64,000 nt of DNA. Origin: Octopus vulgaris (taxonomy: Eukaryota). Both the position numbers and the translations under genes were made by a program. The DNA lies in contig OX597816.1 of NCBI GenBank assembly GCA_951406725.2, forward strand, positions 87,978,001 through 88,042,000. The letters run 5' to 3'. The notes beneath the pieces are model-generated. The model was not told the origin of the DNA and searched no databases. It saw nothing but the letters and a program-made list of their open reading frames with translations. Shown piece by piece: positions 1-64,000 of the stretch (position 1 is its first letter; each line of letters starts with the position of its first letter).

Positions 1-462
1 TTCACCCCTACTCTCTCTCTCTCTCTCATTTTTTTTCACTCGTTTATATTTTATGATATTGTTTTTAGCCTCTAATACTCTCTCTTTCTGTCTGTATACA
101 CACACACGCATTTATTTGGCTGTTTCATTCGATCTCTTAGCCTGTCTCTCTCTTTCTAATCCCACTGCTCGTTTACGCTATCTCTAACATAAAATGTACA
201 AATTTTGCCTTTCTTTTCTTCCTCTTTCCCTTATTCTTACTTCAAATTAGGTTTCTCTTTTAATTTTTTCTCTTTGCCCCATCTTTTCCCTTTGTATACA
301 CCTGTCTCACTTCCTCTCTCTCTACCCTTCATTTTATTGTCTTCTCTAACATACAGATTCTGCCTCTTTCCGCATTTCTCTCTTTCTCCCATTTCTTCTC
401 AGAATTTGTCATTTATTTTCATCTCTCTGTCTCACACTCTTTTTCAATCCTTTCTTCCTCCT

Positions 463-512
<50 letters not shown>

Positions 513-620
513 TATATACACATCTTTTCTTTAGAACATACTTTTTTCCACATCTCTTTCTCTTTCATGTACCATCTCCACGTTTTTCTGTATGTATATA
601 TTTTTTTTCTACATATCCGT

Positions 621-866
621 ATACATACGTACATACATACATACATACATACATACATACATACATACATACATACATACATACATACATACATTACATA
701 CATACATACATACATACATTACATACGTACATGCACACACATACATACATATATACATACATACATGCATATACACATACATACATACATACATACATAC
801 ATACATACATACATACATACATACATGCATATATACATACATACATACATACATATATACATACAT
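621..866. repeat. (TACA)n microsatellite, compound
   Basis: Direct tandem TACA units; source of the YIHT/MYVC ORFs. Confidence 0.95.
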
Positions 867-889
867 ATGTATGCATATACAACTGCTAG

Positions 890-1105
890 GATAACTATGG
901 ACAACTGCTTTTATATCCAGATTATAAATTCACATTTATACCAATAATAATTAATGCACTTGTCTTTGTGAGTAAATGCCTAAGCGACAAAGTGGACAAG
1001 CTAGGGTTTCCAGAAAAAAAAATCAGCCATCTAACTCACACATTAGAAATGCAATCTGTAAGTGGAACAGTAAAAATATGCAAGCCTTTTCTCAAGTTTA
1101 AAATG
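890..1105 (+). mobile_element. 3' fragment of an RLE-type (R4/Dong-like) non-LTR retrotransposon ORF
   Basis: Translates DNYGQLLLYPDYKFTFIPIIINALVFVSKCLSDKVDKLGF...SVSGTVKICKPFLKF, matching the IPIIxGALG...LG...GT C-terminus of restriction-like-endonuclease LINEs. Confidence 0.6.
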
Positions 1106-1402
1106 TTATATTGTTTTCGTTATTTACATTCCAAACACGTGGTATGTATTTCGCTGTTTGATTACTGCTATGATCTTATCAAAAAAAAGAAAAAAAGGTT
1201 GTTTCTTTGCATTTACTTGACGATGGTCATGTCTTTTACCAGGCTTGCATTAATGGCAAACGTTATAGGGAGCAATATTCATTATCTAAGAGAATAAATA
1301 TGTCAACATGTTTGTATTCGACGCCATGTATGTATGTATGTATGTATGTATGTATGTATGTATGTATGTATGTATGTACACACACACACACACGTATATA
1401 TA

Positions 1403-1447
<45 letters not shown>

Positions 1448-1450
1448 CCA

Positions 1451-1981
1451 AAACACTAAAGTTATATATAAGATGTTACTATCGTTAATATCATATGTGG
1501 ATAAAATTTAAAGTTGATGGTATCATCAGTAGTAACATAGGTGGTTCGCAGGCAAATTGCATTATTAAGCTATAATATACAAATTAGAACGAGGGGTAGG
1601 AATGCAGAAAAGCATCAACCAACTAGAAATAAGAGCTAAAGTCTTAAAGCACCAAGTTAACGGAGAAATAACAGTAGGGGAGGAAACAGAGAGAATTAAT
1701 ATATTCAAAGGCACACATATGAAAGACTATGCTATTTAGGATATCTATATAGCCTAGTTTCGGCTTTTGGAAATTTAGTCCTTCAGATTCTACAGTGTAA
1801 ACTACTTGGTAAAAATTCAACCCTGTCACGTTATGTATCCGTTAACATACTGGTCTTGTTTTGCGCCAAAAACACAGTATATGGTGCAAAAATATTTATG
1901 AACAAAACATTCAAACACTAAAGTTTGAAATAAGATGTTACTACTATTAATATTATCTGTGGATAAAATTTAAAATTGATG
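1451..1981 (-). repeat. Partial tandem unit (69-bp direct repeats at 1451-1519 and 1913-1981, period 462) with a degenerate hammerhead-like motif at 1752-1786
   Basis: aaacactaaagtt...ggataaaatttaaaRttgatg occurs twice; minus strand reads CTGAAG GACT-n11-AGCC GAAA CTAGGC. Confidence 0.5.
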
Positions 1982-2605
1982 CTATATATATATATATGCA
2001 TCCGTAGTTTGATAATAGAAATGAAGTCCTCAATATGAACGTAGAGTACAGCAGTTTATCTAGGCAGGTTCTTACTGCTTACTTATGTGTGTATGTTTGT
2101 ATGTGCATGTGTGTGTAGAGTGTATGCATACGTACACAAATAATTTTTCTCAGAAAGGTTTATGATGTCAGCTCACACACACACACGCACACACACACGC
2201 GCGCGCGCACACACACGCGCGCGCACACACACACGTATAACGTTTATTGGAAATCGTTTTTTAGAATTTCCTCCGATGGAGATAACGAGAACTCGAAGGT
2301 TGCCATGCACCAAAATTCAATTACCAATAAATTATATACTTCTCTAATTTTAGTATTTTCGCTAATGTATAAACAGCCATAAAGTCAGGATGATATCGTA
2401 TCTGACACGCCTAGAAATAGTAGTTAAATTTTCCTTCAAACCCTATCCAACTGTCTTGAAAAGTGGTTACGTCGGAGAACTTGGTCTTGGGTACCACATT
2501 ATAGTCGAAAAATAAATGAATAATGACAACTGAAATATCTTTGCTTCGTTTTTGAATTTGGTTTGCAAGATTCTTTGTATGAGTTCGTGTATTGAAGCAT
2601 ATTTT

Positions 2606-2757
2606 GTTGTGTCTGGGGAGAGTCATTTTCTTTTTGTGCCTTATAATTTAACACATTCACCGGTAAAATTTCCAGTGGAATAAATAAGTGGAAATTTTAC
2701 CGGTGAGTGTGTTAAATTATAAGGCACAAAAAGAAAATGACTCTCCCCAGACACAAC
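2606..2757. repeat. 69-bp near-perfect inverted repeat with 14-nt loop
   Basis: 2606-2674 is the reverse complement of 2689-2757 with one mismatch. Confidence 0.95.
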
Positions 2758-2763
2758 TACGAG

Positions 2764-3030
2764 ATATTGGACTCGTACACTGTTTGGACTGTTTCCAAAT
2801 GAATTTTTATCTATTTTTCAGCTAAAACAGTCTCCAGTTCTTGTAGTGATGATGGTGGTGGATATCGACTCCTTACTTGTTTTTCTAAAATGCACCATAA
2901 ATGTTCAATAATATTGAAATCTGGGGACTGTGGTGGCCAGATAAGATGTTCTTCGTACCATTCAGTAACAACTTTAGCTGTGTGAATTGGTGCATTATCG
3001 TCCTGAAAGATTGTGTTTCCCTCCGGAAAC
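2764..3030 (-). mobile_element. Tc1 transposase 3' fragment, same family as 9863-11148
   Basis: FPEGNTIFQDDNAPIHTAKVVTEWYEEHLIWPPQSPDFNIIEHLWCILEKQVRSRYPPP aligns with the 10053 ORF, with an 18-bp deletion. Confidence 0.9.
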
Positions 3031-3099
3031 GTGTGTGTGTGTGTGTGTATGTGTGTGTGTGTGTGTGTATGTGTGTGTGTATGCATATATATATATTTA

Positions 3100-3293
3100 T
3101 GTGTTTGTGTTTGCCTCCCCCATCGCTTGAAAAATTGTTGGTTTGATTACGTCCCCGTAACATAGAGTTCGACTAAGGTCACCGATAGAATGAATACCAG
3201 GCTTAAAAAAAGTTCTGGAATCGATTTCGTCGCTGAAACCCGGGGCCCATGCTGCCCACAGTGCAATGATTAAAATGAGTAAAGAATAAAAGA
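3100..3293 (+). mobile_element. SINE family B, 3' part (diverged)
   Basis: acgtccccgtaac...accgatagaatgaataccaggctt matches the copy at 54133-54484. Confidence 0.7.
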
Positions 3294-4673
3294 TAAACGA
3301 TGAATGATTGGTGCAGAACTTGGACAAAGCAACAGCAGCAACAGCTGTTCTCACGAGCCATCAAAACCCACTCCTCTACGATATGGGTACGGTTAGAACA
3401 CATTGGTCATTCGTCTGCTGGATTAAGACTGAACTGGTACAAAACAACCGAAGCGCTCACTACTTTTCGAAGAAATGCACAAAGTGAATTCAAGCATCTC
3501 TTTTTGGACAGATATAATTTCATGTCAAGAGGTTAAGTTACATATGTCCTTTGCGATATTTTCAATAGAGATTGTTTCAAATATCATTTATTTTATTCAT
3601 CTATTATAGTTATATATTCCTATCTACAGCTCTAATGATTACCTGTCACTTGAAGACCGCCATAACTGTCCATTCAAGTGAATGCTTATGCGTGATCTTC
3701 TTTCGTAAGAGTTGATGAGTCTGCATAAACAGACAAGTAAAACCGCAGGGCTGGCTGTGGCTAGTGAAGAAATAAAATATGTATTAAATAGGAGTAGCGA
3801 TATTACATTGGTTGAGAATATTTCTTTTAAAAAATGTATTTGAAGAGTGGCTTATAAAAATGAACCAGACGCCTGTTGATAGACGTAGAACTTGTGCTGA
3901 ATAACAGCTTTCTCTAGATATATGTGTAATAGTTTAGCGTTAAATTGATGTGTAAGAGCTCTTTCTTTTTTTTTTTCCATAATGATGACTTGATTAGATA
4001 GCCAGTAAGGTAGGTAGACTGACAGACAAACACACTGACAGATAGTTAAATATACAGATAGATAGAAAGATAGGTTGATAGATATAAGTAGACAGATAGT
4101 CGATAAAGACACGCATAAACACACATATATACATGTATAGACACACACACACACACACATACACACACATATATATATTGATGCATACATGTGTGTAAGT
4201 GTATACAGTTTTCTCTTTCCACACACGCATACATGTATATACGCAGACATATTTATAAATAAATGAATAATATATATACACACACACACATACATACATA
4301 CATACATACAAACAAACACACATATCTATCTACCTATTATCTGTATATACACGTGTGTGTATGTCTTGTATGTGTGTAAAGGATATCTAATTTACAAAAT
4401 GACGTCTTACTTTGTTAAATTGACAATAAATGAAGTGTAATGTAATATATTTTAGTGTATAAAATATTCGGTAAAAAGAGAGCATAGCAAGTAAATAGAA
4501 ACTTAAAACTTGAAAAAAGTTGAATAAATAGATTTCAAGACATCATTAGTGGGTAGCAGAATCGTTAGAGCGTCGCATAGAATTCTATATGGCATTCAAA
4601 ATTTTTTTACGATCTGAGCTCAAACTTCGTGAAGTTAAGTGACTTATAAAGCGCTTAATATACTTTGTAGTAT

Positions 4674-4906
4674 AAGGCGGCAAGCTAGCAATAACGTTAG
4701 CACACCGGGCAAAATGCTTAGCGGTAATTTCGTCTGCCACTACGTTCTGAGTTCAAATTTCGCCGAGGTCGACTTTGCTTTTCATCGTTTCGAGGTCGAT
4801 TAAATAATTACCTGTTACGCATTGGGGTCGATGTAATCAACTTAATCTCCTTGTCTGTCCTTGTTTGTTCTCTCTATGTTTAGCCACCTGTGGGCAATGA
4901 AGAAAT
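4674..4906 (+). mobile_element. tRNA-derived SINE family A, tail-1
   Basis: aaggcgg head with A box and gagttcaaatt B box, gctttTcatc...ggtcgat...ggggtcgat core (Nin/Deu-like by recall), tgtcc...tgtgggcaatgaagaaata tail. Confidence 0.9.
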
Positions 4907-5804
4907 AATATACTCTACTTTAAACATACACCCTTACACCATTACCTACTAATTATAATACAGAATTATATTTTTGTGGGTATGTGTTAAACCAGTGATC
5001 GATTAAATTTAATCACCCTCGAGTTCATAATACAAACAGCCGGAATAGATATCAATTTCGCCTTGGAATGATTGTTTATTTTATTGATCGTGATAGAAAG
5101 GGAGGTAAAGTTAACGTCGGTGGGTTTCGAACTCAGAATGCAGAAAGCCGGAACAAATACTCCTAGGTGTTTTTCCTACGCTCTAATGCATTTGCCAATC
5201 TATCTCATCGTTTGTCGTAACGAAGAGGAAACATATAACGTTTCGGGAAAAAGCTTTCGTCAAATCTCTCAAACTTACGGTTTACTTTTACATACATAAG
5301 CTCCTTCTGAAATAAAACATACAATCCAGTTTTGATTTACAATTGAGCAAAAGAAACTCAGAACTCCAAGATATGAGAGGTGGTTTGCGTCATTTAAAAT
5401 ATTTTAGCAAAGTTTTCAAATATGGCGTGAGGGTTAATGTCTTAGGAGAAAGAATACTGCTAGAATATTTATGGAAGAACCGATTGTAAATATTTCAAGA
5501 ATAGGTGAAGAAGAAATGATGTAAGAAGTGTAATGGTATGAAGATGTGACCATACGAAAGAGTACGAAAAGGTCAACGGCCCGAGATTCGAAGCTAAGTG
5601 AAGGTTTGTGTGTGGCTAATAGGACTGCGATGGATGTACTGAAACCCCAACTCCTCGTCTGCGATTGTATAATTTATTTTCCACTACATTGGCGTGTATA
5701 GATAAATGATGCCTCCAGGGAACACATAAAAGTATTACAGTCTCATCAAATATAACAAAATTCACTGAATGCAGTAGTCTGGTTTATTGATATAAGACAA
5801 CTCG

Positions 5805-5904
<100 letters not shown>

Positions 5905-6826
5905 ACACATATATATATATATATACAACTACGCCTACTACATATAATATAGAGCTGCATATTTTACAAAAGTTTTTTTTTTGTTTTTGTTATCAATAGT
6001 GACGAGCCAACTAGTAAATGTCATGGCTGAAACCCTCTCCAATCAGCGCTGTTATTCTTTCTTCCAATACTTTGCTTTGTCACTCCATTTTCTAATCTTC
6101 TATTAACATCTTATTTGCCCGAAGTCTCGCTTCGTTCCCAGACTCTTTATTGTTCTTATCTCGTTACTTCACTGCATATTTCTCAAACTTGCAATCACAA
6201 TGCTATCATAAACATTTGAATAATGTTCTGCCAACAAAAACTGCTAACCACATCAAAAAGGAATATGACTGTCACACAGCTTATGTAGTTCATCTCCCGT
6301 TCCAAATCTCCGAATTGAGAAAACAATTACTTAATTACGAGACGTATGTGGTTTATATATTTTAATGAGTTCATAAAAATGTCCTAAAAGAACTGTGTCA
6401 TTGTAAGCTCTTTTTCGTTTAGGTTTACAATATTACGTGGATTGCTAAAAGAAGGAACCACTCTGCAATAATTATTATAGTTTTCTGACGTTACGATGAT
6501 AATGATATTGAAGATGATAACTATTGCTGTAATGGGGTTCGTTTTGCTGTAGTTATTGTTGTTACTGCTTTTGTTGCTATGGTTGTTTAGCCCCGAGACA
6601 GTCCTGTTGAAGCAGACGTATCTTTAAAGGTGTTCCTACCTTGACAATTTCGTTTTTATTTTTTCCATGTATTATGTGTCCCACGTTACGTATTTTGCTA
6701 TATGTATCAATTTCTAGGACGGTAGGTAGAAAGATGTCATTTGCTGGAGATTAAGCTGGAATTTTTTTCTTGAAGGTCGAACGGCTACGTGGGCTCTTTG
6801 GTTGCCTTGGTATTATTTGGGGTTGA

Positions 6827-7044
6827 AAGGCGGTGAGCTAGCAGAAACGTTAGCGCCCCGGGCGAAATGCTTAGCGGTACGTTCTGAGTTCAAATTCCGC
6901 CCAGGTCGACTTTGCCTTTCATCCTTTCGGGGTCGATTAAATAAGTACCAGTTACGCACTGGGGTCGATATAATCGACTTAATCCGTTTGTCTGTCCTTA
7001 TTTGTCCTCTCTGTGTTTATCCCCTTGTGGGTAGTAAAGAAATA
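6827..7044 (+). mobile_element. SINE family A, tail-1, with 18-bp TSD
   Basis: Full consensus match; ggtattatttggggttga (6809-6826) vs ggtattgtttggggatga (7045-7062). Confidence 0.92.
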
Positions 7045-7550
7045 GGTATTGTTTGGGGATGATTGTGACGATAATGGAAGGAAGATGACGTGACAGCACT
7101 CAGAGCGATAATTGTAAATATGATGATGATGATGATGAAATAAATACGATGATGATGTTGATAATGATGATTAAGATGATGATGTCATTGATATTAATGG
7201 CGATGTTTACAGCCGTTGCCATCACAGATCATCATTATGATTTTCCTGATTATTTGTAAGATCATATTCGTTCTCTTAATCATAGTCATCGTTATGATTC
7301 TTAGTGTAATCTATGTTTTATCTGTTGCTGCCACTGACGTCGACATGAGAGTTATCTACAAATAATCGTACAACATTTAGTGTTCAACTGGCCATAAATA
7401 TCTCACCATTTGTTAATTTACACATTCTTCTTATCAACATAAATTTGTTTACTCACTCTCCCTATACCCAATCATGCATTCAGCTAAAATATATATCAAA
7501 ACGACAGCAATAATAATAATTCTTATATACATATTTATATATAGAGATGT

Positions 7551-7783
7551 AAGGCGGCGAGCTGGCAGAGACGTTAGCACGCCGGGTGAAGTGCTTCGCG
7601 TTATTTCGTCTGCCGCTACGTTCTGAGTTCAAATTCCACCGAGGTCAACTTTGCCTTTCATCCTTTCGGGGTCGATTAAATAAGTACCAGTTACGCACTG
7701 GGATCGATATAATCGACTTACTCCGTTTGTCTGTCCTTGTTTGTCCCTGTATGTTTAGCCCCTTGTGGGTAATAAAGAAACAC
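7551..7783 (+). mobile_element. SINE family A, tail-1, with 24-bp TSD
   Basis: Full match; TSD atacatattYatatatagagatgt at 7527-7550 and 7784-7807. Confidence 0.92.
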
Positions 7784-9481
7784 ATACATATTCATATATA
7801 GAGATGTGTCTATATGTGTGTGTGTATCTGTTTGAGGATATGTGTCTGTATGTGTGTGTGCGTGTGCATGTATGTGTTGTGTTTGTTTGTATATATAGTT
7901 ACAATGCACCGAATGATAAAAATTCGCCTCGATCCTGAGGTGTTCAATTTCACTTCGTAGAATCGCCGGCAAAACGTAAATTTCTATATCCTGATAACCC
8001 TTAATGACGAACCTAGTCATAACTAGGGTGTCCTTACCCTAACTATAAGCAGCCAATACTTTGAAGCTTATCAAAAGAACGTATCTTGGTTATTACAGTA
8101 GGGTAGATAGGCTCGGTAGGCTAGGTGACACACACATTATTTGCAGAGTATAAATCCCTGTTTACCTATAGTAAGTTTATTTCCCCTTACGCGAACAATC
8201 ACCGTGACAGTTAAGAATTACACCACACACCCATCCTCGATACGGTAGCTGTTACGCAACTTGAAATCACCGAACCTGTTAACTCCTCAAATGCCCATTG
8301 TCGTCGCTGAATTAACGAATCGTATAGAGCGCTGACTGCTTAATACCGATGCTCCACATGATCTGATCTACTATGTGGAGCATATAATGTAATGATCTGT
8401 CATCGATGTATAGCCAAAGTTTTTAGGTGATAAGAACTGAAGAGTGGAGGTCCAAATACTCTTAACTAAAAGTCATTCTAAAATTTCTGTTAAATTGTTT
8501 TCATTCGACACCGGATGTAATCGCAAATCGCGTGCTCGTCTTCAGGTGTACGGGGTCAAGAGTGAAGAGAATTTAAAATAAGTTGACGCAATGTGAAACT
8601 GGTCGACGTGTTTTATATATATACGTACATAAATACATAGTATATGTGTGTGTGTATGAATGTATTAATATGTACTTGTATATGTAATTAACAGTTCAAG
8701 AATGAAATGTAATTCGGCTGTTGACAAGAATCAAACCAGTCACCACTTGTTTACTGATCAGGATGGAAGAACTCACTGTTGCACAACAGGACTTTCACTG
8801 ATTAGATAAACATATTATAAATTACAATAATCCATTTATATGCGAAAAGCACACACACTGCAATTCCTTTCTTATTGACGTCAATTACATAATCGAATTT
8901 TTAGAAAAGATCCATACGAGAACAAAGTAACAAAGGCAACAGTAAAAACCACCAGCACTGATAACAACGAAGCTAAACAATAAAAACTCACATAATGTTA
9001 TGATATCTGAACTCGTAGTAAGCAAACAAACTTTCATTTCTGCTTTGATGAGGCATGAAATAGGATTTTTATTGTTATATCAATGAATACACGAGCGGAT
9101 AAGAATGCTGCTATTAAACAAGAACTAACCGGCACACAATTAAGCAAACCAATGTTATTGAAAAGGCGAACGATTGAGTTGCTGGACTACTTACTCACTC
9201 ATAGGTCGTGAGTTCAAGATCGCGACAAGAATGTCTTTCCATTTATGTGCTGGCTACATTGTATTATTTTTATATATAAAAATGACATTCATTCAAGCTA
9301 TCAAAAATAGGAACCGGGCTGTCTGGGAAAAGGTCAAGAGGGTTGTTCAGACGTAAGGTCGAGCAATTAAATCTATTTATTAGGGAGTGCGTGGGATAAA
9401 TAAATGTTTATAATTATATATGTGTGCGTGCAGACACACACACACACACATAAACACACACATACAGACAGACTCTCTCTT

Positions 9482-9592
<111 letters not shown>

Positions 9593-9862
9593 GTATGTGC
9601 GCCTGTAAGTATGTAAGTATGTGTGTGTGTGTGTGTGTGTGTCTGCATATATATATATATATATAAATCAGTGTGAAATAGCAAATTTCCTTGCAATCGT
9701 AGATATATTTAATCATAATCGTGAAACGTGAGTAATGGATACAAAAACTGTGTACACACACAGACGTATATAATAGCAAATCAGTTTACATGACAACAAA
9801 ATATATTTAGCCATATTCGTAAAGCATGTGTAATAAGTGTAAAAATTGTGCATATGTATGTA

Positions 9863-11148
9863 CAGGGGTTGGACAAAATGATGGAAGCACCTAGCATCAC
9901 AGCATCATAATTTTGAACTATCTATAAAACCATCAAATGCTTGTTAATTTTTATGTTATTTGATATATTATTCGCGTTGCTTAACATGTTTTTGCTAAAA
10001 TTGCTGTCTCTTTTCAGATATCATCAGAAAAAGGTAATTAAAATTCATTAAAATGACAGATCTATCGGACTTTCAAAGAGGTCAAATTGTTGGTGCTCGT
10101 ATGGCAGGCGCTAGCGTAAAGAAAACAGCCGAAATGTTTGGTGTATCAAGAGGTACTGTCTCGAAAGTAATGACAGCCTTTGAGAAAGAGGGAAAAACCT
10201 CCTCGTCGAAACAAAACTCCGGAAGAAAACCAAAACTTTCACATGGGGATCGTTGGACTCTTACGCGAATCGTTAGAAAGGATCACAAAAGAACAGCTCA
10301 CAAAATTACTGCAGAGCTTAATCACTACATCGAGAACCCAGTTTCCACAAAAACTGATCGCCGGGAGCTGCACAAAGCCGGATTTCACGGAAGGGCTGCA
10401 ACCAGAAGACCACTACTTTCAAAAACAAACGTTGCAAAGCGTTTAGAGTGGAGTAAAAACCTACAGGATTGGTCCCTAGAGCAGTGGAATAATGTTATTT
10501 TCTCGGACGAGTCATCCTTTACCTTAATTCCGACTACCAGTCGAGTATACGTGTGGAGACAGTCAAAAGATGCATTTGGCCCAGACTGCTTTCTTCTAAC
10601 TGTTAAACATGGCGGAGAATCTGTGATGATCTATGGTGGGTGGGTGGGGCGTATATCTAGGAAATCCGCCAGCCCAATGGTTTCCCTTCATGGCAGAATT
10701 AATAGTGAAAACTATTTAAGCATTTTGTCTGATCAAATTCCTCCTATGGCTGCGGAACTGTTTCCGGTGGCAAACGCAATCTTTCAGGACGATAGTGCAC
10801 CAATTCGCACAGCTAAAGTTATTACTGAATGGCACGAGGAACATTCTTGTAAAGTTGAACATCTTATCTGGCCACCATATTTCCCGGATCTCAATATTAT
10901 TGAACATTTATCGTGCATTTTAGTAAAACAAGTAAGTAGTCGATATCCTCCACAATCATTACTACAAGAATTAGAGACTGTTTTAGCTGAAGAATGGACA
11001 AAAATTCCTTTCGAAACAATTCAAACTTTGTACGAGCCAATAGCTAGTAGAATTCAAGCTGTAATTACTGCCCAAGGCGGTCCTACCCCACATTAAAATA
11101 AATTTGTTTGAAATTTTAAGGTGTTTCCATTATTTTGTCCAACCCCTG
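9863..11148 (+). mobile_element. Full-length Tc1-family DNA transposon (1286 bp)
   Basis: 30-bp TIRs caggggttggacaaaatRatggaaRcacct (2 mismatches); TA target duplication at 9861-9862 and 11149-11150; single transposase ORF. Confidence 0.97.
10053..11096 (+). CDS. Tc1-like transposase, 347 aa, DD36E triad
   Basis: HTH N-terminus, SGRKPKL, FSDESSF (D1), FQDDSAP (D2), PDLNIIE (E) with 36 residues between D2 and E; no stop codons. Confidence 0.93.
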   Translation: MTDLSDFQRGQIVGARMAGASVKKTAEMFGVSRGTVSKVMTAFEKEGKTSSSKQNSGRKPKLSHGDRWTLTRIVRKDHKRTAHKITAELNHYIENPVSTKTDRRELHKAGFHGRAATRRPLLSKTNVAKRLEWSKNLQDWSLEQWNNVIFSDESSFTLIPTTSRVYVWRQSKDAFGPDCFLLTVKHGGESVMIYGGWVGRISRKSASPMVSLHGRINSENYLSILSDQIPPMAAELFPVANAIFQDDSAPIRTAKVITEWHEEHSCKVEHLIWPPYFPDLNIIEHLSCILVKQVSSRYPPQSLLQELETVLAEEWTKIPFETIQTLYEPIASRIQAVITAQGGPTPH

Positions 11149-11233
<85 letters not shown>

Positions 11234-11272
11234 ATATAATATAATATATTGTTGTGTGTGTGTTTTGTGAAT

Positions 11273-11349
<77 letters not shown>

Positions 11350-11401
11350 ATTCATATGTATATAGGACTTATATCCATATATATATATATATATATATAC
11401 A

Positions 11402-11608
11402 GTTCACTCAGCTGGCAAAATGAGTAGTACCTGTATTTCAAATGGCCAGCCTTGTCAGACTCTGTGTCACACTGAATCTCTGTGAGAATTACGTTAAGGG
11501 TACATTTGTCTGTGGAGTGCTCAGCCACATGCATGTTAATTTCTGAAGAAGGCTGTTCTGTCGATCGGATCAACTGGAACCCAAGTTGTCGTAACCGAGA
11601 GAGTGCCA
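11402..11608 (+). mobile_element. SINE family C, 3' half
   Basis: acgttaagggtaca..tgtctgtggagtgctcagccac...cggatcaactggaacc matches 42133-42495. Confidence 0.8.
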
Positions 11609-11629
11609 TATAAGATTATATAAGATATA

Positions 11630-11846
11630 CGAAGGGGTACTGAAAAGCTCCTGGCTTTAAGGGTGTCGGGAAAGTCCTAATTGGAGGCCCAGCTTTCCGT
11701 CTTCTTTTATAGGGATTAGAAAAACTGAAGGACCGCTGCTTTAAGTGTTTGAATCTGAGACGGGAATATGTTGAATAAAATCATAATTAACTGTCCCTCC
11801 TGTATTTTCTTTTACCCAATGTCAGGAAGCTTTCAATACCCATTCA
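11630..11846 (+). mobile_element. Mariner-derived MITE
   Basis: Imperfect TIRs cgaaggggtactgaaaagctcctg / caggaagctttcaatacccattca between TA sites; internal GLEKLKDRCFKCLNLRREYVE* is a mariner C-terminus. Confidence 0.75.
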
Positions 11847-11964
11847 TATATGTCATACGTAACACTTCTTCCTTAAAGCATATTACAGAAGTATCCATCA
11901 AATAGTTAACAGGAAGTTATAAATAAATATATTCTTAAATAGATATAGGTGTTAAGATTTGAAG

Positions 11965-12200
11965 GTACGCAGCCCAGTGGTTAGAGTTGCATTCAATCGC
12001 AAGATCGTAATTTAATACTCCTGGACCAGTGTGCATTGTGTTCTTGAAAAAAAAAAGTTTATTTATGTTATTCCATGACACTCGGCGATAAAAGAGTAAT
12101 CCTGTGACAAACTAGTGTCCCGTTTAGGCGGCATGTTTTGATCTGGGTTAATTATAAGGCAAGAAAACTAGGTGCTTGGCTCTATGAGTCCTTGAACTTG
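11965..12200 (+). mobile_element. Old tRNA-derived SINE
   Basis: gcccagtggttagag A-box-like head followed by a decayed SINE-like body. Confidence 0.45.
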
Positions 12201-13376
12201 AGACAGCAAGTCCTTGAACTAGATCCAGGAGACTAGATCCAGGAGACTTACTTTTTTATGGAATGATATGACATTGAGTATTTTCTTCAAACTGAAGGTG
12301 TTACTTGCTTCATCAGCTAGTTTTAATGCCCGACACAGTGATGTTAACCAGTAATTCGCTCGTAGACACGGGTGACGGTTCAATTGCTAACGTTTGGAAC
12401 GAGATGTTAGTATGAGACGAATTGAACGAATAAGATGGTAATTCCTATCTTAAGATAATTAAATATTAAATCTAAGGACTCAAATTTGCAAGGGAACATG
12501 TGACGCAAAGGGATTAAATGGAATATACACTTCCCTGAGTCGAGCACAACATATATTAATTCATTTGACTGATTATTTCGGAAGCAAATAACTCAGAGAT
12601 TACAATATGTAAGCAAATTTAAAACTGCGAGAGTGGTCTATATATGACAAGGTATGGATCATAGTTAAGGAAAGATGAAAAATCAAATGCAATAATTATA
12701 AGTTTAAATACTTATTAGTGTTAAGGTATGACACACGCTTTACTTGTGTATGATATCATGAGCGGGCGCTTGAGCAACCTGAACATCAAAGATATAAGAG
12801 CTAAAAGGATTGAGGGGAAACAAATGGCTCTGTCATAGAAGTGTGTTCTTTATTTTATAGATTCAACTTTAATACAAGCTAGAGTATTTGCAGATAACCT
12901 CTGTAAACCAAATCGCTATCGGCCGCTTGTAGATGCGTCCCACAGCAGTGCAGTTCGACCAACAGGTACACACACACACACACACGCGCGCAAACATATG
13001 TGTGTGCTTATATATAAATATATATGTGTGTGTATACTTTTAGATATCAGTGTAAGTAAACATGAACGTACATATATCCATATATACAAATGTAATCCGC
13101 TTGATTACATCACTATATTAAACTGTAATGGATAAAGGATCCAATACAGATGTAAAATGAAAATATTTACTATCACTAGTGACTATTTACTTCGAAATTT
13201 CACCGATACTAGCTTCCTAGAACAGCGTTTGGTGAGATGAGATGTTCTCCAAATATATAATATGATTACGTATAGCGTAATGGTATTATCTAAATATACA
13301 CATAATTGAAGGGAAGAAAAGTTTTGTTACAGGATGTAAAAAATTCAGTTTTAAATTAACATTCATATAAGTGCAG

Positions 13377-13429
<53 letters not shown>

Positions 13430-13544
13430 CATTTATATATTATATTTGCATTATTGTATGAATGTGTGTGTATGTGTGTGTGTGTGTGTGTGAGAGTGAG
13501 AGTCTGAGTGTGTATGTGAGTGTGTAGATAGAAAGATAGATAGA

Positions 13545-15737
13545 TGCAGCCATGACGAAAAATTGGACCAAACGAGAAAAAATAGATAGTTTGTCATCAG
13601 AGAAAAAAGTTTGTAGAAAAAGAACAGAAAATTCATAAAGGTGAGAATCGAAACCACTTGTGTCAAAATGCAATCAGACACGGGTAGTGACATCACTATC
13701 ATAAATAAAGAAACATAACGACAAATCGGTAAGCTGAAATTATTTAAATCAAATAAAGTAGCATATGGTGTTACAGGAAAGAAATTATATATCTTCGGCG
13801 AAAGTATTTGCAATTTAATTTTTCGGGGTAAAACGAAAAGGACAATCATTTATGTGCTGAAAAAAGTAATCACTAAACCTATTTGGCACAGAATGCATGG
13901 AGTTATTTAAAATGTGCGATATCCCCATTAGTGTTATCTGTGAAAATATAGTCGGCACGGTTAAAAGTTAGAACGAAGTCGAACAACTGAGACAAAAAAT
14001 TGAAAAATTGTTTCCAAATATTTTTTGCGGAGGATTAGGCTGTTTCGCTAAAACGAAAGCGAGGATCACGGTAAAAGAAAAGGCTACACTTGTTTTCAGG
14101 CCCAAACGCAACGTGCGTTTGGGGCGTTGGACCAGGTCAATAAAGAACTAGAAAGACTAAAAAGTCTATCTGTAATTGGAAAAGTCGACCATTCAGACTG
14201 GACAGCTCCGATGGTTTATATGTAAAGAAAAAACAACAACATTAAACTAAGAGTGTGTGCAAACTTTTCAACTGGATTGAGTGACTGTTTAGTCGAACAC
14301 AGTTATCCATCATCAAACCCAGAAGAAGTGTTCTCAAAACTAAATCGAGGAAGAGGCCTATCTATAGATACAGGTAGGGGAAGATTGCGCACACCTTTTA
14401 ACAATCAACACACACCGTGGATTGTATAAATTCAAGCGGCTTCCCTTTGGAGCAAAAGTGGCACCTGCCATATTCCAACAAGTAATGGACATAACGTTAA
14501 ATGATTGCAACTTCGCTATTGCTTCTATCGATGATATTTTGATAAAGAGTGAGTCAGTAGAGCAACACTTCGAACATTATTCGGAAAAATAAATGATTAC
14601 GGGCTTAGACTAACTGGGGGCGAAGGCCAGGCCCACCAAGGGCGACGGCAATACGGAGTATGCCTCCGCCAACGAACATAAAATTGTTACAGGCATTAAA
14701 CTACTACCAAGTATATTTCCCGAACATACACAACGCAACGAGCTGTTAAAAATAGATGCTAAATGGTTTTGGTCACAAAAATGCCAGAAGGCATTTGAGG
14801 AACTGAAAAATATGTTAACTTCAGAATTGTCGCTTTCACGCTTCGATCCGAAGTTGGAAACGATACCGGCAACAGATGCTAGTGAGTACGGAGTAGTGCC
14901 GTACTCCTGTACAGATGTGAAGATGACAGCCAAAAGCTATAGCGCACGCGTCATGGACGCTGTCGCCAGCGGAAAAAAAATTATAGCCAAATTGAAAAAG
15001 AGGCATTGGCGATTATATTTGGCATAAAAAAAGTTCCACGGGTTTATACATGGTAGACAGTTTAGACTACAAAGGGACCATCGCCTTTGCTAGCGATTTA
15101 TGGATCCAAGAAAGGAATCCTAGGTTGCAGCGATGGGGCAGCATATTACTAAACTATGAATACACGATGGAATATTTAACTTCGAAAAAGCTAGGAAATG
15201 CTGACGACTTATCTAGGTTAATACCCAGAAATGGCGAAACATTCGAGGACACAGTAATAGCAGTCCTAAGAGCCGAAGGGGAAATTAAACACATAATGTA
15301 GAACATTGTACAAGAGTTACCAATAACGCTGGAGGAGATAAAGCGTCACGCGTCAAAAGATAGGGTCTTTAATGAAAAAAAAAACAACTCTGTAGCCAAC
15401 TAAAGAAAACAAAAATAGGTTTAGTAAGAAAAAAACAGCAACAGGTAAACATATATTTAACATGGTAGTGGTACCTGAAACTTTACAAAAAAAATTGTTG
15501 AAAGAATTCCATATTGGACATCCGGGGATTGCAAGGATGAAAGCACTTATGTGTATTGGCTGAAGATGGACGAGGAAGTTAAAACCTAGTAAAAGGCTGC
15601 AGAGGATGTGCTCTGGCAATGAAATTGCCTTCTAAAAGATGGGAGTTTTGACCAGAAGTAAAAAGTCCACGGTCAAGACTACATATCAATTTTGCGGTTC
15701 CGCTAAATAGTTATTACTACTTAGTAGTAGTTGACAG
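13545..15737 (+). mobile_element. Decayed Ty3/gypsy LTR-retrotransposon pol (PR-RT-RH-INT)
   Basis: Protease DTGS (13677), RT LPFGAKVAPAIFQ...SIDD (about 14440-14535), RNase H ATDASEYGV and SQIEKEALA, RLQRW, integrase HIGHPG..CRGC and YLVVVD; many stops and frameshifts; no LTRs identified. Confidence 0.92.
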
Positions 15738-17537
15738 AAAATAACCGGATTTTATAGAATAGATATAAGTGTGGTGTGTGTGTGTGTGTACTTATGTATG
15801 CATACAAAATAGTTTACCTCTAGTGGATGAATATTTGAACTACCAAATGGAAGGGCGATAATTCAGTATATTTGCTATGTAACACTCATTAGTGTAAACA
15901 AACTGAATACAGTAGCTACATTAATTCCTCTCGTATACATTACTTGAAAACATAGCATATCGTTACTTAATGTCGGAGTGTGATGTAAGTCCACGACTAG
16001 GAGGAATTAGTGTATAACTGGAAAAAATAAAGATGGTGTGTGTACATCATCGCACGGCCGAAACACTACATGACATACGACTGCTCTTTTAATGCTTACA
16101 ACATTAGTAGCACAAGTACCAGCCCTGCAATCACGTCTTTTATTTACTAAGATGAAATAAAGTTTGCTTGGATAAAACAACAACAATAAGAGAAATGAAG
16201 AATTTGTGACGTACAGGCGATTGTCAATACTGTTAACAATATTAATGAAGTAACATTAAATTCAATCAGTGCTGTACATCAACAATATAAGATGTGATTG
16301 CTTTAACCAAGTAGAAGATATTAGACGAATTTGATGCTGCCTGAATCAGCCGCAGAATATTATTGGCTATTAGTTAATAGACACGGCAACCATTACCACA
16401 AGCATCCACATGGATAACAATTAAAGTCGACATTACTTAAAGTAATAAAATAAAAAAAAATTAATCTATTTTAATCCAGTATCCTCCAGTTTTAGACTAT
16501 CCAACCTGTATTTTTTAAAATTTTATTGCTATCTTCATTGATTGTATACGCGAGTCAGTTATCCCCAGGCTTCTCACATTTATAGAGGCGGGTAAATATT
16601 TTTATTCTAAATCTTAAGAGTGAGTGTGAAAATGTTTGTTTGGTTGCTTAATGTGAGAGAAAATTTATAAGAACCGGTTTATCGTTTAGTTTTGTTAACT
16701 GCTGTGTTATTGTCGTTGTATGTGTCGTTAATGTTTTGTGTATTTTTCTTTAGAAATACCTGCAAGCAACCATGATTGGTTAATTGCAAGTACTCAACAA
16801 CGTGGCGAACACGGGGAGTACACGCACTGAACAACACACACAAAAATACACACGTACGCACATTCACACGCTCAAAGGCACAGACGCATACACACATACA
16901 CAACCGCATATATCACATATATAATACATGAATGTATGTATATGTATTCACATATATTTGCGTGTACATATGCTTACGTATACAAGCACACACACATATA
17001 CACACATACATAGTCTATGTATCTGTCTCTCTGTCTATATACATTCCCATATATATATATATATAGACGGAGATGTACTTGCATAGCAAGTGACCTGATC
17101 TGAGATTGTGTGCTGGAACGAAAACAATCGCAGCGTGGAAGGTGTTTATAAGCTATTTAAGAAACACAGAAAAACATATATATATGTAGGTATGTATACA
17201 GATATATATATGTATATAGATACATATATTCATACTCTGTGTGTGTGTGTGTGCGTGCGTGTTGTTGCAAGAAATCTTCATTTAAAAATGTTAGTACTTT
17301 CAAAAAGTTCGTACACGGTTTCAGATACCATGGGAAAAATAAAACATTAATAATAATCCAAAAACGAGAATGATTTCTTTCATTGTTTTACTATCCTTTT
17401 TTTTTTCATATTTCCTAACTATAAAGGTTTTATACTTTTTAATTCGGACTGTAAAGTGTTATATTGTTAGAATTTATTAAAAATTGTATATCAAACTGTG
17501 TACAATTATTTACGGATATAATCTTTTTACTTCTTCC

Positions 17538-18836
17538 ACTTGTTTCAGTTATTTGACTGTGGCCATGCTGGGGCACTACATTGAAGGGTTTTAGTTGAAC
17601 AAATGGACCTTAGGACATTTTTTTCAAAGCCTGGTGCTTATTCTATCGGTCGCTTTAGAGGAACCGCTAGGCTGCACGAACGTGAACACACTAACACTGG
17701 TTGTCAAGCTGTGATGGAGGAAAAACACCGACAAACACATACACATGCACACACATACACATACATATGAGGTCTGATTAATAAATATCCGGACTGTTGC
17801 CATAGTAACGAATCTAAAGCAAACAGAGTGAAGCCGCTGGGTAAAAGTTGACCTTAAACTCTGCTGTGCATGTGCACTAAATGTTAATGTTCTAGCTAAC
17901 TTCCACTGTTTATAGCAGTGCTTTGTAGGAAGGTGTGTAGCGTGTGATTATCGCATTGACCATGACAGGGAAAAGTTATCATGACGATACCTGTTCAGAG
18001 ACCTACACAAAGTTGCAGAAAGTGTATGGAGAGGAGTGTATGAGCTGAACACAAGAGTACGAGTGTTTCAAACGTTTCCAAAATGGCCGAAAAAATGTCG
18101 ATATTGACGAATTTTATGGGAGACCCGCAACCAGTAGAACTGAGAAAAAAGAATCGCAGATGTGCGTGCAGCTGTGAGGGAAAATCGTCGAATTATCATC
18201 CATGAGTTATCAGAGGATGTGCATATTAGTTACGATTCAGTTCAGTCCATTATCACAAATTCTGGTATGAGATGCGTGTTTGCTAAGTTTGTGCCAAAAC
18301 TGCTTTCAGCTGACCAAAAAGACACTCGGGTTTCAGTTGCACAAGATCTCCTTGATTGTGTCGAGAACGATGAAAACTTTTTGAAAACTTTGCGTAGGCC
18401 TCTGAGCAGGTATCGCCAAGCTTTTGGCAAAATTTGAGGCAGATTCTCTGTTCAACATTCTCTGTCATTGTCAATGTGACGAACACGCTCTACATACCTT
18501 CCTTTCAAGTACTGCTGTTAACAGCGGAAGTGAGCTAGAACGTTAAAACTTAGTGCGCATGCACAGCCGAGTTCATGGTCAATCTGTGCCATGCAGCTTT
18601 ACTCTGCATGCTTTAGCTTCGTCACTATGGCAACAGTCTAGATACTTATTGATCAGACCACGTATATAGTTATACACGACGAAGTTCTTTCAGTTTCCGT
18701 CTACCAAATCCACTTACAAAGCTTTGATCGGCCCGAGACTATAGTAGAAGAAGCTTACACAGAGTGCCACGCAGTGGGTCCGAACTCTTAAGCATGTGGT
18801 TCTGAAGCAAGCTTCTTACCACACAACCACACCTGC
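17538..18836 (-). mobile_element. SINE family B interrupted by the mariner derivative at 17768-18662
   Basis: 3' part at 17538-17767 and 5' part at 18663-18836 join into the family consensus. Confidence 0.85.
17768..18662 (+). mobile_element. Non-autonomous mariner made of two inverted left ends
   Basis: TA-flanked; inverted arms >200 bp; plus strand encodes a decayed HTH through FVPKLL; minus strand repeats the N-terminus MTENVEQRICLKFCQKLG. Confidence 0.9.
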
Positions 18837-20237
18837 ATTTAGGCACAATTAAAATAATTTTTTTTAGTAACGACAACTGTCCTGTATGTACTGTTTATAT
18901 ATTTTTGTATGTGATGTAGAGTGGTTTTCCGGTACTTTTTTAAGATACTGGTAGTGTATTATAAGTGAACATGATTTTCTATCTAGATATACAAATTTGC
19001 GAAATGACATGCGCTATTTGTTCCGGCTTTTTATTTTCGGCTTTCAAATCCCATGGAGGTTAAGTTTGCCTTCCATCATTTCGATGTTGATAAAATAAAA
19101 TACCAATCAACTTCGGGGGTCGATGTAATTCGCAAGAGCCCCTCTTCTTAAAACTGCTTGACTTGTACCTTCATTTGATCCCCACCATTTATATATACTT
19201 GTATCAAGCTTTTTGCTGTTGACACCCCCGAAATGATTAACCTCATCGATAATGGTGCGAAAATGTGATGACATTTGGCCGATAGCTGATGAGGGATGAG
19301 TATATCAAAGTCGCATGTGTGATTTTTCGGTGTGTTCCTTTGTTGTCACAGAATTCATGCTGTGCCAGAAAATAAGAGTAAAAACTCACTCAATGTCGAA
19401 CCAAACACTGACTTCTGCTCTAACCACTGGGCCATTGCGCCTCCACAAATATAACATATACAGCTAAATAATAGGATAGTATTTCATAAGTCATCCAATT
19501 AAAATTATCGATAACCAAAATCTAAAATACTTTACAGATCATAGAAACCTGGGAAAATTTAACTTAACGTATGTATCTGTATTACATTAAAAAGTAGTAT
19601 AAATAATCTCACAAAAATTACTACAGAGAAAAGTTATAATTAAAGTTAGTTGCGTTCAACAATGAAATGTTTCTACGTGTTCGGCACCCGGACAATTCCA
19701 AGTATCTCCGGTTGCACACACTCACTCACACACACACACACACACACGCAAACACACACAGATATACAAATACAAACAATATAACACACACACACAAGAT
19801 TTAACGTATACCGTATAGAGTAAAGCATGCATTTAGTATCAATATTTCTAAATACATAATATAATCATGCACATATGCATACGTATGTGTGTATGTATGT
19901 ATGTATATATGTGTGTATGTATTTATGTCAGGTCACTTTTGAATGCTACTGGTAACATGTAACCCAGTACAACCTGTTGCATGGCCGGGTCGTCGGCGAC
20001 TAAACAGGCAATCCCACCAAGCTTGCTTGGTGAGAGGGTGTTTATTGGTCACGAAAAGTGTATATTAGCTTGACGCTCGATGGAAGGAGAGAGGGAAAAG
20101 TTGAAAGAAGGAGGAGAAGAAGAAATCGCCAACAGACCATATGTAGTTACATTGCTATATACGATAGTGTGACTCTGGTTCGGAACTTCCACAAAACTCT
20201 CTGGAAGTTTCGAACTAGAGTCATGTGTGTGTGTATA

Positions 20238-21049
20238 CCGTATGTACACCTGTAAAAGTTGAATTTTCTAGACCATTTTTAGGTGAAATTTATGGGGGGT
20301 CGACTCTTACATGGACACTACTTTTGAGGGGCTGAAACTTAAGCTAGACTCCGAAGTACCGTATCAGTAGCAGAAGCCCAACTAATGATGATGATGATGA
20401 TTATACAAGCCTCTAAAAGATGAAATTGCATGAATGTCGACAATGAAGGAAGTAACTGTCATCTCGATAGTTTTAGGGATAATGGGATCATTAACAACTA
20501 GGTCTGAGAAATTTGTTGGAGACCTTGGGATTTGGGGTGAGGTAGTATATGCTCAGAAAATCCGCTCTGTTGAGGACAGCAAGGATTTTGAGATTAGTAC
20601 TTGGATGTCAAGTATCATGGAAAGAGACGCCTGTAAGACATTTGAAAACAGGTTTCTGTTTGCACTTGCTCAGTGCAAATGAAATCGAGATTGCAGTGAA
20701 ATAGAAAAATATGCTTGCAGCATATCCTGTGCATGCATTTTAGTAATGGTGATATAGCACCCATCAACAGATGTGTAGTGCTCACTGTTATATGGTACTT
20801 TACTATAAATACTGAGCATTCCATTATAAGCACCGTGCATTCCACCTATTGTGCAGGTCACAGAATTTTGTAACAGTATTATTTCTACGTACAATATAAT
20901 ATGGTACCTTGACCCACAAATGTTTTCCTGCTGTTCGTGAAATACTAGGGTCCACTTTTATATGGATCTATGGAAACTTCCCAATTCTTTACCCCAAAAT
21001 AGGGGTCGACGTTTACATGAGATCGACTATTACTCGAGTATATATACGG
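20238..21049. mobile_element. pogo/Tc1-type MITE, TA-flanked
   Basis: ccgtatgtacacctgtaaaagttga vs reverse complement ccgtatatatactcgagtaatagtcga; repeated subterminal ggggtcgacnnttacatg. Confidence 0.6.
20401..20705 (+). mobile_element. RLE LINE (R4/Dong-like) 3' fragment nested in the MITE
   Basis: YKPLKDEIA*M..KEVTVISIVLGIMGS...AQK/ALLRTARILRLVLG immediately after (GAT)n. Confidence 0.7.
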
Positions 21050-21081
<32 letters not shown>

Positions 21082-22813
21082 TGTATGTATGTATGTATGT
21101 ATGTATGTATGTATGTATGTATGTATGTATGTATGTATGTGTATATATAAAACGAATGAGAGACAGAAACAATCGTTTCGACCCATCTTGCATTGGACCC
21201 CTTCGCGCGACATTCTGGACAACTGGCTGTGGTGCATCCGTCGGTGCAGATGTGTTTCGTCAGGTGACTTTTCAAAAGGTACCTAGCTCAATAAAATCGG
21301 TTTCCCTTAGTTCGATTATAATACATTTCGTCATTTACCTGTAGCTGGTTGCGTACAGCGTATCGTATTTGGAATGATTTTAAACAGCATACTTCCGCGT
21401 GTATACCAAAATTTAAAACTATTACTTTATATACATGTTTGTGTGTGCGCACGTACGCGTGAGTGAGTGCATATGTACACTACATAAATGCATACAAACA
21501 TGCAAGTGTGTGTTCGTGATAAGCTAAAGGAAAATGGCGTACGATAATCAATAGTTTTGGGAACCCATGACAACCATAGAAACCAAATCATCTAGAACTG
21601 TATTGTGAGGATAGGAGGGGGTTAGTTTGCCATCCTTAATGACCTCGATATTGGATGTTTTCAAACCTGGCCATTTTTTCTTTACAGTGGAGCGACGAAA
21701 CTACGACTTGTTAACGGTATAGAAACTGAATATATGAAGAATATTCTCGCAGTATTCTTGTTGACTACTCTGATGCTATAACCAAGTTCTGCAAATCTCC
21801 TGATGGCGCACCAAAACAGAAATTTGTGCAGAAATTTGTGCAGGAGGTTACGTGGTGTAACTTGATTTTGAAAACAACATAAAGTTACAGGGCGAGGAAT
21901 TATGAATTTAATAGCAACAACCTTACAAAATATACTGTTTATATATTTCGTATGAATATAATTATCTACTGGTATTTTTACACGCTAGCAGTGAACTTGA
22001 ATTGGTTTCTATACAAATTTAAATGTGAAACTATTAAAGAATAAATTATCTTTTATTTTCCATGGTATTTGAAATAATATATCTTTCAGAGTTGAAATTC
22101 CTGGTATTTGTAATGTACGCATGGCGTAAGCACTTGCACAATAAAGATTGAAGTCGAATGTTCGTTTAAGTGTAGTTGTGTCAACGTACTGAAAACCACT
22201 TTTGTGCTGTGCGTTAAACGAATACTGCAATACACAGTTAAAAAGCATTATTGTGTAGTATTGTATATTTGCATGCTCGAACTGATCCTGGCTGCTGATT
22301 AATTATGCGGCAAGTGGAAATTTAGGTGTAAATTTCAGATGAAATATCAAGTATGTATCCCTTATATTTCAGGGCGCAGCTCACTGATTTTAGATCTAGG
22401 CTTTAAGAGTAACAGTAAGAAATTAAGAGTTAGATATCTTCATTGTTACAACTACGTAACGTCTAGAATATGAAAGATAATTTTATTGAAAGAAATTAGG
22501 TCCCTGAAGTGCATGTGTAAAACCATTGTTGGGTCTCATTCTACAAGTTTGAAAGCAAATGTACCAGGCTTTTAGAACCAGAATCGGCTGCTGGTTAGAA
22601 GTTGGGCCTGTTAAGTAAGCGGTCTGCCTCTTAGTTTGTAGGCTTAGATGGGGTTTCAAATTAAATATTAAAATTTTATTAAAGCTACATTGTCAGCCTT
22701 TTCTTTTAGAAAGCATATATGCCCGTTATTTGTATCAAAGTGATCCATTCTGTGATGTGTCACATCTTAAGACTTTTATCAGCCTTCGGTTGTACCTGCT
22801 TTATGGAATCCTC

Positions 22814-23013
22814 TATTTCTTTACTACCCACAAGGGGCTAAACACAGAGAGGACAGACAAGGAGATTAAGTCGATTACATCGACCCCAGTGCGTAACTGG
22901 TACTTAATTTATCGAACCCGAAAGGATGAAAGGCAAAGTCGACCTCGGCGGAATTTGAACTCAGAACGTAACGGCAGACGAAATACGGCTACGCATTTCG
23001 TCTGGCGTGCTAA
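22814..23013 (-). mobile_element. SINE family A, tail-1, 5' truncated
   Basis: Reverse complement matches the family consensus. Confidence 0.9.
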
Positions 23014-23399
23014 TCCGCTCTATGGAGCAAGATATGTCACCTCGGTAGAAGAGGAGCCCAGAGAAGTATTGGAAGGGTGTGTCTTTTCATCATTTGCTTG
23101 GGATTGGTCTACTCAATAAGTGACATGGAAAAGAATGCAAATAAAGAACATGGAAAAAAGAATGCAAAAAAAGAAAAAGCGAAAGGAACTTTGCCGTGTG
23201 TACTTGATTTAGGTGCCGATTCTCCGCTTGCAGTTTCAGGGGTCTCTAATTGGAATGTGTCCAGAACATAGATATATTTAAAGAATTGTAATTTAAAAAT
23301 TCTTATAAGCAAACAAAGAAAGCCTGTTATTAGTCTGCAATATTTTCTCCTCTGAAGCTTTGCGGTGACACACCCGTTATAATGCTGTTTCAGTTGATG

Positions 23400-23640
23400 C
23401 CTTTGCATTTACGATTAATGTCAACTTCGTTCTAAAGCATTCTTGCTCTATACTTCAACTTTCAGATACACTTTGTTACTTTGTTTGTAAAGTGGAGTTG
23501 TACTTGCTCTTGTATCAAAATGAATGTGTTTGCTATGCGTATCTTGTTTTAAAGGAATTTTCGGCGAGTTTGATGTATGTTTACTGGCTCTATACACAAT
23601 TTACTTTGAGAAATGCTTATTGAAAAGGGGGGAATTATTT
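23400..23640 (-). mobile_element. Penelope-like element GIY-YIG endonuclease remnant
   Basis: Minus strand IVYRA...TYIKLAENSFKTRYA*QTHSF*YKSKYNST resembles the YIGxTExxFKxRYxNHxxSF motif of PLE endonucleases. Confidence 0.6.
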
Positions 23641-24029
23641 ATATTTCTATAATTAAGTTTATTTTAAAGTGATCTGCATAGTCTTTCGAGCTACTTGATA
23701 GTGTTGAAAATTTGAAAATTCTATATTGGTTAATCAGCTTTTTACACCATAGCTACCGACTAACGTTAATGAGAAAACTCAGAAGTAACTGCTTATGAAT
23801 TCATTCAAGTAAAATAACTATATTCTTCAATAATAAAATTACATTAATTTATTTAGTAATTGCTTCCCGTTTGTCACCACCAATGTTTACAAAAATAAAC
23901 ACTCACACTCGCACGCAACCAGACGTACGCATGCACACACACACACTCACACAAACACAAATTTACGCGTGCGCACAGACATGAATTAAAACTCCTACCG
24001 TGAGTGTAAGTGTTGTAGTGTTGTATGTT

Positions 24030-25380
24030 ACATAACTGTTCTATAGATATAAGACATAATTAACCTACAGATATAAGAACTCAGCAAGACACTTTCTGGC
24101 ATTTTAAAGTTGAATGCTGACCTAACCAAGCTCATACTTTGTAGATTTCTTCTCCGCTGGAGAACTTCGATACCTATGTTGTTCGAACAGGTTTCACCGT
24201 AGGCGTCAAATGTTAATGGCAGAATTGTACTCATGCTCCACATTCTTGCCGCTTCGATAGGTAAATACATTTTCGAATAATAGAGCATGATGCATCAATC
24301 AAAAACTGAATTTTGATTTTACAAATTTCTAAATCTGGCAATATGTCTGTCTCATATAATCCCTTTCTTTGTACAAGTCACTGGTTTTAAATTAATTTCT
24401 TGCATGATTTACCTGTCTGTTTACAGTATTTTATCAAACAATTGTTGATTTTTCCTTTATCTTATTTTAATTTTAATGAACATCTTCTCCATAGTTTATT
24501 TCTTCCTGTTGCTTCTAATTATGATTTTCAAATTTTGGCACAAGGCCACCAGTTTCGATGAAGCGATACTTACTACAACTGATACTTATTTTATCGACCC
24601 CGGGAGGATGAAAGGCAAAGTAGATCTCGGCGAAATATGAACTCGGAACATAAAAGCGGACGAAATGCTGCTAAGCATTTTGCCCGGCGCGCTAACGATT
24701 CAGACAACTCACCGCCTTCCTGTCGCCTCTAATTATTGCTAGGTAATTTGCGTATTGGTTAAGTGGTTCTGACTCCACCTTTACCTGAGTTCTAAATGTC
24801 GCTGCTTTTGTGTATGTGGTATAAAACTGCTTTGTATGTGGTAGTATATAATCTTTTGTTATTTCCCTGATTGTACACTATGTATAGCAGTCGTTCTTTG
24901 TGTTCTTATTTATAAATATATTTCCATTCCAACTGTCGTTGTTCTGTAATTGGATTCCACTTATCTACTTGTGCTAAGCTTCTGTCTCCTTATTATCTTT
25001 TCTATAAAGCTGGTGGACATCTGGTTTTGGTCGTTGTGCTCGGTTCACACTGAGAAATTTCCTTGTAATATAATCCAATTTTATGTTTTCACTCACCATC
25101 CAATTTATGACGCTAATACTATACGACAGTGTAAGAATGGTGTTTGATAGTGTTTATAACGTTTTATTTATTGTTCTTTTTTTCTTTGGGAAATAAGTTT
25201 GCTTTTTAGTTTCAACTCCACAAGTTGTGCGTATTGATTTTTTAAAATGTTCTTCCAATATTTTATATTAGAATTGGTCCACCTTCAGCACGTCCAAGCA
25301 TTGTATATTTCCTGGCTTTTAAGCTGCCCTTAATGCTTCATCTATTCCTTTTGCAGTTCAGACGTTTCCTCAGTATAATT
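24030..25380 (-). mobile_element. Possible very old Penelope-like ORF remnant
   Basis: Fragmentary minus-strand CIYLSKRQECGA and RLR*NLFEQH near 24180-24275; heavily decayed, boundaries uncertain. Confidence 0.3.
24523..24718 (-). mobile_element. SINE family A, tail-2, with TSD
   Basis: Consensus match; ttcctgtYgcYtctaattat on both sides. Confidence 0.85.
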
Positions 25381-26376
25381 TAGAGACAGAGAGAGGGAAA
25401 CATACAGAAAGAGACGGAGCTAGAGAGAGAGAGAGAGAGAGAAGAATAATACGACCGTGGAAACAAGTGATATCAGAACAATCCAAAAATATAACGGCTA
25501 GTAAAATTCATAATCTTTGATTGGTTCGTGTGCTGTGCTGAGAACTGAGAACTGGCGTTTTGGGTAGAATTCTTTGCTTCTTCAAATTTTGTTCAAGAAA
25601 TTCGCATGAAACACTAGAACTCACATCTTCCTATAGCACACGAACGTACTTAAAACTTTATAAGTGGTTATGAGAAGCTGACATATTTTTCTACTCAAAA
25701 TTCTGTCGCTGTAGTTTTGCTGAATATTTATTAGAACATATATGTTAGTCATGATATCTATTGACTTCTAACAGCTGATAGATACTCTATTGTATCACGA
25801 TGTCGTTCCCCACTTTCTATATTTCCACCTTTTATGAGTTTTTTTCTGTTTATTTCTCATCCATCACAATACTAAAAATATTTACATTCAGAACTCCTGT
25901 TGGTTTTCTGATAACGTATTTAAATTTCAGTTTCCACTATTGTTAAATCTTTTGTTCTTTCCCAATTTGTTTTTACACCAAACCTTACTGAACTACGCAA
26001 GCAGCATTATAAAACAGCTGCCAAGACTGATGAAATGTGTTCAATAGTATTTTGTTATGCTATCCGCTTTTTGTAATTACTTTATTTCCCTTTCTTTCTG
26101 TCTACATACTCTTGGCTAAGTGGTGCTTGCAATTATTCAATTTGCTACCGTTTCTCTAAGTTTCGATACGGTTTTGGGTTACCAGCAAAACCGTTTACAG
26201 TTCGTATTGTTTCACTCAACATTTAAAGTCTAACTCGCAGTAAACGAGAGTCAAAATTTATTTATCAGTCACTGTTGTAAGCAGTGGGCGCACAATGTAA
26301 ATACTGAGTGTTTCTTTCGCTCTGTATTTTCAATTCAAACCTCTCAGTAAATGAGCTTCCGAATGATGATCTTACC

Positions 26377-26429
<53 letters not shown>

Positions 26430-26988
26430 TATACACACATATGTATATATGCGTGTGTGCGTGTTTATATACCCATCTAAGTATCTTATATAATTTCCCT
26501 AAAATACGCAAACAACAAAATCTTACCACACACTTTCAAAACCAGAACAATTATATGAAGCACGTTCACACTTGGTCACCGCATCAATAATTGCACACGT
26601 TTCTCCTGATTACAACCAATATCTCCATTAATTAAATATTTCTCATTTACCACATTTAATCCTTAGTAACACATATTCTGTCCCTATCAAGTTCTTGATC
26701 ATAAGGAGAATTACATATCATGTACATACGATATTACTTTTACCTTCTCACTTCATTTTCCGAGGATAATCTCGCTTGATCTCTTTCCTTTGCATTTTTT
26801 TTTATCACATATATTTGTTCATTTACATGTGAACGGGTATATTAAAAATCCCCCTCTGTTTTCATGCTAAATGCCCGCAACCATCTCTTCTTCACCACAT
26901 CCTCATTTTCTGATTGTTATTTTACATAACACCCAGTTGTGTTATCAGAATATATTTCACTTCCTTCTACGTTCTATTTTCTCTTCAA

Positions 26989-27092
26989 ATTATTATTATT
27001 ATTATTATTATTATTATCATTATTACTATTATTATTATTATTATAATAATAATAATAATTATTATTATTATTATTATTATTATCATTATTAC

Positions 27093-27132
<40 letters not shown>

Positions 27133-27218
27133 ATTATTATTATTATTATCATTATTACAGTGATCGTTGTAGCTGTTGTTATCAGAACAGCTTATTGCTG
27201 GTGCTGCTGCCGCTGCCG

Positions 27219-27289
<71 letters not shown>

Positions 27290-27299
27290 GCTACTACTA
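26989..27299. repeat. Compound (TAT)n / (TAC)n microsatellite
   Basis: Direct inspection. Confidence 0.95.
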
Positions 27300-27869
27300 T
27301 TTCGCATAATAAATATTCATTCAGTTTTGACATTTGCGAAAATGGTATTCGAAATATCAAATAATTTTAACATTTACTGATTTCTCAGGGAGAGAATACG
27401 GAAGAGAAAATGAAAGAGAGGAAGTAAGAGAAAGACACAGAAAGTGACTGGGTGAGCAAGAGAGAGAGACAGAGAGAGAGAAAGAGACAGAGAGTAGAGA
27501 GAGCAAAAGGGAATGAGGTAAAGAGAGAGATAACGATGAAGATAATGATGATGTAGAGAATTAAGAGAAAGACGAAACGTCACATAATATATTGTCATTC
27601 GCTAGTCCCTCTCTTAATAAAATGTCTCGATTTATTTCTATTTGTTTCCGGCTAATTGTCTTATTATATTTCTCTTTATTTACCTAAATGTATCCATCCC
27701 TATCTCTCCCTGTTCCCCGTTCTTTCCCTTGCTCTCTCTCTCTCTCTCTCTCAATTTATATGCTCCACTCCGACATATATGTGTGTAAATATATGTATGC
27801 AGCTATGTATGTATGTATGTATGCATACATTTATTTATATAAATCTATATATGAATATGCGCGTGTGTG

Positions 27870-28050
27870 TGTGTATGTGCATACACATATAAATATATAT
27901 ATATATGCCTTTATGTATATATATGTATGTGCATACATATATAAATATATATATATATATATGCCTTTATGTATATATATGTATGTGCATACATATATAA
28001 ATATATATATATATGCCTTTATGTATATATATGTATATATATTTATATAT
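27870..28050. repeat. ~50-bp minisatellite built from AT/GT microsatellite, about 3 copies
   Basis: atatgcctttatgtatatatatgta recurs three times. Confidence 0.8.
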
Positions 28051-29157
28051 ATGTATGTGTGTATCTGCATGCATAAATGCATAGATACGTACTTAGACAC
28101 ATAAACTTTTGTATACACACACACACACGCGCACACACATGCATGGACACACACACACATACACAAACACTCGCACATGAAAATACACGCACGCACACGC
28201 ACACACATGCGCCTCTATTTATAGCAGTATATTATTTTAACATTACCACATCATAACTTGAATTTCATCTTTCGTTTATCAAGGAACGTGGGAAAAGTTA
28301 CATGATTGCATTTTAATATATTTAATCCTCATTATTTATTATTAAAATTACACTTACTATTTCAGTGGTTTTGTTTCATTCCAGTAAGTACTAAGTTTCA
28401 TTGTTTAATGGATAGGGGTGACTTTTTATTAATATCAATGTGTATGTATTTGTAAACGGTCATTAGATAATTATATGTAAATTTACTAAATTTATGCTTG
28501 TGGCTTTATAGAAAACCACGACTGAAAAAGAAATTGTATATACCCCTTGTGCAATATTTAAAAATATAGGAGGGACATAGTTAAAGGACAGCCACTCTGT
28601 AATACTTTTAATGTCTTTTTAAAACTATCGTGTTATTTCAGTATGATAATGGAGAAGTGTCCGTATCGTATCTAAATAAATAGCGGCGCTTGTGTGTACA
28701 TGAAAATTTATTGATATTAGCTGTTCAATATTTTAGTGTCGCGTTTTTATATGAGATGTTCCTCAATAATACATAAAACTACAGAGTGAATTTGATTATA
28801 TAATTGAATTGTAATTGATTGAGACTCACAGAAGCCACCTAATATTGAAGTGTAATTTTTTTAGCTTTCAAATACTAATCGTAAGTTGCAAAAGTATAAT
28901 TCTGTTGGAGGTATCTAAGTTTAAATAGATTTACTGCTAATCTGATGTAATACATGCGCTCTGCTTAACGTTAAATTACACTGTAGCTGAATCGGTAAAG
29001 ACGTTTTTGAGACAATTATCATTGATTGGACACAAGTTTTGTAATTGACAGACGGAATTGTAATTTTTTTTTGTCATTTGGGTTATGAGAATTGAGATAG
29101 TAATCATAATAATAATAATAATAATGATAATAATAATAATAATTATAATAATAATAA

Positions 29158-29400
29158 TGAAAACTAATGGTTGTGTCTGTAATAATTGGCGCATTGGGAA
29201 CTGTAAGTAAAGACACAGACAAATAGTTGAAGGAGATTGGAATAAAATGTCCCGTAGATCTTTTACAGAAAGTTTGCTTTTTAGAGATAGGAAAGATTAT
29301 CAGGACGGTCTTAAGTACTCGAAAGACTATTGAATGTTTGTGGATACTTAAGGTTACAGGTAGTAACCCGTTGCCCATATGTATTTCAACCAAGAATAAG
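29158..29400 (+). mobile_element. RLE LINE (R4/Dong-like) 3' fragment after (AAT)n
   Basis: VVSVIIGALGTVSKDTDK*LKEIGIKCPVDLLQKVCFLEIGKIIRTVLS. Confidence 0.8.
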
Positions 29401-29713
29401 AACGAAGCAACGACGTTTATTGTTCTTGTTTCTCTTTTCGTTTCTTAATGTTTTATTTCATTCGTTTTTTCTAATTGTTTGCTCATTGAATTGACTATAT
29501 AAATACGTGTGTCTATATATACTTATAAACAACACTTATTTTAGTGCTGTTGACACCGCCGGATTGAATGGTACTGCCCGAGTGTCGAAACCATAATGAT
29601 ATCCGTGGGACAACAGATGATGGAGGTATGTTGGGTTGTTGGTATTGCTGTTTTTTTATATGTGGAATAGTATTATAACACATCTGTTTAAGATACACAC
29701 ACACATATATATA

Positions 29714-29760
<47 letters not shown>

Positions 29761-30424
29761 GAAAGCAATTAGTTTTAAATCTCTGAGCGAGAAGTACATA
29801 GTAACATTACTACAGAGTAAAATACATTTGCCAACGTAAAGTGGCAGTCCTGAGTTGGACGATGTTACTACCCGTTTTATCTCCAGGAAATCATCGTTTC
29901 CTGCTGACTACTGACGCACAATTGCGTCCTTATACCTCGAACAAGGGAGCTAATATCTCCTGTCAGTCTTAAACTGTACCTGCGGGCCATCGTTTCTAGG
30001 TTATTTCTCTTCATCAGCACAGGATAACCGTTGGCTAGAGATGGCAGCACTAGGCCTTGTTCGAGGTATATGCTTTTAAAATGGAACACAGTCACTGATT
30101 TCGTAAAGAGACATTAGCTCCCTTGTTCGAGGTATAAGGACGCAACTGTGCGTCGGAAGCCAACTGGAAAAGATGTTTTCTTGGGGATGAAAAAAGTAGT
30201 AACATCGTCTTAATCAGGACTTCCACTTTACGTTAGCAAATAGATTTTACTCTGTAGTACTGTTACTTGTTGCTTCTCGCTCAAATATTTAAAACTAATT
30301 GCTTTCCTCTTTACGAGATCCGTGACTGTGTGTCGCTTTAAAAGTATATATCTCAAACAAAAAAAGGTAGCAATATCGTCCTAATCAGGACTGCCACTTC
30401 ACGTTGGCAAATAGATTTTACTCT
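29761..30424. mobile_element. Retrozyme/PLE-like 350-bp unit plus inverted permuted copy
   Basis: 29761-29959 is inverted at 30108-30306; 30057-30110 is inverted at 30307-30360; 30361-30424 repeats about 30192-30253. Confidence 0.75.
29979..30023 (-). ncRNA. Type I hammerhead ribozyme motif (two apparent substitutions)
   Basis: CCTGTG CTGATGA A GAG AAATAAC CTA GAAA C GATG GCC CGCAGG: helix I CCUGUG/CGCAGG, intact CUGAUGA and GAAA; GCC in place of GUC and one helix II mismatch. Confidence 0.65.
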
Positions 30425-30455
30425 CTCTCTCGCACTCTCCTAATATATATATATA

Positions 30456-30967
30456 TCTATATATATAAAACTGTAGTTGTGTGAGTGTCTGTCCCCTTCG
30501 ATTTAGATTCCTAACTACTCCCACATTTTGCGGTGCAGTTTAACCAAATTCGGGTATCTTTTAGTCGCGATTCATATCGAGCCCGTCTGAGTATTAGCGC
30601 GGGTCTACGATGAGTCTACGATTTTAAAAGTAATTTAACATCATTTTTTATTCCATTTTAATGCATAATTTTTCGTGTGTCGATGGCGGTGGAGTTGGCG
30701 TCCATGGTCACACCTGCACCTGTTTGCTTCTCCCCTTCTTCCCTCCCTCGTGAAGCTGTGGGGAAGGGAGTGTAAGGAAATCAACGTCGTAAAGCGTTGT
30801 CAAGGAGACCAGCGTTCTTTTAGAACAACGACTTCATGGCTTGAAGACACCAAAACAGAAATGGCTAAGAAAGCCCGAATTGGCATCTATAAGGGAAGTA
30901 ACTCTCTAAAAATGCTTATATAGTTATTTCCCTTACAAACCCGAGCAACGCCGGGCGATACTGCTAT
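30456..30967 (+). mobile_element. Non-autonomous Helitron
   Basis: A|TCTATATATATAAAA start; 3' hairpin cccgagcaacgccggg then CTAT (for CTAG)|T; no TIR or TSD. Confidence 0.85.
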
Positions 30968-31575
30968 TATTTATATATATATATATATTTCGAGCGTAAT
31001 GTATTAACGTACCAATGCGATATAACAAATCTATTAGATACGCGTGTATTCATTTAAATATCAATTTTATATATTGACAAAATTTTGACTAAACAATGCA
31101 AGTAGTAGAAGGAAACAGACATATGCATGCGCAAGCGTATTTGTGCATGTAGGCATGTATGAAACAATATCGACCGTTACTGATAATACATCGTAAGCCT
31201 AAATTTCATACTTAAGCTCACCAAGAAACCATCGGTTTCGATGTAGTGCCTCGCAAGATGAGTTTCGAGTCCAACGAATGCTTTTCCATATTTTCCATCT
31301 AATTTTTTTTTGTTTTACTCTAATCTACTGTATTATAAATAGTTTATAGCCGCATAAACATTTGAAATACATTGTAAAACTGTAAAATTTATTTGGCTAA
31401 ATCCATGTGACTGAATCCATGTGCACGTTATATTGAGTTTAAAACAACAATATGAAGTCGAAAGTATTGTTTTCAATCGTACGTTTGCTATCTAAAGAAG
31501 TATAGTACCTGAACTTCGAGTGATGGCGTCAAATACCTTCGGTCAAATAAATTATGCATACATATATACATGCAT

Positions 31576-31619
<44 letters not shown>

Positions 31620-31773
31620 AACTGTCTCACGCTCCCTCCCTCACTATCTATCTATCTCTTTACCTATCTATCTATCCCCCCTCTCCTTCTGCCTCTCTCT
31701 CACACATTCTCTTTCTGCATACAAATATATATATAGACATATATACAAATATATGTATTCACTTTCACTTTCA

Positions 31774-32162
31774 CTTTTACTTGTTTCAGTCATTTGACAG
31801 CGGCCATGCTGGAGCACCGTCTTTAATCGAGCAACTCGACCCCGGGACTTATTCTTTGTAAGCCCAGTACTTATTCTATCGGTCTCTTTTTTGCCGAACC
31901 ACTAAGTGACGGGGACGTAAACACACCAGCATCGGTTGTCAAGTGATGCTAGGGGGACAAACACAGACACACAAACACACACACATATATATATATATAC
32001 GTCAGGCTTCTTTCAGTTTCCGTCTACCAAATCCACTCACAAGGCATTGGTCGGCCCGGGGCTATAGCAGAAGACACTTGCCCAAGATGCCACGCAGTGG
32101 GACTGAACCCGGAGCCATGTGGTTGGTTAGCAAGCTACTTACCACACAGCCATTCCTGCGCC
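31774..32162 (-). mobile_element. SINE family B, full length
   Basis: Head ggcgcaggaatggctgtgtggtaag...gggttcagtccc, ttgggcaagtgtcttc, internal (TG)n, tail gactgaaacaagtaaaag. Confidence 0.92.
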
Positions 32163-32238
32163 TATATATATATATATACACTTAGAAATATATGTATATA
32201 TCTACATACAAATATATATATATACATGTACATATGTT

Positions 32239-32297
<59 letters not shown>

Positions 32298-32352
32298 ATG
32301 TATATATAGATATATAAACATATGTATATATATATGAGCATATCCTTTTATT

Positions 32353-32557
32353 CTTTTACTTCCTTCAGTCATTTGACTGCGGCTATGCTGGAGCACCGCC
32401 TTTAGTCGAGCAAGTCGACACCAGAATTTATTCTTTCTAAGCCTAGTATTTATCCTATCGGTGTCTTTTGACGAACCGCTAAGTTACGGGGACGTAAATA
32501 AACCAGCATCGGTTGCCAAGCGATGTTGGAAGGGACAAACACAGACACACAAACGTA

Positions 32558-32622
<65 letters not shown>

Positions 32623-32798
32623 AAACACACACACATATACACGACGGGCTTCTTTCAGATCCGTCTACCAAATCCACTCACTGGGCTTTGGTCAGCCCGA
32701 GGCTATAGTAGAAGACACTTGCCCTAGGTGCCACGCAGTTTGACTGAACCCGGAACCACGTGGCTGGTAAGCTATTTACCCCACAGCCACTCCAGCGC
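32353..32798 (-). mobile_element. SINE family B, full length
   Basis: Colinear with 31774-32162. Confidence 0.9.
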
Positions 32799-33701
32799 GT
32801 ATATATTATATGCATACATTTGCGGGTATGTGTTAGTATGGATGATGTCTGTAAGCGTATATGTGCATAAACCTGCATACATACATCTATCCATACATGC
32901 ATGCATACATGCATACATACATACATACATACATACATACATACATACATACATACATACACACACATACCTACATACATATATGGACATACGTATTTGT
33001 GTATATGTGTATATATATATATGTATATATATGTATATATATATACATGCTCATCGATATATACGCTTATGTACACGCAGACGTTAAACAACAACAACAT
33101 CATCATCATCAACAACAATAACAACAACAAGAGCAATCTTCACTGCTGATACAACAGTATCGATACGGTTCCTCATCTGACATATTACTGCTCTCCCAAA
33201 ACAGATGTCAGAATCCCTGACGTCAGTAGATTAAGGTAAAGGTTAACAAGATGACCCTCTGGCACCAGAAGTTTACGATTTCTGACAAGGTATACTCCCC
33301 CATACCCTCCCTCTTGCACTTTCTGTCATTTTTCTTTGTTTCTTTCCTTCTTTCTTTCTTTCTCTCTCATTCTCATTCTGCTCCTCCTCTATACAGATGC
33401 ACAGACTTCTGATATACAAGCGTATACGCACACGTAACAAAAATATTTAGAGATGGATATTTTTGTGCATATATGTCTTTGAATATGCTTATAAGTATGC
33501 ACATACATACGTATATACATATACACGCGCATACATACAAACACACACACATATGATCTGAAACACAGACGTTTATAATAATAATGTATGTTGTTGAATA
33601 CGTGTATGTAAGGATGCGTGATTGCTTGAATATTATGAGTAAGTATGCGCACTTATACTTTTGCAGCTCTCTATATGCATGCACTACTCATAATCCACTT
33701 T

Positions 33702-33834
<133 letters not shown>

Positions 33835-33854
33835 ACACACACATACATATATAC

Positions 33855-33902
<48 letters not shown>

Positions 33903-34099
33903 TGATCATAGAACAAACAACAAATTCGAATCAATGACTTTATGTATAGCTCCATATCTCAAACATTTGATCATATATAAATATTACCATGGTTCTTAAA
34001 CATATAAAAATATACATATATAAAAAACACAGAAGGTAAAAATATATATGCGAATAAAATACAAATATATAGAACGGCCTATCTAAAAGGTAAATACAA

Positions 34100-35198
34100 C
34101 TGACTAAAAATTCAACGAATGTGATTGGCAGAGGGCTGATTCCACCAATTTCTTCGATATTACTATGGGGACATCTGATTCAGCACAGGTGACTGATTTG
34201 GTGGGCCTATACCTCCTTTCGCAGATTAAGGATAGCAAGTAAAAAGAAAATATTTTACTCAGACCCTAGTAGGTCAGAGCTGTCGACGTCTGAAGAAGAA
34301 CGATTAAGAACAGTCGAAGTCATGCATAAGGAACTGGAAATTAGGAATAGGAAGTTTGCAGACGTCGCCAGAGAGTCGGAGGATAATGTCGAAATTGAAA
34401 TAGGAAAGTATAAAAATCTTCTCAGTCGGGATGGCTACAAAGACCAAGTAACACCCGGCCCCGCAAGAAACAACGAACAAAATGAAAGGAAGAACGGTGA
34501 CATATAAAACTTACTCAATTAAGGTAGGAAAAATGGATCATATGACAATAGAGCAAGTGGAGAAGGCACTGAGGCCAATCTGGCAAGAGATAGTATATCT
34601 TGCTACAGGGCCGATATATGGAGAGGTAGAAGTCACATTTAAAAATGAAAACACAGCTAAAAAACACTCGGCGACACCATTAAGGAACGAGGAGGTAATA
34701 ATTCTACCCACGTACCTGGGACAGAGAACGTCTCGAGTAAGGGTAGAAGGAATTCCACCAGAGATAAATGTTGCCTGGATAGTAGCCGCTGTCGTGGTTG
34801 GTACCGAGGACAAGATAGCGGTGCTCCAGGCCACAAAAACGAAGTGTTAACTGGAGAGGCCAAGCGTTGAACATGATTATTCAAGGTTCAAAAAGAGACG
34901 ATAGAAGACATGGTTGAGACGGTAACAGTAAACGAAACAATAATGAATGTAAGGGTGGAGGGCAGAATCCCTCGCTGTTTTAAATGTGGCCTGAAGGGCC
35001 ACATAAGAGCGAAATGCCCCCCACCGATCAAAGAAGCTGAGAAAACGTAAGAAGAATTTCTCCAGGAGAAGCCCCAGGAAGTACAAGAAGAAGAAAGAAT
35101 GGTACCAGTGGAGGCAGAAAAAGAAAAGGCAGAGGAAGAGTGGGAAACCACGGGAAAAAGGAAAGAAGGAAGAGAAAAAGTCCAACGCATACAGAATC
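34100..35198 (+). mobile_element. ORF1/gag-like retroelement copy 1, 5' part (RRM-like + CCHC knuckle), pseudogenised
   Basis: YGEVEVTF...LPTYLGQRTSRVRVEGIPP...W then PRCFKCGLKGHIRAKC (CX2CX4HX4C); frameshifts and a stop; 5' boundary approximate. Confidence 0.8.
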
Positions 35199-35446
35199 TT
35201 TTCCAGTTACTGCAGCATAGCTACCGACTGGACCTGGTTGGCTCTCCATTATTTCGTTTGTAACAACTTCACCATAGTAACCTTTTCCAGTTACTGCAGC
35301 ATAGCTACCGACTGGACCTGGTTGGCTCTCCATTATTTCGTTTGTAACAACTTCACCCACAAATAGGGAAGAAAACAATTAGGCGAAATAACAGTTAACA
35401 ATTCGATAATGCAACAATTCAACAATTCAATAATTAACATTAGTAC
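35198..35446 (-). mobile_element. 5' UTR and first codons (MESQPGPVGSYAAVTGK) of an ORF1 element, with a 76-bp tandem duplication
   Basis: 35198-35273 equals 35282-35357; SYAAV-type motif is typical of L1/Tx1 ORF1 N-termini. Confidence 0.6.
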
Positions 35447-36478
35447 GGTGTTACTTTATTACCCATAAAGGGCCAACAAAGAGGGACAATACAGCACATT
35501 TGGGGACATATAACAAATAAAAAAAAATAAAACTTATGATATAAGGAAAATTGAAAATGAGAAATGAAAATGGTGTTACTTGCCCCACCAAGTAACATCA
35601 CTTACTTTCTTTTCCTCCGTTTTCCAGTTCTTTATATTCTATAGACATTGGTAATTTCCTATGCCGTAGTCTACTTTCCACAGCTCACATTTTCCTTAGT
35701 ACCCTTTTATTTCATTCATTTGTTGTTCTGTTATTAATAAACACGTATGTTCTCCGCCAATACTCTCCTCATCTACTCTACCAACATATACTGTGTTTCC
35801 CCATTCAGTCACCCTTTCAATCAGTTCATCTTCCACGTCCTCATACAGTACATACGCAAAACAAACAGCGGGAGGGGAAGTTTGTGAATTATTGTGTAAG
35901 TGTTCTTTCTTGTTTATATGTTGGAGGGGAGTGGGAAGGCTTAGTGTCTGCAGGGAGAGGGTGGGACAAAGTGGATATGGGTGGGCATTGGGTAGTTGTA
36001 GGGAGGGATTCTGTATGCGTTGGACTTTTTCTCTTCCTTCTTTCCTTTTTCCCGTGGTTTCCCACTCTTCCTCTGCCTTTTCTTTTTCTGCCTCCACTGG
36101 TACCATTCTTTCTTCTTCTTGTACTTCCTGGGGCTTCTCCTGGAGAAATTCTTCTTACGTTTTCTCAGCTTCTTTGATCGGTGGAGGGCATTTCGCTCTT
36201 ATGTGGCCCTTCAGGCCACATTTAAAACAGCGAGGGATTCTGCCCTCCACCCTTACATTCATTATTGTTTCGTTTACTGTTACCGTCTCAACCATGTCTT
36301 CTATCGTCTCTTTTTGAACCTTGAATAATCATGTTCAACGCTTGGCCTCTCCAGTTAACACTTCGTTTTTGTGGCCTGGAGCACCGCTATCTTGTCCTCG
36401 GTACCAACCACGACAGCGGCTACTATCCAGGCAACATTTATCTCTGGTGGAATTCCTTCTACCCTTACCCGAGACGTT
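35447..36478 (-). mobile_element. ORF1 element copy 1, 3' part (inverted): knuckle, charged linker, C-terminal domain, 3' UTR and tail
   Basis: 36007-36478 is the reverse complement of 34727-35198; ORF 35696-36106 continues the frame; ends ttgttggccctttatgggtaataaag. Confidence 0.85.
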
Positions 36479-37690
36479 GACTGCTGATATATTACAAATG
36501 AGAGAAATAAAACTAGACGAGAAGAAACTGAAAAGATTTAACGAACTTATAGTAAAGGAAGGTGACAGCCTGAGGTTGACCCCGCCGAAAGAAGTGACAG
36601 AAAATACAACTAAAATGACAGTAATTTATAGAACGCTGTCCACAGCAACCAAAATGATCGAAATAGCTACAGCAGAAGCAGTAGAAGAATGTCTAAAGGC
36701 CATTAAAAGCCTCACGACATTCTATGCTAGAAGCAAGAAATACGGCACAGTGGAGGTTTTTTTCGCGAGCGAACAAAGAAGCGATAAAGTACTCCACTGT
36801 GCCGTTGAGGTTGTCTGAGAGGGTGACACTGCCAACCAACTGTGGCAAACGTGCGGCCAGAATTAGAATTGGCAGAGTGACCCCAGAGATTGACGAGGCG
36901 TGGCTGGTGGCAACCATCCTCTACAACACGGAGGAAGAAACGAAAATTCTGAAAGTCAGAAGAACAACGGAGATAAACTGATGGGGACACGTCCTCGAGG
37001 TGACGGTCCAAATGAGTTTACCGGATCTACATAAAATTGTAGAGGAGGTTGTGTAGCCCGAGGAGATGAAACTAAGAGTGGTAGTGGAGGAGCAAAGGCC
37101 AGTAGACGAAAAGAAAATAGAAAATGTGGAAGAAAAGTGTATGGTAGGGAAGAGAAAGAAGAAAAGAGAGGGAAACGTGGACTCACCACCTAAGAGTCCG
37201 CTGAAAAAGAGAGAGGAAAACGTAGAGGAGACTCAGGGTGTGATATCAGCTATACCAATAGAGGAGAAAGTGAATGTGCAGAAAAGAAAGGAAGAAAGAA
37301 GGGAGATGCCAACAACATCAAGTGGGAAAGATACAGAGAAAATCAGACACCGATACCAGTAATTAGCACGGAGGAGAAAGTGAAGGTGCAGAAAAGAAAG
37401 GAAGAGAGATGCCAACAACATTGGGTGAGAGAGATGCAGAGAAGAAAGAGATGGCGATACCAGTAACATCAGAAGAGAATAATAATGGAAAACAGGAAGA
37501 AGTGCAGTAAGGGAAACACTTACGGACTATGATAGAGTATAAAAGAAGTGTAGACATTGAGAAAAAAATCACTAAGATGAAACATGTAATTAGGATTAAA
37601 TTAGCGGCGAATGTTTGTAACGAAGGCTGTAGAGCAGTCTTGCTTGAGAAAGAGAAAGGAGAGAAGTTGAAGGAAATGTTTGGAGAGAAT
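36479..37690 (+). mobile_element. ORF1 element copy 2 (divergent paralogue), pseudogenised
   Basis: YGTVEVFF...LPTNCGKRAARIRIGRVTPEIDEAWL aligns with copy 1; knuckle absent; ~110-bp internal tandem repeat at 37261-37466. Confidence 0.75.
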
Positions 37691-37735
37691 ATAAAAAGAT
37701 GGGCTACAGCAAATATTCTACTCAATACCACAGAT

Positions 37736-38105
37736 TTGTTTGTCAGTTGTTTGACCTTAACCATTTGAGCATGTCCCTTAGTGGCTGAAGATATACCATC
37801 TCCGATCACGAGCAGAAGTAGTTGGGAGCATGATAGCCATGTGTTAAAAATAATTATTTAGGGTTTGAATAATTCACTCCTGGAAACATGGGTGTTTCGT
37901 TTAACATCCTTAAACAACCCTTATTCAGGGACCTTTTGAGCGGGATGGGCTTCTCCATCTGAAGAAAATTCTAACTGGGCCCCGCCTGCAAGATCACCAT
38001 GTCGCGCACATATGGTTGTGATGCATGTGCCTGATACATCCTTATCAAACAGGTAATCAGGATAGGCTTCGCATCATTTTGATGGCAGGCACTGCTCCCT
38101 CACTC
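37736..38105 (+). mobile_element. Retroposon family D (probable LINE 3' UTR or SINE) ending in (AAT)n
   Basis: Homologous to 51866-52285; both end ctcactc(aat)n. Confidence 0.75.
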
Positions 38106-38154
38106 AATAATAATAATAATAATAATGATAATAATAATAATAATAATAATGATA

Positions 38155-38215
<61 letters not shown>

Positions 38216-38225
38216 CAACAATAAT

Positions 38226-38280
<55 letters not shown>

Positions 38281-38286
38281 TTGATA

Positions 38287-38338
<52 letters not shown>

Positions 38339-38345
38339 CAACAAT

Positions 38346-38441
<96 letters not shown>
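38106..38441. repeat. (AAT)n / (AAAT)n microsatellite
   Basis: Direct inspection. Confidence 0.95.
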
Positions 38442-39472
38442 ATCAGCCTCATCATCATAACCATCATCATCATTCTTCTTCTTCCAGTTTTAGATGGCTT
38501 GATAACGAGATTAAGTGGCGAAGCTTCGGAAAAACCTAGCATACTCGAATAATCCTGCAGATTGATTGGATTCGCCACGTACAGATCAATCAATCAATAA
38601 ATAATCAATTAATCAAGCCGTCAATCGATCAACCAGTTTAATCAATCAATCACTCAATTATTCTCCAGTTTGAAGAAATTCATCATTTTTATGAATGGCG
38701 TTTAGTCATCTTGTCACATGTCTAAATGTATCTATGACTACTGCCACAAATTTGAACCCTTAAATGTTTGAAAAGTACTTACAAGTTTAGCAAGCATTAT
38801 TCGCTGACTTTCACTTTCTCGTTTATTTTGGATCTGACATTTATATTCGTTATTCAACCAACTTCGAACTTCTTTCTTTTATTTTTCTTTCTTATTTCTT
38901 CCATTAAAACATTGTCCAATGCATTGTACTTCCGTCTTTATCATATGTTTATTTTAGACATTTCATCAATATTTTATACTTTATTTAGAAGTTGCCGGAA
39001 TACCAGAGACTGTAGGTTACCGTGCTAGATGTCTTTGACGTTAATCCATCAACAGTTGATAAAATAAGTACAAGGTATGCGCTGGTGTTGATGCAATTGA
39101 TTATACATCCAGCTCTTTCGCATATTTTATTAGTTTTTCTCGTTTTGCTTTGTGCCATTGCAATAAATCAATATTATTTTCTATTTAATACCTTTATATA
39201 TATATATATATATAAATGTATGTGCGTCCGTATGTGTGTGTATGATGTATATATATATGTATGTACAAGCATGCATGCATAGTGACACACATATGATTCC
39301 GTGTAAACTCTAAATCGTACATAATAATATCTTTGACAAATTATATTCTGTAATGTTCCCGTTGTAGCTATAATACCATGTTTCACGAAGAACTAAGTAA
39401 TTGATATTTTGCCTGCAGCTACAGATGTTATAATTCACGTCTTACATACAAAAAAACACAGAAATGCTTACG

Positions 39473-39543
<71 letters not shown>

Positions 39544-39986
39544 ACACACACACACGCACACACACACACACTTAAAGCTAATGAGTGTTTTTTGTGACTA
39601 TTGTCTTGCTGCCGGATTATAATAGGTATCCTTTCAAAGGATGCACTGAGTCCAGAGAAATCCAACCTGAATTACGTTTTTCTTAAATGTAACCAATATT
39701 GTATATGTTAGCGGGATCGTAGAATAGCCGAATGATTAAGAAAATCGCTTTACAACCACTAAATACCGGGATCGATCCCAAAGTGCGTCGTCTGCGGCCT
39801 GTGCCTTTTTATCACAGCCCCGGTTTCACCTAATCTTTGTGAGTGAAACTGAGGAGAAATTGTGCAGAGGCACGCTGGATACATGGAACATGTAACTCAA
39901 ATGTTAAATCAGCCTTGTCACACACTGTGCCAGGCTGATACTGCTCGAGATTTACATTATGGTTACACGTGTCTGTGGAATACATA

Positions 39987-40899
39987 CGCGGGGTACCCTA
40001 AAGTAACCGGAAACGTTCACTGTGGGGCAAGCCAGTCGTAGTTCAGACTTCCGCTGCTACAAGCCACTTGATGCAACCCTCAGACATCAGTCCACTGACT
40101 GGCGATGTCGAGCGGGGTCGTACTGCCACGTGGTAAGTCATTGTTTTGCAATGCTCTTCCATGTTCGTCGATTTTTGCGATGGCTGAAACGAAAGAAACA
40201 GCGTGCTTCCGTGAAAGTCTGTTTTCTGCTGTGGAAAAAGGCGGCCGAAACACTTGTTTTTTCATGCTTCAAACAGATTACAAGGACTCTGCCATGAGCT
40301 AAACACAAGTTTACGAGTGGTTCCTCATGCTTTAGAAATGGTCACTCGTTGCTTGAAGGCTAACCTCGTTCAGGGCGACCGTATCCTGAAGCTCCTGCTA
40401 ACAAATTTCCAGCGAGGAATTGCGAATGAGAAGTGTTGCAGCAAATTCTGTGCATCACTGGCTTACGGAAGATCAAAAGCAGTCACGACTGAATGCGGGT
40501 CGTGAACTAAAAGAACAGTTGGAAGTTGGTCCTGGTGATAAAAGCTGCTGCTGCGGCTACAACCCGGAAACGAAGCAGCAATCAAGTCAGTGGAAGCATC
40601 AAAAGGAAGTCCAATATCAAGACGATACTGATTTGCTTCATCGATGCGAAATGAACGAAAAAAACTCCTTAAAGGAAAACGTTTTGTAGATGTGGAAGAG
40701 GTGAAGAAAAAATGATGGAGGCATTAAATGGCATCACTTGGCAAGAGTTTCAGGACTGCTTCGAACAATGAAAAGCGCGTCTGAACTGATGAGTTGCTTC
40801 AAACAGAGAATACCTTGATGGCGATAAAGGTTTAAACATGTAAAACTTAGTGAATAAATTAATATTGCAAAATTCCAGTTTCTTTTGTGTAGCCCCTCG
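39987..40899 (+). mobile_element. Internally deleted, decayed mariner inserted in an old SINE
   Basis: Degenerate TIRs cgcggggtaccctaaagtaaccggaa / ttccagtttcttttgtgtagcccctcg; peptides TQVYEW, LTEDQK, GYNPETKQQSSQW, LKGKRFVDVEEVK. Confidence 0.85.
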
Positions 40900-42132
40900 T
40901 GACTACTAATATTTTAAGTTAAAGAGCAAGTAATTTGGCTGATTGAACAACTGAATCTGCATCGTCGAAATTAACGAAGATCCATTTACTTACTGCTTAC
41001 GTAAGAATAGATGGTCAGAAAGATAGATGTCTCTCCATTTCTTTTTTAAATTCTTTGACATCTTCCTTCAAAGAAACGGTGGATTTCTCTCAAAGAAACG
41101 AATGTCTATAACCGGAATTTAGATAACAACACTAGTACAGAATTTATGGATGGCATTTTAGAAGAGTCTTTCACAGTACTGTTGTTCTGCTCGGGAATTA
41201 AATTTTCAGAACGTGCTTTAAATATTCACTTTATTAGCTTTTCTAGATCTCTGGTGAAGCACTTATTATCATAACTAAGTGTGCCAATGATTATCGGTAA
41301 ATGTAAATGGTAATTTGTAATGTGTAAAGAGAAGATGTAGGCTTTGAAGCAGTTGGAAATAAAGATTTTCTTTCAATTCCTATTTCCAATAAAATGTACA
41401 TTTATCTTGAGATCAGTTATACATATGTATAAGCATTTGTTCTCTATTTTACATGTATGTATGTATGTCCATATAAATTATGTACGTGAGTATGTACATA
41501 TGAATGAACGAATTCATGTTTGAATGTAATTTCATCACAGAATTCCTTCCAGCTGGTCACTAGCAAAATCTCAAAACATTTTGTTTTATTCATGATAGTT
41601 TCAGTGATTTGTTTGACTAGTTCTAGATTTATTATGCTTACACTAGATTGTAGTTTTCAATACAATGTTCCATTAATATTCTATACTTTTTGAGATGTAA
41701 TTTTTCAGTTTTGGTGCATTTAGCAAATGAAATTTAACAAGGTACAGTGACTTTAGTATGTTTCAGTGAGGAATAGATTCGAACGCCTTCAGTCACATAG
41801 TCTTAGATTCCAGTGGTGCTGCTTCACTTCCTTAAGGTCAATTTTAGTGATGAAGAAACGTTTGGCACAGCTCAACACCTCTTTCTTCTGTCTTGTTTAC
41901 TCATCAATCACCATATTTCGCAATATTCTAGGGGACACACCTTTAATCAATTGTGTTGTGTTTATACATAGCATATAAGTAATTGACGTTTCTGTAGATT
42001 TTTGGCTACATGCTCAAAGTTGACTGTGCAAATGTCATCCTGTCTGGCACATCAAGTTTTTTTCCCTTGTCTTTTGTTTTAACAAGTTGGCGAAATATTT
42101 TGTATAATGTGAGCTAGCTATACCAATAACTG

Positions 42133-42495
42133 GATTGGAAGCACTCCGTCGGTTACGACGATGAGGGTTCCGGTTGATCCGAATCAACGGAACAGCCTGC
42201 TCGTGAAATTAACGTGTAAGTGGCTGAGCACTCCACAGACACGTGCACCCTTAACGTAGTTCTCGGGGATATTCAGCGGCCCCTTGAAATACAGGTACAA
42301 CAGAAACAGGAAGTAAGAGTGAGAGAAAGTTGTGGTGAAAGAGTACAGCAGGGATCACCACCATCCCCTGCCGGAGCCTCGTGGAGCTTTTAGATGTTTT
42401 CGCTCAATAAACACTCACAACGCCCGGTCTGGGAATCGAAACCGCGATCCTATGACCGCGAGTCCTCTGCCCTAACCACTGGGCCATTGCGCCTC
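42133..42495 (-). mobile_element. SINE family C, full length, perfect 19-bp TSD
   Basis: tRNA-like head gaggcgcaatggcccagtggttaggg...ggtttcgattccc; ctagctataccaataactg at 42114-42132 and 42496-42514. Confidence 0.95.
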
Positions 42496-42588
42496 CTAGC
42501 TATACCAATAACTGACTATCAACTCGCTCTTCAGTATTTTAATGACTCCGACAAGAGTCAATATACGTACTAATGCATTTATTATGTA

Positions 42589-42990
42589 CCTGCAGTATCG
42601 CCCGGCGTTGTTCGGATTTGTTTCGACCTTTTAGAATTAAAATTTTTGAAAAGTAAAATTTTTGAAAAGTAAAACTTTTGCATTATGTAGCTTTATTCTC
42701 TTTAAGTAAACATTTTTTTGGTTGAAATACACCGAACAATGGTGACACAGCAGTCAAAAAATCATAAAAATAGAGAATTTCATTGAAAAAAAGCACCTTT
42801 TTGATGTAAATAATTTTTGGTGTTAACATGGTCCAATTTGAAATTTTTCTTCTACGGAAGGAAGAGCAAGCCTTCTATCATACTCTCAATTTTGGTCAAC
42901 TTGTGCCGCAGGGTCTCGGAGGAGATAGTGTTAGTTGAAGGCTACCAAACCTGCCATACACAGACAACTTCAGCTTTATATATAGAGAGA
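42589..42990 (-). mobile_element. Non-autonomous Helitron
   Basis: Minus strand starts A|TCTCTCTATATATAAAG and ends ccgaacaacgccgggcgatactgcagg|T, sharing its 3' end with 30456-30967. Confidence 0.8.
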
Positions 42991-44239
42991 TGTACCTATA
43001 TATGTAAGTATGAATGTATGTACAGATGGATGGATTGATGGACACATAGATCGATCAATGGATGTATAGTTAATAAACATATTCATTATGATTTAAACAA
43101 TATATAAAAATGACTTCACTATATATAGTTTTAAAATATGAATTTTACCTGCTTTACTGTTAGGCTGTGAAACCTATTCAAAACATGTTAAACGGTGGAG
43201 TGTTTGCACCTTCGACAAATTGTGCATACACTTTGGTGAGACTATGCGAATGTAGAGAAGCTCCTCTTCGATGTAGTTGATCGAGGTAGTAAACTATGTA
43301 GTTCGTATGGAAGATGAATGAATTTCAAAGACGTCTGCTCTACTAAGAATTATGTTCTTTGAAAAGATCCCCTCTCAAACAGAGAATAAGATGCAAAATC
43401 AATTGGTCTGATTTAAGTAAAAGATAATACTGTAGAAAGTTGGGCAAAACGCACTTGGTAGGTCATCAGGGAAACCAAATATGCTGAATATGTCCAAGCA
43501 TTTTGAAGAGATCGCATTAAATATGTAAAACGCAAATTTCATAGATATATCGTTCTTTTAAATGTTGAACTGACTCACGAATTTGTTTTTCTAAAGCAAT
43601 TTTTTTTTACATAAAGCAAACTAACAGTAGCTAAGCACCAAATAAAAGATCATATGTCGACTAATAATTCAACGAAGTTGTTGTCATTCAGTTCTTGGTC
43701 CGAAGAAACGCATATCAGCACACAATTCTAATTGCCATGATTCTGCATTGCATTTAATTGAGAAGAGACATTTATGTGATATTTGAGGTAGAAACTGCAA
43801 ATCACCATCTGGACTAAAACGTAGTTCTCGTTTGACAGCTTATTAACAAGCAGTTATTCCACGCATTAGTATGCCGACTTATATAATGCATGAATACGTA
43901 TATGTAGGTATTTATGTTTGCATGTATGTATGCCTGCCTGTGCAACTCAGATTCTTCCTGTAACGTTATACATATAATTTCTGTGGAATTTTCAGCCTTT
44001 TACAGTGCAATTCAATGACTTCGTAGCTCTCTTGATCGAACACTTGAGACATATTTTACTAAAATCTATATGAGGTCTATTTACTTTATGTATAAAGCAT
44101 ACACACGCACACACAGATTATTGTGAAATTCTAATTCACTCTGACTTAATCATAAATTTCACTCTACTCTCAATATTGAGCTCACCCCACACATCAGTAA
44201 ATGGTCTGTTGTTATTTTAAACCTAGTTTTTAAATAATC

Positions 44240-44420
44240 CTTTCTTCTATAGGAACAAGGCCTGACATTTCGTGAGATGGGAGTATATCATATCGACGCC
44301 AGTGTTCAACTGGTATTTATTCTACCGACCTTGAAATAATGAAAGGCAAAGCTGACCTCGGCAGAATTTGAACTCAGAACGTAAAACCAGAAAAAAAAGG
44401 TAGCTAATCATTTTGTCCGA
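44240..44420 (-). mobile_element. SINE family A, tail-2, diverged
   Basis: gaaaggcaaagctgacctcggcagaatttgaactcagaacg plus tail-2 remnant. Confidence 0.75.
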
Positions 44421-45271
44421 AAAATGCCGATAACATTTATACAAACATGTATACAAACAGACATAAAACCCCATCCCTCGGCGCACGTGTATTTACAAGA
44501 AAAAGGCTGAGAGCGATTTCGAGGTTTAGGATTACTTGCCGTCATCAAACCGTGGATTAGTCCGCTTTTTTACACACCTTATACACAGTTCTATTTGAGA
44601 GTTCAGTACGTGGACGGAGCAACATATATGAAAATAAAGGAGTTTGTAGAGAGAAAGGAGAATGGGTTATACAATAAAGGGTGATAGAAAGGGAAACAAA
44701 GAAAGCGGATGGAGAAGAAAAGAAAATTTTTATGCTTTGAGAAAAAGTGGATTGTGTTAGTGAGAGGAATTGTTTGTATTCAATTATGGTTTGGCTTTAG
44801 TTGAGCATATATATGAAAGAGCGTGCTGCAAATTCGAATTACATCGGAATTCATGAGCGTATTCAGGTCACAATTTGTGTTAGTCGAAGGGTTCGTTTGG
44901 TTTATTAAGAATTTCTTACAGCTTTATTAGTATTAGAGGTCAGAGGTTATCATGCTGCTCTATGCGGGTCAAACAATATTGCTTATAAATTTATAAATAC
45001 CGTGACACTCCGTCAGTTACGACAACGAGGGTTCCAATTGATCCGATCAACAGAACAAAGTAGTTACTACTCTGATCTCTTCTTGATATTTTACAACTAG
45101 CTACTTTGGTTGTATATATATATATATATATACTTACACACATATACAGACACACAAATTACAGAATTTGAACCACACACACACACACACGTGCATAAAC
45201 GCTGGACCGCCATGCTGGACCGCCATGCTGGACCACTGAAATCTACTAATTTTGTCCCCCTCTCTGTCCCT

Positions 45272-45299
45272 CTGTTGAAGAGCATAGGCTCGAAACGTA
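45272..45299 (+). ncRNA. Minimal hammerhead-like motif (PLE pLTR type), variant core
   Basis: CTGTTGA A GAGC atag GCTC GAAA CGTA. Confidence 0.45.
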
Positions 45300-45819
45300 A
45301 AAAACACTTTTTCATTTTTCCCGAGCATCAAACTAATACACTTGCTTGTTGTTCATATATATATATATATATATATATATCCAGAATCAATTTCCAAAGA
45401 ATTCAAATATAAAAATACCAAGAGTCCAAGGGACGTTCATATTGAATATTTTTAGTTTGACACTGGAAGAAAAAAAGTTACAAAGTGAAAGTTAAGAGGT
45501 AAAATATGACGTTTCAGACATAGGCATTCGTAAAATATATGAATAAAAGTTCAGGGAAAAGAAGAAAGGAAGAGGAGAAAGAGATAGGGAAAGATAGCCA
45601 GTGTGTAATTTACATGTTCGATCACGCACTCATATGCACGCACACAACCCCACACGCCGACACGGACATCACACACACACACACACATCTATGTAAGCAG
45701 TTGTACATGCATATAAAAATATATGACTATATATACGTTTACTGCAAAAATCATCCATATATGTAGATATACATATATAAATACATATACATACAACTAT
45801 ATGCTCAAATCCCCACACA

Positions 45820-45861
<42 letters not shown>

Positions 45862-45864
<3 letters not shown>

Positions 45865-46785
45865 GGTGTGTCCGTGGTTTTGATGATACCTCTTTCAAAA
45901 ACACTCACTTTCTCATAACTTCGTTTTTTTTACCTTACTTTCCAGATAAATGTCAGACATCAAACTGACAAGTTAAAAGGCACGCTGTAACCATTGCCTT
46001 AAAACGGAGCATAGTAATACAGAGATAGCTCACTTACTGAAAGTTTCCCGATCCTCCGTTGTCAAAGTTCGAAAAGAATTGGAAACTGCTGGTGGGGATC
46101 AAACATCAGCAGCTAAAACCGCCAGAAAACAAACGAGAAATAAGCATTAAAAACCCCGAAAGTCAATCAGAGCATTTGCAAAGGATCCCAAGGTTTCAGA
46201 ATGCACCATCAGAAGATTTGTGCATGAGGACATCCGGTACAAGTCGTATATGATTTGGAAGAAGGTCAATTTATGTCGGATGTGACACGAGAGAATCGGG
46301 CGATCCGTGCAAAACTCTTGATAAACAGGTTAAAACACCAAGAGATTAGAAGGCTTTGGTTATTCTTCAATGAGAGAAACCTCGACCATGAGGTAGACAA
46401 AAGAACGACAGATAGTTATGTAGCTATGCAGTGACCCGAATGTAATTCCGAGCGTCATGCATACAAGTTCCCAATAACTAGTGGTCCTGATAGTCCTCGC
46501 CAACGAGTGAGATGACATACCTTCTCAATTTATTTTCACATGAATACATGAATAAGGGTCAATGCCGCTGTCTACACAAAGATGTTGTTGAAAGTTCTGA
46601 GGCCCTAATAATCAGAGTACGCAACGGAAGAGCGTACGTCTTTGAACAAGACTCTGCGCCGTCTCATAAGGCTAGGACGATCCAAGCGAGGATGCATACC
46701 AATCTCTATGATTATTTCTTCCCAGATACGTGGTTTTCTAGCTCACCGGACCTCAATCCACTGGACAATTACGTACGAGCGCATT

Positions 46786-46876
<91 letters not shown>

Positions 46877-47340
46877 TGAAGGAGGGAGAGCTCAATTAAT
46901 ACCCTTATGACACCATACAATTTCTCAAGTCTGACATAACCAGCTCAGTCTAAAATTGATAAAGATCATCTGATTCAGGCATGTCAATGCTTTCGATCCC
47001 GTATTGAAGCATCCATGGATGTTAACTCTAGATTCGTTGAATAAGTGTGATAAAAGGATTTTAAAGATTATTCACACACGAACGATTATATATATATATG
47101 TGTGTGCGTGTGTGTGTGTGTGTGTATGCATGTACGTATATGTAAAATATGCATGTATGTATACAGTCATATAGATGTATACACATACGTACTCATACAT
47201 GCATCTTTACATATACATTAGTAAAGATATAATAACTTCACTATGTAAAGATTATTCGTTTTCAAATACAGCTTTTCTCTGAGGAGGTTTCCTCTTTTTC
47301 TAAATTCATACAAATCACCTAAAAAAACTGACGCAACCTG
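45862..47340 (+). mobile_element. Decayed maT-like (DD37D) Tc1/mariner transposon
   Basis: TA|cagggtgtgtccgtggtttt left end and degenerate right end aaaaactgacgcaacctg; FEQDSAPSH...SPDLNPLD with 37 residues between the aspartates; frameshifts. Confidence 0.8.
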
Positions 47341-47536
47341 AATATGTGTGTGTGTGCGCGTGTGTACACATGCACACCTGTTCACCCTTAAAAAGTCCAA
47401 CAGATATAGCATACATAAATGTTGCCGCAGCATGTACATACACATGTTTTTCTTCATTGTTTCTGCTTCTAGGTACCAACACTTGCGTATACAAATGTAT
47501 GTGTCTATCTGTGTATAAATCATCAAATCACGAACG

Positions 47537-47579
<43 letters not shown>

Positions 47580-47704
47580 ATGCATGTACGTATATGTAAA
47601 ATATGCATGTATATATACAGTCATATAGATGTATACACATACGTACTCATACATGTATCTTTACATATACATTAGTAAAGATATAACAACTTCACTATGT
47701 AAAA

Positions 47705-47761
<57 letters not shown>

Positions 47762-47763
47762 GC

Positions 47764-47801
<38 letters not shown>

Positions 47802-48426
47802 GTTCAAAACCATATGTTAGCAGTACTTTAATTTAGGGTGTATATATAATTTTCAGAGGTTAGTACCTGTTCACGATCGAAATATTATTAGTCGTTTTTC
47901 TACGAGAAACTGTCACTTAACGTCCCTGTTGATATGAACATTTTCTGATTTCAATTATTATTTGATATTTTCCTGCAGGATACTGATGTCATATAGCTGA
48001 ACTTTCACAACAAATCTATAAAGTGCTGGTCTCTTGCTAATTCTCCAAAGTATTTTTCTTTTTCAATTTTTCTGCATGTGATATATCATAATTATTTAAG
48101 AGAATTGCTGGCGTTCCAGTCTCAATATCTTATAGTGCTTAATAAAAGATTCAGCTTAATTCTGAATTCAAGATTTGTATTCTATTTTCTTATTTCTAAA
48201 CCCATTTCAATGGGGTTGACTTGGAATTTTAACTTACCACAGGCAATAAAATAAATACTTGATACGTTCTGAGTTTAAATCGAACAGTTCTTTCGACTTT
48301 GTGGCAGTGTTAGCATGAATGAGTACCAGCTGCATCTTGGGATTCCCCTGGCCTTTCACCTTTTCAAAGTCGATAACATAAATACCAGTCAAACACTGGG
48401 TCGATGTAATTGACTAATAGAAAGGG

Positions 48427-48488
<62 letters not shown>

Positions 48489-48537
48489 CTTCTTCTTCTT
48501 CTTCTTCTTCTTCTTCTTCTTCTTCTTCTTCTTCTTC
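48427..48537. repeat. (TTG)n(TTC)n compound microsatellite
   Basis: Direct inspection. Confidence 0.95.
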
Positions 48538-48582
48538 ATAGCTGGTAGTAAATCTTTTCGTTTGTTAATATGGTCAAAAGTT

Positions 48583-49140
48583 AAGGCGGTGAGCTGGCAG
48601 AAACGTTAGCACGCCGGACGAAACGCATAGCGGTATTTCGTCTGGCGTTACGTTCTGAGTTCAAATTCGGCCGTGGTCGACTTTGCCTTTCATCCTTTCG
48701 GGGTCGATAAATTAAGCACCAGTTACGCACTGGGGTCGATGTAATCGATTTAATACCTCTGTCTGTCCTTATTTGTCCCCTCTATGGGTAATAAAGAAAT
48801 AGGTATTTCGTCTACCGTTACGTTCTGAGTTCAAATTCTGCCGAGGTCGACTTTGCCTTTCATCCTTTCGGGGTCGATACATTAAGTACCAGTTACGTAC
48901 TGGAGTTGATATTATCGAGTTAATCCGTTTGTCTGTCCTCTCTGTGTTTAGCCCCTTGTGGGTAGTAAAGAAATAGGTATTTCGACTGCCGCTGCGTTCT
49001 GAGTTCAAATTCTGCCGAGGTAGACTTTACCTTTTATCCTTTCCGGGTCCATAAATTAAGTACCAGTTACGTACTGGGGTCAATCTAATCGACTGGCCCC
49101 CTTCCCCAAAATTTCGGGCCTTGTGCCTAGAGTAGAAAAG
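48583..49140 (+). mobile_element. SINE family A trimer (tail-1, tail-1, tail-2) within one 16-bp TSD
   Basis: Units restart at ggtatttcg (48802, 48976); TSD aatatgKtcaaaagtt at 48567-48582 and 49141-49156. Confidence 0.92.
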
Positions 49141-50509
49141 AATATGTTCAAAAGTTGTTAATTGTTAAAATTTGATTATATAACATTTGTTAAGCCCACC
49201 AGAATACGGGGGCTAATTGGGATTTTTTCCCTTTCAACTGTAGATCGATCGGTAGAAATAACTTTGAAGATATATAGACTCTTCTCAACAACACTTAGAG
49301 TAAAAGATGTTTTATATGACACATTTGACCAGTGTCCGAAATATGAAAGTGTTTGGTTACAAAAAATTAATTTCTCGATCTGCTGTTGAAAGGCTTGATT
49401 TTGATTCTCGCACATTTTGGGGCTGAAATTTGTTAAAAGATTCTCAAACTTTGTTTGAGAAAGCTATTTTTTACAAATATGATGTTGGCTACTAGAGTCG
49501 TCTAACTGAAAAGATATGTAGGAGTTGACTCGTAAAAACAAGTGCAACAGGTGTCAAGGGTCATCGCTTTCACTTGCACATGGAAGAGAAGGCGTGCGCT
49601 TTTCAAGTGTTGAAAGCTTGAAGTCCAAATAATTGCACCACTGCTACTGCGGCAAAACACAGCAAGTAGTAGTAAGAAGAACAAGAACAACAACAGCAAC
49701 AACAACAACGGTATGCAACAAAAAGTAGCAATAGAAACTGCTAGAATAAAGAACAAGAATAACAGCACTTGTACTAATATCAACAATAGCAAAAACTACA
49801 ATAATTGCAGCGCAGACTGTTCAGTAGTAACACCATCATCATCAACAAAAAATTCGTAAAAAGTAGCAACTGAGGTGGCGGGAAAATAATGACTGCAACA
49901 AAATAAGCACCACCTTGTGGATATCTCGATCTAGCACTCACTCTTCACCTGCCGCTACTTCTCCCCGCCTTATGCATGTACAAACACAGACGTACATACA
50001 AAAAAGAAAGGGGAAAAAAAAACAATCAAACAAACAAAACAAAAAACAAGGAAAAATATGCAACTGGTCCCCAGCCGAGTTGGAGTCTTTAGATTATACT
50101 TCAAGTAAGATGCGGTGATGGCAAAAAAAGCCAAATACTGAGAAAAAAATATCTTAAGGGAAAAAGCAAAACACAAAATAAAACCAATTCCACTCCGACC
50201 CTAAACAACGCTACAAATACACCACTTGCAACAAAAGGAAAACATTCAATCGACTAAACCTCTCCTTAGGCACTGTGATAAATTTTAACCCATTATTTAC
50301 ACAGATGGCGAGGTGTTAGAGCGTACAACGAAATGGTTTGCGCCATTTCTTCGAAATTTTTATATTCCGAGTTCAAATTCCACCAAGGTCGATTTTGCCT
50401 TTCATCCATTCGGGGTCGAAGAAGTAAGTATAAGTTGAGTACTGGCGTCGATGTAATCAACTATCCACCCCACTAAAAAAGTACCGTGGTTGTGCCAGTA
50501 GCAGGTAGG

Positions 50510-50570
<61 letters not shown>

Positions 50571-51139
50571 GTAGTAGTAGTAGTAGTAGTGGTGGTGATG
50601 GTGGTGGTGGTGGTTGTGGTGGTAGTAATAGTAACAATATTAGGAATAACAAAACCGAGTAGCATAGGCAGTGTCAGCAATATTAGCTGTAATAGAAACT
50701 TCAGCGTAAGTTTGGTGACCTTTAACACCTGTGTTGTTTATCTTTTCATTTATCTACTCGGTGTTGCCAATTTAGCATAGGGTCATAACCAACACATAAT
50801 CTTCCAGCTCCATACGTCATTCTCAAGAATTGAATTAATATAATGCCCAAGAAAATACACTCCTTCTATCCCGTTCCCTCTCTTAAACTCCCTTTTATAT
50901 ACTTTCTGCTTCTGCAATCCTCTCCCTTACCTAGGCAATTCCTGCTTTCCCCAGTTTTTTTTTTCATCTAGTAATCTTTATTCATTTATTTTTCATTTAT
51001 TTTTCACTTATTTTTTTCCCATTGATTTTCATTGCATTGTTCCCCTTTCATTTTGAATATCATATATTTATTTTATCTAGTTTCAGCTCACGAGCTGTGG
51101 CCATACTGGGGCACCACCATATATATATATACATATATA

Positions 51140-51162
<23 letters not shown>

Positions 51163-51171
<9 letters not shown>

Positions 51172-51858
51172 ATATAGGATGAAGCTTTTTTACAGAAAAA
51201 AATTCATCAGAAAATGTGGCAGCATATTAAAATACCTTTAAGGTTAAAACTATAAACAACTTATAAACAAGGTCTAAAGAAAATTATTTCAATGCTAATA
51301 TGCTGATAACAGACTTTTAAATCGTCAATTTCCACATATTATTTACTCGCTACAGAAAACACGTAGAGCTGAAATCGAGGAAAGCTGGCCAAAATATTTT
51401 TTTTTAAAGAGTTCGTTATTTCTATATTGAATCAATTTCGGAATTAATCTCATAATAGATTTTTTCCTCTTCAATAGAAAATACAAAAAGACATAAATGA
51501 AATACTTATAAGCGCCCATGGAAAAAAGCCGAAGCAAAAATCATGAGTACATATAAGTACCCCAGATATATCTAAATATAAAATCCTTCGGTCAGCCTCA
51601 GCACACGTGTGAACTGTTCCCCACTACAGCTTATTGTGGTTACCAGTCCCTATAGCGAATAGTAATAAGTCTACTACTAATATAGGTTGAAGCTTTTTTA
51701 CAGAAAAAAATTTCATCAGAAAATGTGGCAGCATATTAAAATACCTTTAAGGTTAAAATTATAAACAACTTATAAACAAGGGATAAAAAAAATTATTTCA
51801 ATGTCAATATGCTCATAACAGACTTTTAAATCGTCAATTTCCTCATATTATTTACTCG
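51163..51858. repeat. ~187-bp direct repeat pair (51163-51349, 51671-51858), period 508
   Basis: ctactactaatatagg...tattatttactcg occurs twice with few differences. Confidence 0.9.
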
Positions 51859-51865
51859 ACTTTTT

Positions 51866-52285
51866 TTGCTTGTCAGTTGTTTGACCTTAACCAGTTGAGC
51901 ATGTCCCTTAGTAGCTGACTATATGTGCATCTCTGATCACAAGCAGAAGTAGGGTGGGGAGCATCATAGCCGTGTGTTGAAAGGAATTATTAGAGTTTTG
52001 AATAATTAACTTTTGGAAAAATGGGTAGTTTGTTCAACATCCTTAAACAAACCTTATTCAGGGACCTTTTGAGCGGGATGGGTTACTCGACCCGAAGAAA
52101 ATTCTAACTGGGCCCCACCTGCAAGGTCATACGCTGCTTATCTTGATATGAGATCGCCATGTCACGCACATATGGTTGCGATGCATGTGCCTGGTGTACT
52201 CTTTTCAGACGGGTAGTCGTGGTGGGTATACTGGGCTTCGTATATTTTACCCCAGTGTCACTTTGATGTCACTGATCTCTCACTC
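51866..52285 (+). mobile_element. Retroposon family D, second copy
   Basis: Homologous to 37736-38105, with (AAT)n tail. Confidence 0.75.
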
Positions 52286-52309
52286 AATAATAATAATAAT
52301 AATAATAAT

Positions 52310-52511
52310 TCTTTCTAATATAGGCACAAGGCCTGGAATTTGTGGGAAGGGAGATAGTCGATTACATCGATCCCAATACTTGACTGATTCTAATTTTAGG
52401 ATGAAAGGCAAAGTCGACCACGGCGGAATTTGAACTCAGAACGTAGCGACGTTCGAAGTAGCGCTAAGCGTTTCGTCCAGCATACTAACGATTCTGCCAG
52501 CTCACCGCCTT
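52310..52511 (-). mobile_element. SINE family A, tail-2, within (AAT)n
   Basis: Consensus match on the minus strand. Confidence 0.9.
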
Positions 52512-52515
52512 AATG

Positions 52516-52558
<43 letters not shown>

Positions 52559-52576
52559 TAATAATAATAATAATAA

Positions 52577-53120
52577 TGCCAACATTATGGAATAACAATA
52601 GAAAAAAGATGGTATAGGCACACACCAGAAAAGGTCACAGAAAACGAGAAAGCAACCATACTCTGGGATATGCCGATACACACAGATAGAGAGATTAAGG
52701 CCAACAGACCAGATATAGTTGTCAGAGATCATGAAGAAAAAAAATGCTTTCTAATTGATGTATCAATACCGGCAGATGACAACGTGTCTATAAAATAAAT
52801 GGAGAAACTCTCAAAATACAAAGACCTGGAAATAGAGGTAACTAGAATGTGGAATCTGAAAACAGAAACAATTCCTATCATAGTAGGTGCATTAGGCATG
52901 ATAAAAACATATTCAGACAAATACATAACAAAAACACCAGGACTTACAAACACATATAACATACAGAAAATTGCACTACTAGGCACTGCACACATCCTAC
53001 GCAGAACGCTTTCCATACAATAACCATCAGAGCATCACAACAAATCACAGCACATACCCAAGGCACACAGAGCTGCGCTCGGTATTGAAGTGAAAGCACG
53101 CTATAAAAATAAAACTACTG
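52577..53120 (+). mobile_element. 5'-truncated RLE LINE (R4/Dong-like), endonuclease domain + 3' UTR
   Basis: ILWDMPIHTDREIKANRPDIVV...LIDVSIP...EKLSKYKDL...IPIIVGALG (PD..D..K..KY); one stop; (AAT)n on both sides. Confidence 0.92.
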
Positions 53121-53132
53121 AATAATAATAAC

Positions 53133-53592
53133 ATGATCGACATGAGCATCCCCTGTGATCATAATATCTCAGCGAAAGAGTTTGACAAGCTCAGAAAATA
53201 TAAAGACCTACTCATTGAAATTGAGAAAATGTGGCATCTCAAGGCGGTTACAATACCAGTGATCGTAGGAGCACTAGGAATGATCAAGAAGGGAACCGAA
53301 AATTATATGAGAATGATCCCTGGCTTACCATCCCTGCAAGAAGTGCAAAAGATTGTCTTAACTGGTACATCACACGTATTGAGAAGAACATTGTCGATGT
53401 GAGAACTGTTGCTGCTCATGTATTTTAATTTAACTTAAAAAAAATTTAAAAAAAAATTAACGAACTATTGAGTTTAATGGCCTACCAATGGTTTAATGGC
53501 CTACCAATGTATACTATGAGTTTCTTTGCCCTAGGAGTCGGGAAGACACTTGGCAAGAAATGGAAGCAAATTTAAAAGAAGAAAAAAAAAGC
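53133..53592 (+). mobile_element. Second, different 5'-truncated RLE LINE (R4/Dong-like)
   Basis: IDMSIPCDHNISAKEFDKLRKYKDL...IPVIVGALG...QKIVLTGT; distinct 3' UTR; (AAT)n flanks. Confidence 0.9.
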
Positions 53593-54132
53593 AATAATAA
53601 TAATAATAATAATAATGATAATAATAATAAATTAACAAATAAATAAATAAATATAATAAAGATTTGGTTTCGTGCCCATATTAGCAATCATTAGTTTTAT
53701 TATTTATTCTGAGATATTCGTTATTTGTTATTATCGTTAGTATTTTGCCTGCTTTGGATATGACATCTTAGCGACTATATAATTACTTGTAGTTTTCAAA
53801 GAGATCGTGTCATTTTATTTTTAATTAGGAAAAAAATATAAATAACAGCAGAGCATTAACAGCTTCTTTAAAGGTAAAAAAAGATGACCTGAATAAAGAA
53901 TTGCAAAGGTGCTGAGAAATTTTCTGACAAGTATGTTTGTAACGTCTGTGTTTGTCTTAACAAATGATTTTAACTTGACACGTAAGATAAAGTTATAGCC
54001 GTTCGGAATGTCACATTTATGACAGATGTCAACCATTGGCTGATGGTATGAAATATTGCCAATGATCCATCCATCCATGCATATACATACATATATATAT
54101 TGATGTGTGTATGTACGCGCGTACAAATAATT

Positions 54133-54484
54133 ATGGTTGTATGGTAAGACGCCTGCTTTTCAACCGCATGGTTCCGGGTTCAGTCCCACAGCATGACTCT
54201 TTAGGAAAGTGTCTTCTACTATAGCCTGGGACCTACCAAGGCCGTGTGACTGGAGTGGATATATCTATGTATGTGTGTTTCTGTGTCTGCGTTTGTCCCC
54301 CACCACCGCTTGACAGCCGGTGTTGGTGTGTTTACCTCCTCGTAAATTAGCGGTTCGGCAAAAAGAGATCAATAGAATAAGTACTAGGCTTCAAAAAATA
54401 AGTTCAGGGTCGATTTGTTCGACTAAACCCCTTCAAGTCGCACCCCAGCATGGCTGCATTCGAATGACTGAAACAAGTAAAAGA
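54133..54484 (+). mobile_element. SINE family B
   Basis: ggttccgggttcagtccc...gaataagtactaggctt...gactgaaacaagtaaaaga. Confidence 0.85.
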
Positions 54485-54642
54485 AAAAAAATGTAAGATA
54501 TGTATGTATGTATATCTATCTATCTATGTATATATATATAGTGCAAATCAAACATAAAAATAAAAACAACAAAAGACAAAAGGACGTACACAGTGAATGT
54601 AATAAGCTGACGCTCACTTTAAGATGGAAAAAAGTGCGGTTG

Positions 54643-54670
54643 TTACGTTTCGACCATGGCTCTTCGTCGG
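54643..54670 (-). ncRNA. Minimal hammerhead-like motif (PLE pLTR type), degenerate
   Basis: CCGACGA A GAGC cat GGTC GAAA CGTAA. Confidence 0.45.
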
Positions 54671-55629
54671 AAAAAGGTAAGGTCCGGAGAGAAGGGTAAG
54701 AATAGTCCGAGAAAAGCACGTGTTGTTGCATGCCTGAAGGCACGTACACACACACATACATACAGGTAATATATATTCTTGTGTCATCTGTGGCAAATAT
54801 GTGATCTAGTTTGCAGTATTTATTATATCTCTAAATGAGCCTACTTTGAAACTTATAATGGAACGCTTCTTCAAGAATTACCCACCAATCTTAAAGTATA
54901 GTGAGTGTAGAAGTATATTCTTTGTGATTTTTCGTTAGAATACTGCATTTCTTTTTCTAATAGATTTAGTTCTTATAATTAGTAGATCGTTTCATCCTTT
55001 CGGGGTCGATAAATTAAGTACCAGTGAAACACTGGGATCGATGTAATCGACTTGCCCTCTCCAAAGAAATCTGAGGCCTTGTGTCTCCAGTAGAAAGGAT
55101 TATTAGTACGACCACATTAACAGTCAATCTCGGTTACTACATTGTTATTCTGCTTCGAAGTGTAATGAACAACAGATTTTTACATCTTTTTCTTCCTCGA
55201 ATTATTGGATAGTTTTTGCCAATTTAGAAGCTATGCGCTTATTTTTAAACCATATTTTTGCGGTAAGTAAAAACATAAAAATAAAAATAAATGAAATAAA
55301 AAAAAAAAACTCACATATTCTCCCAACGAAATGCGAGACAGGAGTTCAAAATCCAACAAGTTATTTTACATTTACATATGTTATTAATGCGTTTAAGAAA
55401 AGGGGAATGATTAATGAAATATATGACATCCTAGTCTTCTCCCACTTATAACATAAACACCACTTTTTAAATTAAAAGCATCCAATGATGTTCTTTTCAT
55501 TTCTTCTGATCAACATAAACCAGAAAATAACCCCTGAACGCTTAAAAGTGTTATTCCATTTCGACCCTTGTTTACGTTTGCTTACCCCTCCCCTAAGTCA
55601 AAAAAGAAAAAAAAGAGGGAAAAAATATA

Positions 55630-56064
55630 GGATTCATATGTTGCTTAGCGACGAACTGTTAAGGGATTCGGCGGAATGGAACATAAAGTGTATTGGAACT
55701 AAAGGGTATGATAACGTGGAGGAACATCACTTGTGTGTAATACCAGATAAGAAGCAGGAGGGAAAATACAAGAGTATATGGTTGGATTTTATTGTTGGGA
55801 GGTAGACTGCAGCTGGAGGTCATTCCAAGACTTTACTACGTACGATAGGTGGTTAGAGGAAACAGGTATCGATGTGTTGGAAGGTTCAGGATTTAAAAAG
55901 TAGAGAATGAGGCCACTCGTAAGTGGGGTGAATGGTTCCATTTCCATTTTTCATATTCATGTCTTCATACATTATAATATTCATTTCTATTTTTTATATA
56001 TGTTTTATGTCCTACATGATTTGTTTTGCCACCTCTATGTTAGCCCGCATGGGTAATAAAAAAA
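55630..56064 (+). mobile_element. ORF1 element copy 3: C-terminal domain, 3' UTR and tail
   Basis: SDELLRDSAEW...HHLCVI parallels EDELIERVTEW...EHTCLL; 3' UTR and tgttagcccgcatgggtaataaa align with the reverse complement of 35447-35605. Confidence 0.65.
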
Positions 56065-56387
56065 CAGATCCTTGTTTTCGTTTCCTTATATTCTTCTGAA
56101 AAAAAAAAAAAGGATCATTATTTAGTATCTCCCTATCTATTTTAGGATACAAAATATTGTAGAGCAAATTAAACGTATATTCCATATTTGATTATGCTAA
56201 TCTTAAGGCAGCCATTTAAATCTACATACATTGATTTTGCATTTCCCAAAATTTGAAGAATCTTTTTATCTTACATTAATACTCAAAAATATGACTTTCG
56301 AAATGAAGGATTAAAATATTTTAGGAGAAACTGATGGAGAATCAAAACGAAAGCAATAATTCCTGTTTTTGCTACATTATATAGCGT

Positions 56388-56885
56388 TAAGGCGGCAAGC
56401 AGGTAGATTCGTAAACAGCATTACGTCCGTCTTTACATTCTTAGTTCAAATTCTGCCGAGGTCGACTTTGCCTTTCATCTCTTACAGAATCGATAAAATA
56501 AGTACCAGTCACGCGCTGAGGTCAATGTTATCGGCTTATCTTCCACCCCACCAAATTCAGGCCTCGTGCATATAACAGAAAGAATTATATTGTTGAGCGG
56601 TTAAGGCGGCGGGCTGGCAAAATTGTTAGCATGGCCGAATGCTTTGCGCCAACTCTTTCATCCTTTTGGGGTCGATAAAATAAGTACGACTTGCGCACTG
56701 GGGTCGATGCCATTGACTAACTCCCTCTGCAAAATTTCAGGGCTTGTGGTTATAGTAGAAAGGATAATATCTTAGAGTACTGAGCTGGCAGAATATTCAG
56801 AGTATTGAAACATGTGTAGTATTTGTTCTGGCGCTCTATGTTCCGGGTTCACATCCTGCCGAGGTCAACTTCACCTTTTACCCCT
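56388..56885 (+). mobile_element. Cluster of three diverged SINE family A copies
   Basis: Heads near 56388, 56603 and 56780; first two carry tail-2. Confidence 0.75.
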
Positions 56886-58234
56886 TTGCGTGTGTTGGAG
56901 TGAGCCGATCTCGGCAATTATCTAGTAACCTATTTTACGAAGCTCGAAATGATACATTGCCCACCGCGTAATTCGAGCTCGGAAAGCAAAGAACTGAAAC
57001 AAATACCCTATAGTCATGTTCCTCATAACAAGACTATTAATCTTAATGCTTTAACAAAGAAGCACAGAAACAATGTGTCGATGTTGTGTATCTCAGATTC
57101 AGAAGACTTCATGATCAAAGAATTTTTTCTGCAGTAACAATTTACTTTTCGTTTTGTATATCTGGGATTACTTTGTCCAGTATGTTTTACCTATGTTAAA
57201 ACGGTAGGGTGTAGCGCCTGGGAATTTGGCTGCTACATCTAGCAAATTGAGCGACCACATCGAGACTTCTTCGTTGGCTCAATGAGAATGATATATTTTT
57301 ATTGATGTACAAATATAGTGAAATATATCCAATAACTATATTATTGATAGTTTTTCATTTTTATCACTTTATCGTTTTATCGAATCCGAAAATATGAAGC
57401 GGAATTGTTGACACTGGTAAGATTTGAACTTTGAACATTAAAAAACGGAAACACAAACACAAAATATATATGCTATGGCAAATATACTATAAATCCTTTA
57501 GTCTGGTGATACATCGATTCCGCCAACTTACTGTTATCATTATAATTTCCTTTGACGAAGCACCAGGCAAATGTTTGCAATGAAGAGCTTTAGTCGATTG
57601 AATCTACTCAAAATGTATAACTGGCACTTATTTTACCGATGAACAGAACAGAGTGGGTACACAACTTTTAGGGTCTTTTAATCATAGATATGAAGGCAAA
57701 ATACTGACTAATTCAATAATGAATTTACAGAGACTTTACTGTTTCTGATTCCCCTATTTAGCGACAGAAGCAGTCTTTATCTCCAGCTTAACTTAGATGT
57801 GTTAAAACACAGACTAATAGATTGTTTACCTTGAGAGGACCTCCCATATGGACCCGTGATGTGTAAAAGCATTTGTATTTATATTGTTGACGGACGAGAA
57901 CTGTCTGCTACGGCCGCAGGAACTGCTGATTATATATATATATATATATATATAATACAGTGTACATTTAAACACACGAGGAATCCACTCGTGGGATTCA
58001 ACACGCTGGAAAGCACAGCTAGGTTCTATAACCACAAAAATTAGGGATAAAATTCGACAGGAACGAAATGAAAAATAAAAACATTTGACCATCTAGTTTC
58101 CTGGACCAATTGGTTTCTGATTTTAGTTTAGCAAGTAAATGAATTACATATACTCGCTAGGTGAAATCGTCTTCAGCAGGAACACCTAGGGTTAAACGTA
58201 TAAACACGAGGTGATCAAATTATGTGCCTCTTGG

Positions 58235-58267
<33 letters not shown>

Positions 58268-59193
58268 AAGTTAGTAAGAAATCTCCGTTTCCAGTTAGTG
58301 AATTTGCGTGTAAGAATGTGAAGATTCTACAGTTGTACGTGTATCCTTAACACAGTTCTCAGGCATAAAGCGCGTGTGACAAAATGTCAAAAGTTTGAAA
58401 TTTCTGAATTATTTGTTCAATTCATCAATCAGGTTATCACAATTTTCGTCTACCTTCTTACACTTTGAAGGCTTGGGTCGACTCAAGCCAATGTTAAATG
58501 AAACATATGCCTGAGATGTAAGGCGATGGGATTGAGCCTAGAACCTTCTGATTGCAAAGCGAACTATTTAACCATGCTGCATACATTATCGTAGTATATT
58601 TCATTAAGAACACAATCGCTGATGTTAATGGCTCAGAGATGCCATTCGCATGAAATGCGCGATATGTAAAAGGCATAAGCTCAATGAATAATGTTGATTT
58701 TATAATTTCGTCAAGTATGGGTGAAAACTTCGACCTTGTTTTGGGCTTATTAGTCCTCCTCAGAGAAAAACTTAGAAATATTGATTGCTATAGTTTTCAG
58801 AGAAGTGGGATGCAATATCCATTTCATTTTACTTACACAGTGCATGGTTTGAAATTCATGAAATCATACATCAAAAGAGCATGTACAATATCAAGGGTGG
58901 TATTAGTGATTGTAAAGAGTCATGACACGGACAGGAAATGTTAACATGGTTTTGGATTTTGTAAAGTCACGTGTGTAATAAATTTCAAAATCTATTCGAA
59001 AACACCAAGAATATTGTTGAGATAAAAACAAAAGCGGTGAATAGGCAAAGTTGTCTGGACTTGTTTGCCTATTAAATGAACACTAATTGTTGATGTAAAT
59101 TGACGACAGAATTGTGAAAAATTAGCATATTAAAAAAATAGATTAGAAAGATTAATTACTTAGAGAATTAGCTCGATGGTATTACTAGTACTC

Positions 59194-59336
59194 GGAGTGG
59201 TTGGTGTTAGGAAGGGCATCCATCTGTAGAAACTTTGGTAGATCGGGTTGGAGCCTGGTGCAGCTTTCTGGCTTGCCAGCCCTTAGGCAAACCGTCCAAC
59301 CCATGCCAGCATGGAAAGCGGACGTTAAACGACGAT
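59194..59336 (+). mobile_element. 3' end of an RTE-like retroposon with (ATT)n tail
   Basis: gttaggaagggcatcca...ccaacccatgccagcatggaaagcggacgttaaacga(tta)n; family assignment by recall. Confidence 0.55.
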
Positions 59337-59353
59337 TATTATTATTATTATTA

Positions 59354-59414
<61 letters not shown>

Positions 59415-60059
59415 CGGTTAGAAATTGAGTTCAAAATCAAAGGACATGTGAAGAGAGCAAGATATAAGATATTTCTGATACGTCACATGTTCGTAACTAG
59501 TTCTTCTTTTTTCTTTATTAACCTCAAAATTTCTACGTATTTGAGAAAATCTGAAATAGAAATATGACATCATCGACTTTACCCCAGAGTTTTGAAAACG
59601 AAAACGACATAGATCTATTTTAATCGCGAATTTGAAACAGGAATGTCGGTTTTCGCTCTCCTCGAGGAGGTTATCTGCAGGCGTGCTCTGTTCTCCGGCG
59701 ACATACAAACAAGAATCACAAATTGTTTTCAATTTCATTCTTCTATTTCTGCACAACATATCTACCATCTATCATATACCTAGATCCCCTCAGGTAGAAG
59801 CTGTCCGGACACTCGCCATAACAGCAAAATATACCAGACAGAAAGTACTATATATATATATATAGTACTTTAGTAGATAGATATATACAAACGCACACAC
59901 ATATATATATATAGAGAGAAAGAGTGAGAGAGAGATATGAGAGAGACGTATGTATATATATATATATATATACATACATACATACATCTCTCTCTCAATA
60001 TATATATATGGGTATATATATACGCATATGTCTCTATATATACACATATATATGTACAC

Positions 60060-60095
<36 letters not shown>

Positions 60096-60506
60096 GTACA
60101 TGTGTACATACATTACACACACACATATGTATATACGTATATACACACATATGTGTGTGTATGTATACACACACGCATATATACACACACTCACACACAC
60201 ATATGTAAAACCATTACAATTAAATATCATAGATATGAGATATAATAGAAAAGTCTTAATCAAACAAGAATAACAATAACAACAACAACAATGATACACA
60301 CTTCTATTTCCTGATGACGAAATGCTACAGAGCGTAACTGATGAATTGGACAGTAAACAGAAAATATGATGTGATGCTTGCACCATATCTCCCAATGGAT
60401 AACAGTTTTACAATACAAGGCACTGGTGCAGACAGATATCAGTGAAAGACCAAGAGAGAGCTGGAAAGGGAGCGTTGTATAAGTTGATAGATGGATAGAA
60501 CAGAGA

Positions 60507-60548
<42 letters not shown>

Positions 60549-60711
60549 AAAGAGCAAAGAGAGTGAGAGAGAAAGACCCTGTGTGGGAAAGAAAATGACG
60601 AGAAAGGGAATATATATATGTATATATATATATGAGTAAAAAGGGGAAGTGCATTAATGGAGGTTAGAAAGAGAAGATGGCGTAGAAATATATATATTTC
60701 TACGCCACCGT

Positions 60712-60745
<34 letters not shown>

Positions 60746-61376
60746 CATATATATATTTATATATTTATATATTTATGTATATAAATATTCATATATATAA
60801 ATATATATATATATATGTATGTATGTATGTATGTATTTCTACTTCACCTACACACACACACACACATATATTTATAAGCAAATGTATATATGAGAAATAA
60901 CAGGAAAGACAAATGAGAGATAGATGGACGAAGTAAAGGTGTGAGTGAGAGATAGTGAGGGAGTGGGAGAAGAAAATCATAATTCACTAGATTAAAAAAT
61001 ATCTAGAATAGAATTGCTACAATAGAGGGAAACGCAATTCAATCGGTTTCTCAGAGTGGTGGAAGGACAGTGCGAAACTATCGTGTTTCAAAATTTTGTT
61101 GTAAAGAGTTCGAGCCATCCTACTAGCGTGTGTCGTGATTATATATACGTGTATATAGGGAAGGAGATATGAAATAGAATGACTGAAGGGAAATAACTTA
61201 GAATGGCCAGTGGCATGGAGTTGGATAACAAGATGAATCATAGACGATAAATTCTTGATTTATTGACACCGTTTTCGCCTTAAGAGAACGGCAAACAATT
61301 AAGAAACCGTAACTGCCGCTGAGTGAGAAAGGGGAGATAATCTCAAGCCATAAAAACATCTCTGCAATGAAAATAC

Positions 61377-61630
61377 ATATTTCTTTACTACCCACAATGG
61401 GCAATGAAAATACTTATTTCTTTACTACCCACAGAGAGGACAAACAAGGACAGGCAAACGGATTAAGTCGATTATATCGACCCCCAGTAACTGGTACTTA
61501 TTTAATCGACCCCGAAAGGATGAAAGGCAAAGTCGACCTCGGCGGAATTTGAACTCAGAACGTAGCCGCAGACGAATTACTGCTAAGCATTTTTCCCGGC
61601 GTGCTAACGATTCTGTCAGCTCGCCGCGTT
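61377..61630 (-). mobile_element. SINE family A, tail-1, with duplicated tail and triplicated target sequence
   Basis: gcaatgaaaatac at 61364, 61401 and 61632; tail atttctttactacccaca twice. Confidence 0.9.
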
Positions 61631-62350
61631 TGCAATGAAAATACCATTAAGGTGAAAACATTCGTATGGCAGGGCTTTGGAAACAACAGGATATCTATTA
61701 TATGAAAGTATGTTTCTACCTAAATGTGCGCCATCAGCACAATATTGCCTTACTTTTCCCTACCTACCTCCTATTCTTACAAACTTGGAAAATGGTATAA
61801 CACCCAGCGTACGAAAATCATTCGCAGCCAACAAAGAATCTTCTAGGTAGTTATTCGAACAGCTAGTAATAGCAACAGAATCTTCCTGAAATCATATCTT
61901 TCAAAAAATATAGCATACTTGATTAGATACAGTGTTTCAATATAAGTCAGGATAATTATGACAATTTTAAGTCATACATACACTTAATATTTACTGATCT
62001 AGATAAGCGGCGATAGACAGAACAGGATTTAGCAAAAAAAAAAAAAAGGTTCAGAATTCACAAAAGATTATAGACTATGTTAAAGAATAAAACGGGTGAG
62101 AATTAAGGTTTAGGGATAGTTTTTAAAGAATATCTAATTCTGATTTTGTTTAGCTCCATGTCAGTTTTGAAGAAAGAGCAGACATATTACTCAAAAGCAT
62201 TCTACTCACGACCATCCTCTTTTATATAGCTTAGATTAACTAGTCTAATGCAAAACAGTAGCGTTAGATTAACTGGTGTCAGGGAAAGTTTAAATTTAAA
62301 TATCTCTCTGAAAGAGCAAATTTTGCACAGGTCACAGATATTTAATCCAT

Positions 62351-62415
<65 letters not shown>

Positions 62416-62419
62416 CAAC

Positions 62420-62760
62420 ATTTCGGTGCTCAATAACTCAATGACCGCATCTTAACGACTCCATGGCTCAACAACTTCCCGGTTCTTGAACTTCATCATC
62501 CCATAACTTCCCGTCTCAATTGCTCCACGGCTCAACAAATCCACGGTTCAAGAAACCAACTTTTCAACACCTCAGTGACTCTACAGCCTCACAACACTAC
62601 AACTTCGTGACTGAACACTTTCATAGCACACCACCCCAGCCCGATTCAATAACTGTGCAACGAAGCGACGATACAACTCAACAATTCTATGGTTCAACGA
62701 CTTTCAGAGTCAGCTGATTCGCAACTCAATAACTTATTGATTCTACGATTTCACGACTGC
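62420..62760 (+). repeat. Decayed 8/16-bp periodic minisatellite (ctcaacaa/ctccacgg)
   Basis: Recurring ctccatggctcaacaa, ctccacggctcaacaa, ttctatggttcaacga. Confidence 0.6.
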
Positions 62761-62981
62761 TTGAATCTATTCTTGGATATTGCTCCACTTGTTGGAAATA
62801 ACTTCCAAGTAGCATCTAAATCTTTCACAAATGTTAAAACTTTGAAAATTTTAGAGCTGACAGACAAAGTACTTTAAATGCAAGCTTGGTCTTAATCTTT
62901 TATAGACTTAATGATAGTCACCATCTTTTAAACTAAAACGGCACTATTGATTATTGTAAAAAAATCAACCCAAACAATATA

Positions 62982-63016
62982 GGCGCAGGAGTGGCTCTGT
63001 GGTAAGTAGCTTGCTT
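62982..63016 (+). mobile_element. SINE family B head only
   Basis: ggcgcaggagtggctctgtggtaagtagcttgctt then abrupt loss of similarity. Confidence 0.8.
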
Positions 63017-64000
63017 GCTACTAAGTTGTTGACTCGTATTTTCTACGCTGAGAAAGTAACCTCGTTTGACGTTGAAAAATTGAACGTTTGAAGTACGACC
63101 ACAGATAGGGCATTTGTTTTTTTGGGAGCACAGTGGGATCTGTTGTCCGTATTGTTTATTATTTTTTCGAACAAAGGTCTCCACTGGGTTCCAGGCATTT
63201 GTCTGCCTGTGGTCGTAAAAATGACTCACTTTTTAGTGAGAATTGTGTATGTACTCGGGAGGCGTTTCCCTTCGAAAATTTATCATTTTATGTGACTGTG
63301 TGCACTTCGTGGATTTTACCATTTGGAGTACAACCAGAATTGGAGGAATTTCTTTGCTACTATTTTTGTGCTGCAAGGGATTTTTAACTGTGCCACAAAA
63401 GATTACCAAAGTTGAATTTTGTTGCCATTTGAACTGTGTTCCTTCGTTCTTTATCTCTTGTCTGTCTTTCTGCTCTGTTTTGTGTTTGCATGAGAGACTT
63501 TTATTTGAACATTTTTGATTTTGTTGTGAACTTCTATATTTTAGTTTATTTTATCAATGGCAACCAAATGTAAGAAAGCCTTGGAGTGGCAAATTGTGGC
63601 TCCCAAGGAGTGGCTAAAAAACTATGGTGAGAGAATGGTGGTATTGCGGACCTATTGCAAGGTCCGTGACACCATCTGACTGAAATTGAAGAAGAGTTGG
63701 CAGGGTTTGTGCCAACCTATTCATCCGTAGGGGTGCAAAGTACGCAACGGTGTGCGTGCTTTTCGATAACCCTACGGAGGCTCAGAAATTTGCGAGCCAA
63801 CCTATTGGTGGGAGGAAGACTTTGTTTCTCTCCACTCATGGTGGGCGTAAATTGACAAGAGCCTGGGTGTGTGGGCTGCCGCCCAGTACAGAGGCTAAAT
63901 GGATAGAATATTCTATCCGTCGAGGCCTGGGTAGTGGCCCTGACAGGCTCTTGAATGTAAAAATACTGCCTGCGGTCGATTGGGTCGAGTCAAAAGCAAT
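63017..64000 (+). mobile_element. ORF1 element copy 4: putative 5' UTR and N-terminal ORF1 (ATG 63557), running off the window
   Basis: MVVLRTY and, after a disruption, RGAKYATVCVLF..AQKFASQP...LSTHGGRKLTRAWVCGLPP...W align with copies 1 and 2; not in the ORF track. Confidence 0.7.

Follow-up and report, generated by a model that had tools for sequence, protein, structure and literature searches.

A probable ORF1-only non-LTR retroelement family in Octopus vulgaris with a 3' tail like that of an abundant tRNA-type SINE

Introduction

Four loci in a 64-kb stretch of Octopus vulgaris DNA (hereafter the window; all positions refer to it) raise the question of whether a retroelement can persist with only its RNA-binding protein, or whether such loci are merely the ORF1 parts of complete LINEs, host genes or Gag remnants. 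A sequence-only reading had taken them for pieces of one protein type belonging to a non-autonomous, ORF1-only family. Here we analyze the architecture, 3' ends, relatives and divergence of the four copies.

Results

Four copies of one protein family

The four loci are decayed copies of one protein family, as in-window tblastn, a family profile, the C-terminal domain and the 3' UTR all indicate, so that the proposed common protein type is borne out with corrected boundaries (Table 1). Four copies stand, but positions 34100-34240, originally counted in copy 1, belong to another repeat, and copies 3 and 4 had to be redefined. The family protein combines a pair of RRMs with a single CCHC knuckle, followed by a low-complexity linker and, at its end, a small C-terminal domain. 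The RRM region is common to copies 1, 2 and 4 (in-window tblastn E 1.5e-15 for copy 1 vs 2 and 6e-8 for copy 1 vs 4), and the family profile matches at 34536-34844, 36654-37404 and 63720-63917. Copy 3 is tied to copy 1 via the C-terminal domain (score 52, reached by none of 2000 shuffles), the two domains being only ~25% identical. All four copies carry stops or frameshifts and are dead.

Table 1. Positions of the element copies and associated features in the window
Feature	Position	Strand	Content and remarks
tRNA-type SINE, example	7551..7783	+	element-like 3' tail; others end near 4906, 7038, 22820, 48795, 48969, 61421
Fragment of another multi-copy repeat	34108..34239	+	flanking, outside copy 1; contig depth high 34000-34271, steep drop at 34272
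Copy 1, 5' half	34280..35198	+	N-terminus with KFADV, RRM1, RRM2, CCHC knuckle 34976-35017, linker start; frameshifts and stops
Inverted duplication, left arm	34722..35198	+	477 nt; RRM2, knuckle, linker; 99% complementary to 36007-36483 (4 differences)
Copy 2, displaced 5' end	35199..35446	-	putative 5' UTR, first codons (SYAAV motif), 84-nt tandem duplication
Copy 1, 3' UTR	35455..35601	-	147 nt; last ~45 nt = SINE-type tail; ends AATAAA
Copy 1, 3' half, inverted	35602..36483	-	RRM2 end, knuckle, linker, C-terminal domain, stop 35604-35602
Copy 2, main part	36479..37693	+	RRM1, RRM2, no knuckle, charged linker, C-terminal domain 37511-37693
Copy 3, 5' target-site duplication	55563..55584	+	19/22 identical to 56067-56088
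Copy 3, 5'-truncated	55585..56066	+	linker end, C-terminal domain, stop 55901-55903, 157-nt 3' UTR, AATAAA, short A run
Copy 3, 3' target-site duplication	56067..56088	+	
Copy 4, very divergent subfamily	63557..64000	+	ORF start (from ~63557) and RRM region; continues past window edge

The motifs first ascribed to the whole family are distributed unevenly. A KFADV N-terminus is present in copy 1, whereas the SYAAV motif, found twice at 35199-35333 on the minus strand, belongs to copy 2, and copy 4 lacks it; among stored proteins, the peptide of the displaced segment aligns best with the N-terminus of P0081, a member of copy 2's subfamily (score 34). Likewise, the CX2CX4HX4C knuckle is seen in copy 1 only, where the inverted duplication makes it occur twice, and is absent from copy 2. 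Copy 4 matches P0025 in two pieces, at 59% and 67% identity, and scores 44.7 bits against the family profile. Positions 63017-63556, ahead of its ORF, are a candidate 5' UTR, and its knuckle region and 3' end would lie beyond the window edge.

Likeness of copy 1 to its relatives begins at ~34280. The repeat before it has no Pfam match and no relative in viral contigs. A rebuild of copy 1 from a forward and an inverted part, as proposed earlier, may give a hybrid: two paralogues may meet near 34590 in the 5' half, as contigs from three runs lead from 34589 into a paralogue ~83% alike instead of following the window. None of the contigs listed, a set dominated by the very high-copy repeat that starts at 37694, showed the window's letters at 34590-34721, which by itself proves nothing, and the own-letter contig depth of the left arm, ~2x the single-locus depth in three runs, is only a hint. 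Several paralogous contigs cover 35307-35395. From RRM2 up to where the C-terminal domain begins, the 3' half of copy 1 runs colinear with P0031. Copy 2 is cut short by the high-copy repeat, with loose ends at 37694. We infer that copies 1 and 2 stood head-to-tail before an inversion of ~1.3 kb. Twin priming is ruled out as its source by geometry, because the tail points inward. No target-site duplication (TSD) was found for copy 1.

The 3' end and the SINE-type tail

Where a 3' end is visible, in copies 1 and 3, AATAAA follows the ORF stop at a distance of 147 nt and 157 nt, respectively, with no ORF2 between, in agreement with the initial description of an ORF running straight into a ~150-nt 3' UTR without endonuclease (EN) or RT. 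The two UTRs align over 131 nt at 72% identity (E 3e-11; 0/2000 shuffles). On the plus strand, the 3 kb that follow each of copies 2 and 3 contain neither an RT/EN motif nor an ORF longer than 110 aa. A true poly(A) is absent, copy 3 having a short A run and copy 1 none. As read from these sequences, the element is ~1.5-2 kb long, a single ORF1-type gene lying between a putative 5' UTR and a 3' UTR of ~150 nt. Copy 3 is flanked by a 22-bp TSD whose 19 identities were reached by none of 1000 shuffles; together with the 5' truncation, this implies that an ORF2-less RNA was itself retrotransposed.

The last ~45 nt of the UTR match the tail of a tRNA-type SINE that is abundant in the window, and the remaining UTR does not. 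The UTR front is common to copies 1 and 3 (0/2000 shuffles) but not to the SINE (1762/2000 and 905/2000), which rules out the tail as a mere truncated SINE insertion. A SINE-tail profile recovers copy 1 (E 5e-6) and copy 3 (E 0.016), and neither score was reached in any of 30 shuffled windows. Four of the five SINE copies tested lie between direct repeats of 9-24 bp, a size range that includes the TSD of copy 3. The same small stem can be drawn in all five tails (z-scores -1.2 to 0), not more stable than in shuffles. The head-to-tail copies and SINE repeats starting with GTATT-like letters are suggestive of a Tx1-like site preference, from too few sites.

The window yielded no partner LINE bearing the tail; an R4/Dong-like LINE end at 52600-53600 was ruled out as partner, since its tail differs and ends in (AAT)n. 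Five bivalve SINE-LINE tail alignments showed by eye no resemblance to the element tail. The tail pattern had no match in viral contigs and one in metagenome contigs (L001), judged chance on inspection, and Rfam gave no match in the window. Patterns from two relatives gave many matches and none confirmed (P0001, 589 in metagenome and 440 in genome contigs; P0004, 72 in viral contigs).

Fold, relatives and divergence

The predicted model of the RRM region is a tandem RRM, with Sex-lethal as the best Foldseek match (E 3e-5) and VIA Z of ~9 (rmsd 2.0-2.4, 75-82 aligned); a search of viral structures returned generic RRMs only. The C-terminal domain of copy 2 is 41% identical to P0001 and scores 46.5 bits against the domain profile. 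Those of copies 1 and 3 gave no significant match to the profile of database relatives (19/500 and 265/500 shuffles), and because of this mismatch the ORF1-only status applies to the branch of copies 1 and 3 and is assumed for that of copy 2. The C-terminal model has a mean pLDDT of 74, yet just one of five models exceeds 61. Its best VIA Z is 6.0 (rmsd 3.2, 74 aligned), no Foldseek match reached E<=0.001, Atlas feature scores were at most 0.76 with no family named, and a search with the domain gave two matches among 31 candidates. Speculatively, this predicted ferredoxin-like domain could serve as a third module for binding RNA, or else for binding the partner.

A profile search retrieved 491 protein clusters at E<=0.001. 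Among 30 matches checked, 18 carry species names, all of them Octopus or Argonauta. The family is multi-copy: several paralogous contigs at a likeness of at least 80% were seen in four of four runs (8, 11, 8 and 9 contigs at 34701, for example). Among the matches listed, no EN or RT family is shown for 150 relatives, which is weak evidence, as ORF2 is normally a separate protein; most of the 150 are short fragments. Nor do the listed matches of these relatives include Transposase_22, the mammalian L1-type ORF1p (coiled coil, one RRM, CTD). No PRE_C2HC match is shown for the family, and RBD_ZCCHC3 is absent from the 25 of 50 Pfam families listed for 76 members. Nothing in Pfam ties the RRMs to any LINE clade. 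The family does have a Type I ORF1 (RRM + CCHC knuckle), a trait of the Tx1 clade that is not diagnostic of it.

Identity at codon positions 1, 2 and 3 is 0.56, 0.61 and 0.28 over 127 codons, with pS 0.85 and pN 0.42; between copies synonymous sites are saturated and motifs are kept. This codon pattern upholds the suggestion of past selection on the protein and shows it to have been purifying. The 121 RRM regions compared have a median identity of 29% and, at 45% identity, cluster into ~60 groups, most members being fragments; decay inflates this diversity. For the RRM tree, 33 of 154 rows, copy 4 among them, were dropped for coverage.

Discussion

We regard it as likely that the four copies represent an octopod lineage of non-autonomous, ORF1-only, HAL1-like non-LTR elements, whose tail also occurs on the SINE and whose enzyme most likely comes from an L1-Tx1-type partner. 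The lineage is probably Tx1-derived and the family probably undescribed. The ORF1-only interpretation is supported by the TSD of copy 3, a private UTR in two divergent copies, the SINE-type tail and hundreds of octopod relatives; in copies 1 and 3 the stop codon leads straight into a common UTR although their C-terminal domains are dissimilar. The 3' ends are visible in these two copies only, and the window holds no full-length TSD-flanked copy.

The copies might be ORF1s of ordinary autonomous L1-Tx1 elements, most genomic copies having ORF2 and copies 1 and 3 having each lost it through a deletion or template jump of its own. O. vulgaris is rich in L1-Tx1, with recent insertions that average ~5.4 kb (421 insertions, 2.29 Mb; PMC13282606); the lost knuckle of copy 2 shows that internal deletions occur, copies 2 and 4 have no visible 3' ends, and tail exchange could explain why the UTR is better conserved than adjoining coding DNA (a difference that is not significant). 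However, the two losses, each arising on its own, must then have brought the ORF1 stop to the same UTR start to within ~10 nt, and we judge this history unlikely. A mixed case, with an ORF1-only branch for copies 1 and 3 and autonomous relatives for the others, may also apply.

Still less probable is a fast-evolving host family of ZCCHC3-like RNA-binding proteins with processed pseudogenes in the window. Some annotated relatives are long and apparently intact (P0004 of O. sinensis, 623 aa; P0099 of Argonauta, 527 aa), Atlas look-alikes include ZCCHC3 RNA-binding-domain clusters, and an expansion of CCHC families in cuttlefish is reported in the part of PMC13218726 available to us; but all four window copies are broken, their SINE-type tail is typical of LINE-recognised RNAs and not of mRNAs, and the RRM regions split into the many, mostly fragmentary groups described above. 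An ORF1-only LINE could also have had a few of its members domesticated. As to a third reading, in which an LTR or Penelope-like element left only its Gag, the knuckle resembles nucleocapsid knuckles, and the repeat just upstream of copy 1 has a translation that we take to resemble a Penelope-like RT motif. In addition, inverted partial duplications are described for Penelope-like elements in the accessible text of PMC8557442. The predicted fold is nevertheless a tandem RRM and not a capsid, no terminal repeats occur at the element ends in 33900-37800, and the 22-bp TSD and SINE-type tail fit non-LTR retrotransposition; fold and TSD largely refute this reading, and we give it hardly any credence.

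For the ORF1-only lineage, a mechanism may be outlined. The element would be transcribed by Pol II, and its own protein, with two RRMs and a knuckle, would coat its RNA in cis. For insertion by target-primed reverse transcription it would rely on an autonomous APE-type LINE, most likely of an L1-Tx1 family, whose ORF2 protein would recognise the conserved ~45-nt tail; the same enzyme would mobilise the SINE bearing that tail. The genome harbours 80 L1-Tx1 families, 13 of them recently active, and SINEs make up 11.6% of it (PMC13282606). The common tail would be a direct handle on which LINE drives the abundant octopus SINE. Many 'uncharacterized' or 'CCHC-type' octopus gene models would be retroelement copies, which bears on claims of cephalopod gene-family expansion. 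A bolder scenario, which we consider improbable as a whole, is an ancient ORF1-only lineage that has been without its own RT since before the Octopus/Argonauta split and has dozens of subfamilies; it would have gained or kept a new C-terminal domain that captures the partner ORF2, would compete with the major octopus SINE for the enzyme, and would have some intact members that are now host RNA-binding genes, like L1TD1 or ZCCHC3.

Comparison with known systems

To our knowledge, the subfamily diversity of the octopus family is far above any known for HAL1, and no folded C-terminal domain is known in a Tx1 ORF1. 'Half-LINE' fits as a working analogy, with a protein of Type I and not of the mammalian HAL1/L1 type. 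HAL1 likewise has ORF1 only, depends on ORF2 in trans and long kept its ORF1 coding capacity, as the accessible portions of PMC5786205 and PMC3627910 describe. However, the octopus element is not HAL1 proper: it has two RRMs, a CCHC knuckle and a separate C-terminal domain instead of Transposase_22, a conserved SINE-type tail instead of plain poly(A), and a mollusc host, with very high subfamily diversity, instead of mammals.

The Tx1 clade shares the RRM + CCHC ORF1, a type also found in other clades (PMC5203782, in part), as well as nested and tandem insertion, described for Tx1-driven SINEU in the excerpt seen of PMC4494074, and L1-Tx1 occurs in octopus (PMC13282606); the octopus element differs in having one knuckle and no ORF2 in its two visible 3' ends. 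ZCCHC3, which restricts L1 according to the portion of PMC10351740 at hand, appears among Atlas look-alikes that pair two RNA-binding domains with a knuckle (score 0.88; TM 0.54), a lead only, whereas none of the four loci has an intact ORF. HeT-A (Jockey-derived) and Ag-Sponge (CR1-derived) are, in the available part of PMC5786205, bipartite non-autonomous LINEs with ORF1 present, and HeT-A arrays recall the inferred head-to-tail arrangement of copies 1 and 2 (one pair). In contrast, copy 3 is dispersed and TSD-flanked in repeat-rich DNA with no telomere sign, and its UTR is short. The same source reports elements limited to ORF1 in the L1, Jockey and CR1 clades; to these the octopus family would add one from a mollusc, its protein being of Type I with a C-terminal domain of no named family, and deep selection on a cis-acting ORF1 would make it a testable system for why non-autonomous elements retain ORF1.

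Four related ORF1-type copies

The four related ORF1-type copies in the window are real, and the claim of the sequence-only reading that these loci encode one protein type holds. In-window tblastn of the six-frame translation found an RRM region common to copies 1 and 2 (E 1.5e-15) and to copies 1 and 4 (E 6e-8). Copy 3 is joined to copy 1 by the C-terminal domain (score 52, shuffle mean 22, 0/2000 shuffles as high) and by the 3' UTR (131 nt at 72%, E 3e-11). As also described earlier, the ORF of copies 1 and 3 runs straight into a UTR of about 150 nt with AATAAA, the distance from the stop to the end of AATAAA being 147 nt and 157 nt, respectively. The copy 1 knuckle matches Pfam zf-CCHC at E 0.003, under the curated cut-off, and the knuckle of P0001, a stored relative, is over it. 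Each of the four copies is interrupted by stops or frameshifts. The window DNA is rich in microsatellites, and the proteins nearest to those it encodes are named as Octopus bimaculoides. We consider it likely that the window copies represent a non-autonomous, ORF1-only LINE lineage of octopods.

Features of the window, by position
Feature	Position	Strand	Remark
Copy 1	34280-36483		rearranged
Copy 1 knuckle	34976-35017		CX2CX4HX4C
Copy 2, main part	36479-37693	+
Copy 2, displaced 5' end	35199-35446	-
Copy 3	55585-56066
Copy 4	63557-64000
Inverted repeat, 477 nt	34722-35198 and 36007-36483	opposite	99% identity
Tandem unit, 84 nt	35195-35357	-	ATG-started peptide with SYAAV motif
Very high-copy repeat	37694-38060 and 51865-52218		78% between these two copies
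Second SINE family head	62977-63016		directly upstream of putative 5' UTR of copy 4
Second SINE family head, further sites	32129-32167, 32769-32804, 18805-18836
tRNA-type SINE, head-to-tail tandem	48582-49094		tail, then the SINE's own internal sequence
LINE 3' ends	52600-53600 and 20434-20682		restriction-like endonuclease motif; presumably R4/Dong-like; no significant Pfam match; 52600-53600 ends (AAT)n
Tc1-type transposase ORF	10038-11096		nearly intact, ~346 aa; Pfam HTH_Tnp_Tc3_2 and DDE_3
Fragment related to the Tc1-type ORF	2811-3146
LTR-retrotransposon pol fragment	14614-15301		decayed; Pfam RT_RNaseH_2
Mariner-like transposase fragments	18144-18437 and 40402-40689		by eye; weak Pfam match for 18144-18437

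The rearranged locus

Among the stored proteins, the top match of the SYAAV peptide is the N-terminus of P0081, a member of copy 2's subfamily (score 34, short and modest), and in relatives SYAAV stands immediately ahead of the helix that opens the + strand part of copy 2. These observations suggest that copies 1 and 2 once lay head-to-tail, both on the + strand, and that 35199-36478 then underwent an inversion which duplicated one arm. In O. bimaculoides, the gene model P0081 comprises two successive pieces of one subfamily, which hints at tandem copies in that species as well. The depth of contigs with the window's own letters, which is not a copy number, was 67 on the repeat arm versus 35-39 on a single locus in run X1, 98 versus 44-47 in X2, and 10 versus 5-8 in X3; this roughly twofold depth hints that the 477-nt duplication is real.

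The earlier rebuild of copy 1 carries a caveat in its 5' half. The stretch from RRM2 to tail (36483-35455), on which the ORF1-only claim rests, is unbroken in the window and colinear with the relative P0031 as far as the start of the C-terminal domain; 57-81% of sampled words of 35400-36480 are present in eight runs. The 5' half may be a hybrid or mis-join, since in X2 a single contig follows the window's own letters over 34141-34589 and then continues in a paralogue about 83% alike; neighbouring contigs in X1 and X3 point to the same switch near 34589. In addition, the first 140 nt of the locus, as delimited earlier from 34100, belong to another repeat, with a multi-copy fragment at 34040-34240 whose translation may resemble a Penelope-like RT motif; searches of Pfam and of viral contigs gave no match for it. 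Copy 2 is truncated at 37694 by the very high-copy repeat.

Protein structure

The Argonauta protein P0099, modelled from an alignment of 76 rows (mean pLDDT 68, high across residues 50-270), matched tandem RRMs both in Foldseek (59 matches at E<=0.001, the best at 3e-5) and in VIA (Z about 9). For the C-terminal domain, prediction gives a beta-alpha-beta-beta-alpha-beta order (pLDDT 74, good in one of five models). Because its best structural matches are generic ferredoxin-like folds with Z <=6, the structure search gave no named family, in line with its earlier description as unrecognised. The copy 2 domain is a strong match to the database type (0/500 shuffles), unlike the domains of copy 1 (19/500) and copy 3 (265/500). 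The family may contain two C-terminal domain types.

Family size, distribution and selection

A profile of six RRM-knuckle pieces, searched against 1.84 billion cluster representatives, returned 491 clusters at E<=0.001, falling to 153 at 1e-10. We listed 150 of the 491 and looked up 30 of these for species; a species is given for 18, namely O. bimaculoides (12), O. sinensis (3), O. vulgaris (2) and Argonauta hians (1), and for the other 12 there is none. No endonuclease or RT Pfam family was found among the 150 listed relatives (5 of 18 families covered for P0101), which gives weak support to an ORF1-only element, because ORF2 is a separate ORF and just 13 stored relatives reach at least 300 aa. 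Two gene models are fusions with unrelated LDLa or WD40 domains. The octopus gene models P0072, P0101, P0005 and P0150, in which the element ORF is joined to LDLa/WD40 exons or which bear unrelated names (EPM2A-interacting, nek3), are probably annotation artefacts or exonisation.

Among 121 of 154 rows with sufficient coverage, median identity is 29% and about 60 groups form at 45% identity, a diversity inflated by decay and fragments. Paralogous contigs at >=80% occur in all four runs examined. Over 127 codons, copies 1 and 2 show identities of 0.56, 0.61 and 0.28 at codon positions 1, 2 and 3, with pS 0.85 and pN 0.42, and comparisons with copy 4 are alike. In line with the past selection supposed in the sequence-only reading, the protein was under purifying selection during subfamily divergence, either before or after the loss of ORF2.

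Insertion of the ORF2-less form

Copy 3 is 5'-truncated and lies between 22-bp direct repeats identical at 19 of 22 positions; 0/1000 shuffles of the 2 kb upstream reached 19 matches, and no other site within the window matches the repeat at 19/22. Therefore, the RNA inserted at copy 3 already had its C-terminal domain joined to the UTR, unless an exact deletion followed later. Around copy 1 we found no target site duplication (TSD). In copies 1 and 3, the final ~45 nt of the UTR match the tail of a SINE (19 blast segments within the window) whose head, judged by eye, is probably tRNA-type. With a profile of six SINE tails, E was 5e-6 for copy 1 and 0.016 for copy 3, and 0/30 shuffled windows reached either score. 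A merely truncated SINE is ruled out as the source of the tail: the front 100 nt of the UTR match between copies 1 and 3 (0/2000 shuffles) but not the SINE, and the UTR is therefore the element's own.

Direct repeats of 24, 18, 13 and 9 bp flank four of five SINE copies tested, resembling copy 3. Several SINE direct repeats start with GTATT-like letters, which hints at a possible target preference. A tail hairpin was not significant, and no partner LINE carrying the tail was found within the window. When a SINE and a LINE have a tail in common, over 35-61 bp at 72-95%, this is described as a sign that one reverse transcriptase serves both (PMC11481361).

The architecture, the TSD, the tail in common with the SINE and the selection on the protein are the observed elements of a mechanism in which the element would be transcribed by Pol II, its own ORF1 protein would bind its RNA in cis, and a borrowed APE-type ORF2 would recognise the tail and insert the copy. 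The ZCCHC3-type Atlas match presumably points to Tx1. L1-Tx1 is the likeliest ORF2 donor clade because of the Type I ORF1, this Atlas lead, the TSD length and the L1-Tx1 families of O. vulgaris, and our preference is modest because other clades share such ORF1s. Type I ORF1 is given as an L1-Tx1 feature and found too in CR1, L2 and further clades (PMC5203782), and O. vulgaris has 80 L1-Tx1 families (PMC13282606). The available part of PMC10351740 contained no ZCCHC3-Tx1 link.

Comparison with known elements

Literature searches, which covered passages of PMC9115989, PMC4758252, PMC4824008, PMC11481361, PMC11203168, PMC8557442, PMC8967140, PMC13218726, PMC4494074 and bioRxiv 10.1101/2023.05.16.540928, listed no cephalopod ORF1-only element. 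The supplement of PMC13282606 contains neither 'ORF1' nor HAL1. The family may be catalogued in Repbase, Dfam or the Zenodo O. vulgaris library, for example as L1-Tx1 or Unknown. Elements of this kind are already known, namely HeT-A, HAL1 and Ag-Sponge (PMC5786205; PMC3627910); the octopod lineage differs from HAL1 in the strict sense by its type of ORF1 protein.
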